This document shows positions 1-64,000 of a stretch of 64,000 nt of DNA, in pieces; position 1 is the first letter of the stretch, and every line of letters starts with the position of its first letter. Made by a program: the position numbers and the translations under genes. The notes beneath the pieces were generated by a model that was not told where the DNA came from, did not search any database, and saw nothing but the letters and a program-made list of their open reading frames with translations. Source of the stretch: Promethearchaeota archaeon (GTDB taxonomy: Archaea > Asgardarchaeota > Lokiarchaeia > Sigyniarchaeales > SOKP01); NCBI GenBank assembly GCA_048939995.1, contig JBHLOY010000006.1, positions 96,001 through 160,000 of the forward strand. Reading direction: 5' to 3'.

Positions 1-1
1 G

Positions 2-433
2 AGATTAGCTAAAGCATCTGGGAGAGATTTACGAATCAAACCAAAGCATGCTAGAGAAATCTGTGCAGTAATAAAAGGTATGAAAATTGATAGGGCTAAA
101 TCATATTTAGAAAAAGTAATTCAAATTAAACAATCTGTACCATTCAGAAGATATAAAAAGAAACAATCACATCGTAAAGATTTAAAGCAATTCAAATGGT
201 ATGCAGGAAGATATCCACAAAAGGCAGCTGCTAGAATTTATGAAGTATTATCCGCAGCTGAATCAAATGCAGAATATAAAGGATTAGATATTGAAGCATG
301 TCGAATAATCCATACGGCAACTCATCGTGGAAGGATTATTAAAAGATATATCCCTCGTGCTCATGGAAGATCGAGTGCAAAATACAGACATCTCTCGCAT
401 GTTGAAATTGTTGTTTATGAATTTCCAAGTTAG
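2..433 (+). CDS. rpl22: 50S ribosomal protein uL22 (5' truncated by window edge)
   Basis: The frame is open from base 2 (RLAKASGRDLRIKPKHAREIC...). Motifs GRYPQKAA and IPRAHGRSS...HVEIV match archaeal L22. Confidence 0.95.
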   Translation, partial: RLAKASGRDLRIKPKHAREICAVIKGMKIDRAKSYLEKVIQIKQSVPFRRYKKKQSHRKDLKQFKWYAGRYPQKAAARIYEVLSAAESNAEYKGLDIEACRIIHTATHRGRIIKRYIPRAHGRSSAKYRHLSHVEIVVYEFPS

Positions 434-474
434 GAGTTAATAAGAAAAAATTATAACAGAATGAGTGAAAAAAA

Positions 475-1257
475 TTGAGTCCCTTATCCCGACATTTTAT
501 AGAACAGGGTGTTAAGATGATGCAGATAAATGAGTTTCTTAGATCTGAGCTTGTACGTGCTGGTTTCGCCGGAGTAGATATCCAGAAGACTCCTTTGGGA
601 GTAAGAATAACATTGAAAACTTCACGTCCAGGTTTAGTAATTGGAAAGGGTGGAAAGAGAATTCAGGAAATCACAGACATCTTACAGGAAGAATATGGCT
701 TGGAAATGCCCCAGATAGAAGTAGAAGAGGTCCAAAATCCAGATCTAGATGCTCAGATTATGGCTGAGAGGTTAGCATACAGTCTTGATAGAGGGCGACA
801 TTATCGTAGAGCTGGATATTACATATTACGTAAAGTGATGGATGCAGGAGCAAAAGGAGTAGAAATTAGAGTAGCTGGCAAGGTAACTTCACAGAGAGCG
901 CGTTCACAGATATTTAGAGCTGGTACCATGACCAAATCAGGACAGCCCGCTGAAACTGGAGTTGATAAAGGGGTTGCTCAATGTATTCAAAAAAGTGGAG
1001 TCCTTGGTGTAATTGTTAAAATAATGAAAGCAGATACCAAGATGGGCGATGACGTAAAAATTCATGATGATGAATTAGCTAAAGCACAAACTAAAGCAAA
1101 AGCAGCCGAAAAGAAAACAAGAATAGAAAAAATAGCAGAAAAAGAGTATGAAGTTACTGAAGAAGAAGTTGAATTAAGTAAGGAGGAAAAAGATTTAATA
1201 GATGAAGTGGATGAAGAAGATGTTTCAGAGGTATCAATTGAACCAAATAAAAAATAG
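475..1257 (+). CDS. rps3: 30S ribosomal protein uS3 with acidic C-terminal tail
   Basis: KH motif RPGLVIGKGGKRI and GAKGVEIRVAGK; expected position after L22. Confidence 0.96.
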   Translation: MSPLSRHFIEQGVKMMQINEFLRSELVRAGFAGVDIQKTPLGVRITLKTSRPGLVIGKGGKRIQEITDILQEEYGLEMPQIEVEEVQNPDLDAQIMAERLAYSLDRGRHYRRAGYYILRKVMDAGAKGVEIRVAGKVTSQRARSQIFRAGTMTKSGQPAETGVDKGVAQCIQKSGVLGVIVKIMKADTKMGDDVKIHDDELAKAQTKAKAAEKKTRIEKIAEKEYEVTEEEVELSKEEKDLIDEVDEEDVSEVSIEPNKK

Positions 1258-1281
1258 AAAATAAGGATTAAGTGAAAAAAG

Positions 1282-1491
1282 ATGCCCGAAATTATAACTG
1301 CTGAAAAAGTCCGGCAAATGGATGAACGAGAGAGAGAAAGGACTCTCATTACATTAAAAGAAGAGTTAATGATGTTATATAGTCAGCAAACTGGTGGTGG
1401 TATTGCTGATAATCCAGCAAAGGCAAAACTCTTGAGAAAGCAAATAGCTAGAATATTAACTGTCAAAAACGAAGAGAGATTGAAAGAGTAA
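1282..1491 (+). CDS. rpl29: 50S ribosomal protein uL29
   Basis: NPAKAKLLRKQIARILTV motif; operon position. Confidence 0.93.
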   Translation: MPEIITAEKVRQMDERERERTLITLKEELMMLYSQQTGGGIADNPAKAKLLRKQIARILTVKNEERLKE

Positions 1492-1492
1492 A

Positions 1493-1786
1493 ATGATTAG
1501 CCCCAAATATATGATCTATCATGACTTAATTGGATTTCACACTTATGCAAAATTAAAATCAAAAGCAGAAAGCTCAGATTTCAACTATCTAGGAATTATA
1601 ATAGATGAAACTAATAATATGCTTATAATTGAAAAAACTAACCAAATTAAAAAGTATATAAAAAAGGATTATATTTTCAGATTCAAATTAAATGAAGATT
1701 TATTAGAAGTTGATGGTACCAAGATTGTTGGTATTCCAGAAAATAGGTTAAGAAGTTTAAAAAAGAAGAAAAGGATGAGAAAATAA
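1493..1786 (+). CDS. rnp1: RNase P protein component 1 (Rpp29/Pop4)
   Basis: HDLIG...GIIIDETNNML...VDGTKIVGIPENRL; conserved archaeal position between L29 and S17. Confidence 0.88.
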   Translation: MISPKYMIYHDLIGFHTYAKLKSKAESSDFNYLGIIIDETNNMLIIEKTNQIKKYIKKDYIFRFKLNEDLLEVDGTKIVGIPENRLRSLKKKKRMRK

Positions 1787-1787
1787 A

Positions 1788-2138
1788 ATGAGCATTCGAA
1801 ATATTGGTATTCCCGGAGTAACACCCCCTAAAACAAAGGATTGTGATGATAAATATTGTCCATTTCACGGGACAACAAGAATTCGGGGCAAAATAACAAG
1901 TGGAATTGTAGTGAGTAAAAGATCTAGGAATAGCATAATAATTAGAAGAGATTATCTTCATTTTGTTAAAAAATATCAACGATATGAAAGGCGTAATACA
2001 CGTCTTGCATGTCATTTACCAGATTGTTTAAAAAATGAAATAAAATTAGGAGATTTAGTGCGAGTAGGTGAGAGTAGAAAAATCTCTAAAACAAAAGCAT
2101 TTATTGTATTGGATAAAATATCACGTGAGGGGATTTAG
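1788..2138 (+). CDS. rps17: 30S ribosomal protein uS17
   Basis: CDDKYCPFHG, KYQRYERR and ESRKISKTKAF motifs. Confidence 0.96.
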   Translation: MSIRNIGIPGVTPPKTKDCDDKYCPFHGTTRIRGKITSGIVVSKRSRNSIIIRRDYLHFVKKYQRYERRNTRLACHLPDCLKNEIKLGDLVRVGESRKISKTKAFIVLDKISREGI

Positions 2139-2564
2139 ATGGGAACAAGAAGAAAAACAGGAAGAAAGAAGATGGTGAAGCCTCGGACTAGTTATGGTCT
2201 ACAAAATTCTTCAAGAATATTCATCACAGATAACTCTGGAGCAAAAATTGCGGAAATAATTAACGTTGATCACGCTAAAACAAGGTTAAGGAGGTTACCT
2301 AAAGCAACTGTAGGTTCAGTTTGTTCAGTGACAATTAAAAAAGGTCGACCTGATATGCGAGGTAATATCATGAAGGCCGTAATTGTACGCCAAAAAAGGA
2401 TTTATAAAAGAATAGATGGAACTCGTGTTTGTTTTGAGGATAATGCTGGAGTAATAATAAGTAAAGAAGGTGACCCCAAAGGAACCGAAATTAGAGGCCC
2501 AATAGCAAGAGAAGCAGCTGAATTATTCCCTCGTTTAGCATCTATCTCATCCTTAATAATTTAA
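2139..2564 (+). CDS. rpl14: 50S ribosomal protein uL14
   Basis: DNSGAK, FEDNAGVI and PKGTEIRGPIAREAAE motifs. Confidence 0.96.
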   Translation: MGTRRKTGRKKMVKPRTSYGLQNSSRIFITDNSGAKIAEIINVDHAKTRLRRLPKATVGSVCSVTIKKGRPDMRGNIMKAVIVRQKRIYKRIDGTRVCFEDNAGVIISKEGDPKGTEIRGPIAREAAELFPRLASISSLII

Positions 2565-3017
2565 TTGAAAAAAGTGAGAATAACTGTGAAAATTACTTCA
2601 AAAAAGCCAGGAAAGCAAAGAAAAGCATTGTTTAATTATAAAAATCACCAAAGAGCTAAATTATTATCAACTAAAGTAGCAGATTTCCTTAGAGATGAAT
2701 ATGGAATAAAAAGGCTCCCATTAAGAGTTGGTGATCAAGTAAAAGTGTGTAAAGGAGAATTTAAAGACTTCGAAGGGGAAGTTCTGGAAATTACTAAAAA
2801 TCAAAGAGCGAAAATAAAAGAGTGTCAATTTGAAAAAGCAGATGGAACTCAATTTAACCCTTCAATCCATATTTCCAAGCTTGTTTTGACAAAATTAGGC
2901 AAGGAAAAGAAATTAGATACATGGAGGGCCAATATGATTGAAAGAAAAGCTTTATACGTATTTAGTGAAGAAGAATTGATTGCACCAAAAAAATTAAAAG
3001 AGGAGGAGAATAAATGA
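2565..3017 (+). CDS. rpl24: 50S ribosomal protein uL24 (true start may be the GTG at 2586)
   Basis: SKKPGKQRK, KOW motif LRVGDQVKV, IHISKL. Confidence 0.95.
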   Translation: MKKVRITVKITSKKPGKQRKALFNYKNHQRAKLLSTKVADFLRDEYGIKRLPLRVGDQVKVCKGEFKDFEGEVLEITKNQRAKIKECQFEKADGTQFNPSIHISKLVLTKLGKEKKLDTWRANMIERKALYVFSEEELIAPKKLKEEENK

Positions 3018-3769
3018 CCCGGCATGGAGGAAAAAAATCATTAAAAAGACTTAATACTCCTAAGTTTTTACAAATTAAAAGAAAGCATGGTACATTCTTT
3101 ATAAAAACTTCTCCTGGACCTCATCCTAGTCGATTTTGTTTACCACTACTTCATATTGTAAGAGATAATCTTAAGATTGTAAACTTTCAGAGAGAAGCAA
3201 AAAAATTGATTGGCCTAGGCTATTTGAAAGTAGATGGAAAAACAATTAAGGATAAGGCTTTTCCTGTGGGATTGATGGATGTATTAACCATTGAGAAAAT
3301 GAACAAACATTATCGCATACTTCCAGATTCTCATTATGGTTTAATACTCCATGAAATTTCTGAAAACGAGAGTAATTATAAATTATGCCGAATTAATGAA
3401 AAAACTACCGTTAAAGGTGGAGATATTCAATTAAACTTACATGATGGCAGAAATATTTTAGTCCAAGTCGAAGATCCCCAAAATCCTAAAGAGGATATAT
3501 ATAAGAGGATGGATGTTTTAAAGATAACAATTCCAGAACAAGAAATTGAGAAAGTCATTAGATTTAAAGAGGGTAATATAGCTATTATTATGGCAGGGAA
3601 AAATATTGGTCAAATTGGTAAAATTATTAATATTTTAAAACGATTTGGCCCTAAAGCAAGCACGGTTTCCATCCAACATAATTCAGAACACACTGAGACA
3701 TTGTATGATTATACTTTTGTTATTGGAGAAGCTAAATCTGAAATAAGCCTTCCACAAATTGAGACATAA
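3014..3769 (+). CDS. rps4e: 30S ribosomal protein eS4
   Basis: SPGPHP, FPVGLMDV and QLNLHDGRN motifs. Confidence 0.96.
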   Translation: MTRHGGKKSLKRLNTPKFLQIKRKHGTFFIKTSPGPHPSRFCLPLLHIVRDNLKIVNFQREAKKLIGLGYLKVDGKTIKDKAFPVGLMDVLTIEKMNKHYRILPDSHYGLILHEISENESNYKLCRINEKTTVKGGDIQLNLHDGRNILVQVEDPQNPKEDIYKRMDVLKITIPEQEIEKVIRFKEGNIAIIMAGKNIGQIGKIINILKRFGPKASTVSIQHNSEHTETLYDYTFVIGEAKSEISLPQIET

Positions 3770-3793
3770 TTAAAATAAGAGTTGATAATTAAA

Positions 3794-4387
3794 ATGTCAG
3801 TTAAAACTAAAAAGAAAACCCCAAAAGAACAAACGGAACAGTTTGAAAAAATTTGGGACAATCCAATGAAACGCCCCTTTTTAGAGAAATTAGTATTGAA
3901 CATTGGTGTTGGTAGTGGTGGAGAAGAGTTAGAAAGAGCAGTAAAGGTCTTGGAAACTATAACAGGTAGACAACCAGTAAAAACTTTATCAAAAAAGAAT
4001 ATAAAAGAATTTAATTTAAGAAAAGGAAGACCCATTGGAACGATGGTTACAATCAGGGGTGAGGAAGCAGAGAAACTACTTAAAAGATTATTAATTGTGA
4101 ATAATAACAAAATTCTACGTAGAAGTTTTGATAATTATGGTAATTTTGGTTTTGGAATAACTGAACATATCTCTATACCTAGCATTGAATATGACAATTT
4201 AATAGGAATATGGGGTCTAGATGTGGGTGGACGGATTATAAGACCAGGTATGAGAATTAAATATAGAAGGCAAGCAAGAGCTAAAATTCCAAAAGATCAT
4301 TATGTTTCCAAAATAGAAGCTCAATATTTCTTAGAAAAAAATTTTGGAGTAGAAATTGTAGAACAATTAGATTTAGAATTTATGTAA
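3794..4387 (+). CDS. rpl5: 50S ribosomal protein uL5
   Basis: NPMKRPFLEKLVLNIGVG and SFDNYGNFGFGITEHI; ATG at 3794. Confidence 0.96.
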   Translation: MSVKTKKKTPKEQTEQFEKIWDNPMKRPFLEKLVLNIGVGSGGEELERAVKVLETITGRQPVKTLSKKNIKEFNLRKGRPIGTMVTIRGEEAEKLLKRLLIVNNNKILRRSFDNYGNFGFGITEHISIPSIEYDNLIGIWGLDVGGRIIRPGMRIKYRRQARAKIPKDHYVSKIEAQYFLEKNFGVEIVEQLDLEFM

Positions 4388-4398
4388 ATAAAAAATAA

Positions 4399-4557
4399 AT
4401 GATGATAACAGTGCCTCAAGGAAAAATTGGCAAGGGACAAAGAACCTGCAGGAGATGTGGGACCCATAGAGGTCTAATTAGAAGATATGGTTTATATATA
4501 TGTAGAAGATGTTTCTATGAGATTGGGAAGGCAATAGGATTTAAAAGATTTGATTAA
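4399..4557 (+). CDS. rps14: 30S ribosomal protein uS14, zinc-binding (not in ORF track; start 4399 or GTG at 4411)
   Basis: Manual translation gives ...[42 protein letters not shown], located between L5 and S8. Confidence 0.95.
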
Positions 4558-4578
4558 ATATAAAAAATGGTGAATTAA

Positions 4579-4962
4579 GTGGTAAATACAATCGCAGATG
4601 CAATGAATATGATACGCAATGCTGAGCGAGCGAGGAAGAAAGAAATTATCATAAGCCCAGCATCTAAATTGATTCAAAAAATATTGTTAATTCTTCAAAA
4701 AAATGCATATATTGGAGAATTTGAACGATATGATGATGGGCGCCACGGTAAATTCAGGATCGCCCTACTAGGCAAAATAAATGAAGCGAAAGGATTATTA
4801 AGGCTTAATTATAAAGTATCTCAATTTGAAATGCTTGAAAGAAAATTGTTACCAGCACCGGGATTAGGCTTAATCATTATGACTACAAACCAAGGCATTA
4901 TAACTATGAAAGAAGCAGAAGAAAAAAATATTGGTGGAATGGCTTTATGTTATATTTATTAA
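4579..4962 (+). CDS. rps8: 30S ribosomal protein uS8
   Basis: ADAMNMIRNAE, YIGEFERYDDGRHGK and TTNQGIIT motifs. Confidence 0.96.
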   Translation: MVNTIADAMNMIRNAERARKKEIIISPASKLIQKILLILQKNAYIGEFERYDDGRHGKFRIALLGKINEAKGLLRLNYKVSQFEMLERKLLPAPGLGLIIMTTNQGIITMKEAEEKNIGGMALCYIY

Positions 4963-4984
4963 AAGAAGGTAGAGGTAATATATA

Positions 4985-5563
4985 ATGGTACGAACAGCAT
5001 TTTTTAAACAAGAATTAGAGATTCCAAAGGACGTAAAAGTTACATTAGGTGATGATCAACATATAATCGTAAATGGACCAAATGGAAAAATAACAAAAGA
5101 TTTTTCTCATATAAGGGGAGTTAAAGTCTTGATTGAAGGAAAAAATATAATATTTTCAACCTATTTTCCCAAAAGTGGTACACTTGCTTTAACTAATACC
5201 ATATATAACATTATTAAGAGTATTATAACAGGAGTTCAAACTAATTACGAATATTATTGTAAAATGGCATATTCACATTTCCCATTTACCGCAGAAGTAA
5301 AATCAGATAAAGAAGAAATACATATTATCAACTTTTTAGGTGAAAGAGCCCCAAGGATAGCGAAATATCTTGATAATGTTGAAGTAAAAATTGAAGGAGA
5401 TGATATCATCTTAATAGGACCAGATAAGGAAAAGTTAGGACAAACAGCTGCAAATCTTAAAAAATGCTGTAGAATTAAAAAGAAAGATCCTAGAGTGTTT
5501 CAAGATGGAGTTTACCTCTATAAAATAAAATTGGGAGAGGAAATTCTCTGGCAAATAAAATAA
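4985..5563 (+). CDS. rpl6: 50S ribosomal protein uL6
   Basis: YSHFP, NFLGERAPR and KDPRVFQDGVY motifs. Confidence 0.96.
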   Translation: MVRTAFFKQELEIPKDVKVTLGDDQHIIVNGPNGKITKDFSHIRGVKVLIEGKNIIFSTYFPKSGTLALTNTIYNIIKSIITGVQTNYEYYCKMAYSHFPFTAEVKSDKEEIHIINFLGERAPRIAKYLDNVEVKIEGDDIILIGPDKEKLGQTAANLKKCCRIKKKDPRVFQDGVYLYKIKLGEEILWQIK

Positions 5564-5577
5564 AAAAGTGAGATAAA

Positions 5578-6051
5578 ATGGAAAGGGAAAGATTATTTCA
5601 AATAAGAAAAAAATTAAAAAGGAAAAGACCATCCTTTAGGCGTATTGAATCATGGAGATATAAAAAATTAAAAGATTCATGGAGAAAAGCCAGAGGAATT
5701 GATTCACAAACAAGGAAAAAAGAAAAAAGTGGTGTAAAATCTCCATCTGTTGGTTATAGAAGTCCTAAGAAAGTTAGAGGAATCCATCCATCTGGATATA
5801 AGGAAGTAAGAGTTTTTAATATAAATGATCTCAAAGGATTAAGCAATAAAAAGCATGCAATCAAAATTTCAGGAAAATTAGGCGCTAAGAAAAGAATTGC
5901 TTTAGTCGATTATGCTCAGAATAGAGGATTTAAAATACTTAATCTAGGAATTGCCCAAAAAGAATTAGAGCGCTTTGAAGCATTATTAGAAAGTCCTCTT
6001 GAAGAAGGGGAAGATCTAATGGATCTAGAGGAATCATTAGAAGAGGATTAA
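5578..6051 (+). CDS. rpl32e: 50S ribosomal protein eL32
   Basis: WRKARGIDS and GYRSPKKVRGIHPSGY motifs. Confidence 0.96.
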   Translation: MERERLFQIRKKLKRKRPSFRRIESWRYKKLKDSWRKARGIDSQTRKKEKSGVKSPSVGYRSPKKVRGIHPSGYKEVRVFNINDLKGLSNKKHAIKISGKLGAKKRIALVDYAQNRGFKILNLGIAQKELERFEALLESPLEEGEDLMDLEESLEED

Positions 6052-6070
6052 CTAAAGAAGGTGTAAATTT

Positions 6071-6526
6071 ATGAGTTTAAAGGCCCAAAAAAGAATGGCT
6101 GCGGAAATATTAAAGTGTGGTGAAAATCGGGTTTACTTTGACCCTTATTTGATAGAAGAAATTCAATTAGCCATAACTCGAGAAGACATACGAAGTTTAA
6201 TCAAAGAAGGTATTATACAAAAAAAATATAAAAAAGGAATTTCAAATTCTCGTAAAAATATACGTCATAAAAGAAAGAAAAAAGGAAGAGCTAGAGGTTT
6301 AGGAAAAAGAAAAGGTACAAAAATTGCCAGAAATCCTAAGAAGAGAGCTTGGATAAGAAGAATAAGACCCCAAAGAAGAGAATTAAAGAAATTAAGAGAT
6401 AGAAAATTAATTACAGCTAGCAATTATCGAAGACTGTATAAAAACGCTAAAGGAGGAATGTTCACGAGTGTTGCTCAAATGAATCGATATATTAAAGAAA
6501 AAGAGTTATTGAGGAGAGGAAGGTAA
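6071..6526 (+). CDS. rpl19e: 50S ribosomal protein eL19
   Basis: QKRMAAEILKCGENRV, AITREDIR and LYKNAKGG motifs. Confidence 0.96.
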   Translation: MSLKAQKRMAAEILKCGENRVYFDPYLIEEIQLAITREDIRSLIKEGIIQKKYKKGISNSRKNIRHKRKKKGRARGLGKRKGTKIARNPKKRAWIRRIRPQRRELKKLRDRKLITASNYRRLYKNAKGGMFTSVAQMNRYIKEKELLRRGR

Positions 6527-6528
6527 AA

Positions 6529-7122
6529 ATGACAAAAGGACCAAGATATAGGCGTGCATTTAGAAGAAGATCGACTGGTAAAACAAATTATCAAAGAAGA
6601 TTAAAATTTCTAAAATCAAATAAATTAAGAATTGTAGCTCGAGCATCTAATAATCATATTTTAATTCAAGTTGTCCAATCCAAACTTGGAGGGGACAAAA
6701 TTATTTCCTCAGCATTTTCTAAAGAATTAAAAAATAAGTATGGTTGGAAGGCAAATACTGGAAATATTCCCGCAGCATATTTAACAGGATATCTTGCTGG
6801 TTTAAGAGCAAAAAAACAAAACATTACTGAAGCCATCTTAGATTTAGGGATATTATATCATCGTAATAGGTTGATAGCGGCATCTAAAGGAGTAATAGAT
6901 GCCGGTTTAGAAGTTCCTTATAATGAAGATTTTTTTCCAGAAAATCTAAAAGAACGAATAGAAGGTCAGCATATTGAGAAATATGCAAAAGGATTAAAAG
7001 ATGAAAATCCTGAAAAGTATGAAAAGATATTTTCAGGATATTTAAATAATGATAAAATAAATCCATTAAAGATAAGTCAAATGTTTTCAACTACTTTGAA
7101 ATCAATTGAAAGTAAACCTTAG
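6529..7122 (+). CDS. rpl18: 50S ribosomal protein uL18
   Basis: GPRYRRAFRRRSTGKTNY and GNIPAAYLTG motifs. Confidence 0.96.
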   Translation: MTKGPRYRRAFRRRSTGKTNYQRRLKFLKSNKLRIVARASNNHILIQVVQSKLGGDKIISSAFSKELKNKYGWKANTGNIPAAYLTGYLAGLRAKKQNITEAILDLGILYHRNRLIAASKGVIDAGLEVPYNEDFFPENLKERIEGQHIEKYAKGLKDENPEKYEKIFSGYLNNDKINPLKISQMFSTTLKSIESKP

Positions 7123-7136
7123 AGATGTGATATTTT

Positions 7137-7751
7137 ATGAGTCGTTTGAGAAATATTGAAGATACATGGGTGCCTAGAACTCGCTTGGGAGAGTTAGTTC
7201 GTGAAGGATTGATTACATTAGATAAGATTTTTGCAAACAATTTGGTTGTTAAAGAAAAAGAAATAATTGACATTCTTCTTCCTCAATTACGTGAAGACGT
7301 TGTAAAAATCTCAATGGTTCAACAAATGAGTGCTAGTGGTCAACGTTCTAAATTCAAAGCTGTTGTACTAGTTGGTGCCGATGGATTTATTGGAGTTGGT
7401 TCAGCAAAATCACGTGAAGTAGGTCCTGCAATAAGGAAAGCAATAGATAAGGCTAAATTATCTGTAATTCCTGTACTTAGAGGATGTGGGAGTAAAGAAT
7501 GTGGTTGTGGAGGTACCCATAGTATTCCTTTCAAAACAAATGGAAAGTGTGGTTCAGTTAGAATTCGATTGATTCCTGCACCTGCAGGAGTGGGATTAGC
7601 ATCAGCAGATAAAGTAAAACAATTATTAAAACTTTCTGGCATCGAAGATATTTGGAGTAAAACATATGGTGATACACGAACTAGTGAAAATCTAGTAAAA
7701 GCAACTTTTAATGCTCTTAAAAATGCCCATAAATACAATTTTAAAGTATAA
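7137..7751 (+). CDS. rps5: 30S ribosomal protein uS5
   Basis: WVPRTRLG, RGCGSKECGCGGTHSIP and PAPAGVGL motifs. Confidence 0.96.
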   Translation: MSRLRNIEDTWVPRTRLGELVREGLITLDKIFANNLVVKEKEIIDILLPQLREDVVKISMVQQMSASGQRSKFKAVVLVGADGFIGVGSAKSREVGPAIRKAIDKAKLSVIPVLRGCGSKECGCGGTHSIPFKTNGKCGSVRIRLIPAPAGVGLASADKVKQLLKLSGIEDIWSKTYGDTRTSENLVKATFNALKNAHKYNFKV

Positions 7752-7757
7752 AAAGAG

Positions 7758-8300
7758 TTGGTAAATGTGATAGCAAAAAATGAATCAATCATAAAGAAAA
7801 AACCAAAAGCAAAAGAGCAACCTCCTGCCTTATATTTTGCAATTAGAATAAGAGGGGCCCCAGGGATGAAGAGAACTATTTTAGATACTTTAAAAATGCT
7901 ACGTATGTTTAAAGTTAATCATGGGGTTCTCATTTGGGGAGAAAAGAGCTATTTAGGAATGCTGAATAAATGCAAGGATTATATTGCTTTCGGTGAGATC
8001 GATGAAAAGACATTAACTAGACTTTTAAGAACAAGAGGAAGGATAGAAGGAAATAAACCACTAACAGATGAGCATATTAAAAACCTAACCGATTACAAAA
8101 ACATTAAAGAACTAGCAAAAGCTTTATTGAAAGGAGATATACAATATCGAACTAGAGATATCTACAAAATTAAACCTGTTTTTCGTCTACACCCACCAAA
8201 AAAAGGTTATCGAGGTTCTATTAAACTCCATTATGGAGAGGGTGGTTGCTTAGGATATGTTAAGAGTTATATAAATGAATTAATTCATAAAATGATTTAG
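7758..8300 (+). CDS. rpl30: 50S ribosomal protein uL30
   Basis: AIRIRG, DTLKMLRM and KPVFRLHPPKKGY motifs. Confidence 0.95.
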   Translation: MVNVIAKNESIIKKKPKAKEQPPALYFAIRIRGAPGMKRTILDTLKMLRMFKVNHGVLIWGEKSYLGMLNKCKDYIAFGEIDEKTLTRLLRTRGRIEGNKPLTDEHIKNLTDYKNIKELAKALLKGDIQYRTRDIYKIKPVFRLHPPKKGYRGSIKLHYGEGGCLGYVKSYINELIHKMI

Positions 8301-8313
8301 GAAGTGTTTTATA

Positions 8314-8793
8314 ATGAGAAAATATCCCAGAAAGATAACAAAAAAGAGAGGAACTCGAACATGCGGTTTTGGACGAGTTGGGCAACACAGAAAAACTGGG
8401 CAGAGAGCAGGTCGAGGCAAGACAACCCAATGGAATAAAAGTATGAAATCTTACTACCGTAAACAAAAAGAACTTGGTTTTCCTGATCCAGATTGGATTA
8501 TGGGTGCAAAAGGTTTCAAACGCCCTCAAGATATGACTCGTATTTATCAAACTAATGCTCTTAATGTAAAAGATTTAGATTTTAAAATCGATGATTTAGT
8601 TCTACAAAAAGTTGCTTCTAAATCTGGAAATACATACAGTATTAATTTGAATGATATCAATATTCAAAAGGTATTAGGACGTGGTGACATCAATAAAAGA
8701 ATAAATCTCTCTGTAAATAAAGCCTCAAAACAAGCAATAGAAAAGATTGAAGCTGCGGGAGGAAAAGTTACCCTGCTTGCCCAAACAAAATAA
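8314..8793 (+). CDS. rpl15: 50S ribosomal protein uL15
   Basis: KRGTRTCGFGRVGQHR, KVLGRG and AIEKIEAAGG motifs. Confidence 0.96.
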   Translation: MRKYPRKITKKRGTRTCGFGRVGQHRKTGQRAGRGKTTQWNKSMKSYYRKQKELGFPDPDWIMGAKGFKRPQDMTRIYQTNALNVKDLDFKIDDLVLQKVASKSGNTYSINLNDINIQKVLGRGDINKRINLSVNKASKQAIEKIEAAGGKVTLLAQTK

Positions 8794-8811
8794 TTATCAA
8801 TCTAGGCTTTT

Positions 8812-9426
8812 TTAGTACAATAATTTATATAATAAACTAACTAATCCTGGTAAAATGAATACAAACCCAAGTGTATTTCCTATTAGATGTGTAGTAGTAA
8901 AAATAATACCTCCAATGTACAATATAATAAAGTTATAAGAATATAATAGGGCTGGTATTATTGTACTAATTATATCGTAAATAAATGTGATTGATGCTCC
9001 AATAAAGCCGAAGATTAACATTATCCGAAAAATGTATAAGTCTTCTTTTGGTTTAAAATATTTTTTTTTACTAAGAAAATTTTGTACATAACCACCTATC
9101 ATTCCAGTCATTGAATAATGAATGATTTGATAAATATATAAGATTAAATCTGTGGGAGGTCCCCAAGGATTGAAAAAATAATAAATCATTGAGCTTATAA
9201 GTCCTATTATTGACCCATTTATTTTACCTAAAATAATTCCTCCCAGAAAAATCATTAACGTAAATAACTCAACATTTGGAATAGCTAAAGCGTATCCTAA
9301 CACCACTGCTAATGCTGAAAAGGAACTGATTAAGGCAATCCGAAATGACTTTTTCTGAAGCCATACAGAACCACTATATACTTCTTTTTTATCCAATTCT
9401 AAACGGCTTTCCAATAATTTCAACAC
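8812..9426 (-). CDS. ECF transporter S component, CbrT-like (probable cobalamin)
   Basis: About 6 TM helices; N-terminal IALISSFSALAVVLG followed by the IPNVE motif typical of CbrT-like S units. Confidence 0.7.
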   Translation of the reverse strand: MLKLLESRLELDKKEVYSGSVWLQKKSFRIALISSFSALAVVLGYALAIPNVELFTLMIFLGGIILGKINGSIIGLISSMIYYFFNPWGPPTDLILYIYQIIHYSMTGMIGGYVQNFLSKKKYFKPKEDLYIFRIMLIFGFIGASITFIYDIISTIIPALLYSYNFIILYIGGIIFTTTHLIGNTLGFVFILPGLVSLLYKLLY

Positions 9427-9545
9427 TTGGTAACTTTACCTAATATAATGATGACATTATGTTTTAAAAAGTTATTGCAAAAACGTTAAATAAAAAAAAG
9501 AATAATAATTAATAATAAAATGAAGTAGGATAAGTTTCCTTAATA

Positions 9546-11318
9546 ATGAAAAAAATATCATTTTTTAGTACCTTAATATTTGTAGCCCTAATATTTGGAA
9601 ATAATTTGTCTCAAGTCAAACTCAATACGTCAAAGCCAGAAAGTTATTCTCCAGATGTTGATTATAATGGAATTTACGTTTATAATGTTACTGATTTTGG
9701 GGGGATTTCAAGTTGGTATAATTTTACTCCATCTCCAGCGGATTCTTTTGAAGGAAATTTTAAAACGAATCCATCAGGACAAATTAAAATCAATTTTACT
9801 GGATTTTTTAACAAAGATCCTAACGATTGGGGGAATATCTTTATGAATCCGATTCCTTGGATGAATATTGAAATACTTGAGAATGATTTAGGTATTGTAA
9901 GAACGAACCTTACCCTTACAAATCGTTCTAGTAGTGAGGTAGCTTATAATCTAATATTAGGATTTAACCAGTTTCAGCCAGGCTTTTTAATTCCGATTAA
10001 TAACATGACTTATATTAAACAAATAGCTCAAGAACAAGTAATAGGATACTTCTCAGGTGAACTTAAATCTGAAGAATCTTATCACTTCCTTTATATAAGT
10101 TATGAACAATCAGGTGGAACCCAAAGGACATATCTTAAATATGATAAGTTAACTGGTTTATTAGTATGGGCTAAAACTAGTGTTGGAAATTATAGACTTG
10201 AAATCACTTCCGTTAATTTCACTCTGAGTGAGGAACGCGTATATAATTATATTGTAGATAATTTTGGTGGAGTCTCTAGTTGGTATAATTTCACTCCATG
10301 GCCAGAAGATTCTTTTGAGGGTAATTTTAAAACAAATCCTTATGGTTTATTAACTATCAATTTTACTGGTTTGTTTAACAAGGATATAAATGATTGGGGG
10401 AATATTTTTAAAAATCCAATTCCATGGTTAAGTATTAAGATTTTTGAGAATATTTCAAACATTCTTGTCTCAAATTTCACCCTATTTAATAGATCAAACA
10501 GCGAAATTGCTTATAACTTGATACTTGGTTATAATACATTTCAACCAGGATTTCGAATAGTTATGATAGATAATCTCACTGGAGTTAAGCAATTAGCTTT
10601 TCAAGAAGCCTTTGGATTTATTTCTGGTAATGTGGAAATTCAAGAGACAGATTTAACCCTAAAAATACAATTCAATCAAATTGGTGGTGCTCAAAAAACC
10701 TCCCTAATTTATGAAAAACAAACAGGATTACTATTATGGGCAGATACATCAATAGGTAACTATTTACTTGAGATAAAAATTCAAGGTTATCACCCATGGT
10801 CTCGCATTATACCTTCCAGTGTCCAAATTGATTTACTACTAGAGGTTTTTCCATATCTTTTGGTTATCTCTATAAGCGGTATTTTAGCAGTATCATCAAT
10901 ATTATGGTCTAAATTTAATCCCAAATACAGAAAAATTAATAAATTTGCCCTTATCGCGATTTTAGGGGTTGCAAGTTTCACTTCATTATTCATTTACATT
11001 TCTAATTTTTCTGTTGGTACTATTAATGAACCCAAACAAGAAGTATATGATATTACTTTAGTAGTTGATTATGGTAATGGTACATTAATCACGGTAGATA
11101 ATATGAACTTAATTAATTATAAAACAACCGCTTTTGATGCTTTAAATTATAGTTGTAACGTACTTTATAAAGATTATGGAGAAATGGGATATCTTGTGGA
11201 AGCTGTGAATGGAACTTATGGAAATTGGTTATTTTATGTAAATGATGAGTATATTGTAGCTGCTGCAAATTTTTATAATCTTGATAATGGAGATGTAGTA
11301 AAATGGGTACTAAGTTAA
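9546..11318 (+). CDS. Membrane-anchored protein with two tandem ~185-aa repeats and a C-terminal DUF4430/transcobalamin-like domain
   Basis: Signal peptide; duplicated YNxxxxFGGxSSWYNFTP...FEGNFKTNP unit; two TM helices; TAFDAL...GYLVEAVNG...WLFYVN...LDNGDVVKW. Confidence 0.7.
   Translation: MKKISFFSTLIFVALIFGNNLSQVKLNTSKPESYSPDVDYNGIYVYNVTDFGGISSWYNFTPSPADSFEGNFKTNPSGQIKINFTGFFNKDPNDWGNIFMNPIPWMNIEILENDLGIVRTNLTLTNRSSSEVAYNLILGFNQFQPGFLIPINNMTYIKQIAQEQVIGYFSGELKSEESYHFLYISYEQSGGTQRTYLKYDKLTGLLVWAKTSVGNYRLEITSVNFTLSEERVYNYIVDNFGGVSSWYNFTPWPEDSFEGNFKTNPYGLLTINFTGLFNKDINDWGNIFKNPIPWLSIKIFENISNILVSNFTLFNRSNSEIAYNLILGYNTFQPGFRIVMIDNLTGVKQLAFQEAFGFISGNVEIQETDLTLKIQFNQIGGAQKTSLIYEKQTGLLLWADTSIGNYLLEIKIQGYHPWSRIIPSSVQIDLLLEVFPYLLVISISGILAVSSILWSKFNPKYRKINKFALIAILGVASFTSLFIYISNFSVGTINEPKQEVYDITLVVDYGNGTLITVDNMNLINYKTTAFDALNYSCNVLYKDYGEMGYLVEAVNGTYGNWLFYVNDEYIVAAANFYNLDNGDVVKWVLS
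9676..10790 (+). repeat. Intragenic tandem duplication (two copies of about 560 nt)
   Basis: Near-identical blocks such as AGTTGGTATAATTT.ACTCCAT and GATTGGGGGAATAT at about 9711/10278 and 9825/10392. Boundaries are approximate. Confidence 0.85.
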
Positions 11319-11335
11319 TCTTAGCCCATCGAATG

Positions 11336-11770
11336 TTATGATTTTCTATAAGAAGTCTGTATTTTCTTAAGAGTAGGCTCCATTTCCTTAAAGGATTTTC
11401 GAATTTTATGAAAATAATAACCTAATTTATATCCTTTTTTACAATTAGTAAAGAGCATGAAATTATTATCCGCATCTCCCACAATAATAATAGTATATCC
11501 CTTTACCCCCCTAATCACAATTTCTCGTAATTCTCCTTGGCCTAAGCCAGAACTTATTTTTTCTCCCAAGGAAATTAATGTTGCAGGACTTGCGCTGTAT
11601 ACATCAGCAACTATATCTGCTGTTTCAGAACTAGCAATTCTTAATCCTGTTTTAGATACCAAAGCAGTACCCTCAAGGTCAGTTGAGCTCTCCAAATGCT
11701 CTAAGTTGCGCATAAGTTCATCTAAAATTTCTTGATCAATCTCAATTTCAGTAGCAGGGATATGTTCCAT
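11336..11770 (-). CDS. Roadblock/LC7 domain protein
   Basis: LEGTALVSKTGLRIASS...LGQGELREIVIRGVKGYTII pattern of the Roadblock/MglB family. Confidence 0.85.
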   Translation of the reverse strand: MEHIPATEIEIDQEILDELMRNLEHLESSTDLEGTALVSKTGLRIASSETADIVADVYSASPATLISLGEKISSGLGQGELREIVIRGVKGYTIIIVGDADNNFMLFTNCKKGYKLGYYFHKIRKSFKEMEPTLKKIQTSYRKS

Positions 11771-11797
11771 TATTATAACCTCACTTAATAATATAAA

Positions 11798-13240
11798 TTA
11801 ATTTTGAGAATTTAAATCTTTTTTAGATTTTAATTTATAACTTCTAAGTTCCCTTAAAATGACATAATCACCTTTTTTCACAATAATTTGACTATTTTCA
11901 AGTCCCACAATTACTGCTCCTTTAGTTCCAAATGGACTAATTATTTTAGTGAAAGGCTTCTCTAATCTACGACCGACGATCTTTTTGGCACCAGTTAAAC
12001 TTTGGGCTAAGCCAGTACAAATTATACCTTGAGAGTGCGATGGATTTTGTATAATTCCCTTTTTTACTTTATATCTATAGATTATAGGTGATTCCTTGAA
12101 TGTTTTAATCAATTTAGCTGAGCCTAGTACCCTTAAAGTAGTTGGAGGTAGATCTAAGCGGCTTAATAATATTGTAGCTTTTTCCTTCCTAAATAGAATG
12201 TTCTCATTGAAACATAGAAAAGCTTTGAAAGTTATAAAATCATTAGTTGCATTCATTTGAATCTTTTTTCCATTAGATTCAATAAAAGGATAAATATAAC
12301 CTGTTGATGTGAACATTCCTATAGTGATATGTACTTGTGTGCCAAAATGAGTTTCTGCTTTAAATATTTTATTTTTTTTCACCTCAACTTCAATTATATC
12401 AGAATATTCAAACGCATCCTTATTGTCAGTTGCATAACAACCTCTAAAGACATTTTTAGCATCTATGCCTTTAATATTAATACCTACTCTATCACCAGCT
12501 TTCGCATTGTTAACTGTTTGATGAAATATTTGAATTGATTTTACTTTACCAGAGAACCCCACAGGCATTATGTATATTGTTTGATTTAAACCTATTTTGC
12601 CTTGTAAAATCGTGCCAGTTATTATTGTTCCTCTTCCTTTTATAGAAAAATGATGATCAATCGGAATTATTATGTCTCCTTCAAATTCCCTTTGTATCTT
12701 TAAACCTTTTACTTTATCTAAAATCCCTTCTTTTAATTCCCGAAATCCTATTACCTTTTTCGCAGATACAGCGAAGATAGGCACTTTGGATCCAAAACTG
12801 GTTGATTGAAAAAAGGCTCTGGTTTTCTTAATTTCGTGATTTATATCACCATTAAATATATCTGTTTTATTTAATACGACTATAACGTCCTTAATATTTA
12901 ATGATTCTATCATAATAATATGTTCACCGGTTTGAATTTGTGGACCTTTATTGATATCAATTACAATTATTGCACAATCAATTATTTCTACTGAAGAAGC
13001 ACTTATTCTGATTAAGTCTGCATGACCAGGACCATCAACTAAGGTAATAATATACTTATCTAACACAAAACTTGTAAATCCTAAATCAATAGTTATACCT
13101 CTTTCCTTACTTTGTGGATGCGCATCAATACCTGCAGTTGAGATAATTTCACTAAGAACTGCAGCTAAAGCTGTCTTACCACTATCTATATGCCCGTATA
13201 ACCCAATATGAATGGGAATTAAGTTCTTAAAATCAATCAA
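11798..13240 (-). CDS. selB: Selenocysteine-specific elongation factor SelB/EFsec
   Basis: GHIDSGKT, PQSKERGITIDLGFTSF, DGPGHADL, NKTD and IDHHFSIKGRGT; lies close to tRNA-Sec and SepSecS. Confidence 0.93.
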   Translation of the reverse strand: MIDFKNLIPIHIGLYGHIDSGKTALAAVLSEIISTAGIDAHPQSKERGITIDLGFTSFVLDKYIITLVDGPGHADLIRISASSVEIIDCAIIVIDINKGPQIQTGEHIIMIESLNIKDVIVVLNKTDIFNGDINHEIKKTRAFFQSTSFGSKVPIFAVSAKKVIGFRELKEGILDKVKGLKIQREFEGDIIIPIDHHFSIKGRGTIITGTILQGKIGLNQTIYIMPVGFSGKVKSIQIFHQTVNNAKAGDRVGINIKGIDAKNVFRGCYATDNKDAFEYSDIIEVEVKKNKIFKAETHFGTQVHITIGMFTSTGYIYPFIESNGKKIQMNATNDFITFKAFLCFNENILFRKEKATILLSRLDLPPTTLRVLGSAKLIKTFKESPIIYRYKVKKGIIQNPSHSQGIICTGLAQSLTGAKKIVGRRLEKPFTKIISPFGTKGAVIVGLENSQIIVKKGDYVILRELRSYKLKSKKDLNSQN

Positions 13241-13383
13241 GAGTATAATTGTAACTTTCTTTTTATCCTAAAAGAGGAAATTAAAAAATTCTCAATTATT
13301 TTTCTAAATATTGGACTCCAATAAAATTTAATTAAAAGGATTTTAATTTTATTATAATATCTATAATATATTAAAAAAGAAAG

Positions 13384-14259
13384 TTGTGGAAAATGCCCCG
13401 TTATTGTGTCTATTGTGGTAATCCATTGAAACCTACTGATAAATATTGCATTATATGCGGTAAACCTGTTTTGAGTGATGTTCAGAAACCCAAGGCAAAA
13501 GAAGTTCAAAAACCTAAAGATGTTATAAAAGAAAAAGTAAAAGAACTCCGAGGAAATCAAAAATCGCTTGAGATCGAAATTGAAGAGGAACCGAAAGAAG
13601 TTGAAATCAAAAAAGAAAAGAAGAAAAAGGCTAAAGGTGAAGGAATAGTAGAAAAACCTTTGCCATTTGATGTTAAAGAGCAGATGATCCTTTATATTGA
13701 GTATGAGGATATACAGTTGAATAAAAAATTACTTGCAGAAAAATTAAAAGAGATCCAAAAATCTTTGAACGACCCTCGTTATGATGTAGAGGAGGAATTT
13801 AAGAAATCAATTAATGTTAAAATTGATGCAATAAAAACTCTCATCAATGAACTTAAACGAAAAGAGACTGAAGTCAAAGAAAAAATGGAACAACCATTTA
13901 TAGTTCAAAGGATTAAAGATGATATTGATAAAAGAGTTTTTCAATTAAAAAATTTAACTCAAGAATTCAAATTACGGAAAATAGATAAAGAAACTTTTGA
14001 ACAATTAAAAGAGAAATACAAAGAAGAGAGAGCAGACTTTGAGGAAGAACGGGAGGATCTAATTGCTGGTATGAAATTATGGATCAAAGAATTAAAAATG
14101 GAAAAGTCTGAAATAAGGGCTGAAAGAAATCTCAATAAGGGGAGATTTTCTTCAAAAGAAATTAGTGAAGAAGATTATAAAGAAAAAGATAAAGCATTTG
14201 ATATAAAACTAAAAAAAATTGATGTGAAGATTAATACATTAGAAAAACTTGTAGAATAA
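13384..14259 (+). CDS. Zinc-ribbon plus long coiled-coil protein
   Basis: N-terminal CVYCG...YCIICG, then charged heptads with two (K/G)EI(D/S)xExF/Y-type helical hairpins. Confidence 0.7.
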   Translation: MWKMPRYCVYCGNPLKPTDKYCIICGKPVLSDVQKPKAKEVQKPKDVIKEKVKELRGNQKSLEIEIEEEPKEVEIKKEKKKKAKGEGIVEKPLPFDVKEQMILYIEYEDIQLNKKLLAEKLKEIQKSLNDPRYDVEEEFKKSINVKIDAIKTLINELKRKETEVKEKMEQPFIVQRIKDDIDKRVFQLKNLTQEFKLRKIDKETFEQLKEKYKEERADFEEEREDLIAGMKLWIKELKMEKSEIRAERNLNKGRFSSKEISEEDYKEKDKAFDIKLKKIDVKINTLEKLVE

Positions 14260-14300
14260 CTAAATTTTATATTAATTCTAACATAATTATTATCGATCTT

Positions 14301-14426
14301 ATGAGGAAAATTTTAATTGGTTTTGTAATATTTTTGGTAGCTTTATCATTTCTAACGATCGGAATTATTGAAGCTCAATATTCATTAATTAGTACATTTT
14401 ATGAAGAAATGATTCTCATACCTTAA
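14301..14426 (+). CDS. Putative 41-aa single-TM microprotein (not in ORF track)
   Basis: MRKILIGFVIFLVALSFLTIGIIEAQYSLISTFYEEMILIP*; fills the intergenic gap. Confidence 0.5.
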   Translation: MRKILIGFVIFLVALSFLTIGIIEAQYSLISTFYEEMILIP

Positions 14427-14438
14427 CCTTAATAAACT

Positions 14439-14741
14439 TTAATCATATCTCTTTATTTTTCCCGAAGAAATAGAATCTTCTAAAAATCCTTTTTTTTGGT
14501 ATAACTTCTCTTGAGATCTCCGGAATTTATTTACATCCTTATAATGTTCTTTACAGAGAAAGATTTTTTTTTGTTTATTCTCTTTGTACTTCAGATCCGC
14601 TTTTTCTAAATACGATTTCCATTTACTTTCTGAGAGAGATCTTGTAGCTAACTCACTACAACCTATAACAGAACATCTTTTTCCTTTGTTTGTGGTACTA
14701 GTTAAATCTCTTTTTTCTCTGAGTTCTTTTGGGAGTTTCAA
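14439..14741 (-). CDS. Small basic zinc-finger (treble-clef-like) protein
   Basis: CSVIGC...LCKEHYK metal-binding pattern. Confidence 0.65.
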   Translation of the reverse strand: MKLPKELREKRDLTSTTNKGKRCSVIGCSELATRSLSESKWKSYLEKADLKYKENKQKKIFLCKEHYKDVNKFRRSQEKLYQKKGFLEDSISSGKIKRYD

Positions 14742-14826
14742 TTTTAAACATCTCCAAAAAAATTTTATTAGGATTGAATATTATGTTTTTTAATTAACTA
14801 ACATCTTAAAATCTTTTCAAAAACTA

Positions 14827-15558
14827 ATGGATAATTTAAATTTAATTTTCAATGAGACTCTTGTAAGAAAGAAAATTTCTGATTGTGATTCTCCTTTAAG
14901 GATTTCTCTAAAAGATACTTTTTTTACAAGTTCCGCTGTTATATTTTCTATAATTCAATATGACAATAAACCTTTTGAATTAATTCTAATACATCGTACT
15001 GAAAGAGGTTCAAGGCATCGAGGAGAAATATCTTTTCCAGGGGGCAAATTTGAACCCGATAAAGATAAAAACCTGAGAGATACAGCCCTAAGGGAAACAG
15101 AAGAGGAAATAGGAGTTCCAAGAGATAAAATAAAAATTATTGGTTGTCTTGACGATTTTCCGACAATGACAAAGTATATAATAACACCTTTTATTGCAAT
15201 TATTGACAAAAATCAGAAATTGGTAAAAGATGATCGCGAAGTTCAGAGTATCTTGAAAATTCCTATTGATTTCTTTATTCTAAAAAAAAATTTTAAAGAA
15301 CAAGCAATTAGCATTGAAAATAAAAAGTTTCCTATTTTTTATTTTAATTATTTCGATCCTACAAGTAAAAAAAATTATACAATTTGGGGGGCTACAGCCT
15401 ATATGATATCAAATTTTATTGAAAAAATATATGATTACAATATGTCAGAATTAGGATTAAATCGATTTAAACTTGAAAAAATTAAGCAATTAAAAGAATA
15501 TATTAAATATAGGAATCAAATTGTTAACAAGTTTAAAGTTACAAATGATAGGAGTTAA
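14827..15558 (+). CDS. Nudix CoA pyrophosphatase (NUDT7/8-like)
   Basis: HRGEISFPGG, Nudix box TALRETEEEIG, IWGATA. Confidence 0.9.
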   Translation: MDNLNLIFNETLVRKKISDCDSPLRISLKDTFFTSSAVIFSIIQYDNKPFELILIHRTERGSRHRGEISFPGGKFEPDKDKNLRDTALRETEEEIGVPRDKIKIIGCLDDFPTMTKYIITPFIAIIDKNQKLVKDDREVQSILKIPIDFFILKKNFKEQAISIENKKFPIFYFNYFDPTSKKNYTIWGATAYMISNFIEKIYDYNMSELGLNRFKLEKIKQLKEYIKYRNQIVNKFKVTNDRS

Positions 15559-15561
15559 CCA

Positions 15562-16242
15562 GTGAACTATAACGATTTCAGATTTCATGGGGATTTGGTT
15601 AGAAGCAAATTAAAAGATTTTAACTCACCGAAAAGACTTAAAATGCAACAAACACCATTTGTCAATTCAGCTGTATTGCTTTTAATTCAACCAATTGAAG
15701 AGAAACCATATAATATTGTTATGATACGCCGTACAAAAAGAATGAACGATAAGCATTCAGGTGAAATGTCTTTTCCCGGAGGAAAATTCGATGCTAATTC
15801 TGATCACACCTTATTAGATACTGCTCTAAGGGAAGTTAATGAAGAAATAGGAATCTCTCGACAGAATATAATTATCTTAGGGTGCATAGATGATCATCTT
15901 ACTCCTAAAGGATATATTATAACCCCTTTTGTTGGATATGTGGTCAAAGAACTTGACTTTGTTAAACAAAAAGAAGAAGTTAATGAGATTGTAAAAATTC
16001 CAATCAATTTCTTCGCAAATAAGAATAATTATAAGGAAAAAACTTATAATATAAAGGGAGATCAAATTGCCGTCGGTAAATTTAAATATAGGGCACCGAA
16101 TGGCAGATTGTATGTTATTTTTGGTGCAACATCTCATATTATTGTTAACTATATAGATAGCGTATATAATGTAGGTTTGATGACCCCTGGAAGTAGAAGA
16201 ATAAAATGCAACGATATAGTAGATAAAATAATTAGGAATTAG
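15562..16242 (+). CDS. Nudix CoA pyrophosphatase, tandem paralog
   Basis: HSGEMSFPGG, TALREVNEEIG, IFGATS. Confidence 0.9.
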   Translation: MNYNDFRFHGDLVRSKLKDFNSPKRLKMQQTPFVNSAVLLLIQPIEEKPYNIVMIRRTKRMNDKHSGEMSFPGGKFDANSDHTLLDTALREVNEEIGISRQNIIILGCIDDHLTPKGYIITPFVGYVVKELDFVKQKEEVNEIVKIPINFFANKNNYKEKTYNIKGDQIAVGKFKYRAPNGRLYVIFGATSHIIVNYIDSVYNVGLMTPGSRRIKCNDIVDKIIRN

Positions 16243-16256
16243 AATTAAGAAATCTA

Positions 16257-17291
16257 TTAATAACTTATTCGAGGATCTAACATGCCATATATCACATCTG
16301 TAACTAGATTAATAAGAACATAAGAAATTGTGATAAAAAATACTATCCCATTTAATACCCAATAATCACTAAGTGCAATTGATGCTGTTAATAAATCTCC
16401 TACGCCAATAAAATTGAAAGTGACTTCTGTAAGAACTGCACCAGTAAAAAGACCACCAAGATTTAATCCTACTACAGCTACTGTAGGTATTAACGCATTT
16501 TTCCGGGCATGAGTATATAACACGTTTTTTTCATCACAACCCTTAACTCTGGCAGTTCGTATATAATCTTCTTCTAGAATCTCCAACATACTTGAGCGAG
16601 TTTGTCTGGTAATATTTCCCAGCATATGGAAGGTTAAAACCAATACAGGTAAAATTAAATGATATAAATAATCTGAGATTATATAAAATTCCCCTGAAAT
16701 TAAAGCATCAATTATTCTAAAGCCAGTAACACGAGCAGGATCGGAATAACTATAATTCTTATACCCAGTTATAGGGAAAAGTTTTAAAATATAACCAAAA
16801 ACATATTGAAATATCAATCCTAAGAAAAATACTGGAATTGAAACTCCTAATAAGGAGAAACCTCTTACAAAGGTATCCTTTGCTTTATTTCTATGTTTTG
16901 CTGATATTATTCCTGTTTTAATTCCAAGTGGTATTGCTATAAGCATCGAAAAAACTGCTAAATCTACAGTTCGAGGAATTCTTTGACCTATTAAATCCCA
17001 TACAGGTACTCCTCGTACAACTGAAATAGAATATCCCCAATTGCCTGTAAATAAGTCTTTTAGGTATATAGCATACTGTTCCAATATCGGTTTATCAAGT
17101 CCAAGTAACCTAAGGGCTCGTTCATAATCCTCTGGAGAAATACCTCGTTCTAACTGCCCGAGATTAGCAACATATCCTAAAACAGGATCACCAGGCATAA
17201 GCCTCGATAGTATAAAAGTTAATGTTAAAGTCCCGAACAAAATTGGAATCAAAAATATTAATCTACGAGCTATATATCTAACTAAACTCAT
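16257..17291 (-). CDS. Peptide/nickel ABC transporter permease (DppB/OppB family)
   Basis: LMPGDP, LGLDKP, and EAA loop RSSMLEILEEDYIRTARVKG. Confidence 0.92.
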   Translation of the reverse strand: MSLVRYIARRLIFLIPILFGTLTLTFILSRLMPGDPVLGYVANLGQLERGISPEDYERALRLLGLDKPILEQYAIYLKDLFTGNWGYSISVVRGVPVWDLIGQRIPRTVDLAVFSMLIAIPLGIKTGIISAKHRNKAKDTFVRGFSLLGVSIPVFFLGLIFQYVFGYILKLFPITGYKNYSYSDPARVTGFRIIDALISGEFYIISDYLYHLILPVLVLTFHMLGNITRQTRSSMLEILEEDYIRTARVKGCDEKNVLYTHARKNALIPTVAVVGLNLGGLFTGAVLTEVTFNFIGVGDLLTASIALSDYWVLNGIVFFITISYVLINLVTDVIYGMLDPRISY

Positions 17292-17474
17292 TCAATTTTG
17301 GCTGAAATATAAATTTTTATAATTATAACTCAAAGAAGTAAACTTAAAAATTTAATCATTGAATTGATATGATATATATGTGAAATTGATTTTAAAAGAA
17401 TAGATTTTCTGTATTAAACAATAAACCATAAACCATAAATTTCTTTTAAAACCATCTACTTAATTATTTAAAGT

Positions 17475-17631
17475 GGCCCTAGACGGTCGGAATTGTTTTG
17501 AGATCATATCGATCTCCAACGATAAGTGGTCTCTGACACTGGGCTTCAAACCCAGTTATCCTGCGAAGGGATAGGAGTTCGATAACGGTTGGAAATTTAC
17601 TAATCTTCGAATATCTCCTCGAGGGCCGCCA
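17475..17631 (+). tRNA. selC: tRNA-Sec (anticodon UCA) with two BHB introns (17492-17525 and 17584-17613)
   Basis: 9-bp acceptor GGCCCTAGA/TCGAGGGCC (1 mismatch), discriminator G plus encoded CCA, 7-bp D stem after splicing, 6-bp anticodon stem ACTGGG-CTTCAAA-CCCAGT, long variable arm, 4-bp T stem (9/4 fold). Immediately upstream of SepSecS. Confidence 0.93.
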
Positions 17632-17655
17632 TTATATCATATTTATAAATATATT

Positions 17656-19032
17656 GTGTTTTCCATGGTTGATTTTAACAATATTATTGATTTATTCGAA
17701 GACTCAAATATTCCTAAAAACATGTTGAATAGGGGGCAACTTGTTTTAAACGAGTTTTTGAATCCAATAAAAATCCTATTTGAACAAAGATCCATTCCTA
17801 AAGAACCTTGGACCGAAGAACAAATAGAATTCTTTCTTCAAACTCTTTCAAATATGGATACAGATAAAGATAAGAATGCAGCTAGAGTTGGTGAAAGAGA
17901 GGCAAGAATAGCTTCAAAACTTCATTTAAAAACATCAGCAGGATTTTGCCATGGTGTGGGGAGAAGTGGCTTTTTAACAGCTGCTCAACCAAAAGCACCT
18001 GGAGGCTCAATCATGTATGAGCTTTCCAACTATTTGGCTCGGAATATCTTGAAAAAATCTGGATTATCAAATGTTTCAGATGCAATTGTAGTTCCAATGT
18101 GTACCGGAATGTCATTAGCTTTAACTTTAGGGGCTTTAAGGCCAGATGGGGGTGAAGAAGATTCGGATCTCAAAAGAACTGTATTAGTTCCTCAAGTTGA
18201 TCATAAATCGCTATTAAAATCGATTGACTTAATGGGTCTTAAGGCAAAAATTATTACAGGTAAAATTTTTGGAGACGCTGTAAGAATTCCTGTTGAAGAT
18301 ATAAAATCTAATTCGGATGAAGACTGTTTTGCTGTTATTTCAATAACCAGTTTTTTTCCACCTCGCGAACCAGATAACATAAAGGAAATTAGTAAATTTG
18401 CTAAGGAAAATGATCTTGTACATATTATCATTAATGCATATGGTGTTCAAAGCCCTGAATGGATGAAACTAATCCGATCAGCAATTGATGCTGGTAGAGT
18501 CGATGCAATAATTCAATCGACAGATAAAAATTTCCTGACTCCTGTTGGTGGGGCTCTGATTGCATCACCAATTAAGGATATCATTACTAAAATTAGTCAA
18601 TCTTATGCTGGACGTGCCTCCGCTACTCCGATAGTAAATTTCTTAATTTCAATGCTTTCATTAGGAATTAGTGGTTACCAGAAATTAATTGAAGAACAGC
18701 AACAAAATCGAAAAACTCTTGAAATAAAACTTAAAGAAGTTGCAGAAAAATTTGATGAAAGGATTCTTGATATTTATAATCCAGTAGCTGTTGCATTATC
18801 TTTAAGAAATTTAAAAAAAGATCAGTTATACGCTCTCGGAGGAGCTTTATATAATCTAAGAGTTACAGGCCCTAGAGTATATAACCCTGAAGAAAGTACC
18901 TTTGGAACTTGCTGTTCAAACTATACAACCCCTTATATTGTAATGAATGCTGCAATTGGGACAACTTCAAGCGATATCACTCTCGCTGTTGAAAGGTTTG
19001 AAAAAGCTTATGATCAAATTATTCAGAAGTAA
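17656..19032 (+). CDS. spcS: O-phosphoseryl-tRNA(Sec) selenium transferase SepSecS
   Basis: VGEREAR, HGVGRSG...QPKAPG, INAYG, and the PLP lysine motif QSTDKNF. Confidence 0.95.
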   Translation: MFSMVDFNNIIDLFEDSNIPKNMLNRGQLVLNEFLNPIKILFEQRSIPKEPWTEEQIEFFLQTLSNMDTDKDKNAARVGEREARIASKLHLKTSAGFCHGVGRSGFLTAAQPKAPGGSIMYELSNYLARNILKKSGLSNVSDAIVVPMCTGMSLALTLGALRPDGGEEDSDLKRTVLVPQVDHKSLLKSIDLMGLKAKIITGKIFGDAVRIPVEDIKSNSDEDCFAVISITSFFPPREPDNIKEISKFAKENDLVHIIINAYGVQSPEWMKLIRSAIDAGRVDAIIQSTDKNFLTPVGGALIASPIKDIITKISQSYAGRASATPIVNFLISMLSLGISGYQKLIEEQQQNRKTLEIKLKEVAEKFDERILDIYNPVAVALSLRNLKKDQLYALGGALYNLRVTGPRVYNPEESTFGTCCSNYTTPYIVMNAAIGTTSSDITLAVERFEKAYDQIIQK

Positions 19033-19128
19033 AATCAGTCAAATTATTTAATTCTTCTACCCAATTAATAAAAATAAATAAAAATAAATAGAACTATATA
19101 ATAATAAATACTATTAGGTTATCTAAAT

Positions 19129-19809
19129 ATGGAGAATCGACTTTTAAACCAATTTAATAATGTAATTTCTTCTCAATGGCTATCCAAAAATATTCAAATA
19201 CCGTATGAACCATTAAAATCAAAAGAATTATTCGAATTAGCATATCATTGTTGCAATTCAATAACAATGAGAAATATTTTTATTAAATTAGCTCCCAGTG
19301 AGGATAAAGGAGGATTTCAAGCAATTTTTTATTCTAGTAGTAAAAAATTCATAAATATCGTAGCATTGGATAATGAAATAAAATTAACAAAATTCTTTCC
19401 CGAGGGTTCTACTGGAGATAAGATTATAACAGAAATTCAGCCTCTTTTAAATAAAAGAAAAGACCAATATATAAAAAAGGATAAAGATATTCAAACTCAA
19501 ATACTTAAAATGATCCTAGTGGAACGCAAATTAGATGAATGTGCAAATTTAGTAATGTTAAAAGAGATAAATAGAAAAGTTTATTTCTCTATTGGGGATG
19601 CTAGAGAGAGTGCTGCTGTAATACCAATATTTATGGAAGCTGATGGAGCAAGTCTAGTACAACTAGCGCTAAACAAATGGATGACTATAGTCCAAAATCT
19701 GGACCAAGAGAAATTTTTTCCTGATAATCTTGTTGCAGGATTACTTAAAAATCTTATGCAGATAAAAAAATGGATATTAAATTTAATCTCAACAAATTTA
19801 GATAAATAG
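19129..19809 (+). CDS. Hypothetical protein
   Basis: 226-aa ORF with host-like codon usage; no motif recognised. Confidence 0.7.
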   Translation: MENRLLNQFNNVISSQWLSKNIQIPYEPLKSKELFELAYHCCNSITMRNIFIKLAPSEDKGGFQAIFYSSSKKFINIVALDNEIKLTKFFPEGSTGDKIITEIQPLLNKRKDQYIKKDKDIQTQILKMILVERKLDECANLVMLKEINRKVYFSIGDARESAAVIPIFMEADGASLVQLALNKWMTIVQNLDQEKFFPDNLVAGLLKNLMQIKKWILNLISTNLDK

Positions 19810-19832
19810 TGTTATTTTTCAATTTAAAAAAA

Positions 19833-20011
19833 TGGGCCATCGGGGATTTGAACCCCGGATTTCCCTTACTCATTGATGGAATCACAATGAGACTCAGGTT
19901 TTTACTAATAACGGACAAATTATTTTGTTGTATGTCCGTTGGTCATTTATAAGACCTGCGCTTTTTGACCAAGCTTTAAAGAGCTTGTTAACCAGTCTGA
20001 GCTAATGGCCC
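19833..20011 (-). tRNA. tRNA-Ile (anticodon UAU) with three introns (19964-19988, 19900-19946, 19861-19892)
   Basis: The spliced product GGGCCATTAGCTCAGACTGGTTAAAGCGCAGGTCTTATAAACCTGAGATCCGGGGTTCAAATCCCCGATGGCCCA (75 nt) folds as a cloverleaf. Each intron is a hairpin flanked by 3-nt bulges. Confidence 0.88.
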
Positions 20012-20190
20012 AAGACAATGATAATTCTATCTAAAGTATTTCTCCATATTTAAAAAAATATTTTTCTTACAAATTCAAAAGTTTCAAAAACATAAAAATT
20101 TTTTTATTGTTGCACTCTGTTATATTTATAATTAAAGCTTTAAAATGAATTTATTTAGAATTTAATTATATATATAAGAGTGAGAAGATT

Positions 20191-20592
20191 ATGGCTGAAA
20201 TGCTTACAGATTTATTAAATTCGATTTATAAAAGAATAGCCCAATTAGGTCAAGCCATTCAAGCTCTAAATACATCCTTAGATGGACTAAATAAAAATAT
20301 CGAAGAAAAAATTACCAATTTAAATGAAAAGCTAAAATCATTTGAAGAAGAAATAGATATCACTCAAACAAAACACATTGAAGTTTTAAGAGAAATTGGT
20401 GAAAGCACAAAATCAGAATTAATAAGCATTAAAGAGGGATTGGGTTTAGATGCTTTAAACACTTTAATAAAAAAGCTTGACGAATTTCAAAAACTATCTG
20501 GGGAGGTTTTAAATCAAGACACAGTGAATTTATTACTTTCTGAGGCTATAAATTCCGTGAAAAATTTAAAACAATCCTCTACAAAATTATAA
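20191..20592 (+). CDS. Coiled-coil protein
   Basis: 133-aa ORF with continuous heptad pattern. Confidence 0.7.
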   Translation: MAEMLTDLLNSIYKRIAQLGQAIQALNTSLDGLNKNIEEKITNLNEKLKSFEEEIDITQTKHIEVLREIGESTKSELISIKEGLGLDALNTLIKKLDEFQKLSGEVLNQDTVNLLLSEAINSVKNLKQSSTKL

Positions 20593-20604
20593 AATGGTGA
20601 TATT

Positions 20605-21024
20605 ATGGCAGAAAATTTATTAAATGAGATGATCAATAAGATCAATCAAATAACTTCTTCGTTAGATGGCACTATTGCTCAGATTAATCAAATGAGTACA
20701 TCAATTCAAGCCATGTCTCAGAAGTTTTCTGAAGAAACTATTTCTGTTAATGAAAATATCCGTCTTATAGTAGAAGTACTTAAACAATTTAGAATGAAAT
20801 CTAGTGAGAGTATTCAGGAAATTGCTGATGATTTTAATGCAAAGGTTAAAGAATTATATGAAAAGAAATCATTAGAAACTATTACTGAAGAAGAAAGAAA
20901 AGCGATAGAAATAATTAGACAAGTGGCTAAAACAGTTTCTAACAACCTTTATTACGCGCAACTTTTAAATATTATTCAATCAATTAGAGAAGAAACTAAT
21001 AGAATAATGAGTTGCAAGGAATAG
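20605..21024 (+). CDS. Coiled-coil protein
   Basis: 139-aa ORF with heptad pattern; GGTGA ribosome-binding site upstream. Confidence 0.7.
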   Translation: MAENLLNEMINKINQITSSLDGTIAQINQMSTSIQAMSQKFSEETISVNENIRLIVEVLKQFRMKSSESIQEIADDFNAKVKELYEKKSLETITEEERKAIEIIRQVAKTVSNNLYYAQLLNIIQSIREETNRIMSCKE

Positions 21025-21086
21025 TAAACTCTTTAAATTTAGATGATTATTATATTTTATTATTATTTTATGGAGACTAGATAACA

Positions 21087-21989
21087 ATGCCAATCGGCAG
21101 TTTTGTAATATTATTACCGTTAGAAGCAGATTATAAAATATTAGGATATTATTTTAAAGAAGGTAAGTCAAGTTTTGAAGTGTCGAATGATCTTTTTCTA
21201 AGATTGAATTTGGATCATGGGAAAAATGAATACAATCTTTTAAAAATAAAAGATTTTCAAATTTTTTCCTATCTCTATAAATTCAAAGGAAAATTATCTA
21301 GAAAAGCTTCAGGTACAATAATAGGTTTGTTACTGAATGAGAATGATAAACCTGAGAAATTTCGTTCTTCGCTTAAATTGGGAGCAGAAGCAATTGAAAT
21401 TATTGGATTAAATTTATTAAATTTATCGAAAGCTGAATTTAGACCTATTTTAAAAGATATTTATTATGAGCATTTAGAACCATTTATTGATATATTAAAA
21501 CCAGAAGCTTTGAAATCAAGTATTATATCTATTACGAAATTCATGTTAAGTGGAGGAAAGAATGAAAGAAAAATTGCTCAAGACCTTCTAAAAAAAGTAG
21601 AAGATGGTGAACATGAAAAAATCTCTGAACATTATAATATTGCTGAAGAAGCACTAAAATCGTTAGATTACGAAAAAGCTGCAAAATTTTATAAAAAAGC
21701 TGCTGACATAGCTGAATCGTTATATGTAATAGATATCGCAGAATCCTTGAATGAAAAGGCAAATTTTTCAGAAAAAGTCCCAGAGATATCTAAACAGAGA
21801 GATAAATTAGTACAAGAGGCTAGAAATTCCTTAAAAAATGATGACTTTCATTCAGCTTATTTATCATATAAAAAAGCAAGTGAATTATCAAAAAAACTTG
21901 TAGAATTTGAAAAGGAAGAAGAGTACAGACTAAAATCTAAAGCATTAGAGGAATTCTACAAAGTAGACGAAAAATATAGAAATAAATAA
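21087..21989 (+). CDS. Putative longin-like N-terminal domain plus TPR-like helical repeats
   Basis: N-terminal beta-beta-alpha-beta-beta-beta-alpha pattern; C-terminal repeats DYEKAAKFYKKAADIA and DFHSAYLSYKKASELS. Confidence 0.5.
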   Translation: MPIGSFVILLPLEADYKILGYYFKEGKSSFEVSNDLFLRLNLDHGKNEYNLLKIKDFQIFSYLYKFKGKLSRKASGTIIGLLLNENDKPEKFRSSLKLGAEAIEIIGLNLLNLSKAEFRPILKDIYYEHLEPFIDILKPEALKSSIISITKFMLSGGKNERKIAQDLLKKVEDGEHEKISEHYNIAEEALKSLDYEKAAKFYKKAADIAESLYVIDIAESLNEKANFSEKVPEISKQRDKLVQEARNSLKNDDFHSAYLSYKKASELSKKLVEFEKEEEYRLKSKALEEFYKVDEKYRNK

Positions 21990-21993
21990 AACA

Positions 21994-22830
21994 ATGGGCA
22001 ATTTGAACAAAAAAGTTATTGGCTTGATAACTGATTTTGGAACGAGGGGTTTACATTATGTTGCAACAATGAAAGCTGTAATATTAAATATTAATCGTAA
22101 TGTTGATATTATAGATATAAACCATAATATTACTCCTTATAATTTATATGAAGCCTCTTTCTTAATTAAAACAACCTATAATTACTTTCCTGAAGGTTCA
22201 ATTTTCATTATAGTTGTAGATCCTGGAGTCGGCTCGTTGAGAGAAATTATTGCGATTAAATTAATTTCTAACTACTTCTTTATAGGACCTAACAATGGGA
22301 TCTTTACAAACGTGTTTAAAATGGATGAGATAATTGAATGTGTTAGTGTTAAAAACAAGAGCTACTTTCTTAAACCAATCTCTAATACTTTTCATGGGAG
22401 AGATATAATGGCACCTGTTGGAGCCTATATTTCCAAAAATCATAAATTAATGGAATTTGGGCCCCCATTTGACCCTAAAAATTTGGTTCGTGTTCCTTAT
22501 ACATATCAAGTTTTTAATTCAGATAGAAGAATAACAGCAACTATTATCTATATTGATGAATTTGGAAATAGTATCACAAATATTCCATTGAACCAAAAAA
22601 AGATAAGTGATACTCTAATAACCTTGAAAGAAGGCGAAAAAATTAAATTATTATTTAAAAGTAAAGAATATACAGGACCTTTTACAAGTCATTATAATAA
22701 TGTGCCAAAAAGGGCAATCTTATTTTTAGAAGGATCATATGGATTATTAGAAATCTCTCTTAATCAAGGGAATGCTGCAGAAAAAATTGGATTTAATGTG
22801 GGGGATACAATAACAATAAAATTTAAATAA
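21994..22830 (+). CDS. SAM hydroxide adenosyltransferase / SAM-dependent halogenase family (DUF62)
   Basis: LITDFG, VVDPGVGS, GPNNG, SNTFHGRDI and IDEFGN motifs. Confidence 0.93.
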   Translation: MGNLNKKVIGLITDFGTRGLHYVATMKAVILNINRNVDIIDINHNITPYNLYEASFLIKTTYNYFPEGSIFIIVVDPGVGSLREIIAIKLISNYFFIGPNNGIFTNVFKMDEIIECVSVKNKSYFLKPISNTFHGRDIMAPVGAYISKNHKLMEFGPPFDPKNLVRVPYTYQVFNSDRRITATIIYIDEFGNSITNIPLNQKKISDTLITLKEGEKIKLLFKSKEYTGPFTSHYNNVPKRAILFLEGSYGLLEISLNQGNAAEKIGFNVGDTITIKFK

Positions 22831-22855
22831 TCAACTTATAGTTGGGTTCAAACTT

Positions 22856-23998
22856 ATGGAAAAAGAAATTTTAGCTTGTATTGAAAAAAAAAACATAAAA
22901 TACCTTCACTCAGGTCAAATTTCAAAATTTATTTATCCTATGGAGAGACAAGAAGCTCATAAGCGAAAAGTTAGTCACTTGATTATTAGAGTCTTTATAG
23001 TATCTATTTCACCTAAAAATAATGTCTTTTTTCTGGTTCAAAAGAGAAGTAATAAAAAGAAAGAGTTTCCAGAATATTTTACAGATTCTGCTTCAGGGCA
23101 TGTAATATATAAAAAAAATCTAAATATTAATGATATTAAAAATAACGCAAAAAGGGAATTACAAGAAGAATTCGGCATTCCTCCAAAAGCAATTATCCAA
23201 ATTAAATTCTATGATTTAAAAGCTGAAATAAATGAAAAGACTATAGAAATTGCTTACACTTTTTTAGTTTTAGTAGAATATAATATCGAATTAAAACCTA
23301 ATCCAGAGGAACTGGAAATTAGAGACAGTAGGTTTTATAGTAAATCAGAACTGAAACAAATATTAGAAAATGAGAAATATATTGATTATTCAAAGAAAAT
23401 TTGGAAAGAACTTCTTGAATTGGATATTATTAAATACTTCCAACAAAATAATCTCAACAAGAGTCCAGCAAAAAATGAAATTGCTTTCTTTATTGGTAGA
23501 TTTCAACCATTTCATCATGGACATTTATACGTACTTAATCAACTTTTAAAAAGTTATAAGTCCGTCAAAATAGGGATAGGTAGCTCCCAACTCTCTAATA
23601 CTAAGACAGATCCTTTCTCTAGTAAAGAAAGAATCCAATTTATTAGAGCTGCTCTGGAAAAAAGAAATATTAATCAAGCAAAATACAAAATCTATGAAAT
23701 TCCAGATATCTTTAATGCTAAAAAATGGGTTGATCATGTAAAATCTATAGTAGGAGAATTTAATATTATTTTTTCTAATAGCGAATGGGTAAGGCAATTA
23801 TTTAAAGCAAAAGGATATAGATTAGGAAAAAAAATTACAATTTTCAAGAAGAAGTATAATGGCTCTAAAATCAGAAAATTAATCAGTAGAAATAATCAGA
23901 CTTGGAAAAATTTAGTTCCAAAAGAAGTAGCAAATTTAATAGTTCAAAATAATGGTATAGAAAGAATTAAAAATCAATCTGAGGCATCTGAGTCATGA
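22856..23998 (+). CDS. Fusion of N-terminal Nudix (IDI-like) and C-terminal NMN adenylyltransferase
   Basis: LVQKRS...SASGHV...AKRELQEEFGI, then FIGRFQPFHHGH, IGIGSSQ and DPFSSKER. Confidence 0.85.
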   Translation: MEKEILACIEKKNIKYLHSGQISKFIYPMERQEAHKRKVSHLIIRVFIVSISPKNNVFFLVQKRSNKKKEFPEYFTDSASGHVIYKKNLNINDIKNNAKRELQEEFGIPPKAIIQIKFYDLKAEINEKTIEIAYTFLVLVEYNIELKPNPEELEIRDSRFYSKSELKQILENEKYIDYSKKIWKELLELDIIKYFQQNNLNKSPAKNEIAFFIGRFQPFHHGHLYVLNQLLKSYKSVKIGIGSSQLSNTKTDPFSSKERIQFIRAALEKRNINQAKYKIYEIPDIFNAKKWVDHVKSIVGEFNIIFSNSEWVRQLFKAKGYRLGKKITIFKKKYNGSKIRKLISRNNQTWKNLVPKEVANLIVQNNGIERIKNQSEASES

Positions 23999-25062
23999 AT
24001 AAGCGGAAATATTTAGAAATTGACGGGGCATATGGTGAAGGAGGTGGTTCTATTTTACGGCTTGCTGCCGGTTTTTCCGTATTATTCAATCTACCAATAA
24101 AAATATTCAACATTCGAGCTAATCGTCCTAAAAAAGGATTACGCCTTCAACATCTTCTAGGGTTACAAACATTAGCTAATTTAACTGGGAGTCAACTTAA
24201 TGCCCTAGATGGAGAATGTAAAGTCGGCACAGAAGAATTAATTTTTATACCAAATCGGAGCTTTATAAATAAACTTAATATTGAAGTTAACACTGCAGCT
24301 AATATTGGGTTATTACTCCAACCAATCCAGATTTCTAGTCTTGGAATTTCTCAAAATGGTCAGATCGAAATCTTTATTAATGGAGGAGGAACCTTTGGTA
24401 AGTGGGCTCCTAGCTTAAATTACCTAGCAAATGTAACATATCCTATTCTCAAAAAAAGCGGTCTTGAAATACTAGTTGATGTGAAAGAATACGGATTTTA
24501 CCCAAAAGGAGGTGCCTTAACTACATGCACAATAGTTCCTCCCAAATCAAAATTAAAACCAATCAATTTGATAGAACTCGGAAATATTGATTTAATCCAA
24601 GGTGAAATAATAATCTCAAATTTACAAAAAAATATTGGAGAGAGAATTAAAGGTTCAATAAATCAAGAAATACGACATGACTTCCGAGTTGAAACTGATA
24701 TAAAGTACTTTACGGTGAAATCTCTTAGCCCAGGGGTAGGAGTATGTCTCTGGGCACATTCTGATTCAGGTGCAATCATTTCTTCAGGGACTATTCTTGG
24801 TGAGAAAAGTATGAGTTCAGAAAAGTTAGGAAAGATTGCTTCAAGGGAAATTTTAAAATACGTTTACAATCAAATACCCATCGATAATTATCTAAGCGAT
24901 CAATTAATACCACTCATTGCTTTCATTAAAGAACACTCCTCACTTAGAGTACTTGAAATTACAGGACATACTAAGACTAATTTGGAATTAGTAAAACTCT
25001 TTACAAATAGGGATTATGAAATTACGAAAGATAAAAATTCTTTTATAATTGAATATTTTTAA
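23995..25062 (+). CDS. rtcA: RNA 3'-terminal phosphate cyclase
   Basis: IDGAYGEGGGSILR, IRANRPKKGLRLQHL, GFYPKGG, DNYLSDQL, and catalytic His in TGHTKTN. Confidence 0.93.
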   Translation: MNKRKYLEIDGAYGEGGGSILRLAAGFSVLFNLPIKIFNIRANRPKKGLRLQHLLGLQTLANLTGSQLNALDGECKVGTEELIFIPNRSFINKLNIEVNTAANIGLLLQPIQISSLGISQNGQIEIFINGGGTFGKWAPSLNYLANVTYPILKKSGLEILVDVKEYGFYPKGGALTTCTIVPPKSKLKPINLIELGNIDLIQGEIIISNLQKNIGERIKGSINQEIRHDFRVETDIKYFTVKSLSPGVGVCLWAHSDSGAIISSGTILGEKSMSSEKLGKIASREILKYVYNQIPIDNYLSDQLIPLIAFIKEHSSLRVLEITGHTKTNLELVKLFTNRDYEITKDKNSFIIEYF

Positions 25063-25163
25063 TATTCTTTTGAAAACTCTTCTTAAGAGTTGAAATTGCT
25101 AAAAACATATAAATGATTATAATTATATGATTTATATAAAAAATTAAATAGTTAAAAACAGAT

Positions 25164-26072
25164 ATGGCAGCTACAACGACTCAGCTACGATGTCCCAGAT
25201 GCGGAAATGAAGTTCGGGCAGATTTCTTTGTCTGTGCTTTCTGTGGTAAACGATTAAGATTTGAAAAAATAGAAAACTTTTCCATTTTTAAACGTATCGA
25301 GTCAAATTGGACTACTCCCGATCCTTGGTATAAGATATTATTATGGTTATTTATAAAGCCAAATAAGGCATTCTGGAGCATTAATCATCGCAGAAAGTCC
25401 GCTCCAGGCTATATTATATTACTTTTTAATGCTCTACTCTATGGAATTATGGGATTGGCATTTTTCTCACATTTTAATATACAAGATGTCCCTCCTCTTG
25501 ACTTTAGAATCTTTTTTTATAATTTATCTATATTTATCGCCTTCTTTCTTTTTGGTTTGGCATATTTTTTTATTTTTGGCTTCATTCTAATTTGGTTATT
25601 TACAAAGGGAGCAAATTATGCTGTTGGATTTTCAGAAAAATTAGAGTCTTATCTTGGAAGTGAAGCAAAAGAACAGTATCGTGAAGCAGAAATGAGTCCT
25701 TTTAGTATATATAAAGGAGGTACTTTACATCAACAACAAGCTTTTAAATACAAAATGATGTTCTGCTCATTTACTCCTTTTATTTTAATCAATATCGTCG
25801 AAATTATCATTGTATTGATTGGTTTTGGCTCCCAGCCAATTAATATTTTAGGATTGTTCGATCCATTAGTCTTTAATGATATTTTTAGTTCTCCTACATG
25901 GACAATTTTACATACTATTGATGCGATAACTGTTGGAATTTGGGTTCCAATATTAGTTGCGCTTTCGATAAGAGAATTATCAAACTCATCAACCACAAGA
26001 GTTTTGTTATCGTCTTTAATAATAGGTATAGTTGTAGCATTGCTTTTCTTCTTCTTACGACCAACATTTTGA
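25164..26072 (+). CDS. Zinc-ribbon plus Yip1-like polytopic membrane protein
   Basis: CPRCG...CAFCG; LFIKPNKAFWSI followed by about 5 TM helices. Confidence 0.65.
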   Translation: MAATTTQLRCPRCGNEVRADFFVCAFCGKRLRFEKIENFSIFKRIESNWTTPDPWYKILLWLFIKPNKAFWSINHRRKSAPGYIILLFNALLYGIMGLAFFSHFNIQDVPPLDFRIFFYNLSIFIAFFLFGLAYFFIFGFILIWLFTKGANYAVGFSEKLESYLGSEAKEQYREAEMSPFSIYKGGTLHQQQAFKYKMMFCSFTPFILINIVEIIIVLIGFGSQPINILGLFDPLVFNDIFSSPTWTILHTIDAITVGIWVPILVALSIRELSNSSTTRVLLSSLIIGIVVALLFFFLRPTF

Positions 26073-26133
26073 AGATAAATTTATTAACTCTAAATCTTCT
26101 TTTTATATAATCACTGATCTATTTCCTTGTTAA

Positions 26134-26775
26134 ATGTCTGAAGAACAAAAAAAGAAGGCTAAAATGGATGATATGGAATCAGAACTTTATTCAATTGTTA
26201 ATACAATACATACATTGTATAAAAAATATCAAAGTGGTAATTTGAACCACAATTTTTTCCAAAAATCCATTAAAAGCTGTATGAACGATCTTTTAAAAAT
26301 TAATTTCGAATTAAAAGAACAAAATATTGATATTTCTGAGTTCTTAGATTATATGGACTTTAATGAACAATACTATGGAGCAATTGATATCATAAATAGT
26401 GTATCAGATCTTAATTTTTCAAGAATTCATGGCGAGGAATCAGATTTACTCAGTAAAGGAATTAGCGCATCTATCCTAGAGCTTCCCGGTGTTACTTCTC
26501 AAATCACTTCTTCTTTTATTACTCTATTAGATGCGCTCAGATTAAACGCATTAGATAATAAAAATATTACATCTCAATTATTTAAGGACATAAAAGATAA
26601 TCTGGAAAAATTTCCGGGCTTAGAATTAATTCGATTTAACCTTGAAAACATTTATAAAAATGTTTTAAACAACTACTCAAAATTTATTAAAAATAAGAAG
26701 TTTAGAGATTCAATTGAAGATGATTTATACAAACTATATCAAGATTTTCAAAAGAAATTGAATTTGAGAGATTAG
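26134..26775 (+). CDS. Vps28-like ESCRT-I subunit
   Basis: N-terminal ESELYSIVNTIHTLYKKY and C-terminal VTSQITSSFITLLDALRL resemble the Vps28 LYAIIxTLExLEKAY and FITxMDxLRL motifs. Confidence 0.75.
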   Translation: MSEEQKKKAKMDDMESELYSIVNTIHTLYKKYQSGNLNHNFFQKSIKSCMNDLLKINFELKEQNIDISEFLDYMDFNEQYYGAIDIINSVSDLNFSRIHGEESDLLSKGISASILELPGVTSQITSSFITLLDALRLNALDNKNITSQLFKDIKDNLEKFPGLELIRFNLENIYKNVLNNYSKFIKNKKFRDSIEDDLYKLYQDFQKKLNLRD

Positions 26776-26867
26776 TTAAAATAATAAAATTAATTAACTT
26801 GTTACAACTTTATATTATATTAATTTAAGAGTCAAATTTCAATTAAAAGATTCTAAAGGGAGCTTAA

Positions 26868-27137
26868 TTGCCAAGACCAGGATTACGATCAAAAGCTAAA
26901 GCGAGAAAAAAGCTAAAAACCCCAGGAAACCGTACAACAATGCATTATTGGAGAAGAAAGCCAAGTAAAACTCAATGCATCATATGTAAGAAACCACTTC
27001 AATCAATTCCACGACTAAGACCTTCTGAAATGAAAAAAACAGATAAAACATCCAGAAGAGCAAATAGAATAGCTAGCGGGCGTTATTGTGCTAAATGCTT
27101 ACAAAGTATAGTTAAAGAGACCGTATGGCATTTATAA
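26868..27137 (+). CDS. rpl34e: 50S ribosomal protein eL34
   Basis: KTPGNRT, CIICKKPL and RYCAKC motifs. Confidence 0.93.
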   Translation: MPRPGLRSKAKARKKLKTPGNRTTMHYWRRKPSKTQCIICKKPLQSIPRLRPSEMKKTDKTSRRANRIASGRYCAKCLQSIVKETVWHL

Positions 27138-27190
27138 GATTCTCTTAATATCCCTGCTTAATTTTAGATCTTCAATCACGTTACTCCAAG

Positions 27191-27736
27191 TTGACCAATG
27201 TGATTATTACAATTTCAGGCCTTCATGGAACTGGAAAATCCACAATTGGAAAATTAATTGCAAAAGCTCTTGGCCTTACTTTTTACTCCACGGGTGAAGC
27301 TTTCAGAGAGCTAGCGCATGAAAAAAAAATGACTCTAAAAGAATTTACTGAATATGCTGAAAACAATCCTGATATTGACCTTGAACTAGATAAAAAAGTC
27401 ATTGAAATTGCTAAAAAAGGGAATATCATAGTAGATAGTCAATTAAGCGGATTCCTTCTTGAAAATATAGCAGATTTTAGAATACATTTAGTATGCCCTA
27501 TCGATGTAAGAGTCAATAGGATGGGCTTTAGAGATCAAACTCCATATAAAGAAAAATTAAAAGAAACCACTTTAAGAGAAAGATCAGAAGCTATACGCTT
27601 CAAAAAATTATATAATATTGATATAACAGATCTGAACAAAATAGATGAAAATTTCGATTTGATTATAAATACTGAGAATTTAACAATCGAACAAGTTGTG
27701 GATATTATACTTAAAAAACTGGATGAAGTAGCTTAA
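27191..27736 (+). CDS. cmk: Cytidylate kinase (archaeal type)
   Basis: ITISGLHGTGKST and STGEAFRELA; located between L34e and L14e. Confidence 0.92.
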   Translation: MTNVIITISGLHGTGKSTIGKLIAKALGLTFYSTGEAFRELAHEKKMTLKEFTEYAENNPDIDLELDKKVIEIAKKGNIIVDSQLSGFLLENIADFRIHLVCPIDVRVNRMGFRDQTPYKEKLKETTLRERSEAIRFKKLYNIDITDLNKIDENFDLIINTENLTIEQVVDIILKKLDEVA

Positions 27737-27868
27737 ACCTTCTAATTAACAAAACATAAAAGATTTATTTTTAGTATAATTTCTTCATTTACAAACAAAT
27801 GTTTATCCCGACTGAAGCTTAAATTCAGTTGTGATAAATGAACACAAAATAATTTGGTGACGAATTAT

Positions 27869-28138
27869 ATGAGTATTTATGATATAGGAAGAGTTTGTGT
27901 AAAAACAATGGGAAGAGAAGCAGGAAATTACTGTGTTGTGGTAGACATTATTGACAAGAACTATGTAATAATCGATGGCTTAAAAATTCGAAGAAGGAGA
28001 GTGAATTATAAACATATTGAGCCTTTAGCTGATATAATCGAGATTAAAAAAGGTGCTAAACATGAAGATGTAGAAGCAGCCATTAAAAAAGCTAAATTGG
28101 ATAAAAAAATGAAAGAAACTATAGAAATCCCTAAATAA
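27869..28138 (+). CDS. rpl14e: 50S ribosomal protein eL14
   Basis: IGRVCVKTMGREAG...VDIIDKNYVIIDG; GGTGA ribosome-binding site before the ATG at 27869. Confidence 0.95.
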   Translation: MSIYDIGRVCVKTMGREAGNYCVVVDIIDKNYVIIDGLKIRRRRVNYKHIEPLADIIEIKKGAKHEDVEAAIKKAKLDKKMKETIEIPK

Positions 28139-28207
28139 TAAAATAAGCTTGAAATTCCCTAATAAATATAAATAACGCTTAATTGCGTTATTTAACTTAA
28201 ATTTTTT

Positions 28208-28309
28208 GCAGACATAGCCTAGCCTGGTACGGCGCCAGCTTGGAGAGAATTTCTTACCTAATAAGCTGGTGTGTGAAAGCACTCGAGGGTTCAAATCCCT
28301 CTGTCTGCG
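28208..28309 (+). tRNA. tRNA-Ser (anticodon GGA) with an 18-nt intron (28246-28263) at position 37/38
   Basis: Acceptor GCAGACA/TGTCTGC, discriminator G, anticodon stem CCAGC/GCTGG, long variable arm, T arm GAGGG-TTCAAAT-CCCTC; BHB helix TTGG/CTAA. Confidence 0.92.
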
Positions 28310-28342
28310 TACTTTCTTTTGAGTTATTAACATCTAGGGATC

Positions 28343-29026
28343 TTAAACATCTGGAAACTCCAGAGCTTTTGATTTACCACCACCCATCATCTGTTCAAAG
28401 CCACCGGATGCTTGAGTTTGCAACTTAAAAATTCTTTGGATGATAGTATTCATTCCAAAGCTACAGAGAAAATACCATGCCGTAAAATTAATCCATCCGT
28501 GGTATGGTTGAATAATTTTATACATATTATAAAATGCCAATGTCCAATCTGGAGCTGGTGGTCCCCCAGTAAATGCTGCTATTATTCCTCCAATAAATGG
28601 TATATCATTTGCATTCATAGGAGATAATGCGACTGGTATAGGTATATTGTCTGGTCTAAACACAAAGTTTACAATCGTAAATATTATTATCATTGGTAAA
28701 AAAGTGATACATGTGGGCTTTATACGCTGGAGTGACATTCTCTGCTGAGTCTGTTTAAACATACTGTCTTTACGTTCCCATCTTTTGCGAAGCTTTCTAT
28801 ATCGTTCAACATCCGTTTCTGCTAATTCTATAATCTTAGATTTTTCTTCATTATGAGCCTTTAAAGCTTTCTGTTTCCTATTCATCTCATCAATATCAGT
28901 TAGCCATTTTGTCAATCCTGTGCTTAACAATGCTGTTGCTGTAGCTAACAGTAAAACAAAAAACATTGCACCAGGGGGATAACTAAACCACCCTAGAGGG
29001 TAATCTTGAAAAATTATTAGTAACAT
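28343..29026 (-). CDS. DUF106/EMC3/TMCO1 family (Oxa1 superfamily) membrane protein
   Basis: TM, coiled coil, KPTCITFLPMIIIF...WYFLCSF; lies downstream of secY. Confidence 0.88.
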   Translation of the reverse strand: MLLIIFQDYPLGWFSYPPGAMFFVLLLATATALLSTGLTKWLTDIDEMNRKQKALKAHNEEKSKIIELAETDVERYRKLRKRWERKDSMFKQTQQRMSLQRIKPTCITFLPMIIIFTIVNFVFRPDNIPIPVALSPMNANDIPFIGGIIAAFTGGPPAPDWTLAFYNMYKIIQPYHGWINFTAWYFLCSFGMNTIIQRIFKLQTQASGGFEQMMGGGKSKALEFPDV

Positions 29027-29123
29027 AGATAGTGTACAATATATTCAGTCTTATTTTAAATTTTTTAGTGATTCGATCATCTTCAAAATTGACCGAAATT
29101 AAGAGGAAAAGAAATAGCGGTAC

Positions 29124-30578
29124 CTAATCCAGCCCAAGGAAGCTTCGCATGCCAGGGTATTGGCTTGCAGCCACCTCCTTCGCGATTGTTTCTGAATATT
29201 GGTGAACGATGCCGATAGCGATTAAGAGTCCCGTACCTGAAGTCAGTGCTCCTAATGAATCGGCGAAAAAGCTCATGCCTGCGATGATGATTCCGTTGAT
29301 AATAACTAAAGTGGGAATGTATCTCTTCAAAATTCTTTCAATTATACGCTCTGAACTTCTAAATCCTGGAACACTCATGCCAGAATCGAGAATTTGTTGG
29401 GCGATATCGCGTGGTGCTAATCCTGAAACTTCAACCCATAGACGGCCGAGCATTACACAGAGGAAAATGAATATCACTAAATATATGACGGCTCTTAAGG
29501 GATCTTGGAGCAGTGCGTCAATTCCTTGGGGCGGTGAGAGATAATATAATAATCCCCCTGTCGGAAGTAAATATTGTCCTTGCTGGATACCTTCCGTACG
29601 TGGTTCAAATACTCCAATGAGATTTAGCCAAAATTGAGTATCTGCATTCCGCAAAGCGGAATCAGGACCCGCAATTAATTGCCCAAAGAATAATAAATTT
29701 GCATATAAAGCATTCACTAATATTACGGGAATATTAGATACATATAGCAACTTCATTGGATATTTTCCTCTAAAACCCCTATATCCTCTATATGTCAGAG
29801 GTATTTCCACTCTAGTCGATTCAAGCCAAATAACAATAACAAAAATAATTAATGTAGTAATCCCCCCTAAAATTGAAGGTAATTGCCCTCTTTGAAAAAG
29901 TGAGGCAGTATCTAAATCAGGATTGGTAAATGATTCAAAAAACGCAACGACAATACCTCTTGCTCCTTCTGGAGTGTTTAAACCATAAAAACTGAAGCAA
30001 TTTACAAATATTTGTCCTGCCACTCCAGCTGCTATGAATAAAGAGACTCCACTTCCCAGACCCCATCCTTTTTGCAATAATTCATCTAAGAGTATTATGA
30101 TAATTCCGGCGAATAATAGCTGTAGAAGAATAAATGTCTGTGTTGCAATACCTAAACCAGGACCAAAAGCTCCCCCTATAATATATGCAACAGCATTAAA
30201 TATGGTTAAAAACATAGCCATTACTTTTTGGGAACCGCTAAACATAGCTCTATCATAAGGATCACTCATATCCACTTTAATTATTTTTGAACCGAGTAAT
30301 AACTGCATTACTAAACCAGCAGTAACTATGGGACCAATTCCTAGTTCTGTTAACGTTCCTCTTTGACTTGCTAAAATTACTCTTAACCAATAATAGTAAT
30401 CGGTTGTTTCTGAGAGATTTACACCATATATTGGAATACTAGATAAAATGATATAAATGATTAAAACTATAGCAGTCCAAATGAGTTTTTCTTTGAAACT
30501 TACTTCTCTTTGGGGTTGTTTTAACTCCGGCATTATCCGTACAAATGGAGAAAAAAACTTTAGAAATTTACCTCCCAT
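29124..30578 (-). CDS. secY: Preprotein translocase SecY/Sec61-alpha
   Basis: GTLTELGIGPIVTAG, GWGLGSGVSLFIA, YPMKLLYVSNIPVIL and SGTGLL motifs. Confidence 0.97.
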   Translation of the reverse strand: MGGKFLKFFSPFVRIMPELKQPQREVSFKEKLIWTAIVLIIYIILSSIPIYGVNLSETTDYYYWLRVILASQRGTLTELGIGPIVTAGLVMQLLLGSKIIKVDMSDPYDRAMFSGSQKVMAMFLTIFNAVAYIIGGAFGPGLGIATQTFILLQLLFAGIIIILLDELLQKGWGLGSGVSLFIAAGVAGQIFVNCFSFYGLNTPEGARGIVVAFFESFTNPDLDTASLFQRGQLPSILGGITTLIIFVIVIWLESTRVEIPLTYRGYRGFRGKYPMKLLYVSNIPVILVNALYANLLFFGQLIAGPDSALRNADTQFWLNLIGVFEPRTEGIQQGQYLLPTGGLLYYLSPPQGIDALLQDPLRAVIYLVIFIFLCVMLGRLWVEVSGLAPRDIAQQILDSGMSVPGFRSSERIIERILKRYIPTLVIINGIIIAGMSFFADSLGALTSGTGLLIAIGIVHQYSETIAKEVAASQYPGMRSFLGLD

Positions 30579-30767
30579 TCTGTATCAATACCTTCATTTT
30601 TATTGAGAAGTCTAATTTATACAATAATTTTACTTTCGTGCTTGATAAATGTAAATAATAAAAAATTAAATTTAAAAAAAAGTTTTTGATCAAACTGATT
30701 TTTTTAACAAATTTCGAGGATAAAAAATAAAAAATAGGGTAAAAAAAAAATTTAATTCAGATTTGTT

Positions 30768-31055
30768 TCAGAAGAGCGAACCAATTCCAGTAGGTTCTTC
30801 TTCCTCTTCTTCCTCTTTCTTCTTTTCTTCTTTCTTTTCTACTTTAGGTGCTGCACTTGGGGCCGCTATAACAGGAGCAGAGCCTGTGGATTTAATTATA
30901 TCCTCAATTTTGACCTCTTTTAAACCTGCTATAAGTTTAGTCAGTTCTGTCTTATCGACTTTAGTACCTGCAGCCTCCAAAACCTTCTCTAAGTTTGCTT
31001 CTGTAATCTTTTTATTGGCTTTATGTAGCAGTAAAGCAGCGTAAATAGATTCCAT
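30768..31055 (-). CDS. rpl12: Ribosomal stalk protein P1 (aL12)
   Basis: MESIYAALLLH and acidic tail EEEEEEPTGIGSLF. Confidence 0.95.
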   Translation of the reverse strand: MESIYAALLLHKANKKITEANLEKVLEAAGTKVDKTELTKLIAGLKEVKIEDIIKSTGSAPVIAAPSAAPKVEKKEEKKKEEEEEEEPTGIGSLF

Positions 31056-31119
31056 ATCTTATAACCTCCAATTCTTAATTTCAATAATTTTTAACTTTAT
31101 TAATTTTAATTTGAAAAAT

Positions 31120-32013
31120 TCAGCCAAACAAACCTCCTATCCCAACTTCTTCCTCTTCTTCTTCTTCCTTTTCAGGTTTTTTTACTTCAGCTTTAGGTTC
31201 TTCTTTAGGAGCTACTTGTATTCCTTCTCCAAATATAATTGCATTTAGCAAATTAGCATTCGCAACCGCTTTTTGGATATAGTATTTTGTCATATCTTCA
31301 AATAAAACGGGGATTTCAAAGAGGATTCCAAGAGCCTCTCTATAAGCTTTTGATAAATCTTGTTTAAACTGATCTACATTCATATATAGAATATCTTCTG
31401 GTATTATCTCACCATCACTCCACGCAGAATGTATTTTGATTAAAGATTCAATAGGTTTAATCCCCAATTTTTTTAAAACTGCTGCCTGTTTAACATCAAC
31501 AACATCTCCTGCTTTATGCGTTCTGGTATCTTCTCTTATCCAAATCGTATCATTTTGTATTCTAGTTGGCAGTTTTAGAGTCATATTTAATTCTGATATA
31601 ACTTGACCAGTAGGTAATCCTGTATCTCCTGCTGGAACCCAAATATCTACTGGAGTTACTTCATCTGGTTTAGCTGGAACCATCCATTCATTTTCATTAA
31701 AAACCTTCTTTAACTCAAAAATATCCATATTTGTGAAGCATAAGGCTGATTGTCCTGGAATATTTTCTGCAAATATCTCTAAGTTTAGCTTTTTTGACTC
31801 CTTTTTGTATTCCTCTATCGCTCTTAACTGTAGATTTTTTTTAGACATTCTAATAACAGCTTTTCCTCTTAGAAGTTTTCGGGTTTCTTGAATTTGTCTA
31901 TCGTTTAAATTAGCAACTTCAATTACAGCGATATTCTTATTATTCTTAAACAAATCTATTAAGCTACTAACTTCATTTTTCTTCCATTGTGGAATGGTTT
32001 TTTTTCCAATCAA
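31120..32013 (-). CDS. rpl10: 50S ribosomal protein uL10 (P0)
   Basis: IPQWKKNEV, PAGDTGLPTG, LKKLGIKP and tail EEEVGIGGLFG. Confidence 0.95.
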   Translation of the reverse strand: MIGKKTIPQWKKNEVSSLIDLFKNNKNIAVIEVANLNDRQIQETRKLLRGKAVIRMSKKNLQLRAIEEYKKESKKLNLEIFAENIPGQSALCFTNMDIFELKKVFNENEWMVPAKPDEVTPVDIWVPAGDTGLPTGQVISELNMTLKLPTRIQNDTIWIREDTRTHKAGDVVDVKQAAVLKKLGIKPIESLIKIHSAWSDGEIIPEDILYMNVDQFKQDLSKAYREALGILFEIPVLFEDMTKYYIQKAVANANLLNAIIFGEGIQVAPKEEPKAEVKKPEKEEEEEEEVGIGGLFG

Positions 32014-32017
32014 TCTG

Positions 32018-32746
32018 TTACACCTCTATTGATTTTAAATATTGTTCATCAATTTTAATAGGATGCCCCATAGTAGTTTTCAGATACATAGATTTAATAT
32101 TATTATACTTATGGGGCATTTGCTCAGCAATATAATCAACTACAGCTTTCAAATTTTCAAAAACATGTTCTTTTTCCATCGACTTTTTTCCAATTTTGAC
32201 TTGTATTTGAGGTTGTTTTTTTAATTGAATTCGAATAGCTTTTAAATATCGCTCTATAGCAACTTTTAAATCATCTGGATTAGAAATTATTCCATATCCA
32301 CTAGGGAAAGGTTTTGGCATTTTACCAACTGGGCCTAAAAATCGAGCAAGATATCGAGCCAAGTTTGGCATCATTTTATCTTCTACGACAAAAAAATCGT
32401 ATTTTTTAACAAATTTCTTTTTATATTTTTTTTCTTCGTTATTCAATTTAATTAAACCCTCTTCATCCAGAGTATCTAAACCTAATTTCTTTGCTTCTAA
32501 GAGAATGTCATCTGAAGCGACAACACATATATTTGGATTTTCGGAGATAATAACATTGTTAGGTAAGAGGACTTCTTTATCAATTCTCTGTTTTGGGTCA
32601 TTCAAATTTAGATCTTTAAGATTAATGATAAAATCTATGCTTTCATCAAAATTTCTAACCTTGTCCTTAAAACCTTTTTTTTGTTTCACTGAAAATTTAA
32701 TTGCTGCATTTAATGATTTTCTTAACATTTTATCGTCTAATTTCAT
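32018..32746 (-). CDS. rpl1: 50S ribosomal protein uL1
   Basis: RNFDESIDFIINLKD, LGPVGKMP and YLKTTMG motifs. Confidence 0.95.
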   Translation of the reverse strand: MKLDDKMLRKSLNAAIKFSVKQKKGFKDKVRNFDESIDFIINLKDLNLNDPKQRIDKEVLLPNNVIISENPNICVVASDDILLEAKKLGLDTLDEEGLIKLNNEEKKYKKKFVKKYDFFVVEDKMMPNLARYLARFLGPVGKMPKPFPSGYGIISNPDDLKVAIERYLKAIRIQLKKQPQIQVKIGKKSMEKEHVFENLKAVVDYIAEQMPHKYNNIKSMYLKTTMGHPIKIDEQYLKSIEV

Positions 32747-32749
32747 TTA

Positions 32750-33284
32750 TTAAATCTCACCTTTTATTTGATCATCAAAATCCCCATTATCAATTTTTTT
32801 CTGAATTTCTCGTGGATCCTTTCCTTCAACAGTAGCCCCTATCGATAGCACTGTACCTAATACTGTTTTTAAGGAATTTTTAAACGTTTTATCTAAGAAT
32901 CTTTCTTTTTTAGCAATCGCAACAGCAATTACTTGTTCCAATGTTAAATTACCAATCTTTGTTTCTGAAGCTGAAGCACTTCCTTTCTCAACACCCAATT
33001 CTTTCAGAAGAAGGGATGCAGTACTTGGAGTTTCAACAAAAATTTCAAATTGCTTAGTTTCGGGATCACATTCAATCCTAACTGGAACTGTTAATCCCTT
33101 AAAGATCATAGTTTTCTCATTGACAGCATCGACTACATCTTTAATGTTTATACCTGTTGGGCCTACGGCTGGACCTATAGGTGGCCCTCCTGACGCATTC
33201 GGGGTTTATTCTAAATGAATATTAAATTATAACTCTCCCACCAGTCACAAGAGCCTTTACAATTAATTTTCCTTTAGTACTCAT
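32750..33284 (-). CDS. rpl11: 50S ribosomal protein uL11, two exons (33284-33235 and 33197-32750) joined across a 37-nt BHB intron; 165 aa
   Basis: Exon 1 MSTKGKLIVKALVTGG and exon 2 ASGGPPIGPAVGPTGINIKDVVDAVNEKTMIFKGLTVPVRI are in different frames. The splice joins AG|T to give GG-S-ASGGPP. GGTGA ribosome-binding site at 33291-33295. Confidence 0.9.
33198..33234 (-). other. Bulge-helix-bulge intron in the uL11 mRNA
   Basis: Minus strand reads TGGG-AG^A-GTT...AAC-CCCG-AA^T: 4-bp helix UGGG/CCCG, 3-nt bulges AGA and AAU, intron stem GUU/AAC. The intron contains an in-frame TAA. Confidence 0.85.
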
Positions 33285-33514
33285 GCAATTTCACCGTTTT
33301 GCTTGATTATTTAGTAAAAAAATATACTTAAAAGGTCAAGAACGTAAAATTAAATTCGTTGTCAATTTTTATTCCAATATGTTTTATATCGAAACCGCTT
33401 TAATTTGCGTCCTAAGTCTTTTAAAAGTATATTTTGAACTTAGTATGAGAAAAAATGTATAAAAATTAATAAGTTTTATTATAATGTCTAAAGGGTCGAA
33501 TAGAAATTTATAGG

Positions 33515-33715
33515 TTAAAATCTACAACATAATCTTCTGCCATAATCTAGATTTTTTTTAAAAAACTCATCTGATAAAAATTCCATAATTTGGTCATAAT
33601 TAAAATTAGTTTTAAAGTTGGAATTTATCTGTTCAGGAATTTCCTTAACTTCTAACCCAGGAATGGCTATTAGTCTAAAGATTTCTTTTTTTATTTCTTC
33701 AGTTATTTCTTCCAT
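33515..33715 (-). CDS. Small hypothetical protein
   Basis: 66-aa ORF ending RRLCCRF; co-oriented with neighbours. Confidence 0.55.
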   Translation of the reverse strand: MEEITEEIKKEIFRLIAIPGLEVKEIPEQINSNFKTNFNYDQIMEFLSDEFFKKNLDYGRRLCCRF

Positions 33716-33779
33716 TATAAAATTGTTATTTATTTAGATAAATAAATGTGAGCCTTAATTTTAAAAATATATTTTAGAC

Positions 33780-34454
33780 CTAAGTTTCTTCTAAAATGAC
33801 CTTGTGTGTGATTCTGCCAATTTTCTCAATCGATGCTTCAATTGTATCTCCTGGTTTAATAGGTGATATTCCACTTGGAGTCCCTGTTGCTATGATATCC
33901 CCTTTTTCTAAAGTCACAAATTTCGAGAGATATTCTAAAATTGCTGGGATTTTAAAAATCATATATTTAGTGTTGGAGGACTGTCTAACCTCATCGTTTA
34001 CTTTTAATTCAATATCAAGATTATGGGGTTCTTGAATCTCATTAACATCTTTTATAATAGGACCTATAGGTGCGAAAGTATCAAAATTTTTACTTCTATA
34101 CCATGGCAAATTAATATTTCTATCAGCTATTTGCATATTTCGAGCGGTTAGATCAAGAATTATGGTATAACCTTGAATATATTCAAATGCAGATTTAGCT
34201 GGAATGTGTTTGCATTTCTGATTTATGATAAATGCAAGTTCAACCTCATGATCCACCCTATTAAACTCTTTATTGTCAAATAATATTTTTGGGTAAATGA
34301 TTGACTCATTATTCATTATGAGTGTATTTATAGTTTTAACGAAGAAAACTGGTTCTTTAGGTATAGGCGCTTCTGTTTCTTTAATATGTTCTAAATAATT
34401 CCTTCCCAGACATAATATTTTTGTGGGATTAATTGAAATATTCCCAATTTTCAT
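33780..34454 (-). CDS. Fumarylacetoacetate hydrolase family protein
   Basis: CLGRNYLEH, DHEVELA, KNFDTFAPIGP and GDIIATGTP motifs. Confidence 0.93.
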   Translation of the reverse strand: MKIGNISINPTKILCLGRNYLEHIKETEAPIPKEPVFFVKTINTLIMNNESIIYPKILFDNKEFNRVDHEVELAFIINQKCKHIPAKSAFEYIQGYTIILDLTARNMQIADRNINLPWYRSKNFDTFAPIGPIIKDVNEIQEPHNLDIELKVNDEVRQSSNTKYMIFKIPAILEYLSKFVTLEKGDIIATGTPSGISPIKPGDTIEASIEKIGRITHKVILEET

Positions 34455-34463
34455 CTTTAATAA

Positions 34464-35138
34464 TCACTCTCCTTCTAAAATTACTTTATTTGTAAGTGTA
34501 CCAATGTTTTCGATTTTTGCTTCAATTAAATCACCTGGATTGATTGGACCAATACCTCCAGGGGTTCCGGTAGCGATAATATCTCCTGACTCCATCGTAA
34601 AAAATTTACTAATATATTCTAATAATTTTGGAACTTTAAATAATAAATGTTTTGTGTTCGATGATTGTTTAATTTCTCCATTTACCTTTAATTCAATTTT
34701 TAGATTATGAGGATCTTCAATGCTTTTAACATCTCGTATAATTGGGCCTATAGGCCCAAATGTATCAAAAGATTTTGATCGGAACCAAGGTAACTTAGAA
34801 ATTATATCTTTAGCTTGCATTTTACGTGCTGTAACATCATTAAATACGGTATATCCAAGAATATATTTATAAACATCATTAGCAGCTACATACTTGCATC
34901 TAGTTTTTATAATGAATGCTAATTCAACCTCATAGTCAACTCGGTTATATTTGCGATTCTGATATAACCATTTAGGATAAATAATTGGTTCTCTATCTAA
35001 GATCAAACAATTTGGAGTTTTAGGGAATAAAACAGGCTCTTTTGGGATTTCTAATTTTGTTTCTTCAATATGGTCCATATAATTTGTACCAACGCAAATT
35101 ATTTTAGTAGGTTCAATGACTTTATCTCCAATTTTCAT
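34464..35138 (-). CDS. Fumarylacetoacetate hydrolase family protein, tandem paralog
   Basis: CVGTNYMDH, DYEVELA and KSFDTFGPIGP; ATG at 35138 is preceded by GAGG. Confidence 0.93.
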   Translation of the reverse strand: MKIGDKVIEPTKIICVGTNYMDHIEETKLEIPKEPVLFPKTPNCLILDREPIIYPKWLYQNRKYNRVDYEVELAFIIKTRCKYVAANDVYKYILGYTVFNDVTARKMQAKDIISKLPWFRSKSFDTFGPIGPIIRDVKSIEDPHNLKIELKVNGEIKQSSNTKHLLFKVPKLLEYISKFFTMESGDIIATGTPGGIGPINPGDLIEAKIENIGTLTNKVILEGE

Positions 35139-35320
35139 GACCTCATTTATCTCCTTAAGATAATTACATTTTAACAACAAAAACATTCTAATCTTTACTA
35201 TTTGAAGAAAAACCAACTATATGCATCTAAATAACGTTTAAATTTTAAAGATAATTAATTTTCAGAAAAGTATAATTGGTATTGAAAATATATTTTATAG
35301 ATTAATTATATAACATTTTA

Positions 35321-35878
35321 ATGATTATGAGTGAGAGAGATACTAGATTCACGTTAAAAGTTGCAATGTGCGCAATTTTTATAGCTTTAGGAGTTGTGTT
35401 AAGTTATTTTAATCCTTTTGCATATATTTTAATATTTGGTACTAGAATTAATCCTTTTGCCCATCTTATCAACGCTATGACAGGTGTTTTAATAGGTATA
35501 AGTTTTTCATGCACTACTGCTTTAGGAATAGCAATAATACGATTTTCAGCAGGTATAGGGACAATACATGCTTTTCATGGAGGAATTTCAGGAGCATTTA
35601 TAGTAGGTATTATTGCTTACTATTTAAGAAAAAAGAAACCTGAATATAGTAATTTATCAGCTCTATGTGAACCAATTGGTACTGTCTTTATAGGAGGGAC
35701 TATTGCATATTTAATCGCGCCTATTGGTGAATCTATAATAGCAGGATTAATTACTTATTGGTGGTTATTCTTTTTAAGTTCTCTTACAGGGAGCATTATA
35801 GGTTTTGTAATTTTGATATTGTTGAAGAGGGTAGGATATAGTTGGGAAACCTTTTTTTTTAAATTAAATACCGTTTAA
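35321..35878 (+). CDS. thiW: ECF S component ThiW (thiazole/thiamine precursor)
   Basis: PFAHLINAMTGVLIG, GIGTIHAFHGGISGA and EPIGTVFIGG motifs. Confidence 0.8.
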   Translation: MIMSERDTRFTLKVAMCAIFIALGVVLSYFNPFAYILIFGTRINPFAHLINAMTGVLIGISFSCTTALGIAIIRFSAGIGTIHAFHGGISGAFIVGIIAYYLRKKKPEYSNLSALCEPIGTVFIGGTIAYLIAPIGESIIAGLITYWWLFFLSSLTGSIIGFVILILLKRVGYSWETFFFKLNTV

Positions 35879-35887
35879 ATCCTTTTT

Positions 35888-36472
35888 ATGAGATCATTAA
35901 ATAATTTTGAGTTTCAGAAATTTATTGGGCAACATACTCTATTATATGGAGAAAATAATACTCAAAAAACCTATTTAACAGCAAAATTTGTGGAATTTCT
36001 ATTTAATTTAAAAGAGTTTAAGCCTAAAGAAATTTCTATTTTAGATTTTGCCCCAAAATTAACTTACATTAACAATTTAAAAGTAGGAGGCCTAATTAAA
36101 GACTGTTTCAAGGATAGTAAAAAATGTAATTATATTAAATTCAAGGGAGAAATAATACCCCCTCGACTAAAAGCAAGAAATAAAGACGAGTTATATAAAA
36201 ATTTATGTCATAATTATAAAATAGTGTCAAATATCTTACAAAAATTTAATGAAAATCCTTCCTCTATTTTAATAATGAACGATATATCAATTTACCTCCA
36301 TTTGGGAAGTAAGAATTACATTTTAAATACAATTTTAAAAACAAATACCTTTTTTGGTAATTCATACTACGGATATTCGATTAAAAAAGATTTTTCAAAG
36401 CTATTAACTATTAAAGAGCGCAAACGAGTTGAGTTTTTAGCTAGGAGACTGAAAAATGCAATAAAAACATAA
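35888..36472 (+). CDS. Degenerate P-loop NTPase-like protein
   Basis: TLLYGENNTQKT (Walker A-like with G to Q), ILDFAP, ILIMNDISIYLH. Confidence 0.55.
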   Translation: MRSLNNFEFQKFIGQHTLLYGENNTQKTYLTAKFVEFLFNLKEFKPKEISILDFAPKLTYINNLKVGGLIKDCFKDSKKCNYIKFKGEIIPPRLKARNKDELYKNLCHNYKIVSNILQKFNENPSSILIMNDISIYLHLGSKNYILNTILKTNTFFGNSYYGYSIKKDFSKLLTIKERKRVEFLARRLKNAIKT

Positions 36473-36632
36473 TTTTTCCAAAAAAACCCCACGCATAAAA
36501 AAATCTAAAATTCTAAGAGTATTTTCAAAAATATCATAGAATCTCACTCTTTTTATAAAAAATTAGGGATAGACTTAAATTTTTAACAAATAAATTTTAT
36601 AAATATAAATTTTAATGTTTTTACGATAAAAA

Positions 36633-38138
36633 ATGAATGAAATTCATGATTTTTCTGTAATGAAGGATGGATTAAATTATAAATACTATGTCAATGGAAA
36701 ATGGAAAGTATCAGATTCGGGTAAAATTACTGCTATTTACAATCCTTATAATAATGATTTAATTGGATATGTTCAAGCGTGTAGTAAAAAAGATGTTGAT
36801 GAAGCGGTTAATTGCGCTAAAGAAAATGTAGATTGCTGGGAAAACACACCATCAAAAGATAGAATTGATGTTTTAAGAAAAGCAGCAGATTTAATGATGA
36901 AATGGGCCGAACCTATAGGAAAAATTCTTATGCAAGAAATAGGGAAACCATTAAAGATCGCTATTTCTGAAATTAGAAGAACTGCAGATATTTTTAATGC
37001 AACAGCAGATGCTGGCTCTCAAATAGTAGGTGAAACAATTATGGGAGACGCATTTAAAGGTTTTAATAAAGACAAAATATCAATGACTTATAGAATCCCC
37101 TTAGGAGTTGTATTATGTATAGGACCATTCAATTATCCTTTTAATTTAACAGGTTCAAAAATTGCTCCAGCACTCGTAGCAGGTAATAGTGTTATTGTAA
37201 AACCACCAAGTGAAGGTGCTATAACGCCATTACATTTTGGTGTAATTTTAGAGAAAGCAGGTCTCCCCCCAGGTGTATTTAATATTATTACAGGACGCGG
37301 TTCAGAAATTGGAGATTATTTAACCGGGCATCCAAAGATAGATATGATAGGTTTTACAGGATCTTCAGAAACAGGTAAGCATCTTTCTAAGGTAGCAGGA
37401 ATGAAACCTTTATTATTAGAACTTGGTGGAAAAGATGCTGCTATAGTTCTTGATGATGCTGATTTAGAATTAGCTATTAAAGCTATAGTAAAAGGCGCAT
37501 TTTCTTTTAGCGGACAAAGATGCACTGCAGTTAAAAGGGTTTTACCAATGCCAAGAATCGCGGATATTTTAGTAGAAAAAGTTACCAAAGAAGTATTGAA
37601 TTTAAGTATTGGGAATCCCGCAGAAAATATGACAATAGGACCTTTAATAAATTCACAAAGATGCGATTACGTTCAAGGATTAATTGATGATGCTTTGAGT
37701 AAGGGAGCCACTTTAAAATGTGGAAATAGAAGAGAAGGGAATATAATGTGGCCAACTATTCTTGATAATGTAACAACAGATATGCGGGTAGCATGGGAGG
37801 AACCATTCGGTCCCGTATTACCTTTCATTCGTATTCGTAGCGCTGAAGAAGCAATTGATATTTCAAATAAATCAGAGTATGGATTACAAGGTATGATTTT
37901 TACTAATAATATTGATCTGGCGTTTAATATCGCTCAAGAATTAGAAGTTGGGACAGTTCAAATAAACGGTCAGAGTGAGAGAGGACCTGATCATTTTCCA
38001 TTTTTAGGAACTAAATCCTCTGGATTGGGGACTCAAGGTATCAAATATTCAATAGAGGCGATGAGTCGTCCTAAAGTTGTGGTTATGAACTTAAGTGAGA
38101 AAGGGAAATTAATTCATGAGTGTAGGGTAGATAATTAA
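36633..38138 (+). CDS. gapN: Non-phosphorylating NADP-dependent glyceraldehyde-3-phosphate dehydrogenase (ALDH family)
   Basis: PFNYPFNL, LELGGKDA, SGQRCTAVKR, AWEEPFGPVLP and RGPDHFPFLG motifs. Confidence 0.88.
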   Translation: MNEIHDFSVMKDGLNYKYYVNGKWKVSDSGKITAIYNPYNNDLIGYVQACSKKDVDEAVNCAKENVDCWENTPSKDRIDVLRKAADLMMKWAEPIGKILMQEIGKPLKIAISEIRRTADIFNATADAGSQIVGETIMGDAFKGFNKDKISMTYRIPLGVVLCIGPFNYPFNLTGSKIAPALVAGNSVIVKPPSEGAITPLHFGVILEKAGLPPGVFNIITGRGSEIGDYLTGHPKIDMIGFTGSSETGKHLSKVAGMKPLLLELGGKDAAIVLDDADLELAIKAIVKGAFSFSGQRCTAVKRVLPMPRIADILVEKVTKEVLNLSIGNPAENMTIGPLINSQRCDYVQGLIDDALSKGATLKCGNRREGNIMWPTILDNVTTDMRVAWEEPFGPVLPFIRIRSAEEAIDISNKSEYGLQGMIFTNNIDLAFNIAQELEVGTVQINGQSERGPDHFPFLGTKSSGLGTQGIKYSIEAMSRPKVVVMNLSEKGKLIHECRVDN

Positions 38139-38139
38139 A

Positions 38140-38979
38140 ATGATTAACTTAAAAGATAAAACATTATTCATCACAGGCGCAAGTCGAGGCATAGGTAAAG
38201 CAATAGCCATGAGAGCTGCCCAAGATGGGGCAAAAATTGCTGTAGTGGCCAAAACCGCGGAACCAAATCCTAAATTACCTGGAACAGTATATAGTGCTGT
38301 TGAAGATATTAATAATACTGGTGGTAAAGGTCTTGCTTGTATAGCAGATATTAGATTTGAAGAACAAGTTCAAACAGCCGTGGATGCTACTATCAAAGAA
38401 TTTGGGGGGATTGATATCTTAGTTAACGATGCAAGTGCTATAAGTTTAACACCAACGTTGGATACTGACATGAAGAGATTTGATCTTATGTTTTCAGTTA
38501 ATTTACGCGGTACATTTTTATGCTCAAAATTATGTCTTCCCTATTTGAAAAAATCTGAAAACCCACACATTCTAAATCTGTCTCCGCCCTTAAATATGGA
38601 TCCAAAATGGTTTACTCATCATGTTGCTTACACAATGTCCAAATACGGAATGAGTATGTGTGTGTTAGGTATGGCTGAAGAATTTAAAAAGGAAGGAATT
38701 GCAGTTAATGCTCTCTGGCCTCGTACAGCTATAGCTACCGCTGCGGTTAAAAATTTATTGGGAGGAGATGCAACAATAAGACATTCAAGAAAACCAGAGA
38801 TTGTTGCTGATGCAGCTTATTTAATATTAACAAAACCTAGTAAAGAATGTACAGGAAACTTTTTCATAGATGATGAAATTTTAATTGAACATGGTATTAC
38901 AAATTTAGAAAAGTACTCAGTAGTCCCTGGTTCTAAGCTTATTCCAGATTTCTTTCTTTATGGGGGAGGACAAACTTAA
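38140..38979 (+). CDS. Short-chain dehydrogenase, HSDL2-like
   Basis: TGASRGIG, AKTAEPNPKLPGT, YTMSKYGMS and NALWPRTAIATAA motifs. Confidence 0.88.
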   Translation: MINLKDKTLFITGASRGIGKAIAMRAAQDGAKIAVVAKTAEPNPKLPGTVYSAVEDINNTGGKGLACIADIRFEEQVQTAVDATIKEFGGIDILVNDASAISLTPTLDTDMKRFDLMFSVNLRGTFLCSKLCLPYLKKSENPHILNLSPPLNMDPKWFTHHVAYTMSKYGMSMCVLGMAEEFKKEGIAVNALWPRTAIATAAVKNLLGGDATIRHSRKPEIVADAAYLILTKPSKECTGNFFIDDEILIEHGITNLEKYSVVPGSKLIPDFFLYGGGQT

Positions 38980-39108
38980 CTTAATTGATAAAGATATGAC
39001 TTAAAACTGATTAATTACTACCTCATTACCTCAATAATAAATTTAATAATAGTTATAACTCTAGAAATAAATAACAGCAATTAAAATTACCAATTAAGTG
39101 AGAATAAT

Positions 39109-39747
39109 TTGAAAAAGATAGTTCTTTTTGGTCCTCCTGGAGCGGGAAAGGGGACTTTTTCAGCCCAAATTAAGCAAGCTTTACCAAAAGTAGTCCACAT
39201 TAGCACAGGAGACATTTTTAGAGAAAATTTGAAAAATGAAACTACTTTAGGTTTGAAAGCCAAAACTTTTATGGAAAAGGGAGAATTAGTACCAGATAAT
39301 ATCGTTATTGAAATGATAAAGGATCGAATGAATAAAAAAGACGTTAAAAAAAATGGATTTGTACTAGATGGTTTTCCACGTACTTTATCCCAAGCAGAGG
39401 CGTTATCAGATATAACCAACATAGATTTTGTGTTATTATTAAAAGTAGATGAGGATATTATAATTAAAAGAATTCTTGGTAGATATTCATGTCCAGATTG
39501 CGGTGAACTCTATAATAAATATTTTATGAAGCCAAAGAAAGAAGATATATGTGATAAATGTGGAGCATCGATAAAATTTGAGCAAAGAAGCGATGATAAT
39601 GAAGAAATTTTAAGAAACCGTCTCGATGTATATAAAGAAAATGCCAAACCTCTCCTTGACTATTATAAAAAAAAAGGAAAAGTCAAAGAAATTAATTATG
39701 AAAATAAATTAACTGAAAAAGAAGTTAAAAACGTATTAGAACTATAA
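39109..39747 (+). CDS. adk: Adenylate kinase (bacterial/eukaryotic long type with zinc LID)
   Basis: GPPGAGKGT, HISTGDIFR, LDGFPRT, CPDCG...CDKCG and QRSDD. Confidence 0.93.
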   Translation: MKKIVLFGPPGAGKGTFSAQIKQALPKVVHISTGDIFRENLKNETTLGLKAKTFMEKGELVPDNIVIEMIKDRMNKKDVKKNGFVLDGFPRTLSQAEALSDITNIDFVLLLKVDEDIIIKRILGRYSCPDCGELYNKYFMKPKKEDICDKCGASIKFEQRSDDNEEILRNRLDVYKENAKPLLDYYKKKGKVKEINYENKLTEKEVKNVLEL

Positions 39748-39778
39748 CTATTTTTAACTTTCTTCATTTTATCATATT

Positions 39779-40531
39779 ATGAGCATTAATATTTGCATTT
39801 CAATTCCAATTAAATCTAATAGCATAAACGAAATTAAAATAGTAGTAGATAAAGCTTTAACATTCAATCCTGAGTTTATCGAATTTAGATTTGATTATAT
39901 TAATAAAATCGAATATTTAACAGAGAATTTTGTAAAACAATTAAAATCTTTAATTGAAAGTAAATGCTATTCTATTTTTGTCCTTAGAGATATTTCTGAA
40001 GGAGGAAAAGCTAAACTTGAGAAGTCCCAAAGGATAAAACTGTTAAAAATGCTGATTAAAACTAAACCAGACTTCTTCGATATCGAAATGAACTCAGATT
40101 TACAAACTCTTAGTGACATTATTAGCTTGTCTTTTATGACAAAAGTTAATTTATTTTTCTCTTATCATAATCTTGAAGAAACTCCAGATTTCGAGAGCTT
40201 AAAAGAGATAATTTTAAGGTTCGAAGAAAAAGTAATTAAAAATAATATGAATGAGTTTGACATTCTAGATAAGAGTGTATATAAATTAACGTTTAAAGCC
40301 AATAATTTTGAAGACAACATAATTCCTTTAAAAATTTGTCAAGAGTTATCAAAAAATAATAAAAAGATTATATCCTTCTGCATGGATGATATAGGAATTT
40401 TCTCAAGATTGATGTGTGTAAAGTTAGGTTCATTTTTAACTTATGCTGCTTTGGATGAACAGACAGCACCAGGACAAATTCATGTAAAAATAATGCAAGA
40501 ATTATATGAAATATTCTCAAATAATAAATGA
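39779..40531 (+). CDS. aroD: 3-dehydroquinate dehydratase type I
   Basis: EFRFDY, SEGG, DIE, SYHNLEETP, Schiff-base Lys in YKL, TAPGQ. Confidence 0.88.
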   Translation: MSINICISIPIKSNSINEIKIVVDKALTFNPEFIEFRFDYINKIEYLTENFVKQLKSLIESKCYSIFVLRDISEGGKAKLEKSQRIKLLKMLIKTKPDFFDIEMNSDLQTLSDIISLSFMTKVNLFFSYHNLEETPDFESLKEIILRFEEKVIKNNMNEFDILDKSVYKLTFKANNFEDNIIPLKICQELSKNNKKIISFCMDDIGIFSRLMCVKLGSFLTYAALDEQTAPGQIHVKIMQELYEIFSNNK

Positions 40532-40566
40532 ATATATGCTTAAAATTAAAATATTAACTACCAATA

Positions 40567-41778
40567 GTGATTTATATGGTTGTGTATTTCGCATTTTTAT
40601 TCCATGTATATCAACCCCCAGTGCAAATACCGCAAGTAATTAAACAGATTGTCAATGAATCATATAAACCGATTATTAATGCATTAGAAAATCACACGCA
40701 TACCAAAATTACACTTAATATTAATGGTTCATTGACTGAGCAACTCCATGATTTTGGATATGATGATCTAATTCAATCTATAATTATGTGTGCTAATAGA
40801 GGCCAAATTGAATTCACAGGTTCAGCAAAATTCCATCCAATCCTACCTCTCATTCCACAACCGGAGATTAGACGCCAAATTAAGCTGAATGATGAAACTA
40901 ATCAATTTTTCTTTGGAAAACTTTATTCACCTCGCGGTTTTTTCCCTCCTGAAATGGCTATTTCTGAAGATGTTTTTAGAGTAGTAAAAAAATTAGGATT
41001 TGATTGGGTAATTCTTAGTGGAATCGCAAATATGCTTCCAGATTTTCCAATCAACTATATTTCTTTACATAAGAATGGTCTTAAGTTAATATTTAGAGAC
41101 GATTATATCTCAATTGATTGTGCATTTAATAAAATAAATAATGTAGATGCTTTCATTAATCGTTTGAAATACAAAAATACGAATGAGGATATGTATATAA
41201 CCTTAGCCTTTGATGGTGAGACTTTTGGGCATCATGTTAAACATGCTATTAAGGATTTCTTAATCCCACTATTTGAAACACTACCTTACAGAGAGGATGT
41301 AAAGCTTTGTACTGTCTCTGAAATCATTGATAAGTTTCCAACTAAATATAAACAAGTACCTCGTGAATCTAGTTGGTCAACATTGCCTTATGATCTAGCG
41401 CAAGATGTACCGTTTCCGTTATGGTTCGATCCCAATAACGAAATACATAGAGAACAGCATCGTTTTTTTATGTATGCGTTAACTTTGATCAATTTGTCTG
41501 CAAAATATAGAGAAAGTATGGATGAAGAAAAAAAAGAGATCTTTGAAAATGCCCGAAATTTGCTTGATAGAGGAATTTATAGCTGTCAACAGTGGTGGGC
41601 ATCACAAAAACCATGGTATAATCCTGATATGATATTACGTGGATTAAATGAGGTTTTAATGGGCAGTGTTAATGCAAAAAGAAGTATTCCCGATAGCAAT
41701 CCAGAAATTATAGAAGTTATGGAACTAATCATGAAAGATATGTTAAAAGCCCATAATAAAATTATATTATCTATATAA
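40567..41778 (+). CDS. Glycoside hydrolase family 57
   Basis: HVYQP, HPILPLI, FFPPEMA and FDGETFGHH motifs. Confidence 0.9.
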   Translation: MIYMVVYFAFLFHVYQPPVQIPQVIKQIVNESYKPIINALENHTHTKITLNINGSLTEQLHDFGYDDLIQSIIMCANRGQIEFTGSAKFHPILPLIPQPEIRRQIKLNDETNQFFFGKLYSPRGFFPPEMAISEDVFRVVKKLGFDWVILSGIANMLPDFPINYISLHKNGLKLIFRDDYISIDCAFNKINNVDAFINRLKYKNTNEDMYITLAFDGETFGHHVKHAIKDFLIPLFETLPYREDVKLCTVSEIIDKFPTKYKQVPRESSWSTLPYDLAQDVPFPLWFDPNNEIHREQHRFFMYALTLINLSAKYRESMDEEKKEIFENARNLLDRGIYSCQQWWASQKPWYNPDMILRGLNEVLMGSVNAKRSIPDSNPEIIEVMELIMKDMLKAHNKIILSI

Positions 41779-41822
41779 AAAATAGGAAAAAGAAAAATAG
41801 CTAAGAATAGAAAAGTTCTTTA

Positions 41823-41996
41823 TTAACTCTTATCAAAGATGTTCCCGCAACTACCGCATTTTATTCTCTTTTTATAAACAGGAGTTCCCTGCATAGAAAA
41901 ATAAAGTACTTGAGTCTTATCTGGCTCTTCATGAAGCTTCCTAGGGTTCTCTTCTCCACATTCAGAACATTTAAACCTTTTGTATGTTTCTGTCAT
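41823..41996 (-). CDS. 57-aa stand-alone zinc-ribbon protein (not in ORF track)
   Basis: MTETYKRFKCSECGEENPRKLHEEPDKTQVLYFSMQGTPVYKKRIKCGSCGNIFDKS*, with two CxxC pairs. Confidence 0.75.
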   Translation of the reverse strand: MTETYKRFKCSECGEENPRKLHEEPDKTQVLYFSMQGTPVYKKRIKCGSCGNIFDKS

Positions 41997-42037
41997 ATTC
42001 TACGATCTAAATTTCTTTATAAAATAGTAAGAATTCT

Positions 42038-42619
42038 TTAATTTAAATGTAGTTTTTTGAGAATTTTTATTTTAGTGATAATTTCATCTACTATTTCTTT
42101 TTTATTTCTATTTGTAGTATCTATAATAATATCAGCTGCAATTTTATAAAATGGTTCTCTATAATGTAATATTGATTCTATTTCTCTTTTAAGATTATCT
42201 TTATTTATTAAAGGCCGCTTTTCTTTCCCATTCTTCATTATCCTATAGCAAAGTTCATCAGTACTTGCAGTTAGTAGTATTAAAAGACAATTTCTTTTCA
42301 AATTCTTAATATTTTTATTGTTTAGGACTATACCTCCACCACATGAGATTATAGCTTTTTTTAGTTTTGAAACTTTCTTACAAGCTTTAATTTCATATTC
42401 TCTAAATTTTTGTTCTCCATCTTCTCTAAAAATCTGATTTATTGATTTCCCAGCCATTCTTATTACCATCTGATCAGTTTCTATGAATTGATAGGTATTA
42501 CCTAAGCATCTTGCAAGTTCCTTTCCAATTAATGTTTTTCCAGTTGCCATGAATCCAATAAGTGCAATTGAATCTTTGTTCATAATTAACTCAGTTTTTT
42601 GAATAAATAATACCTTCAA
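42038..42619 (-). CDS. aroK: Shikimate kinase, bacterial AroK type (start may be the ATG at 42583)
   Basis: LIGFMATGKT, GEQKFREYE, ISCGGG, RPL and REPFY motifs. Confidence 0.9.
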   Translation of the reverse strand: MKVLFIQKTELIMNKDSIALIGFMATGKTLIGKELARCLGNTYQFIETDQMVIRMAGKSINQIFREDGEQKFREYEIKACKKVSKLKKAIISCGGGIVLNNKNIKNLKRNCLLILLTASTDELCYRIMKNGKEKRPLINKDNLKREIESILHYREPFYKIAADIIIDTTNRNKKEIVDEIITKIKILKKLHLN

Positions 42620-43182
42620 TCCATAGTAAATCCATGCCTTCCTATTGCTCCTTTTTTTATTTCAAGGTAACTTCCTGAAATATATGCACAAAAATCAAAC
42701 TCATCTGGATTTAAATCATCATTTCGCACATATTTAGGATCAGAATGGGTAGCTAGTACTTCCCCGAAATAGCATACATGTGATCCTAATTTTATACGAT
42801 TAATAACCTTACATTCCATATTCCATGGAAATTCTTTTACCATGGGTACTTGAACAATTGATGCTGGCTCTTTAGTCAAATTTAATGCTTCCCATTTATC
42901 AATATTTCTTCCTGAGCGTGTACCGCAATAATCAATTTCTCTTAACTGTTCAATCGTTGGATAATTGATTACAAATTCGCCATGTTTCTCGATTAAGATA
43001 TAAGAATGGCGCTTGGGTTGAATTGAGATAACTACAATAGCGGGTTTTAAACAGACTTTTCCCACATAAGCAAGAGTTATTAGATTTGCTTCATCACCTT
43101 TTCCTACAGAGATAATAGCATTAGGCATAGGAAATACGCTTATTCCCGGTTTAAGAATTACTTTTTTCATTCTAAAATTCAA
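42616..43182 (-). CDS. Flavin reductase (flavoredoxin-like) family protein
   Basis: NLITLA, GEFVINYP, DYCGTRSGRNIDK and LGSHVCYFGEV motifs. Confidence 0.88.
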   Translation of the reverse strand: MNFRMKKVILKPGISVFPMPNAIISVGKGDEANLITLAYVGKVCLKPAIVVISIQPKRHSYILIEKHGEFVINYPTIEQLREIDYCGTRSGRNIDKWEALNLTKEPASIVQVPMVKEFPWNMECKVINRIKLGSHVCYFGEVLATHSDPKYVRNDDLNPDEFDFCAYISGSYLEIKKGAIGRHGFTMD

Positions 43183-43273
43183 TACTCATTTATTAGAATA
43201 TTAGCTAAATAATTATAAATTAATTTTATCCTTAAACATATTAATAGTTATTAATTTGTTGATTTATTTGTAA

Positions 43274-44134
43274 ATGTCAGTTAAGAATTATATTACAGCA
43301 CAAACAGACATACTTGGTGTTATTGGGCATCCAATTGAACATTCAATGAGCCCTATTATGCATAATGCTGCTATTAGAGATCTTAACTTGGACTATATAT
43401 ATTTAGCCTTTGATATACCCCCAAATAATTTGAAGGATGCTATAAAAGGAATAAGGGCCCTTAATATAAAAGGGATCAACGTAACACTCCCTCATAAAGA
43501 AAAAGTAATGCAATTTCTAGATAATATTGATGTTATTGCTCAAAAAATCAATAGTATAAATGCTATAAAAAATGAAGATGGGCTTTTAACAGGAAAAAAT
43601 TTTGATTCGGAAGGAGCCAAAGAAGCGTTATTGAATGCAGGATGTACGCTTTCAGGGAAAAAAGTTATAATATTAGGGGCAGGTGGGGCTGCAAAAGCCA
43701 TTTCCTATTCATTGGCATTAGAGGCAGAAAAAATCGTAATAATTAATCGAACTGAGGATCGAGCTAAAAGATTAGTGAGTGAATTGAAAAAATTCAATAT
43801 TGAAAGTAAGAAATATAATGAAGAAACTATTAGAGAGGAAATAAAAAATGCAGATATTTTAATAAATGCAACTCCGGTCGGTATGTTTCCTTCTATGGAA
43901 ACAACCCCAATTTCAAGAAATCTTTTACATAGTGGATTATTTGTTTTTGATCTAATATACAATCCATTAGAAACCCAGTTGCTCAAAGATTCGAAAGAGA
44001 TTGGTTGCCGAGTACTAGGTGGTTTAGATATGTTGGTATACCAAGGAGCTTTAGCATTTGAATGGTGGATAAATAAAAAACCTAATATAGAATTAATGAA
44101 AAGAAAGGTAATTGAATATTTAGGAGGGGGATAA
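43274..44134 (+). CDS. aroE: Shikimate dehydrogenase
   Basis: GHPIEHSMSP, NVTLPHKE, GAGGAA, DLIYNP and GLDMLVYQG motifs. Confidence 0.95.
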   Translation: MSVKNYITAQTDILGVIGHPIEHSMSPIMHNAAIRDLNLDYIYLAFDIPPNNLKDAIKGIRALNIKGINVTLPHKEKVMQFLDNIDVIAQKINSINAIKNEDGLLTGKNFDSEGAKEALLNAGCTLSGKKVIILGAGGAAKAISYSLALEAEKIVIINRTEDRAKRLVSELKKFNIESKKYNEETIREEIKNADILINATPVGMFPSMETTPISRNLLHSGLFVFDLIYNPLETQLLKDSKEIGCRVLGGLDMLVYQGALAFEWWINKKPNIELMKRKVIEYLGGG

Positions 44135-45036
44135 TGTTAGGTAAGAATTTAACCATAATAGGTGGTTCAGGAGGGATGGGAAAAGTCTTTGCAAAATATT
44201 TTAAGAAACATGGATTTAATATAATTTTACATGCTCGTAATGAAGAAAATTTAAAACGTACTGCTTATGAGTTGAATGTAAATTATGAACTATCACTTGG
44301 TAAAAGTGTAGAAGATGCAAACATAGTCATGATCTCAGTTCCTATTCCTCTAACAACAGCTATAATAAGAGAAGTAGTTCCCTTTCTAAAAGCAGATTCA
44401 CTAATTTTTGACATCACTTCAATTAAAAATGAAGTAATTAGAGTATATGAAGAAATTAAGATGAAATACCCCATAAATTGTCTTTCACTTCATCCTATGT
44501 TTGGTCCTGGAATTAAAAATATGAAGAATTACATTATTCTTATCTTAAGAATTGGTGGCACAGAAAACTATAATAAGATAGTTGATGATTTATTAAGTTT
44601 AATTAAATCTGATGACATAATAGTTACAGAAACAACTCCGGAACTACATGATAAATACATAGCAATGACATTAGGAATCCCTCACATGCTTAATATTTTA
44701 TTTTTAAATCTATTAAGAAGAATGAATGAAACGCTGAACGATTTAACAAAATATGCAGGAACTACATTTCTGCTTCAAAAAGTCTTTTCAGAAAGTATTA
44801 TTCAAAGAGAAATGGAGATGTTTGCTGACATTCAGATACAAAACAAAGAATTTCAAAAAGTGTTAGATGAATTTGAAAATTTAATAAAAGAATATAAAAA
44901 AATCATACAAAGCAAAGATAAGCAAGGATTTGTCAATATGTTTAAAGATGGTTTAAATTATTCAAGTGAGGATAGCCACTTTAAAGACTCATACAAATAT
45001 TTCTATGAATTTATGAAAATTTTGAAAAATGAATAG
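44134..45036 (+). CDS. tyrA: Prephenate dehydrogenase
   Basis: IIGGSGGMG, DITSIK, LHPMFGP and HDKYIA motifs. Confidence 0.9.
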   Translation: MLGKNLTIIGGSGGMGKVFAKYFKKHGFNIILHARNEENLKRTAYELNVNYELSLGKSVEDANIVMISVPIPLTTAIIREVVPFLKADSLIFDITSIKNEVIRVYEEIKMKYPINCLSLHPMFGPGIKNMKNYIILILRIGGTENYNKIVDDLLSLIKSDDIIVTETTPELHDKYIAMTLGIPHMLNILFLNLLRRMNETLNDLTKYAGTTFLLQKVFSESIIQREMEMFADIQIQNKEFQKVLDEFENLIKEYKKIIQSKDKQGFVNMFKDGLNYSSEDSHFKDSYKYFYEFMKILKNE

Positions 45037-45113
45037 AATATCCTCCAAATTAAAATGTGTAGTTCTTATAATTATATTTATACAGTTTTTTATGAAACTA
45101 TGGCTCTGGGGAG

Positions 45114-45356
45114 TTGAAAACGGAGAAAATAACCTCATTTCACGTATATAGTCAAGATAATAATATTGGTCTTAATATATTAGTCGATAAAATTTGGCTT
45201 GAAAATGATCGCGTTTATTTTAGAGTAAACGAGTTCTTATCTGGAAATAAAAATTATCTACGTAAAGAAAAAGGTAAAGCTATTTTCTCTATTCACGAAA
45301 GCTTTATATTTAGTATAAGATGTCGGATTTACATGCAAGCTTCGCAAAGTATTTAA
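45114..45356 (+). CDS. Small hypothetical protein
   Basis: 80-aa ORF with TTG start after GGGGAG. Confidence 0.5.
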   Translation: MKTEKITSFHVYSQDNNIGLNILVDKIWLENDRVYFRVNEFLSGNKNYLRKEKGKAIFSIHESFIFSIRCRIYMQASQSI

Positions 45357-45493
45357 GAAATATTTAAGTCAAGCACCATCTATTTTTATGAGAAGAAAAT
45401 AATTTAATAATTTAAGGTGCATTTTATAAAGTGAATTCTTTTTAGACTTAACTCATGTTTACCAAAAAATGAAAAATAATATAAAATTTAATC

Positions 45494-46096
45494 ATGCCAA
45501 CCTTTATCGTATTAGATGGAATTGACGGTTCTGGTACAACAACTCATAGTAAGCTTCTTTACGGCTTTTTAGAGTCAAAGGGTTTTAAAGTGCATTTAAC
45601 TAAAGAACCTTCAAATAGTGAAGTAGGTCAATTAATAAGGAGAAATCTTAAGAATCAAAACATCCCCCCAACTACAGATGCCTTGATGTTTGCAGCTGAT
45701 AGAGACCTTCATTATCGAATGGAAATTAAAGAATATTTATCCAAAGGTTTTATAGTTATTTCTGATAGATACATTGAATCATCAATAGTATATCAATCTA
45801 TACAATCAGATGAAATTTCAATTGATTGGGTAAAAACAATTAATAAGTTTGCGGGAAAAGCAGATTTGACAATTATATTAGATATTGATCCAATGATATC
45901 CCTAGCAAGAAAATCAACAAGCTTTGAAAAATTTGAGAATGATTCCTTCTTGAATAAAGTGAGAGAACTATATCTCTTGCGAGCAAAAGAACAGGGTTAC
46001 CCTATTATTAATACAAATGAAATTATTGAATTTGTCCAACAAAAAATTCAAAAAATAGTTTTAAAAAAATTAAAGGAACAGGAAATACGTGAGTAA
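45494..46096 (+). CDS. tmk: Thymidylate kinase
   Basis: DGIDGSGTTT, TKEPS, MFAADR and SDRYIESSIVYQ motifs. Confidence 0.93.
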   Translation: MPTFIVLDGIDGSGTTTHSKLLYGFLESKGFKVHLTKEPSNSEVGQLIRRNLKNQNIPPTTDALMFAADRDLHYRMEIKEYLSKGFIVISDRYIESSIVYQSIQSDEISIDWVKTINKFAGKADLTIILDIDPMISLARKSTSFEKFENDSFLNKVRELYLLRAKEQGYPIINTNEIIEFVQQKIQKIVLKKLKEQEIRE

Positions 46097-46134
46097 TTTC
46101 TAATCTCTAATCAAAGAAACTTAAAAATGCGAAA

Positions 46135-46668
46135 TTACATTAACTTTTTTAATTCTGCTTGAATATCTTCAATTCTCTTTTTTGCTTTTATAAGTATCTG
46201 TGTTTTTCCATATTTTACGAACCAGTTATTAAACCTTTGTTCGATAGAGACTTCTCGAGTTCCAGCCATATGTTTATCAGCTAGACATATTATCTTCTCT
46301 TCAATTGATTGAGGTAGAAACTCTCTTTCAGGAAGATTAACACTAACAGCATCGATTTTATCTAATCCCCCTAAAATATGGGTTTCACAAATTCTAGCTA
46401 ATTTCTCAGAAAAACCATGTTCTCTTAATATTTGTGCTCCGATTATCGCATGCTTGAATCCATGTGTTTTTGCCCGACCAACATCATGTAATAATGCCCC
46501 GATTTCAATTAAATTAACATCAAGGTCAATTTTTGTGATTTTTTCTGCTATTTCTAGTGCTTTATCAGTAACTTTAAGAGAGTGGCGCCTAACATGGTAT
46601 GGTACTTTCATTTTTTTTAAAAATTCAAAGGCGAATTCACTCGAAGGTAAGGTTTCATCATAAGACAT
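46135..46668 (-). CDS. HD-domain (HDIG) phosphohydrolase
   Basis: RRHS, ALLHDVGR, ETH and EEKIICLADK motifs. Confidence 0.88.
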   Translation of the reverse strand: MSYDETLPSSEFAFEFLKKMKVPYHVRRHSLKVTDKALEIAEKITKIDLDVNLIEIGALLHDVGRAKTHGFKHAIIGAQILREHGFSEKLARICETHILGGLDKIDAVSVNLPEREFLPQSIEEKIICLADKHMAGTREVSIEQRFNNWFVKYGKTQILIKAKKRIEDIQAELKKLM

Positions 46669-46811
46669 TAATTTCTAAAAGCGATTATCAACTAAAAGGT
46701 TTAGTTATTGACTAAAAGATCAAAGTATTTATATACTAAAGTAGTAAATATTTAGATCATTAGACAAGAATTCAAAAACATTTATCGTATTGAAATTGAG
46801 GAAGATCGCAG

Positions 46812-49800
46812 ATGAAAAATAAGAAAATAATCTTTTTAATCATTGTTTTATTATCTGTATCTTTTACATTGGTTTTTATGATAAATTATATCAATCAACC
46901 ATATGTTGAAGAATTTTTACCTCAAGAAATGACCCTGGATGTTGAAAATCCAGTTTCTTCAGCCCCTATAACTCCAAAGAATGCTTTTGCTATTGTAGTA
47001 GGTATATCAGATTATCCTGGGTCGACTTCAGATTTGTCTTATTGTGATGATGATGCCCAAGATGTTTATCAGATGTTAATTAATGATTTTAATTTCAAAC
47101 CTGAAAATGTTATTTATCTTCAAGATTCAAGCGCTTCAAAAGGAGCTATAGATAGCGCATTTAATCAAATCGCCTCCCAAATTAGTAGTGAAGATATCTT
47201 TTTCTTTTATTATTCAGGGCATGGAGGTGCTCAAACCCAAAGTACTGGTGTCATAAGTTATTCTGTCGATTCTCCTCACCCTTATTCAAACTACTATGAC
47301 AATATGTGGAGTATTTATCATTCTAACGCAGCTTACATGAGAGTTCATTTTGATCATTTTGAAACTGAATATAATTATGATTATGTATATTTAGGCGATA
47401 CTGATTTAGGTTCTGGATGGTATTATGAAGGATATTCTGGTTATAGTTCCGGATTTTGGTCTGGTTGGATTCCAATCTTGAGTGACTATAGACTTTATAT
47501 TAGACTTGTTACTGATAGCTCAATTACTGATTGGGGATTCAGTATAGATAGTTATGAAGCACGTACGTATGATGGCACTCATTTTTTATGTTCATATGAT
47601 TCTATACCTAGTACTCCTACTAATTATTACTTAGATTCTCTGCTTGATTCAAAACTAGATCAAATAAATTGTGATGAAAGATATATCATTTTAGATGCAT
47701 GTAATACGGGAGGTATGATTCCTGAAGTACAACAAGTAGGTAGATTTATAATGACTGCATGTGATGATGAAGAGTCAAGTTTAGAATCGCCCTCATTAGA
47801 ACATGGAGTTTTCACTAATTTTTTTCTTGAATCTTTTGATTCTGCTAGTGATTCTAATGCGGATGGTGTTATTTCAATGGAAGAAAGTTTCTCATATACT
47901 TCTTCAAGCACCATAAGTTATTCAAGTGGCATGGGTTATACTCATCACCCACAACAATACGATGGTATAAGTGGAGAGTCCGTACTTTTTACTACTTTTG
48001 GAGCTTTAAGCTTAATTCCAACTGGAAATTCCTTATCCTATTCTTTTAATCTCTATGGAACAGGATTAATTGAATCACTCAGAATAGCAGCTTATAATAA
48101 TTCAAATCCTATGGCATACACTGTAGAAGATCTAACAGAAAATCCTGTTTCAGAAACCGGATTTGGATACTATTCTGGTATTTTAGAAGTAAATGGGGTA
48201 ACCGGAATTACTGATTATGGTATTTTTGCCCGCGTAAATGGAAATGAAGTCCTTTTCTTGAATTTAACTATCTCAAATGATATAGATTCGGATTCTATTG
48301 ATGATATCACCGAAATTATGTTTGGAATGAACATATCTAATACAGATAGTGATTCAGATGGTTTAGATGATTATACTGAGTTCTATGGAATAACAAATCC
48401 TACATCTAATGATACTGATAATGATGGGATGGATGATTTTTTTGAATTACATTATAATTTAGATCCAATAAATGATGATTCTAATGAAGATGAGGATAAT
48501 GATGGCTTAAACAACTTACTTGAATATCAACTCGGCTCTTTTGTAAATGATACTGACACTGATGATGATCTGATGCTTGATGGTTGGGAATATATACATA
48601 ATTTAAATTTATTAGTTGATGATACTTCCTTTGACCCCGATTTGGATGGTATTCCTAATATCCATGAATTTGGAAACAATACTGACCCTCAAAGTCCTGA
48701 TACAGATTCGGATACTATCGATGATGGTGATGAGATTTTAGTATATTTTACTAATCCATGTGACAATGATACAGATGAAGATGGTTTAACAGATGATTTC
48801 GAATTGTTCGTTTACTTTACCAATGCTACTGATGAGGATTCTGAAGGTGATGGCATGGATGATTATTATGAATTCATATATGGTTTTGATCCTCTTAATA
48901 ATGATTCAGGATATGATCCAGATGAAGATGGACTTTCTAATCTTTTAGAAAGTCAATATTACACCAATCCTTTAAATCCCGATTCAGATGGAGATTTTAT
49001 GAATGATCACTACGAAATTCAATGTAACTTAAATCCCTTAGTAGATGATGCAAATGCTGATGAAGATAATGATGGACTTTCAAATTTATTAGAATTTCTT
49101 CTAGGTTCAAATGCGAATGATGTTGACTCGGATAATGATCACATGCCAGATTATTGGGAATACAATAATTGTTTAAATTTAACGAATAGTGACGGTCTTT
49201 TTGATAATGATGATGATGGATTAAATAATGTAAATGAATATAACCTTGGAACAAATCCACAAAACCCAGATACTGATTATGATGGTTTAATGGATGGAAA
49301 TGAGGTTCAAATTTATTTTACTAATCCATTTAATCCTGATACAGATGGAGATGGATATTATGATGGTATTGAAGTATTATGGGGTACTAATCCTTTAGAT
49401 CCTAGAACTTCTCTAACTACTATTTTCTTAAATATTGCAGGAGGAGTATTATTAATCGGTTCTGTCTATTACGTTGTACGCACTCAAGTATATGCTAAGA
49501 AGCATAAGGAAAAAATCCCAAAAGGCAAATTTTATGTTGACAAAAAAATAGAAGGTTACAATGCGTTATCTATTAAAAAAGAAATAAAACCAAAGCCTGT
49601 TTATAAACCTAGAACATATACACCAACTTATGGTAGGCCTTACATCCCGCCAACTGGCAGAGTTACTCCCCCAGATCTAAAAGAAGTAAGAAATTTAATC
49701 ATTTATGGTTTACCAACTCCAAAACCTAGTTATTCATTAGAAGGTCAAAGAGCATTGAATATAGCAAATCATGCTTTTAAATTATTCAATCAAGGACAGT

Positions 49801-50132
49801 ATCAAGCTTCAATTCAAAGCATGCTACATGCATTAATGTTAGGAGTACCTGAACCAATGAATAGCCATTTAAAGAAGATTATTCTAGATTCATTGGATAG
49901 AGTTATTGGTTCAGAAAAAATAACACAACCAGCAATTCCTTCATCTTCAGTGAGTTCTACTCCAACTGTAAAGTGTTCAATATGCGGGACTTTAAATAAA
50001 GATATAAACAAATTCTGTAAGAATTGTGGAAAGCCACTAGAAAGGGTTCCTCTGACAAAAAACTGTGGATTTTGTGGGGCATCAAATGGAATCTCTAATA
50101 AATTTTGCACTAAATGTGGGAGGGAGTTATAA
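46812..50132 (+). CDS. Membrane-anchored caspase-like (C14) protease with CUB-like insert, Asp-rich Ca-binding repeats and C-terminal zinc ribbons
   Basis: AIVVGISDY...LSYCDDDA, His in YYSGHGG, Cys in ILDACNTG, HGVFT; many DxDxDGLxD repeats; second TM; CSICG/CKNCG/CGFCG/CTKCG. Confidence 0.85.
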   Translation: MKNKKIIFLIIVLLSVSFTLVFMINYINQPYVEEFLPQEMTLDVENPVSSAPITPKNAFAIVVGISDYPGSTSDLSYCDDDAQDVYQMLINDFNFKPENVIYLQDSSASKGAIDSAFNQIASQISSEDIFFFYYSGHGGAQTQSTGVISYSVDSPHPYSNYYDNMWSIYHSNAAYMRVHFDHFETEYNYDYVYLGDTDLGSGWYYEGYSGYSSGFWSGWIPILSDYRLYIRLVTDSSITDWGFSIDSYEARTYDGTHFLCSYDSIPSTPTNYYLDSLLDSKLDQINCDERYIILDACNTGGMIPEVQQVGRFIMTACDDEESSLESPSLEHGVFTNFFLESFDSASDSNADGVISMEESFSYTSSSTISYSSGMGYTHHPQQYDGISGESVLFTTFGALSLIPTGNSLSYSFNLYGTGLIESLRIAAYNNSNPMAYTVEDLTENPVSETGFGYYSGILEVNGVTGITDYGIFARVNGNEVLFLNLTISNDIDSDSIDDITEIMFGMNISNTDSDSDGLDDYTEFYGITNPTSNDTDNDGMDDFFELHYNLDPINDDSNEDEDNDGLNNLLEYQLGSFVNDTDTDDDLMLDGWEYIHNLNLLVDDTSFDPDLDGIPNIHEFGNNTDPQSPDTDSDTIDDGDEILVYFTNPCDNDTDEDGLTDDFELFVYFTNATDEDSEGDGMDDYYEFIYGFDPLNNDSGYDPDEDGLSNLLESQYYTNPLNPDSDGDFMNDHYEIQCNLNPLVDDANADEDNDGLSNLLEFLLGSNANDVDSDNDHMPDYWEYNNCLNLTNSDGLFDNDDDGLNNVNEYNLGTNPQNPDTDYDGLMDGNEVQIYFTNPFNPDTDGDGYYDGIEVLWGTNPLDPRTSLTTIFLNIAGGVLLIGSVYYVVRTQVYAKKHKEKIPKGKFYVDKKIEGYNALSIKKEIKPKPVYKPRTYTPTYGRPYIPPTGRVTPPDLKEVRNLIIYGLPTPKPSYSLEGQRALNIANHAFKLFNQGQYQASIQSMLHALMLGVPEPMNSHLKKIILDSLDRVIGSEKITQPAIPSSSVSSTPTVKCSICGTLNKDINKFCKNCGKPLERVPLTKNCGFCGASNGISNKFCTKCGREL
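48280..49410 (+). repeat. Array of bacterial TSP3-like Ca-binding repeats (NP..xDTDxDGLxDxxE)
   Basis: Repeated DSDSDGLDD, DTDNDGMDD and DEDNDGLNN units in the translation. Boundaries are approximate. Confidence 0.85.
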
Positions 50133-50213
50133 ATTAAGGCATCAAATCTTACTAATGAAAACCCAAAGAAAAAAGAAAAATACACCTTAATTCAATTTCA
50201 AGATGTTGATAAA

Positions 50214-50693
50214 TTGATTTTCCCAGCAATTTGTATTGCCTGTGGAAAACATACAACAATCTCTCTAAAACATTACTTATTTGGAAACTACACCCCTTCT
50301 AAGGATTATAAAAATGATTATACAATAGCATTACCAGTTTGTGAAAAATGTAAACAGTATATTGAAATGAAGAAAGGTCTTGCGAGTAAAAGTGGAAAGT
50401 TTTTCTTGTTGTTCTCCTTATTGGGAATCACTTTATCTATTTTACTTTACTATTTCTTAAATGCAATCTACTTTAGTATAGGAGTTCTGGTAATTTCGAT
50501 ATTATTTCCCTATTTAAATCATCATAGAAAGATGAGAGTCAAAATAAAACTTTATGATATTGTGAAAACCAATTTAGATTCAAACACTAATACGATAAAA
50601 TTTTCCTTCATAAATGAAAGTTATGCTCAATATCTTAATGAGTTAAATAGTAAGGAAGAACCAAAGGCTATGATAAATTCAGAAGGAGATTAA
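50214..50693 (+). CDS. Zinc-binding two-TM membrane protein
   Basis: FPAICIACG...LPVCEKC followed by two hydrophobic helices. Confidence 0.6.
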   Translation: MIFPAICIACGKHTTISLKHYLFGNYTPSKDYKNDYTIALPVCEKCKQYIEMKKGLASKSGKFFLLFSLLGITLSILLYYFLNAIYFSIGVLVISILFPYLNHHRKMRVKIKLYDIVKTNLDSNTNTIKFSFINESYAQYLNELNSKEEPKAMINSEGD

Positions 50694-50712
50694 ATAGGAG
50701 ATAGATGTAAAA

Positions 50713-53700
50713 ATGAAAATTGAAAATAGGTTAATATCATTATTTTTGACTTTAATACTCCTTATCTCATTATATGTAAATGTATATAATTTCTCTTATA
50801 ACAAAACCCTAAAATATGAGAATCAAAAGCATTTTCATTTAAGTAATGGTGATCCAATTAATATAACTACTCCAGAAGATAAGATTTATATAGAACCCAT
50901 GAGTGGATATTATCCTGGGACATATGGATTTGAAAATGACTTAACAGGATATGATCCTGCTGAATGGGATGTATTCGAAGGTGCTGGCTATGTCAATATC
51001 AATGATGAAATGGAAAACCATTTTAAAGTAGTAGAAATTTATGATGGCAGCAATACAAATCATGATGAATTACATAAATCATTTCCAATTCAAAGTTACG
51101 GCACTGTAGAGTTTTGGATAATGTCAGATGATGTTTCGGACACACTTAGTATTAATTTATTAGATGATACTGCAACCAGCGTATGGGGGTCTTGTATTGG
51201 TTGGATTCAGTTCTATTCAGACATTATTAGGTATCAAGATGATATGGGAACACATGATACTTCTAAAACCGTATATGATAATACCTGGTATCATATAAAA
51301 GTTGAGTTTGAATGCTCTACGGGAAATTATCATGGATTAGTTCAAGACTCTTGGAGATTCTATGTTGATGGTGAATTATTTGGTGATTTCAACTTTCAAA
51401 ATAACATTGATAATGTTTCTCAAATTTATTTTTTTACACGGGGTTCTGATATAAATTATAAATATTATATTGATGCAGTAGGATTCTCCTGGGATCTAAA
51501 TTATCAAATAGGGGATAATCGATATGAAGGATTATTGTTGAGTTTTAATACCGCTTTTAATCCCGATTGGTTGGGCTATTCATTAGACGGATTAGCCAAT
51601 AAAACAATATCAGGAAACGTAACAATCCCATTACCCTCTAATGGAACACACAATATTCAGGTATTTGGAAATGATTCATTTAACAATAAATATGAATCAA
51701 CTTTGAGACAGTTCTCAATTGATACAAAGTTTTTAGAGATCATAACCCCTGAAAATAAGACATATTTATCCCCAATGAGTGGCTATTATCCCGCAACATT
51801 AGGATTTGAACATGATTTAGAAGGAGAAAATCCACTTAATTGTATTGTAGAAGAAATAGGAGGGGAGATCAACATTGTCGATAATGTTGATGGTCATAAT
51901 AAGGTTGTAGCGGTTGATGATACTAGTACTAGTGATTTTCCTTACTTTTATAATGCTTTTGATTCTCCGCAAACTTATGGAAGCTATGAATTCTGGGCCA
52001 GAACAACGGATGCAACTGGTTTTCAAGGACTTAGGCTCTACTCTGGAAGCATAATTGATTCCAACGTCCTGGTTGATTTTGTAATATCTAATGAAAATTT
52101 TCGATACTATGATGGAGCATGGCACGATATAACAAATTGTGATGATAATAAATGGTATCATATAGAGATTTCCTTTGAATGCACCACAGGAGGTTATAGA
52201 GAACTAAATCAATATAAATTCAAAGTCTGGATAAATGGGACTGAATATGGACAGTTTAGTATGTGGTATAATAAATCAAGCGCAGATAGAGTTCAATTTA
52301 TGGGAGGAAACCCAGAAGTACAAACTTTATTCATTGATGCCATAGGTTATTCGTGGGATCCAAATTATAACATTGGAGATAACTTGAATGAAGGAATATT
52401 ATTAAGTTTTAATTCAAAATTTACACTAGATTGGTCAGGTTATTCATTAGACGGGCTTTCTAATAGAACTATATTAGGGAACACAACGCTTAATGTACCA
52501 ATGGGAAAACACCAAATTCAAGTATTTGGAAATGACACCTTCGGAACCATGTATCAATCGGATAAAAGATTCTTTATTATATCTATTAATAATGAAAATA
52601 AACCTTCCTTATCTAATGCTAGGGTTACACCTACTTTAGGAAATCAAGGAACTTTATTTAATTTCTCAGTAGTTTATTTCGATCTGGATAACAATCACCC
52701 CACTAACATACATCTTATCATAAATAGCTCTGAAAATGAAATGGTAAAATTATATAGTTCAGATAACAATTATTCAGATGGAGTCATATACCATTGTTTA
52801 ACGTATCTTTTACCTTCCACTTATAATTATACTTATTTTTTCAATTGTAGTGATGGAATATATTACAACTCGACCAGAATATTTAATAATTTAAAAGTTA
52901 TAAGTACAAATCTTAAGAAACCTAGCCTTATTAATCCTCAATTCAACCCTGGAATTGGTGATAATTCTACAAGTTTTAATTTTGTTATCTTATATTACGA
53001 TGAGGATAATAACTTTCCATTACAGGTTAACATCACAGTAAATAATATAACTTACAACATGGTACCAAGTGATCCTTTAGATAAAATAGCAGTAGATGGA
53101 ATTGAATATCGTGTTAATATAACATTAGATTTCGGTTTCTGGAACTTTCAGATAAACTGCTCTGATGGATTATTTACTAATTCAACAGGTTGGATTGAAG
53201 GTCCCGAGGTCTCTCCCCTTTATAATATTGATCCTATAATCTTGTTAACACCAATCTATAACTCTCATTTTACTAGCGGATTTGTGAACTTCAGTTGGAC
53301 TAGCGTTGATCTTTTTATAGGTCCAGTTAATTATTCTGTACAAATTTCAAATAAATCCGATTTTTCAGAAATTATTTTCGAAGAGCATGATATTGTTGAA
53401 ATACCGGGAGTCTCAAGCAAAATCCTTTTTATAAACTTTTCTTCAAACATATATTATTGGAGAATTCGGCCCACATACATGCTTTTCAACGGGACTTGGT
53501 CAGAAATTTCTAGGTTTACCACCATAATTAATTATAACGCTCCTTTATTAATTTCTTCTACATTTTTACCTAGTTCTGGAACACAATATACCATCTTTCA
53601 TTTTACAATTACTTACTTTGATTCTGATAACAATGCCCCCTTTTATGTAAAGATTATCATTAATGGTACCTCTTACTTTATGGAAAAACAGGATCCAAAC

Positions 53701-54000
53701 GATGATGAATATACAGATGGATGTATTTATCAATATTATACGCTTTTAAAGCCATCAGCAAATTCTTATCACTATTCTTTTGAATGTAGTGATGGAAATT
53801 TTTTGAGTGCAACATCAGTTTTCATCGGACCTTTGGTTCAATTTCAAATTCCACAAAATGGAGGTCAAAATGACCTCTCTTTAGAGGTTTTATTAAATTG
53901 GATAATCATATTTAGTTTAGGATTGGGTATTTTAATTCCATTTCTTATTTTAGCTGAGCGTAAAATTAGAAAACAGAAACGATTATTAAAAATAAGATAG
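50713..54000 (+). CDS. Large surface protein: signal peptide, two lectin-like beta-sandwich repeats, three Ig-like repeats, C-terminal TM anchor
   Basis: Duplicated ITPExKxYxxPMSGYYPxTxGFE...WYHI...FEC...IDAxGxSWD unit; triplicated FxFxxxYxDxDNNxP...DG...CSDG unit; TM followed by a basic tail. Confidence 0.75.
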   Translation: MKIENRLISLFLTLILLISLYVNVYNFSYNKTLKYENQKHFHLSNGDPINITTPEDKIYIEPMSGYYPGTYGFENDLTGYDPAEWDVFEGAGYVNINDEMENHFKVVEIYDGSNTNHDELHKSFPIQSYGTVEFWIMSDDVSDTLSINLLDDTATSVWGSCIGWIQFYSDIIRYQDDMGTHDTSKTVYDNTWYHIKVEFECSTGNYHGLVQDSWRFYVDGELFGDFNFQNNIDNVSQIYFFTRGSDINYKYYIDAVGFSWDLNYQIGDNRYEGLLLSFNTAFNPDWLGYSLDGLANKTISGNVTIPLPSNGTHNIQVFGNDSFNNKYESTLRQFSIDTKFLEIITPENKTYLSPMSGYYPATLGFEHDLEGENPLNCIVEEIGGEINIVDNVDGHNKVVAVDDTSTSDFPYFYNAFDSPQTYGSYEFWARTTDATGFQGLRLYSGSIIDSNVLVDFVISNENFRYYDGAWHDITNCDDNKWYHIEISFECTTGGYRELNQYKFKVWINGTEYGQFSMWYNKSSADRVQFMGGNPEVQTLFIDAIGYSWDPNYNIGDNLNEGILLSFNSKFTLDWSGYSLDGLSNRTILGNTTLNVPMGKHQIQVFGNDTFGTMYQSDKRFFIISINNENKPSLSNARVTPTLGNQGTLFNFSVVYFDLDNNHPTNIHLIINSSENEMVKLYSSDNNYSDGVIYHCLTYLLPSTYNYTYFFNCSDGIYYNSTRIFNNLKVISTNLKKPSLINPQFNPGIGDNSTSFNFVILYYDEDNNFPLQVNITVNNITYNMVPSDPLDKIAVDGIEYRVNITLDFGFWNFQINCSDGLFTNSTGWIEGPEVSPLYNIDPIILLTPIYNSHFTSGFVNFSWTSVDLFIGPVNYSVQISNKSDFSEIIFEEHDIVEIPGVSSKILFINFSSNIYYWRIRPTYMLFNGTWSEISRFTTIINYNAPLLISSTFLPSSGTQYTIFHFTITYFDSDNNAPFYVKIIINGTSYFMEKQDPNDDEYTDGCIYQYYTLLKPSANSYHYSFECSDGNFLSATSVFIGPLVQFQIPQNGGQNDLSLEVLLNWIIIFSLGLGILIPFLILAERKIRKQKRLLKIR

Positions 54001-54026
54001 AAAAACTCCTTTTTTTTATCTATTTT

Positions 54027-54515
54027 CTAATATACTTCTTCGTATGGTCCACTAATTAATCCACCAATTAAGCCCCCTAATATTGCTCCAATTAGTGCAC
54101 TAATAATACCTCCAACTGTAGCAATCAATTGAGCTCCTTGAAATAATGCCGCTAAATCCTCACCTGATAACACACTAAGTAACCACCAAATCGCTAGATC
54201 CACTGCAGTGACTAATGAGCTTGCAATTAATCCTCTTTTAACTCCCTTTGAAATAGAACCGCTTAGATATCCTATAAAAATGCATGCTAAAAGTTGTGGA
54301 GCGAAAAAGTTAACTATAGAAGGATTCTCAGTAAAAAAAGAAATAAAATCATGTTCAAAGTTCCAACCAATTAATATGGTTACTATTTTTAAAGCATTTG
54401 ATCCTGCCGTAACTTGAATAATTGGAAGAATACCATCCATATCAAAGAATAAACCTGTAAAAAAGCTAAAGGCTATCCCTACAATGATTCCAATTACCAA
54501 TCGGTATGACACCAT
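54027..54515 (-). CDS. Gly-rich polytopic membrane protein
   Basis: About 4 hydrophobic helices with GxxxG motifs. Confidence 0.65.
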   Translation of the reverse strand: MVSYRLVIGIIVGIAFSFFTGLFFDMDGILPIIQVTAGSNALKIVTILIGWNFEHDFISFFTENPSIVNFFAPQLLACIFIGYLSGSISKGVKRGLIASSLVTAVDLAIWWLLSVLSGEDLAALFQGAQLIATVGGIISALIGAILGGLIGGLISGPYEEVY

Positions 54516-54713
54516 AATTTAAACCATATTTTTGAACTTCTATGTGATTTTTAAAATTTGATATTATTAGAAATTAATTCCGTTTTTTAATTCTTTAGTT
54601 CTAAGGCAAATAGTTGACTTCTTTTAATAAAATATTAAAATTATGCTATTTTATTTAATATATTTGAGATTATTTAATTAACTTATTAATTTACAAACTT
54701 TTAGGGTCACACC

Positions 54714-55526
54714 TTGGCTAAAAAGAAGAAAAAAACTGAAGAGGCTAAAAAAACCGAAGAAAAGGAAAACATAGAAGATTTTGAATTTGAGGAAGATTTC
54801 GTTGAGGATTTCGAAGAAGATCTTGATTTAGTTGAAGAACTCGATTTACTTGACACAGAAAGTATCGAAGAGGAGGCCGCAGCCGCCCAAAAAATAATTG
54901 ATAAGGATGAAGAGCAAAAACAACTCTATTTAAGTTGTGGGATACATATTGGGACAAAATTGCTTTCTGGAGATGCTAGAAGATTTATTTATAGACAGAC
55001 TAATTATGGGCTTTACGTTATCGATTTAACCAAAACAGATGAGCGTTTGAGAATTGCTGCTAAATTCTTAAGTAAATACATCGAAGAGGGGAGCGATCGA
55101 GTAATAGTAACCTCTGTTAGAAGGTATGGTAAAGAGCCCGTTCGAAGATTTTGTGAAGCTTTAGGCTGTAAAGCTATTGTTGATCGATTTATACCTGGAT
55201 CACTTACTAATCCTCAGATCGACGATTATATCAAAGATGCTTCAGTAGTAGTTATTGTTGATCCTCATGCAGATAAAGTCATCCTTCGAGAAGCAAAATT
55301 AGCCCGTATTCCTGTAGTCTCATTATTTGATACAGATGACATCCTTGATGGGATTGATCTGGCAATTCCTGCAAATAATCGGGGTAAAAAAGCATTAGGT
55401 CTAACATTTTGGTTATTAGCAAGACAAATTATGCTGGAACTTGGCAAAATCTCAAGTGAGGATGAATTTCCTTATTCTCTTGAACAATTTACTTCAAAAA
55501 TAGTCCCCGTATATAGACAGGAATAG
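54714..55526 (+). CDS. rps2: 30S ribosomal protein uS2 with long acidic N-terminal extension
   Basis: YLSCGIHIGT, DRFIPGSLTNP, DTD and IPANNRG motifs. Confidence 0.95.
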   Translation: MAKKKKKTEEAKKTEEKENIEDFEFEEDFVEDFEEDLDLVEELDLLDTESIEEEAAAAQKIIDKDEEQKQLYLSCGIHIGTKLLSGDARRFIYRQTNYGLYVIDLTKTDERLRIAAKFLSKYIEEGSDRVIVTSVRRYGKEPVRRFCEALGCKAIVDRFIPGSLTNPQIDDYIKDASVVVIVDPHADKVILREAKLARIPVVSLFDTDDILDGIDLAIPANNRGKKALGLTFWLLARQIMLELGKISSEDEFPYSLEQFTSKIVPVYRQE

Positions 55527-55545
55527 AACCAAATTAAGTTTGAAC

Positions 55546-56325
55546 TTATATAATTCTAGCAAATAGTTCTTTGGCACTTATATATGCCTTGCTTTCATTT
55601 GATAAAAGTAGTAGATTTTCTCCGACTAAATTCATTTTGCTAATTTCTTCATCGTTTGGTAATAATCCTAAAAATCTTACATTGTTTTGGTTTATTTTTT
55701 CTACACGTTCCATTATTAGCCTTTTTAAATCTTTTGGAAATCTATTTCCGATAATTAAAATATTTTCAAAATTTAGTTCCACATCTTTACTTACTTCAAT
55801 GATGCGTTCCATGGTATGAAACCCCATTTTACTAGGATCTGTTACAATAATAAGGTCTGTAACGTCCTGTCCTGTCTTTCGAGAAAAATATTCCAATCCA
55901 GCAGGAGCATCAATAAGAACAATATCGTAATTTTTTGCTAATACATCAATAATACGTTTTAGAGCATTATTAACGCTACAATAACATCCTGAACCTTCAC
56001 TTCGACCCATTTCTAAAATATCAAAATCATCCATCTCAAGTAAGGCATCAAAAACCTCAGATTCAATAATTTGATCCTTTGATACATCAAGTGGAATTTG
56101 TCTTTTTTGTATTTTATCTTTCAATAATGACATTTTACCTCCAACAGTTTCCTTAAAAGTGATTTCTTTTCCAATAATATCACCTATGTTTGCATCAGGA
56201 TCTGCATCGATTAATAATACATTTCTATACTTCTTTGTTTCCAAGATGTATTTAAGCATTAGAATTAGTAGTGTTGATTTCCCCACGCCGCCTTTTCCAC
56301 TAAAGGATATTACTTTTGGGTTCAT
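55546..56325 (-). CDS. cooC: CooC/AcsF-like nickel-insertion ATPase
   Basis: SGKGGVGKST, IDADPDAN, GSGCYC and DAPAGLE motifs. Confidence 0.88.
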   Translation of the reverse strand: MNPKVISFSGKGGVGKSTLLILMLKYILETKKYRNVLLIDADPDANIGDIIGKEITFKETVGGKMSLLKDKIQKRQIPLDVSKDQIIESEVFDALLEMDDFDILEMGRSEGSGCYCSVNNALKRIIDVLAKNYDIVLIDAPAGLEYFSRKTGQDVTDLIIVTDPSKMGFHTMERIIEVSKDVELNFENILIIGNRFPKDLKRLIMERVEKINQNNVRFLGLLPNDEEISKMNLVGENLLLLSNESKAYISAKELFARII

Positions 56326-56451
56326 ATGAGCCTTAACTATCTATTTTTAACTTCTTATGAAAGATAAAGAGAGATGTCATATAAGCTTTGATTTTATTTT
56401 TTATTGAAAAATCATGTTGATAATTTTATAAAAACAAAACTTACATCTATT

Positions 56452-57132
56452 TTACTTAAGGAAATAATCAAGATTTTTATATCGATATCGAAAACTCTTC
56501 TCAATCCCTCTTCTCATACCAGGTAATTCAAAACATTGCATCGGAATCATTTTTTTAAAAAATGGTTGATTCTCTCGTTCTGGAATATACTGGGACTTGT
56601 ATAAAGTCTCAAATATTTCTTTCCCAGAAAATTGAATGTCTTCAAAATAGGGAATTACTGGGCGATTTTTGCTAACTTTCTCCACAACACCTTTTAGAGA
56701 GGACTCAATTTCATCAATTTTTCCACTTTCATTGATAATACTAGTTTTTTTAGCATATTCATTATAAAGGCATATAACACACTTTGGCCATCTTTCATGA
56801 AAATATTGTAAAACGAGATCGATTACATTGTGTTTCAAAAAAACAACCCCGTACAAAACACCACGATTATTTATTTCTGTTCGTGTAAATTGCTTCGCTC
56901 TATAAGCTTCTTTAAATACTTCTCGCATCATTTGGTTAATTTTCCTTGCTTCGGGTATTCCAAGATTTCGTAAAACAACATTAGGTATTCTTTTGATTTG
57001 ATAAATTAAATTTGGAGTAAAAAACGCATGTCTTTTAAGGTTTTTGATTAATTCTTCGCGAGAATACCCTTTAGCACATCCTATTACCTCTAATGGGTCT
57101 TTTTGATAATTTTTTCCTTTCATTTTTTCCAC
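56452..57132 (-). CDS. DUF4130-like protein (partner of the DNA-modification radical SAM enzyme)
   Basis: VFKEAYRAKQFTRT, HNVIDLVLQYFHERWP and LYKSQYIPEREN...KKMIP patterns; directly downstream of the radical SAM gene. Confidence 0.75.
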   Translation of the reverse strand: MEKMKGKNYQKDPLEVIGCAKGYSREELIKNLKRHAFFTPNLIYQIKRIPNVVLRNLGIPEARKINQMMREVFKEAYRAKQFTRTEINNRGVLYGVVFLKHNVIDLVLQYFHERWPKCVICLYNEYAKKTSIINESGKIDEIESSLKGVVEKVSKNRPVIPYFEDIQFSGKEIFETLYKSQYIPERENQPFFKKMIPMQCFELPGMRRGIEKSFRYRYKNLDYFLK

Positions 57133-57141
57133 ATCGAATAT

Positions 57142-58431
57142 TTAAATAAAGTTTGTAATTGTGCTCTGATTTTGGCTATTCAGCAAAATAAAAGGATCTG
57201 CTCTTTTAAGTACAACTCCAACTGATTTTAAATCAGCACGACGTACAAATATAAACTTTTTAGCTCTTAGATTAATAATTCTTTTTGCCGAAACAGGCCC
57301 AATTCCAGGTATACGAAGTAATTCATAATATGATGCTTTATTAGGATCTATTGGTCCAAAACTCTTATAATGTTGTCGTGCTAAATGAATTTTCGGATCT
57401 CCATCTGGTAAATTCCCTTGATCTGTTAGGATTTCTTTTAATTCTTTTAGAGTGTAATGATATATTCTTAGTAACCAATCCGATTGGTATAGTCTATGTT
57501 CTCTAGTTAATGAGGCAGCCTGTTTATCCTGCAAGGGACTACCTTTTATCGGTATGAATGAAGAAAAGTAAGCTCTCCTGAGATCAATTGCTTTATATCC
57601 CCAATCGATCCTTTTAAGTATATCAAAATCTGTTTCACTATCATTAGCACCCACGACAAACTGTGTCGTTTGTCCACTGTTTAAAATTGGAGCTCCATCC
57701 CAACGAAAACTTTTATAACCATCCTTTCGATGAGTTTTGATCATTTTTTTCTGGAAATTTAACTGATAATCATCTTTTAAATCTTTTAAAATCTTAAGAG
57801 CCTCTTCGTTATGTTTAATACGAAATTGTTTAATCCATTTTTGACGAGTTAATATGTCATTGTCAAAATCCTTTTGTTCAGCAATTTCGGCAAGATGTTC
57901 CTTACTAGATGCCTCCGAGTTAATTGAAATGCGATCTGCCAAAGATATAGCTTCTTTAAGAAGATATTGACTTACTCCAGGTAAACATTTAAAATGAATA
58001 TATCCTTGAAATTTATACTTAAATCTTAAAAGTTTTATCGCTTCTAGCATTTCCTCCGTTGTTTTATCAGCACTATTACACACGGCAGATGAAATAAACA
58101 CACCTTCCACTACATTCATAGAATATAACTTCATAAAGGTTCGGGCATATTCTTCCGGAGTAAAGCTCATTTTTTGCTTACAACTGTGAGAAAAACAATA
58201 TTTACAATTGTAAATACACTTGTTAGTGTATAAAGTTTTGAAAAGGCTCATACATCTCCCATCAGGAGTATAGCTATGGCAAATCCCTGCATTAGCAGTA
58301 GCACCTATCCATCCATTTGAATCTCCAAATAATTTTGGATATTTTTTTGTGCGACTGGAAGCGGTACTAGCACATATATCATATTTTGAATTCTCTCCCA
58401 ATACACGAATCTTTTCTAAGGTAGATGGCAA
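57142..58431 (-). CDS. Putative DNA modification/repair radical SAM protein with helix-hairpin-helix (TIGR03916-like)
   Basis: SKYDIC, GICHSYTPDGRC, CIYNCKYC, GQTTQ, REHRLYQSDWLLR and LLRIPGIG motifs. Confidence 0.9.
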   Translation of the reverse strand: MPSTLEKIRVLGENSKYDICASTASSRTKKYPKLFGDSNGWIGATANAGICHSYTPDGRCMSLFKTLYTNKCIYNCKYCFSHSCKQKMSFTPEEYARTFMKLYSMNVVEGVFISSAVCNSADKTTEEMLEAIKLLRFKYKFQGYIHFKCLPGVSQYLLKEAISLADRISINSEASSKEHLAEIAEQKDFDNDILTRQKWIKQFRIKHNEEALKILKDLKDDYQLNFQKKMIKTHRKDGYKSFRWDGAPILNSGQTTQFVVGANDSETDFDILKRIDWGYKAIDLRRAYFSSFIPIKGSPLQDKQAASLTREHRLYQSDWLLRIYHYTLKELKEILTDQGNLPDGDPKIHLARQHYKSFGPIDPNKASYYELLRIPGIGPVSAKRIINLRAKKFIFVRRADLKSVGVVLKRADPFILLNSQNQSTITNFI

Positions 58432-58585
58432 ATTCTAATTCAACAAAATTATAAGATATATGCTTTATGTTTTGACGGTTAACTTATAAACTGGAGGGGA
58501 TTATTGAATTTTAAAACTTACTGATAAAAAAAACTTAATTTTAGTTTTATATTCATAAAACTATTGATTCAAAAATTATTAAATA

Positions 58586-60415
58586 TTGAAAAAAAAGATG
58601 CCAGAATATACAGGAGGAGAAATTATAACTAAATATTTGATAAAAGAAGGAGTCAACTATGTTATTGGAATTCCTGGACATGGATGTTTAGCCTTAGTTG
58701 ATGCCTTTTTTAAGGATAAAGAGCACTTGAAATTGGTTCAACCAAAGCAAGAAATGTCTGGCGTACATATGGCTGTCGGCTATTACAGAATAACAGGAAG
58801 ACCATTAGTTGTATTTACTTCAATAGGGCCCGGAGCTATTAACACTGCGATTGGTGTTGCTGATGCTTTTGTAGATTCCTTTCCCTGTCTTGTAATTACA
58901 GGAGATACACATGTACACATGAGAGGTAAGGGTGTTTTACAGGAGATAGAACGAAAAAAAGATTCAAGTATGCCTAAAATACTAGAATCAATAGTTAAAC
59001 GTAGTTTTGAGGTTGATACTGTTGGTCAGTTGCCTACAATAATGCAAAGAGCTTTCAATATAATGTTAACAGGGAGAAAGGGCCCTGTGCATATTGATCT
59101 TCCTATGGATGTCCAGGCAAATAGTATAGATGTAGAAATCCCAGAACCATTAGAAAGAAGATATCGAGGACGATTTATGGCTGATCCCGAATTAGTTCGA
59201 GAAGCTGCTAATTTACTTAAATCTTCTAAAAGACCTCTATTATTTATTGGTGGCGGTGCTATTACTTCTAATGCAAGTGAGGAGATTAAAATTCTAGCTG
59301 AAAAATTAGGAGCTGCTGTTGTAGTCACCATGATGGCAAAAGATATAATCGATAATACTCATCCGCTTTATTGTTGGTCAGCTGGTTCGAAAGGAACAAC
59401 TGTCGGTTTAAAGATGACATCTACTTCTGATGTTATTCTTGCAGTAGGATGTAGATTTGCTGATGAAACAGCAAGTTCTTATAAACAAGGTGTTAGTTTT
59501 TCAATTCCTCCTACAAAATTAATTCAAATTGATATAGACCCCCAAGAAATCGGTAAAAATTATCCTATAAAAGTGGGAATAGTTGGAGATGCGAAATCTT
59601 GCTTAAATCAACTCATTAATGAGTTGAGAGACTTTAAAAAAGATTACCAATCTACCTCATATTATAAAGAAATCCAAGAAGAGAAAAAAAAATGGTTTGA
59701 ATTTTTGAATCAGTATCGAGATGATTCAAAAGTTCCTGTAATGATATCTACAGTTTTAAGAGAAGTTCGAAAATTTTTTGATAGAGATGCTGTTATTGTT
59801 ACAAGTTCAGGTAATGTTCAAGCCCAGATGTTGCAGGAATTAGAGTTTTATGAACCAAAAACTTGCTTGACTGCGGGTGGATTCTCAACCATGGGTTATA
59901 GTGTTCCAGCTGCAATTGGAGCAAAATTAGGCTCAATTGATATTGGAAAACCAGATAGGCAAGTTGCTGCTCTAGTAGGAGATGGTGATTTCATGATGAC
60001 GATTTCTGAATTATCGGTTGCTGTGCAACTGGGATTAACTAACCTCTTTTTTATTGTAATAAATAATCACGGCTGGATTGCTATAAAAGATTTACAGCAA
60101 TCAGCTTTTGGAGAAGATCGTGGTTATGGTACGGCTTTTGAGAATAAGGATGGGACTAGCTATACTCCAGACTTTGCAGAAATTGGAGTTGCATTTGGTT
60201 GTTATTCAGAAAAGATTTCAAAAAAAAGTGAAATAATTCCGGCACTAGAGCGAGCTGCAAAATCAAAAAATCCAGCAGTTATTGAAATTGAGGTACAGAG
60301 AGAATACCCTTATACTGGATCTCCTGCAATTGGTTGGTGGGATGTGACCATCCCGAGTTACTTAAAAGATCGCAGGAAGAAGTATAATGAGGAAATTAAA
60401 GGAGAAAAACTTTAA
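58586..60415 (+). CDS. ThDP-dependent enzyme, acetolactate synthase large-subunit family
   Basis: GIPGHG, SIGPGAIN, GPVHIDLPMD and ThDP motif GDGDF...NN. Confidence 0.88.
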   Translation: MKKKMPEYTGGEIITKYLIKEGVNYVIGIPGHGCLALVDAFFKDKEHLKLVQPKQEMSGVHMAVGYYRITGRPLVVFTSIGPGAINTAIGVADAFVDSFPCLVITGDTHVHMRGKGVLQEIERKKDSSMPKILESIVKRSFEVDTVGQLPTIMQRAFNIMLTGRKGPVHIDLPMDVQANSIDVEIPEPLERRYRGRFMADPELVREAANLLKSSKRPLLFIGGGAITSNASEEIKILAEKLGAAVVVTMMAKDIIDNTHPLYCWSAGSKGTTVGLKMTSTSDVILAVGCRFADETASSYKQGVSFSIPPTKLIQIDIDPQEIGKNYPIKVGIVGDAKSCLNQLINELRDFKKDYQSTSYYKEIQEEKKKWFEFLNQYRDDSKVPVMISTVLREVRKFFDRDAVIVTSSGNVQAQMLQELEFYEPKTCLTAGGFSTMGYSVPAAIGAKLGSIDIGKPDRQVAALVGDGDFMMTISELSVAVQLGLTNLFFIVINNHGWIAIKDLQQSAFGEDRGYGTAFENKDGTSYTPDFAEIGVAFGCYSEKISKKSEIIPALERAAKSKNPAVIEIEVQREYPYTGSPAIGWWDVTIPSYLKDRRKKYNEEIKGEKL

Positions 60416-60464
60416 TCTTACATTTCCTTTTATTTCATACTTTTATCATTTTTAATCAAACATA

Positions 60465-61751
60465 ATGACAGAATTTTCTAAAATTTTTGAAGAAAAAGGG
60501 ATAGATTACATTCAATTTCATTTCACGACATTACTTGGAGGATTTAAGCAAGTTGAGTTTCCTGCTAAAATATGGGAGGAGATGAAAGACGGTGCAGGTA
60601 TTGATGGGTCAAGTATAGGGTTTCTAAAAACTGAACAAAGTGACATGCAAATAGTTCCGGACTTAAATACATTTACTGTAATTCCTTGGAACACTAGAAT
60701 TGGAAGATTTATCTGTGATATAACTGATAATAAGGGTAATATTTATCCCATGTGTCCCAGAGGGATATTAAAGAAACAGTTAAATTTAGCTAATTCTTTA
60801 GGATATGAATTTTTAACAAGACCAGAATTAGAATGGTATTTTCTGACTAATGACTTAAAAGTTGCAGACAATGGAACCTACATGGATATGCCTCCCAAAG
60901 ATCATTTACATGAATTAAGACGTCAAATAACTGATGATATGCTCGAAATGGGAATTGGAATCAAAACAATTCATCATGAAGTTGCTTCTGGACAACATGA
61001 AATAGAGTTCTTATCTTATAATGCCTTATATCAAGCAGATAATGTTCAAACTGCAAAATTAATCATAAGGACAGAATCTTCTTATGATGATTTAATTGCT
61101 TCTTTTATCCCAAAACCATTTTCTTCACAAGCAGGAAATGGATTACACATTCATCAATTTCTCACTAAAGAAGGAAGAAACATTTTTGCTGATGAAGAAC
61201 ACGGAATTAGTGATTTGCTTAGATATTATATTGGGGGGATACAAAAACATGTAAATGCTATTACAGCTTTATTAAATCCAACCACCAATTCATATAAAAG
61301 ACTTATTCCTAACCATGAAGCTCCTGTATATAATACGTGGGGAATAGGTAATAGAACAGCGATGATCCGTGTTCCTGGATATGAGAAATCAGCGAGAGTC
61401 GAATATCGTGCTGGAGATGCCTCAATGAATATATATCTTGGCACTGCTCTTTTGCTTGCCTCTGGCCTGGATGGAATTAAAAATAAAACTGAACCAAATA
61501 GCCCAATTAATGAGAACATTGATAATCTTTCTAGTGAAAAACGAGAGTATTTAGGAATTAAACAACTTCCACGGAGTTTAGATCAATCGTTAAGAGCATT
61601 TAAGGTGAGCCATTTACTTAAAGAAGCATTGGGTAAGGATATTATTAAAAGATTCATAGAAATAAAAGAGAAAGAACTTGAAGAATATAATAAAGCAACC
61701 AATGATGGAAATGAAGCTGAGTGGGAACTAGAAAAATATCTTTTTTGTTAG
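60465..61751 (+). CDS. glnA: Glutamine synthetase type I family
   Basis: DGSSI, PELEWY, HHEVASGQHEI, GNGLHIH, NSYKRL and EYRAGD motifs. Confidence 0.88.
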   Translation: MTEFSKIFEEKGIDYIQFHFTTLLGGFKQVEFPAKIWEEMKDGAGIDGSSIGFLKTEQSDMQIVPDLNTFTVIPWNTRIGRFICDITDNKGNIYPMCPRGILKKQLNLANSLGYEFLTRPELEWYFLTNDLKVADNGTYMDMPPKDHLHELRRQITDDMLEMGIGIKTIHHEVASGQHEIEFLSYNALYQADNVQTAKLIIRTESSYDDLIASFIPKPFSSQAGNGLHIHQFLTKEGRNIFADEEHGISDLLRYYIGGIQKHVNAITALLNPTTNSYKRLIPNHEAPVYNTWGIGNRTAMIRVPGYEKSARVEYRAGDASMNIYLGTALLLASGLDGIKNKTEPNSPINENIDNLSSEKREYLGIKQLPRSLDQSLRAFKVSHLLKEALGKDIIKRFIEIKEKELEEYNKATNDGNEAEWELEKYLFC

Positions 61752-61757
61752 AAAAAA

Positions 61758-63296
61758 TTATGAATATATTGAATACTTTCTATCTAATTTCTTTTTTAAT
61801 TCAGGGGGGAACTTAAACCTATTATTATATAGTTTATATATAAGATTATCTATTTCTTTTTGTATGGATTTATAATCAAAGCTTAAATTATGCTTTTTAT
61901 TCTGAATTATTTTACTTACTAATAACTCAACTTTTGATTTTGTATTAACATCCGGTATAATGATTGGTAATGCGTGGATCCCAGAAATTTGTATACTACT
62001 GGTATTATTTATGATTCCTTTTGCAAGATAATTGTATAGCGAACTATTTAATAAACCTAGAATATAAAATATAGAAAATGAATCATTCTCGATGATAAAA
62101 CCAATAGCCTTATTTGAATCCCAATAACATCCTTTTGGCATATAGCGCGCTGCCAACTTTGTACTTATTCCACTCACTACAATACCTTCTTGTTCAAAAG
62201 GTATATTATTTGGAATGTCGTAATTCGAAATGGCTGTTTTATCCCACTTAAGAGCCTCCATGATAGGTCGATAGTATTGATCAGACCCTCCACGCTTTAG
62301 ATAAGGTTTCCAATTTCCTGAATTTAGTTCGTCTCTGGAAATAATTTTATATTTGTTATCCAATTCCAAAATCTTTTTATTTCTCTTATTGAAAATATCT
62401 GCTAAATCTGTTCCTTGAATAGCAGCAATAAATCTTTTATTATCATGAGTATGCATTCCTATATAGCCTTTAATAAATTGTTTTAACTTAGGTGATTTTT
62501 TAAACAATTCAATTACTTGATTTTCTATATCAATGAAAAATATATTAAAAGGTAAAATATGATACTTTTTTTGCTTTAAAGCAAAATTCAACGGAGGATT
62601 CCAGTATTCAGATTCGTATCTAAGGCGAGGAACAATATTTATTATGTTTTTCTCTCTATTTACCTTATTATGGTTTCCTGTACATTTAGTCAATATAATT
62701 ATCACAGGATTAGTACTAACACCCTGCTTAGAAAATAAATCCTTTGGGGCTAGTAATATCTCATTTAATTTAGTATTTTCAAGTAAAAACTTTCTAAGTT
62801 TCTTATGAGTAATTAAGGTTAAGAATGTATCACTAGTTATAAATCCTAATTTACCAGCTTCTTTTAATCTCCATATACTATTAACTATAAACATTGAATA
62901 TGTTTCATGGGCATTAACATGACCATAAATTCTTTTCAATTTTGATTTATTCTTTCTCACATAGGAACTTGACTTATTAAGGTAAGGAGGATTCCCAATT
63001 ATAAAATCAAACTCATTTAATGACTTGTCATTGATATTCAGAAGTGTATCACATAATTCAAATTTTATTCCTAATTGTTTAATAGGCTCTTTATAATTGG
63101 GGTTAATATCGTAAGCATATATTTGACTTTCATTTACCCCTACATCTATTAGGGTTTTAATGAAGACTCCTGGACCCACGCATGGATCTAAAATCTTTTG
63201 ATTCGACTCTATCTTACCTAACTTTGATATGATATATTTTGCGGTCTTTTGAGGGGTTACAACAGCCCCTAAATCCTTTTCTTTTAATTCTGACAA
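61758..63296 (-). CDS. Orphan N6-adenine DNA methyltransferase (gamma class, TaqI/Eco57I-like)
   Basis: Motif I DPCVGPGVF, motif IV GNPPY, and C-terminal YILGLLNS target-recognition-like region. Confidence 0.88.
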   Translation of the reverse strand: MSELKEKDLGAVVTPQKTAKYIISKLGKIESNQKILDPCVGPGVFIKTLIDVGVNESQIYAYDINPNYKEPIKQLGIKFELCDTLLNINDKSLNEFDFIIGNPPYLNKSSSYVRKNKSKLKRIYGHVNAHETYSMFIVNSIWRLKEAGKLGFITSDTFLTLITHKKLRKFLLENTKLNEILLAPKDLFSKQGVSTNPVIIILTKCTGNHNKVNREKNIINIVPRLRYESEYWNPPLNFALKQKKYHILPFNIFFIDIENQVIELFKKSPKLKQFIKGYIGMHTHDNKRFIAAIQGTDLADIFNKRNKKILELDNKYKIISRDELNSGNWKPYLKRGGSDQYYRPIMEALKWDKTAISNYDIPNNIPFEQEGIVVSGISTKLAARYMPKGCYWDSNKAIGFIIENDSFSIFYILGLLNSSLYNYLAKGIINNTSSIQISGIHALPIIIPDVNTKSKVELLVSKIIQNKKHNLSFDYKSIQKEIDNLIYKLYNNRFKFPPELKKKLDRKYSIYS

Positions 63297-63400
63297 ATTT
63301 CAATTTAAAATTGTATTACTTTTGCATTCACTAAAGCTTAAATTTTATTAAAATTTATGTCATATTCTCTTAATATAGCGATTTTAAATTCACAATACCC

Positions 63401-64000
63401 TTATTTTAAATACGCGCCATATTTAGCAGAACTTACAATCTTTCTATAGGTATTTAAGAAACCCACTTGTATTTTTGGTGATGGAGATTTCCAGCTTTTT
63501 AGTCTACTTGTAAGTTCCTCATTCGAAATCATTAGATTCAATTTTCGATTTTTTATATCAATTTCGATATAATCTCCCTCGTTAACAATAGCAATCGGGC
63601 CACCTTCAATAGCCTCGGGACAAACATGACCTATACATGGTCCTCTTGTAGCTCCTGAGAAACGACCATCGGTGATCATAGCAACTGAATCAGTAAATCC
63701 CATGCCAACTAACATTGCTGCTGGTAAGGATAACTCTCTCATTCCTGGTGAACCTTTAGGGCCTTCATACCTTATCACTAAAACGTCTCCCTCTTCAATT
63801 TTATCATCCAAAAGAGCTTCTTTTACTTCTTCTTCACTTTCAAACACCTTAGCAGGACCTTTATGATGACACATTCCAGGACTTACAGCACTACGCTTTA
63901 CCACTGCTCCCTGAGGAGCTAAACTTCCTGTTAAGACTGCAATTCCTCCTTCAAGTTCAATTGGATCTTCTGGATTTCTAATAATTTGATAATCTTCATA
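63401..64000 (-). CDS. ilvD: Dihydroxy-acid dehydratase (5' part outside window)
   Basis: [24 protein letters not shown] and [11 protein letters not shown]...GHVCPEA; the frame stays open to the window edge. Confidence 0.95.

What the first reader, a model, noticed from the sequence alone, without database searches (positions are those of the whole stretch)
19833..20011. tRNA-Ile with the rare UAU anticodon, hidden by three introns and containing a 7-nt exon
Seen in sequence: four exons (23, 17, 7 and 28 nt) are separated by hairpin introns of 25, 47 and 32 nt at about positions 21/22, 38/39 and 45/46. The anticodon loop reads CU-UAU-AA. Established: most archaea read AUA with agmatidine-modified CAU (TiaS), and UAU is the eukaryotic solution, found in only a few prokaryotes. 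Inference: AUA decoding here may be eukaryote-like and TiaS-independent. The 7-nt exon is needed for two neighbouring splice motifs, which suggests ordered splicing. The third motif is a relaxed BHB. Standard tRNA scanners may miss this gene.
Basis: partly seen in the sequence, partly recalled or inferred. Interest (0 to 1): 0.72.

Follow-up and report, generated by a model that had tools for sequence, protein, structure and literature searches.

The report
Three-intron Asgard isoleucine tRNA, UAU anticodon
This is a real, conserved isoleucine tRNA gene cut into four pieces by three introns; it reads the very common AUA codon directly with a UAU anticodon in a Loki-type Asgard archaeon whose whole class lacks TiaS, the enzyme most archaea use for this job. 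That strategy is already known from a few other archaea.

Summary
On the minus strand, 20011-19833, exons of 23, 17, 7 and 28 nt are split by introns of 25, 47 and 32 nt. Spliced, they give a 75-nt cloverleaf with anticodon UAU.

- **Comparative proof:** orthologs in two genera keep the exons almost unchanged while the introns diverge. Some orthologs lack intron 1 or intron 3 exactly at the predicted junctions. Others carry extra D-loop or T-loop introns, making five intron positions in this one gene.
- **No TiaS:** the genome (98% complete) has no TiaS. Neither do 0 of 121 genomes of its class, against 156 of 332 in the phylum.
- **Need for a reader:** AUA is the ninth commonest codon (34 per 1000).
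- **Gene copy:** single copy in this genome, with strong matches in about 95 of 106 family genomes.
- **Splice motifs:** all three are relaxed (helix-bulge-helix without an outer helix). The motifs of introns 2 and 3 compete for C40-G43 of the 7-nt exon.

Not shown here: spliced RNA, U34 modification, charging with isoleucine, splicing order, and a complete count of CAU tRNAs.

UAU decoding without TiaS is known from Nanoarchaeum and Korarchaeum, and multi-intron Asgard tRNAs are published. This scan has already found the same arrangement in other Asgard genomes. It is a new member of a known kind.

The parts
19833..20011 (-). Whole pre-tRNA-Ile(UAU) gene, 179 nt, from G1 to discriminator A73. 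CCA is not encoded.
   Evidence: Sequence; top solution of the splice-motif and cloverleaf search; 138-bit single hit of model R1 in the genome.
19989..20011 (-). Exon 1 (23 nt): acceptor 5' strand, U8 A9, D-stem 5' strand GCTC, D-loop up to A21.
   Evidence: 19 of 23 columns are invariant in 15 orthologs.
19964..19988 (-). Intron 1 (25 nt) at 21/22. The central helix is UGGU with GUCA, followed by a 6-bp inner helix. There is no outer helix (relaxed HBh').
   Evidence: type A, 4/4 central, 6 inner, 0 outer. The central helix pairs in all 14 orthologs that carry the intron. The intron is absent in G023 at the predicted junction.
19947..19963 (-). Exon 2 (17 nt): D-stem 3' strand AAGC, G26, anticodon-stem 5' strand, and loop C32-A38 with the anticodon.
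   Evidence: 17 of 17 columns are invariant in 15 orthologs. The same 17-mer occurs in 73 Asgard gene copies fetched from MAGs.
19949..19951 (-). Anticodon U34 A35 U36 (TAT on the minus strand).
   Evidence: U33-U36 pair with intron GUAA or GUAG in 15 of 15 orthologs. U34 always faces A.
19900..19946 (-). Intron 2 (47 nt), at 38/39 by motif geometry. The parts are a 4-bp helix (anticodon with intron), a 2-3 bp h' helix, an internal loop and an 8-bp hairpin.
   Evidence: 4/4 central. The hairpin has 6 pairs with compensatory change. The intron is present in every ortholog seen.
19929..19934 (-). Conserved CAUACA at the 5' edge of the apical loop of intron 2. Its function is unknown.
   Evidence: ACA is invariant in 15 of 15 orthologs. 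CANACA occurs in 66 of 69 unique introns, and ACA sits at intron nt 16-18 in 68 of 69. CATACA also occurs in the one-intron gene of sister-family genome G032.
19893..19899 (-). Exon 3 (7 nt): A39-G43, the anticodon-stem 3' strand, plus A44 G45.
   Evidence: 6 of 7 columns are invariant.
19861..19892 (-). Intron 3 (32 nt) at 45/46. Its central helix is C40 C41 U42 with intron GGG (3 of 4 pairs). A 7-bp inner hairpin is offset by 2 nt. This is the most relaxed motif.
   Evidence: type A, 3/4, inner 7. The intron is present only in G000, G010, G023 and G103 among the orthologs read. Where absent, it is missing exactly at the junction.
19833..19860 (-). Exon 4 (28 nt): A46-C48, T arm (CGGGG UUCAAAU CCCCG), acceptor 3' strand, A73.
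   Evidence: 25 of 28 columns are invariant.
19826..19832 (-). Run of seven T directly after the discriminator, a likely transcription stop.
   Evidence: Sequence. That archaeal terminators are oligo-T is my own knowledge.
20047..20054 (-). TTTAAATA, a TATA-box-like element 36-43 nt upstream of G1. It would give a short 5' leader.
   Evidence: Sequence. The promoter role is inferred and was not tested.

Best explanation
This is the single-copy, functional gene for tRNA-Ile(UAU) of a Loki-class Asgard (Promethearchaeia) archaeon.

The inferred pathway is as follows. The 179-nt primary transcript probably starts a few bases upstream, after a TATA-like box, and ends at the T-run. It carries three tRNA-type introns at 21/22, 38/39 and 45/46. 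Each splice site lies 2 nt 3' of a 4-bp helix formed between the end of the upstream exon and the end of the intron, next to an intron hairpin. This is the relaxed helix-bulge-helix form of the archaeal bulge-helix-bulge motif. The archaeal splicing endonuclease would cut there, and this genome encodes two EndA paralogs. A ligase would then join the four exons, including the 7-nt one, and CCA would be added.

The helix that defines intron 3 uses C40-G43. The same bases form the anticodon stem on which the intron-2 motif rests. So the two introns must be cut from different conformers, one after the other, in an order I cannot tell.

The mature 75-nt tRNA reads AUA by U34-A pairing. Because the lineage has no TiaS, it is most likely the only AUA reader.

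Shown here: the gene, its exons and introns, their conservation, and the lack of TiaS. Inferred: cleavage by EndA, sequential splicing, charging by IleRS, and whatever modification of U34 prevents reading of AUG.
For: - **Structure:** exact exon and intron coordinates and a cloverleaf.
- **Selection:** 67 of 75 exon columns are invariant against 14 of 47 in intron 2. Sister-genus orthologs have near-identical exons but different intron sequences.
- **Introns are real:** orthologs lack intron 1 or intron 3 precisely at the predicted junctions. Other orthologs have a 30-nt D-loop intron with a perfect UCAG/CUGA helix, or a T-loop intron of about 30 nt.
- **Pairing:** 92.9% of cells pair against 24-45% with slid partners. 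There are 7 pairs with compensatory change. Both central helices pair in 100% of orthologs.
- **Copy number and spread:** one 138-bit hit in this genome, with other tRNAs at 39 bits or less. About 95 of 106 family genomes have a match at E of 1e-15 or better. Sister-family genome G032 has a one-intron tRNA-Ile(UAU).
- **No C34-modifying route:** TiaS_FLD reaches no cut-off here, and the best weak hit is an IF-2B protein. It is found in 0 of 121 genomes of the class and 0 of 117 of the family, against 156 of 332 in the phylum. A full-length Asgard TiaS finds nothing, and TilS domains find nothing.
- **Demand:** AUA is 34.3 per 1000 codons and 33% of Ile codons. tRNA-Ile(GAU), which cannot read AUA, is present at C5:44903-45022.
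- **Enzyme:** two EndA paralogs.
Against: - No RNA data.
- All three motifs lack an outer helix. Intron 3 has only 3 of 4 central pairs and a 2-nt offset, so cleavage depends on a tolerant endonuclease that has not been characterised for this lineage.
- My count of CAU tRNAs is incomplete. I found only one (C28:237433-237538), and the genus's initiator tRNA is not in this assembly. A hidden tRNA-Ile2-like gene therefore cannot be excluded by sequence search.
- Cloverleaf stems are invariant across orthologs, so they give no covariation support of their own.
- D-stem pair 13-22 is a C-A mismatch here.
- An unmodified U34 would be expected also to read AUG.
Confidence: 0.82

Rival explanations
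1. The locus is a decaying tRNA pseudogene that has accumulated insertions. AUA is read by something else.
For: - C13-A22 mismatch in the D stem.
- Three interruptions with relaxed motifs.
- Missed by ARAGORN and by the Rfam tRNA model.
Against: - Exons are nearly invariant across two genera while introns diverge.
- Insert boundaries are exact and obey the same helix-plus-2-nt rule.
- The mismatch is shared by 11 of 15 orthologs, and the tRNA-Ile(GAU) of the same genome has a U13-U22 mismatch.
- The gene is single-copy and present in about 95 of 106 family genomes.
- No TiaS or TilS exists to support another route.
Confidence: 0.03
2. A second, undetected AUA decoder exists: a tRNA-Ile2(CAU) hidden by introns and modified by an enzyme unrelated to TiaS or TilS. 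The UAU tRNA would then be redundant or minor.
For: - My CAU census is incomplete, because many tRNAs here carry D-loop or T-loop introns.
- The one CAU tRNA found has an odd T loop, CUCAUAU.
- The initiator tRNA is missing from the assembly.
Against: - No TiaS in 121 genomes of the class and no TilS domains.
- Screens for CAU anticodon arms with an intact T arm or D arm found only one tRNA-like locus.
- The UAU gene is under strong purifying selection across the family.
- The known TiaS-less archaea Nanoarchaeum and Korarchaeum use UAU alone (PMC8450103).
Confidence: 0.08
3. The tRNA is real but is charged with methionine, so AUA would mean Met as in many mitochondria, or it reads both AUA and AUG.
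For: - A UAU anticodon with unmodified or xm5-type U34 can pair with G (general knowledge; PMC8879553 argues this point).
- Its D arm resembles that of the CAU tRNA of the same genome.
Against: - If AUA coded Met, Met would make up about 5.4% of residues and Ile only about 7% in a 30% G+C genome. That is weak evidence.
- The body shares G1-G3/C70-C72, U8 A9, G26, an AGNUC variable loop and A73 with tRNA-Ile(GAU).
- No reassignment of AUA is known in archaea (my knowledge).
- I did not test codon-to-residue correspondence in conserved proteins.
Confidence: 0.03

Closest known systems
tRNA-Ile3(UAU) of Nanoarchaeum equitans and Candidatus Korarchaeum cryptofilum (PMC8450103; PMC6000648)
   Same: - Archaeal tRNA-Ile with a genomically encoded UAU anticodon.
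- The genome lacks TiaS and tRNA-Ile2(CAU).
- The Korarchaeum gene also carries an intron (PMC6000648).
   Different: - Here the host is an Asgard lineage and the trait is class-wide (0 of 121 genomes with TiaS). The 2018 survey found 2 of 167 genomes with the trait.
- The gene has three introns, and five positions are used across the family.
- The anticodon intron sits at 38/39 by motif geometry.
[quoted passage not shown]
   Same: - Multiple tRNA-type introns per gene at non-canonical positions, many in the D arm.
- Missed by standard annotation.
- Repeated gain and loss between close relatives.
   Different: - Those studies centre on Atabeyarchaeia, Freyarchaeia and Jordiarchaeia.
- Neither text mentions UAU, Ile or TiaS.
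- This genome belongs to the Loki class.
Eukaryotic cytoplasmic tRNA-Ile(UAU), anticodon pseudouridine-A-pseudouridine
   Same: - Encoded UAU anticodon reading AUA.
- Always an intron next to the anticodon whose sequence pairs with the anticodon.
   Different: - The eukaryotic intron is at 37/38 and is needed by Pus1 for pseudouridine 34 and 36 (my knowledge).
- Here no modification is known.
- Only one TruA-family synthase gene is present.
- Two further introns exist.
Multi-intron tRNAs of Thermoproteales with relaxed BHB motifs (Marck and Grosjean 2003; Sugahara 2008, as cited in PMC11291895)
   Same: - Up to three introns per gene.
- hBH or HBh' relaxed motifs.
- Genomes with two EndA paralogs.
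   Different: - A different phylum.
- Those organisms have TiaS and use tRNA-Ile2(CAU) (my knowledge; not tested here).

Membership tests
Archaeal elongator tRNA (class I cloverleaf) | 7-bp acceptor stem; D arm with G18 G19; 5-bp anticodon stem with a 7-nt loop (U33, purine 37); 5-nt variable loop; T arm G53-UUCRANN-C61; discriminator base | tested here: met
   The spliced 75-mer folds as a cloverleaf and ARAGORN calls it a tRNA. The only flaw is C13-A22, which is shared by 11 of 15 orthologs.
tRNA-Ile3(UAU) decoding system | Anticodon UAU encoded in the gene | tested here: met
   TAT at 19951-19949. Exon 2 is invariant in 15 orthologs and in 73 Asgard gene copies fetched from MAGs.
tRNA-Ile3(UAU) decoding system | No TiaS (or TilS) in the genome | tested here: met
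   The controls detect TiaS in four archaea and in 156 of 332 genomes of the phylum.
tRNA-Ile3(UAU) decoding system | No tRNA-Ile2(CAU) gene | tested here: inconclusive
   Only one CAU tRNA was found, at C28:237433-237538. The screens miss genes with interrupted D and T arms, and the initiator tRNA is absent from the assembly.
tRNA-Ile3(UAU) decoding system | Charged with isoleucine and reads AUA but not AUG | not testable with these tools
   This needs aminoacylation and ribosome-binding assays, and analysis of U34.
Archaeal tRNA-type intron, strict hBHBh' motif | 4-bp central helix flanked by two 3-nt bulges, with both outer and inner helices, and cuts after the second bulge base | tested here: not met
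   The outer helix is 0, 0 and 1 bp for introns 1, 2 and 3. For intron 2 the 3' 'bulge' is a 1x2 internal loop. For intron 3 the inner helix is offset by 2 nt.
Archaeal tRNA-type intron, relaxed HBh' motif | Central helix plus one bulge plus an inner helix, with splice sites 2 nt 3' of the central helix on each strand | tested here: met
   Central helix 4/4, 4/4 and 3/4 pairs; inner helix 6, 3 and 7 bp. The central helices of introns 1 and 2 pair in every ortholog. Junctions are confirmed by intron-less orthologs.
H/ACA pseudouridylation guide (proposed in earlier notes of this scan for the anticodon intron) | Hairpin with an internal pseudouridylation pocket, a K-turn or K-loop, and an ACA box 3' of the lower stem | tested here: not met
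   The stem is a continuous 8-bp helix. ACA lies in the apical loop, 5' side. U33-U36 are paired in the central helix rather than lying in a pocket. The relaxed Rfam search shows no H/ACA match.

The most novel reading that the evidence does not exclude
The always-present anticodon intron may be more than a passenger. It has a covarying 8-bp hairpin and a nearly invariant NACA at the 5' edge of its loop (68 of 69 unique introns, and also in a sister family with an unrelated stem sequence). It also pairs with U33-U36. Together these could form a platform that recruits a modification enzyme to U34 or U36 before splicing, as the intron of eukaryotic pre-tRNA-Ile(UAU) does for Pus1. That would place an intron-dependent solution to the AUA/AUG problem in the archaeal relatives of eukaryotes.
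Probability: 0.15. Interest if true: 0.8.

Novelty: new member of a known kind. Interest (0 to 1): 0.5.

Why it matters
Reading AUA as isoleucine without misreading AUG is a classic decoding problem. Bacteria solve it with lysidine, most archaea with agmatidine and eukaryotes with inosine or pseudouridine.

Reviews I could read treat the UAU anticodon as a eukaryotic rescue (PMC8879553). A 2018 survey found it in only 2 of 167 archaeal genomes (PMC6000648). I found no paper linking agmatidine or TiaS loss to Lokiarchaeia.

This locus is one more case showing that a whole Asgard class, and roughly half of the phylum by TiaS absence, relies on a UAU tRNA that always carries an intron beside the anticodon. 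That makes the origin of the eukaryotic scheme testable in cultured Loki-type strains.

In practice, such genes are invisible to common annotators, so Asgard tRNA sets and codon-capacity estimates are incomplete.

Tried and rejected
- **ARAGORN false calls:** its intron mode reported a second 'tRNA-Ile(tat)' at C11:460752-460855 and a 'tRNA-Ile(aat)' at C11:326332-326433. Read by hand, they are tRNA-Arg(UCG) with a D-loop intron and tRNA-Thr(UGU) with an intron at 30/31.
- **Splice-motif solver:** my solver is not specific on its own, giving 14,478 solutions for this locus. It picked inconsistent solutions for 6 of 16 orthologs. I therefore rely on the alignment, not on it.
- **Genome-wide CAU, UAU and GAU screens** were noisy. 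They yielded only tRNA-Ile(GAU), this gene and one CAU tRNA.
- **Initiator tRNA:** a short-word BLAST with G032's initiator tRNA and BLAST and 9-mer searches with the genus's initiators did not find one in this assembly.
- **Weak TiaS_FLD hit:** the hit at C13:69425 is an IF-2B family protein.
- **Whole-precursor fold:** the MFE fold pairs GCUCAG of exon 1 with CUGAG of exon 3. I treat this as a folding artefact of no known meaning.
- **H/ACA self-guide reading:** rejected on architecture (see the membership test).
- **Model R1 scores:** scores below about 60 bits are not diagnostic, because a tRNA-Ala of G030 reaches 55.5 bits.

Full report
**What is there**

The finding lies in a 381-nt gap between two plus-strand ORFs (19129-19809 and 20191-20592).
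- Exon 1 is 23 nt (20011-19989).
- Intron 1 is 25 nt.
- Exon 2 is 17 nt (19963-19947).
- Intron 2 is 47 nt.
- Exon 3 is 7 nt (19899-19893).
- Intron 3 is 32 nt.
- Exon 4 is 28 nt (19860-19833).

The joined exons give a 75-nt molecule with these features:
- a 7-bp acceptor stem and U8;
- a D arm with G18 G19;
- a 5-bp anticodon stem with loop C-U-UAU-A-A;
- a 5-nt variable loop;
- a T arm CGGGG-UUCAAAU-CCCCG and discriminator A.

ARAGORN calls the joined sequence tRNA-Ile(tat). The cloverleaf costs only 0.9 kcal/mol more than the MFE. CCA is not encoded. Seven T follow the discriminator, and a TTTAAATA box lies 36-43 nt upstream. On the unspliced DNA, ARAGORN finds nothing with or without intron mode, and the Rfam tRNA model reaches only 13.8 bits.

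**Is it more than chance?**

Motif matching alone is weak here. My own search combined a lenient bulge-helix-bulge rule with a loose cloverleaf test. It returned 14,478 ways to splice these 179 nt.

The strong evidence is comparative. A DNA search of relatives found the locus in 18 of 24 genomes of the same genus. Aligning 15 of them shows three things.
- Exons are nearly frozen: 67 of 75 columns are invariant, including all 17 of exon 2. Intron 2 keeps only 14 of 47.
- One genome (G023) lacks intron 1, with the junction exactly GGUUA|AAGCG. Twelve of the 15 aligned orthologs lack intron 3, with the junction exactly CCUGAG|A.
- Five genomes carry an additional 30-nt intron in the D loop. It has a perfect UCAG/CUGA central helix and leaves a 6-nt exon.

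In the sister genus the exons are again almost identical. Introns 1 and 2 are always present. Intron 3 reappears in one genome (G103) with a similar 3' end. Three genomes carry yet another intron in the T loop. So this one gene uses five intron positions across the family, which fits the repeated gain and loss reported for Asgard tRNA genes (bioRxiv 10.64898/2026.10.13.758758).

Counting pairs on the alignment gives these results.
- 92.9% of cells pair, against 24-45% when partners are slid by 1-3 columns.
- Seven pairs have changes on both sides, six of them in the intron-2 hairpin.
- The central helices of introns 1 and 2 pair in every sequence.
- The cloverleaf stems never vary, so they neither add nor subtract covariation evidence.
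- The C13-A22 mismatch occurs in 11 of 15 orthologs, and the other four have U13-A22. It is a lineage trait, not decay.

**Anatomy of the splice motifs**

All three introns follow one rule. The last six to three bases of the upstream exon pair with bases -6 to -3 of the intron, and both cuts fall 2 nt 3' of that 4-bp helix. An intron hairpin follows the 5' bulge.
- **Intron 1:** UGGU of the D loop pairs with GUCA, followed by a 6-bp inner helix.
- **Intron 2:** U33-U36, which includes the anticodon, pairs with GUAA. Then come 2-3 bp, an internal loop and an 8-bp hairpin. This geometry puts the intron at 38/39. In this genome the A-rich junction would give the same product if both cuts slid to 37/38.
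- **Intron 3:** C40 C41 U42 pair with GGG (3 of 4 pairs), and the 7-bp hairpin is offset by 2 nt.

None has an outer helix, so all are relaxed HBh' forms, not only the third.

The intron-3 helix uses the 3' strand of the anticodon stem, which the intron-2 motif also needs. The two motifs therefore cannot coexist. That supports sequential cutting from alternative conformers, but it does not give the order.

The genome has two EndA paralogs. Two EndA paralogs are found in Crenarchaeota and Nanoarchaeota, whose endonuclease tolerates relaxed motifs; that association is my own knowledge and an inference here.

**Decoding context**

The genome is 3.75 Mb, 30.5% G+C and 98% complete. It belongs to a Loki-type Asgard lineage. 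MAGs that share the exon-2 17-mer are labelled Promethearchaeota or Promethearchaeia. The sister family contains a 4.4-Mb single-contig genome.

The case that this tRNA is the AUA reader rests on five points.
- AUA is the ninth commonest codon, at 34.3 per 1000 and 33% of Ile codons. It is commoner than AUG.
- tRNA-Ile(GAU) exists at C5:44903-45022, with an intron of about 43 nt at 9/10. It cannot read AUA.
- TiaS_FLD reaches no cut-off in this genome, and the best weak hit is an IF-2B protein. It is found in 0 of 121 genomes of the class. Across the phylum it is found in 156 of 332 genomes, at E-values of about 1e-14 to 1e-46, but in 0 of 117 of this family and 0 of 11 of the sister family.
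- A full-length Asgard TiaS finds nothing here. The TilS-specific domains find nothing either.
- A covariance model built from the 15 orthologs hits this genome once at 138 bits, with other tRNAs at 39 bits or less. It hits about 95 of 106 family genomes at E of 1e-15 or better. The sister-family genome G032 has a one-intron tRNA-Ile(UAU).

**Limits**
- No RNA evidence could be obtained.
- My tRNA census is incomplete. Only about 40 tRNAs were resolved, and many have T-loop introns of about 30 nt.
- Only one CAU tRNA was found, at C28:237433-237538. It also has an intron at 38/39, whose AUGA pairs perfectly with U33-C34-A35-U36.
- The genus's initiator tRNA is not in this assembly.
- Modification of U34, charging and splicing order remain inference.

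**Comparison with what is known**

tRNA-Ile3(UAU) replacing tRNA-Ile2(CAU) and TiaS is documented for Nanoarchaeum equitans and Korarchaeum cryptofilum (PMC8450103; PMC6000648). Multi-intron Asgard tRNA genes are documented in PMC11291895 and the 2026 preprint, neither of which mentions UAU or TiaS. I found no paper connecting agmatidine or TiaS with Lokiarchaeia. One review treats UAU as a eukaryotic innovation.

Earlier notes of this scan report the same arrangement in several other Asgard genomes. My TiaS counts and this locus agree with them.

Two of those notes proposed that the anticodon intron is a self-guiding H/ACA-like element. I confirm the conservation they saw. ACA sits at intron nt 16-18 in 68 of 69 unique introns, and CATACA is present in G032 despite an unrelated stem. 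The architecture does not fit an H/ACA guide, however. ACA is in the apical loop, there is no pocket and there is no Rfam match. The motif's role is therefore open.

**Verdict**

This is a real, selected, single-copy tRNA-Ile(UAU) gene with three relaxed tRNA-type introns. It is most likely the sole AUA reader in a TiaS-less Asgard class. It is a new member of a known kind. Interest is moderate because the lineage link to eukaryote-style AUA decoding appears unpublished, although this scan has already seen it repeatedly.

Noticed in passing
window 19929-19934 (minus strand); L096-L210: CA-N-ACA sits at the 5' edge of the apical loop of the anticodon intron. It is nearly invariant while the rest of the loop varies and the stem covaries: 66 of 69 unique introns have it, and ACA alone is present in 68 of 69. 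It is also present in the one-intron gene of sister-family genome G032.
   Followed up: partly
window 28208-28309 (+): Second tRNA gene of the window, tRNA-Ser(GGA), with an 18-nt intron. It is the only tRNA that Rfam finds in the window (46.8 bits).
   Followed up: partly
G000:C28:237433-237538 (-): The only CAU-anticodon tRNA I could find. It has a 32-nt intron at 38/39 whose AUGA pairs perfectly with U33-U36, and an unusual T loop, CUCAUAU, in place of UUCRANN. I could not tell whether it is the elongator tRNA-Met.
   Followed up: partly
G000, whole genome; L055-L061: The genus's initiator tRNA is intronless in G002 (L060) and has T-arm introns in the other relatives read. It is not found in this 98%-complete assembly by BLAST or by 9-mer search.
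   Followed up: partly
G000: C7:5002-5125, C11:459337-459471, C11:472557-472694, C19:7060-7164, C19:8350-8481, C19:68112-68248, C19:132915-133049, C37:172401-172504, C38:78838-78941: At least nine tRNA genes carry an intron of about 30 nt inside the T loop, after UUCAA or UUCGA. This hides them from ordinary scans. ARAGORN's anticodon calls for intron-bearing genes here are often wrong.
   Followed up: partly
L019 (G004:C210), about 869-1222 on the reverse strand: In this relative only the 3' part of the gene is present, from the middle of intron 2 onward. It is joined to unrelated coding-like sequence. This could be a misassembly or a broken or split gene.
   Followed up: no
G014:C217:1930-2109 and G014:C65:6467-6617: One relative holds two copies of the gene with different intron sets (180 nt and 151 nt). 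The genome is listed with 9% contamination, so these may be two strains rather than a duplication.
   Followed up: no
window about 20070-20120: A block 60-110 nt upstream of the tRNA (ACAATAAAAAAATTTTTAT and flanks) is conserved in several genus relatives, although it is intergenic. It may be a promoter shared with the divergent ORF at 20191.
   Followed up: no
G000:C5:44903-45022 (-): tRNA-Ile(GAU) carries an intron of about 43 nt at 9/10 and has a U13-U22 mismatch. ARAGORN miscalls it as tRNA-Glu.
   Followed up: partly

What the first reader, a model, noticed from the sequence alone, without database searches (positions are those of the whole stretch)
32750..33284. Ribosomal protein uL11 gene split by a tRNA-type (BHB) intron: candidate mRNA splicing in an Asgard archaeon
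Seen in sequence: the ORF track finds only a 119-aa uL11 that lacks the conserved N-terminus. The missing part is present upstream but broken. ATG at 33284, with a GGTGA ribosome-binding site, reads MSTKGKLIVKALVTGG-RVII-stop, while ASGGPPIGPAVGP continues in another frame. The AT-rich insert is bounded by UGGG-AGA-GUU...AAC-CCCG-AAU, a 4-bp helix with two 3-nt bulges. Cutting after the second base of each bulge, the archaeal splicing endonuclease rule, removes 37 nt (33198-33234) and yields 498 nt, an intact 165-aa L11 (VTGG-S-ASGGPP). The outer exon-exon helix is imperfect, so the BHB is a relaxed one. Established: BHB introns are typical of archaeal tRNA and rRNA; in mRNA they are best known from crenarchaeal cbf5. 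Inference: this is EndA/RtcB-dependent splicing of a core translation mRNA in the lineage closest to eukaryotes. Because it sits in the first gene of the L11-L1-L10-P1 operon, it could tie stalk synthesis to splicing capacity. I cannot confirm from here whether it has been described.
Basis: partly seen in the sequence, partly recalled or inferred. Interest (0 to 1): 0.92.

Follow-up and report, generated by a model that had tools for sequence, protein, structure and literature searches.

The report
tRNA-type introns in Asgard ribosomal gene
The only gene for ribosomal protein L11 in this Asgard archaeon is broken by a 37-base insert shaped like a tRNA intron, and its relatives carry such inserts at four different spots in the same gene, so these microbes very probably splice protein-coding messages with their tRNA-splicing enzymes, which the papers I could search confirm inside a coding sequence for only one archaeal gene.

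Summary
Observation confirmed. The single rpl11 of this Promethearchaeota (Lokiarchaeia-type) genome has a 37-nt insert (33198-33234) with a stop and a frameshift. Cutting by the bulge-helix-bulge (BHB) rule restores 165 aa and the Ser found in intronless kin. A second assembly carries the identical insert. Among 93 related genes, 37 carry 48 such inserts (28-38 nt) at four sites (CDS nt 50, 71, 83, 100), up to three per gene; all break the protein. At our site the central helix pairs in 68/68 cells with compensatory changes. A broad-specificity-type two-subunit EndA and RtcB are present. EF-1alpha, MetRS, purA and dnaG of this genome are broken the same way. New here: intron states differ between sister genomes because the 5' block of rpl11 is swapped by recombination, and most introns share a C(RNNUM)G pentaloop. 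A regulatory role is not supported. Splicing itself is inferred: no RNA data were available. This scan has noted Asgard BHB mRNA introns, including in rpl11, on other DNA before. I found no paper reporting them.

The parts
33291..33295 (-). GGTGA ribosome-binding site of rpl11
   Evidence: sequence
33235..33284 (-). rpl11 exon 1 (50 nt, codons 1-16 plus AG of Ser17)
   Evidence: codons 10-16 differ only synonymously among the 17 genes with this intron (264 synonymous, 0 non-synonymous pairwise)
33237..33240 (-). 5' strand of the central 4-bp helix (UGGG), followed by bulge AG|A at 33236-33234
33198..33234 (-). 37-nt BHB (HBh') intron, 78% A+U, in-frame UAA at 33224-33222, shifts the frame by +1
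33207..33221 (-). apical hairpin of the intron, UAUUC-AUUUA-GAAUA, with the shared C(RNNUM)G pentaloop
33200..33203 (-). 3' strand of the central helix (CCCG), preceded by inner helix AAC (33206-33204) and followed by bulge AA|U at 33199-33197
32750..33197 (-). rpl11 exon 2 (448 nt to the stop); holds the empty sites used by relatives (spliced CDS nt 71, 83, 100)
   Evidence: NCBIfam PRK01143 above cut-off
32018..32746 (-). rpl1 (uL1), with its own GGTGA at 32761-32757
31120..32013 (-). rpl10 (uL10/P0)
30768..31055 (-). P1 stalk protein

Best explanation
The insert is a true mRNA intron of the archaeal BHB class. The rpl11 pre-mRNA folds a relaxed HBh' motif; the two-subunit splicing endonuclease EndA cuts after the second base of each bulge; RtcB joins the exons, restoring the Ser17 codon and a 165-aa uL11. 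The intron is a tolerated, near-neutral passenger, one of several in this genome's core genes. rpl11 is a hot spot with four sites in 50 nt, and intron-bearing and intron-free versions of its 5' block are exchanged between species by recombination. Shown: structure, covariation, exon conservation, enzymes, mosaic 5' block. Inferred: the cutting and joining in the cell, and neutrality.
For: Sole copy, exact restoration of Ser. 48 inserts at 4 fixed sites in 37 of 93 genes; lengths 28-38 nt in all three phases; all 12 whose length is a multiple of three contain a stop. Central helix paired 68/68, 51/56, 16/16 and 52/52 cells at the four sites, far above slid controls; changes on both sides at site 50 (U-A vs A-U in the central and the inner helix). 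At site 100 the BHB register turns apparent Tyr/Asp into the invariant Asn. Motif-free census of 28 neighbouring gene families: 24 of 27 frame-breaking rpl11 inserts have a full helix, against about 16 of 90 in-frame coding inserts given their best of many registers (counted by eye). EndA alpha keeps the Tyr-His-Lys triad and the Lys-bearing loop aligned to the Aeropyrum pernix enzyme; second subunit and RtcB present; that loop confers cleavage of relaxed BHB motifs (PMC6379350). EF-1alpha has a BHB insert in its P-loop in 5 of 29 genus members. Mosaic 5' block.
Against: No transcript, circular intron or peptide was seen. The outer helix starts with G.G in all 17 genes at this site, and 5 of 14 site-71 introns have a broken central pair. 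The folding z-score of our copy alone is modest (-2.2). The sampled genes are related, so counts are not independent events (four sites are).
Confidence: 0.9

Rival explanations
1. The intron is spliced and is kept as a regulatory switch that ties stalk-operon output to splicing capacity or stress.
For: First gene of the L11-L1-L10-P1 operon; frame-breaking inserts in 28 neighbouring gene families fall almost only in rpl11; EF-1alpha and MetRS are also hit.
Against: 56 of 93 relatives lack any intron, matching independence (53 expected); sister genomes differ; four interchangeable sites; rpl1 has its own ribosome-binding site.
Confidence: 0.12
2. No splicing: uL11 is made in a truncated form from an internal start (119 or 142 aa) and the upstream piece is a remnant.
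For: Gene callers report such ORFs; uL11 is dispensable in some bacteria (own knowledge).
Against: Exon 1 codons 10-16 show only synonymous differences across 17 carriers; the ribosome-binding site lies before exon 1; genes with two or three inserts keep every micro-exon intact; helix covariation would have no cause.
Confidence: 0.03
3. The ribosome bypasses or frameshifts over the insert (T4 gene 60-like hopping).
For: A hairpin and a stop follow the take-off region.
Against: No matched take-off and landing codons; insert lengths cover all three phases at four sites; boundaries follow BHB geometry each time.
Confidence: 0.03
4. Assembly error or decaying pseudogene.
Against: Identical insert in a second assembly, homologous inserts in 16 other genes, no second copy, rest of the gene intact.
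Confidence: 0.01

Closest known systems
cbf5 pre-mRNA intron of Desulfurococcales and Sulfolobales (Watanabe 2002; Yoshinari 2006; Yokobori 2009, PMC2738675)
   Same: Short BHB intron inside a coding sequence, host with a two-subunit EndA, lineage-specific absence.
   Different: cbf5: one gene, inherited from a common ancestor with about two losses (abstract). Here: Asgard lineage, a ribosomal protein, four positions, up to three introns per gene, 10-13 state changes per common site on a 90-gene tree, several other core genes hit, and exchange between species.
BHB intron in the 5' UTR of Haloferax HVO_1309 (PMC7714728)
   Same: EndA-processed mRNA.
   Different: Non-coding position, so it does not break a frame. 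That 2020 paper names cbf5 as the only other mRNA case.
Multiple non-canonical tRNA introns of Asgard archaea (PMC11291895; bioRxiv 10.64898/2026.10.13.758758) and Thermoproteales
   Same: Short BHB or relaxed-BHB introns, several per gene, repeated gains, two-paralogue EndA.
   Different: These papers treat tRNA genes only; the preprint does not contain the word mRNA. The pentaloop motif of the rpl11 introns was not found near tRNA 3' ends of this genome (0 of 25).
Spliceosomal and group I/II introns
   Same: Interrupt coding sequence and must be removed.
   Different: Too short for a ribozyme, no GU-AG ends, no Rfam match at gathering level; different chemistry, so not an ancestor of spliceosomal introns.

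Membership tests
Archaeal BHB (EndA/RtcB) intron | 4-bp central helix followed by 3-nt bulges on opposite strands, cut after the second bulge base | tested here: met
   UGGG/CCCG with AGA and AAU; 68/68 cells paired across 17 genes; slid controls give a full helix in 0-1 of 17
Archaeal BHB (EndA/RtcB) intron | At least one flanking helix (h or h'; relaxed forms allowed) | tested here: met
   Inner pair 1 paired 17/17, pair 2 16/17; outer pair 1 is G.G in all 17, so HBh'
Archaeal BHB (EndA/RtcB) intron | Removal at the predicted cuts restores the functional RNA | tested here: met
   165-aa uL11 with the conserved residue at all four sites
Archaeal BHB (EndA/RtcB) intron | Host has an EndA able to cut relaxed motifs, and RtcB | tested here: met
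   Two EndA genes above the TIGR00324 cut-off; alpha aligns with the A. pernix catalytic subunit including triad and specific loop; RtcB full length. Activity inferred from sequence.
Archaeal BHB (EndA/RtcB) intron | Spliced RNA or circular intron seen in vivo, or cleavage in vitro | not testable with these tools
Strict canonical hBHBh' intron | Both outer and inner helices stacked directly on the bulges | tested here: not met
   G.G at the first outer pair
Group I / group II self-splicing intron | Catalytic core of more than 200 nt | tested here: not met
   37 nt; no Rfam match near gathering score
Programmed translational bypassing | Matched take-off and landing codons at a fixed gap | tested here: not met
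   No matched pair; gap length and phase vary among orthologues

The most novel reading that the evidence does not exclude
A family of Lokiarchaeia runs a general, enzyme-based mRNA splicing layer: a related set of mini-introns with a common C(RNNUM)G pentaloop is actively colonising core translation genes (rpl11, EF-1alpha, MetRS) by inserting into anticodon-arm-like mRNA hairpins, and spreads between species on short recombining cassettes. That would make gain and spread of coding-sequence introns directly observable in a prokaryote close to eukaryotes.
Probability: 0.4. Interest if true: 0.92.

Novelty: new variant of a known kind. Interest (0 to 1): 0.8.

Why it matters
Archaeal protein genes are treated as intron-free except cbf5. 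Here a ribosomal protein, EF-1alpha, MetRS, purA and primase appear to need splicing in an Asgard lineage. First, this shows that a prokaryote with coupled transcription and translation can tolerate several coding introns, which bears on why and when introns and the nucleus arose, although the chemistry is not spliceosomal. Second, gene callers truncate these core and marker genes, which affects Asgard annotation and phylogenomics. Third, sister genomes that differ in intron state give a direct handle on how BHB introns arrive, named as the open problem in the 2026 Asgard tRNA preprint.

Tried and rejected
No RNA holder listed for the locus. Laying reads failed: the first call was stopped by a filter on a stretch outside the gene, and the retry beside it, which that message suggested, met the cap; so there is no read-level evidence. 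No full-length protein identical to any spliced product was among the 120 listed homologues. Three close intronless contigs and two contigs with the spliced-type junction are other, probably genomic, alleles and not cDNA of a carrier. A de novo genome-wide BHB plus frame-joining scan did not beat its mirror-geometry control at most settings (best 60 vs 32), so I give no genome-wide count and accept only cases that restore a known motif; candidate C21:21570 was rejected after paralogue alignment. Introns at different rpl11 sites show little overall sequence similarity, so direct copying between sites is not shown. Rfam: nothing. The promoter scan is for bacterial promoters and was uninformative. 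An L1-binding autoregulatory site at the intron was considered from memory and not tested. Nine literature searches found no report of Asgard coding-sequence BHB introns; the library lacks most subscription papers.

Full report
Observation. The minus strand reads MSTKGKLIVKALVTGG from ATG 33284, runs into a stop after 20 codons, and resumes as ASGGPPIGPAVGP in another frame. Removing 33198-33234 gives 165 aa. The downstream part passes the NCBIfam cut-off for archaeal L11 and is followed by L1, L10 and P1. There is no second copy in the 98%-complete genome. Named relatives are Promethearchaeota/Lokiarchaeota MAGs. A separate assembly, GCA_048938825.1, matches 532 of 535 bases and has the same insert, so an assembly error is excluded without reads.

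Structure. The junction forms UGGG/CCCG with bulges AGA and AAU and an inner helix GUU/AAC. The first outer pair is G.G, then a further exon-exon stem follows, so this is a relaxed HBh' motif. On its own the fold is only modestly better than shuffles (z = -2.2). The register is informative: among the 37-nt deletions that reopen the frame, only the BHB cut gives Ser, and its neighbours give Asn or Arg. Ser is the commonest residue in genes without this intron (52 of 76) and appears in 16 of 17 carriers after splicing.

Comparative evidence. Aligning 93 distinct full genes to an intronless one, without using the motif, finds 56 with no insert, 27 with one, 9 with two and 1 with three. The 48 inserts are 28-38 nt, 72% A+T, and fall at four sites: after CDS nt 50 (17 genes, ours included), 71 (14), 83 (4) and 100 (13). 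Thirty-six shift the frame and the other 12 all contain a stop. Central-helix cells paired are 68/68, 51/56, 16/16 and 52/52; sliding the partner or the register leaves 0-2 genes with a full helix. At site 50 the first helix pair is U-A, A-U or U-G, and the inner helix is GUU/AAC or GAA/UUC. At site 100 the BHB register converts what looked like Tyr or Asp into the invariant Asn. Codons 10-16 of exon 1 differ only synonymously among carriers. These genes are kin, so the independent units are the four sites, not the 48 inserts. In a draw of 300 phylum genomes, split matches appeared only within the host family among the 150 matches listed.

Enzymes. The genome has two EndA genes and a full RtcB. 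The alpha subunit is closest to the Aeropyrum pernix catalytic subunit and keeps the Tyr, His and Lys triad and the Lys-bearing specific loop. That loop lets the enzyme cut relaxed motifs (PMC6379350). Activity is inferred from sequence.

Not an isolated case. Inserts of the same shape interrupt the single EF-1alpha (33 nt, in GHIDHG|KST), MetRS (32 nt, just before the HIGH motif), purA (30 nt, WG|DEGKGK), dnaG (34 nt), a MoxR-like ATPase, a PurM-like protein and a CoA-transferase. The EF-1alpha insert recurs in 5 of 29 genus members, with different inner helices. The purA, dnaG, MoxR and PurM leads came from earlier notes of this scan and I checked them in sequence. My genome-wide scan did not separate from its control, so I give no total.

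Why rpl11. Across 28 gene families in about 80 loci, frame-breaking short inserts lie almost only in rpl11, with one in adenylate kinase. One likely reason (inference): the repeated Gly-Pro-x-x-Gly-Pro motif encodes GGNCC-N7-GGNCC, a 5-bp stem with a 7-nt loop like an anticodon arm, and sites 71 and 83 lie after the sixth loop base, the equivalent of tRNA position 37/38. The full stem is present in 12 of 14 and 4 of 4 carriers against 43 of 79 and 16 of 89 non-carriers; this cannot tell cause from later adaptation. Sites 50 and 100 have weaker outer stems.

How the introns move. On a tree built without the intron region, the sites need 13, 13, 3 and 10 changes for 17, 14, 4 and 13 carriers. 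Close pairs that differ in state are 22.5% apart in nt 31-114 but 5.6% apart in the rest of the gene; pairs with the same state are 9% and 6%. L028 is 2% from L023 and L024 in this block and has near-identical introns, yet is 24-25% from them downstream; in L020 versus L039 the divergence is confined to about -200..+120. So intron-bearing and intron-free alleles travel between species as a short recombined block, rather than appearing or vanishing by precise local events. How an intron first enters a site remains unknown. Separately, 28 of 48 rpl11 introns, at all four sites, cap their hairpin with C(RNNUM)G (0.2 expected in shuffles; 0.5% of comparable genomic pentaloop hairpins), as do the dnaG and EF-1alpha introns. 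I defined this motif after seeing these sequences, and five other introns of the genome lack it, so it is a lead: common ancestry or a protein-binding loop.

Rivals. Regulation is unlikely to be the reason the intron is kept: intron-free genes are as common as independence predicts (56 vs 53) and rpl1 has its own ribosome-binding site. Truncated protein, ribosomal bypassing and pseudogene do not explain the conserved micro-exons, the variable phases or the covariation.

Known and new. BHB introns in mRNA are published for cbf5 (PMC2738675) and for one Haloferax 5' UTR, whose authors call cbf5 the only other case (PMC7714728). Asgard tRNA genes are known to be heavily interrupted (PMC11291895; bioRxiv 10.64898/2026.10.13.758758), with no treatment of coding genes in what I read. 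This finding meets every testable feature of the BHB class, so it is a member by structure; it differs in host, target gene, multiplicity and mobility. This scan has already noted the same phenomenon in other Asgard genomes, including a two-intron rpl11; those notes are not independent proof. Verdict: real, very probably spliced, new variant of a known kind, interest 0.8, limited by the lack of RNA evidence.

Noticed in passing
G000 C11:167313-167345 (-), locus L120: 33-nt BHB insert with a stop in the P-loop of the single EF-1alpha; also in 4 more of 29 genus members.
   Followed up: yes
G000 C6:82172-82203 (+), locus L121: 32-nt BHB-shaped insert just before the HIGH motif of the single MetRS; identity read from motifs, relatives not checked.
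   Followed up: partly
G000 C7:109897-109926 (-); C11:~487217-487250 (-); C7:20329 (+); C23:175447 (-); C38:64707 (+); C7:27864 (+): BHB-shaped 29-34 nt inserts in purA, dnaG, a MoxR-like ATPase, a PurM-like gene, a CoA-transferase and an unidentified gene.
   Followed up: partly
L056, adenylate kinase gene, CDS nt 58: 30-nt frame-blocking insert with a clean HBh' motif in one relative.
   Followed up: no
window 33330-33445 (-): A stretch upstream of rpl11 is conserved between otherwise divergent relatives and includes a small hairpin; probably the promoter and a leader element of the stalk operon.
   Followed up: no
window 17475-17590 (+), 19830-20012 (-), 28207-28310 (+): tRNA-like genes that appear interrupted, one seemingly several times; ARAGORN finds only 24 tRNA genes in the whole genome, probably for this reason.
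   Followed up: partly
window 23995-25062 (+): RNA 3'-phosphate cyclase (RtcA)-like ORF by its N-terminal motif; a common neighbour in relatives with or without introns.
   Followed up: no
L002 vs L007/L039; L003 vs L008/L009: Intron-free sister genes also differ strongly in the 5' block, so the block is a recombination hot spot apart from introns.
   Followed up: partly
window 28343-30578 (-): secY and a DUF106-like membrane gene follow the stalk operon directly.
   Followed up: no
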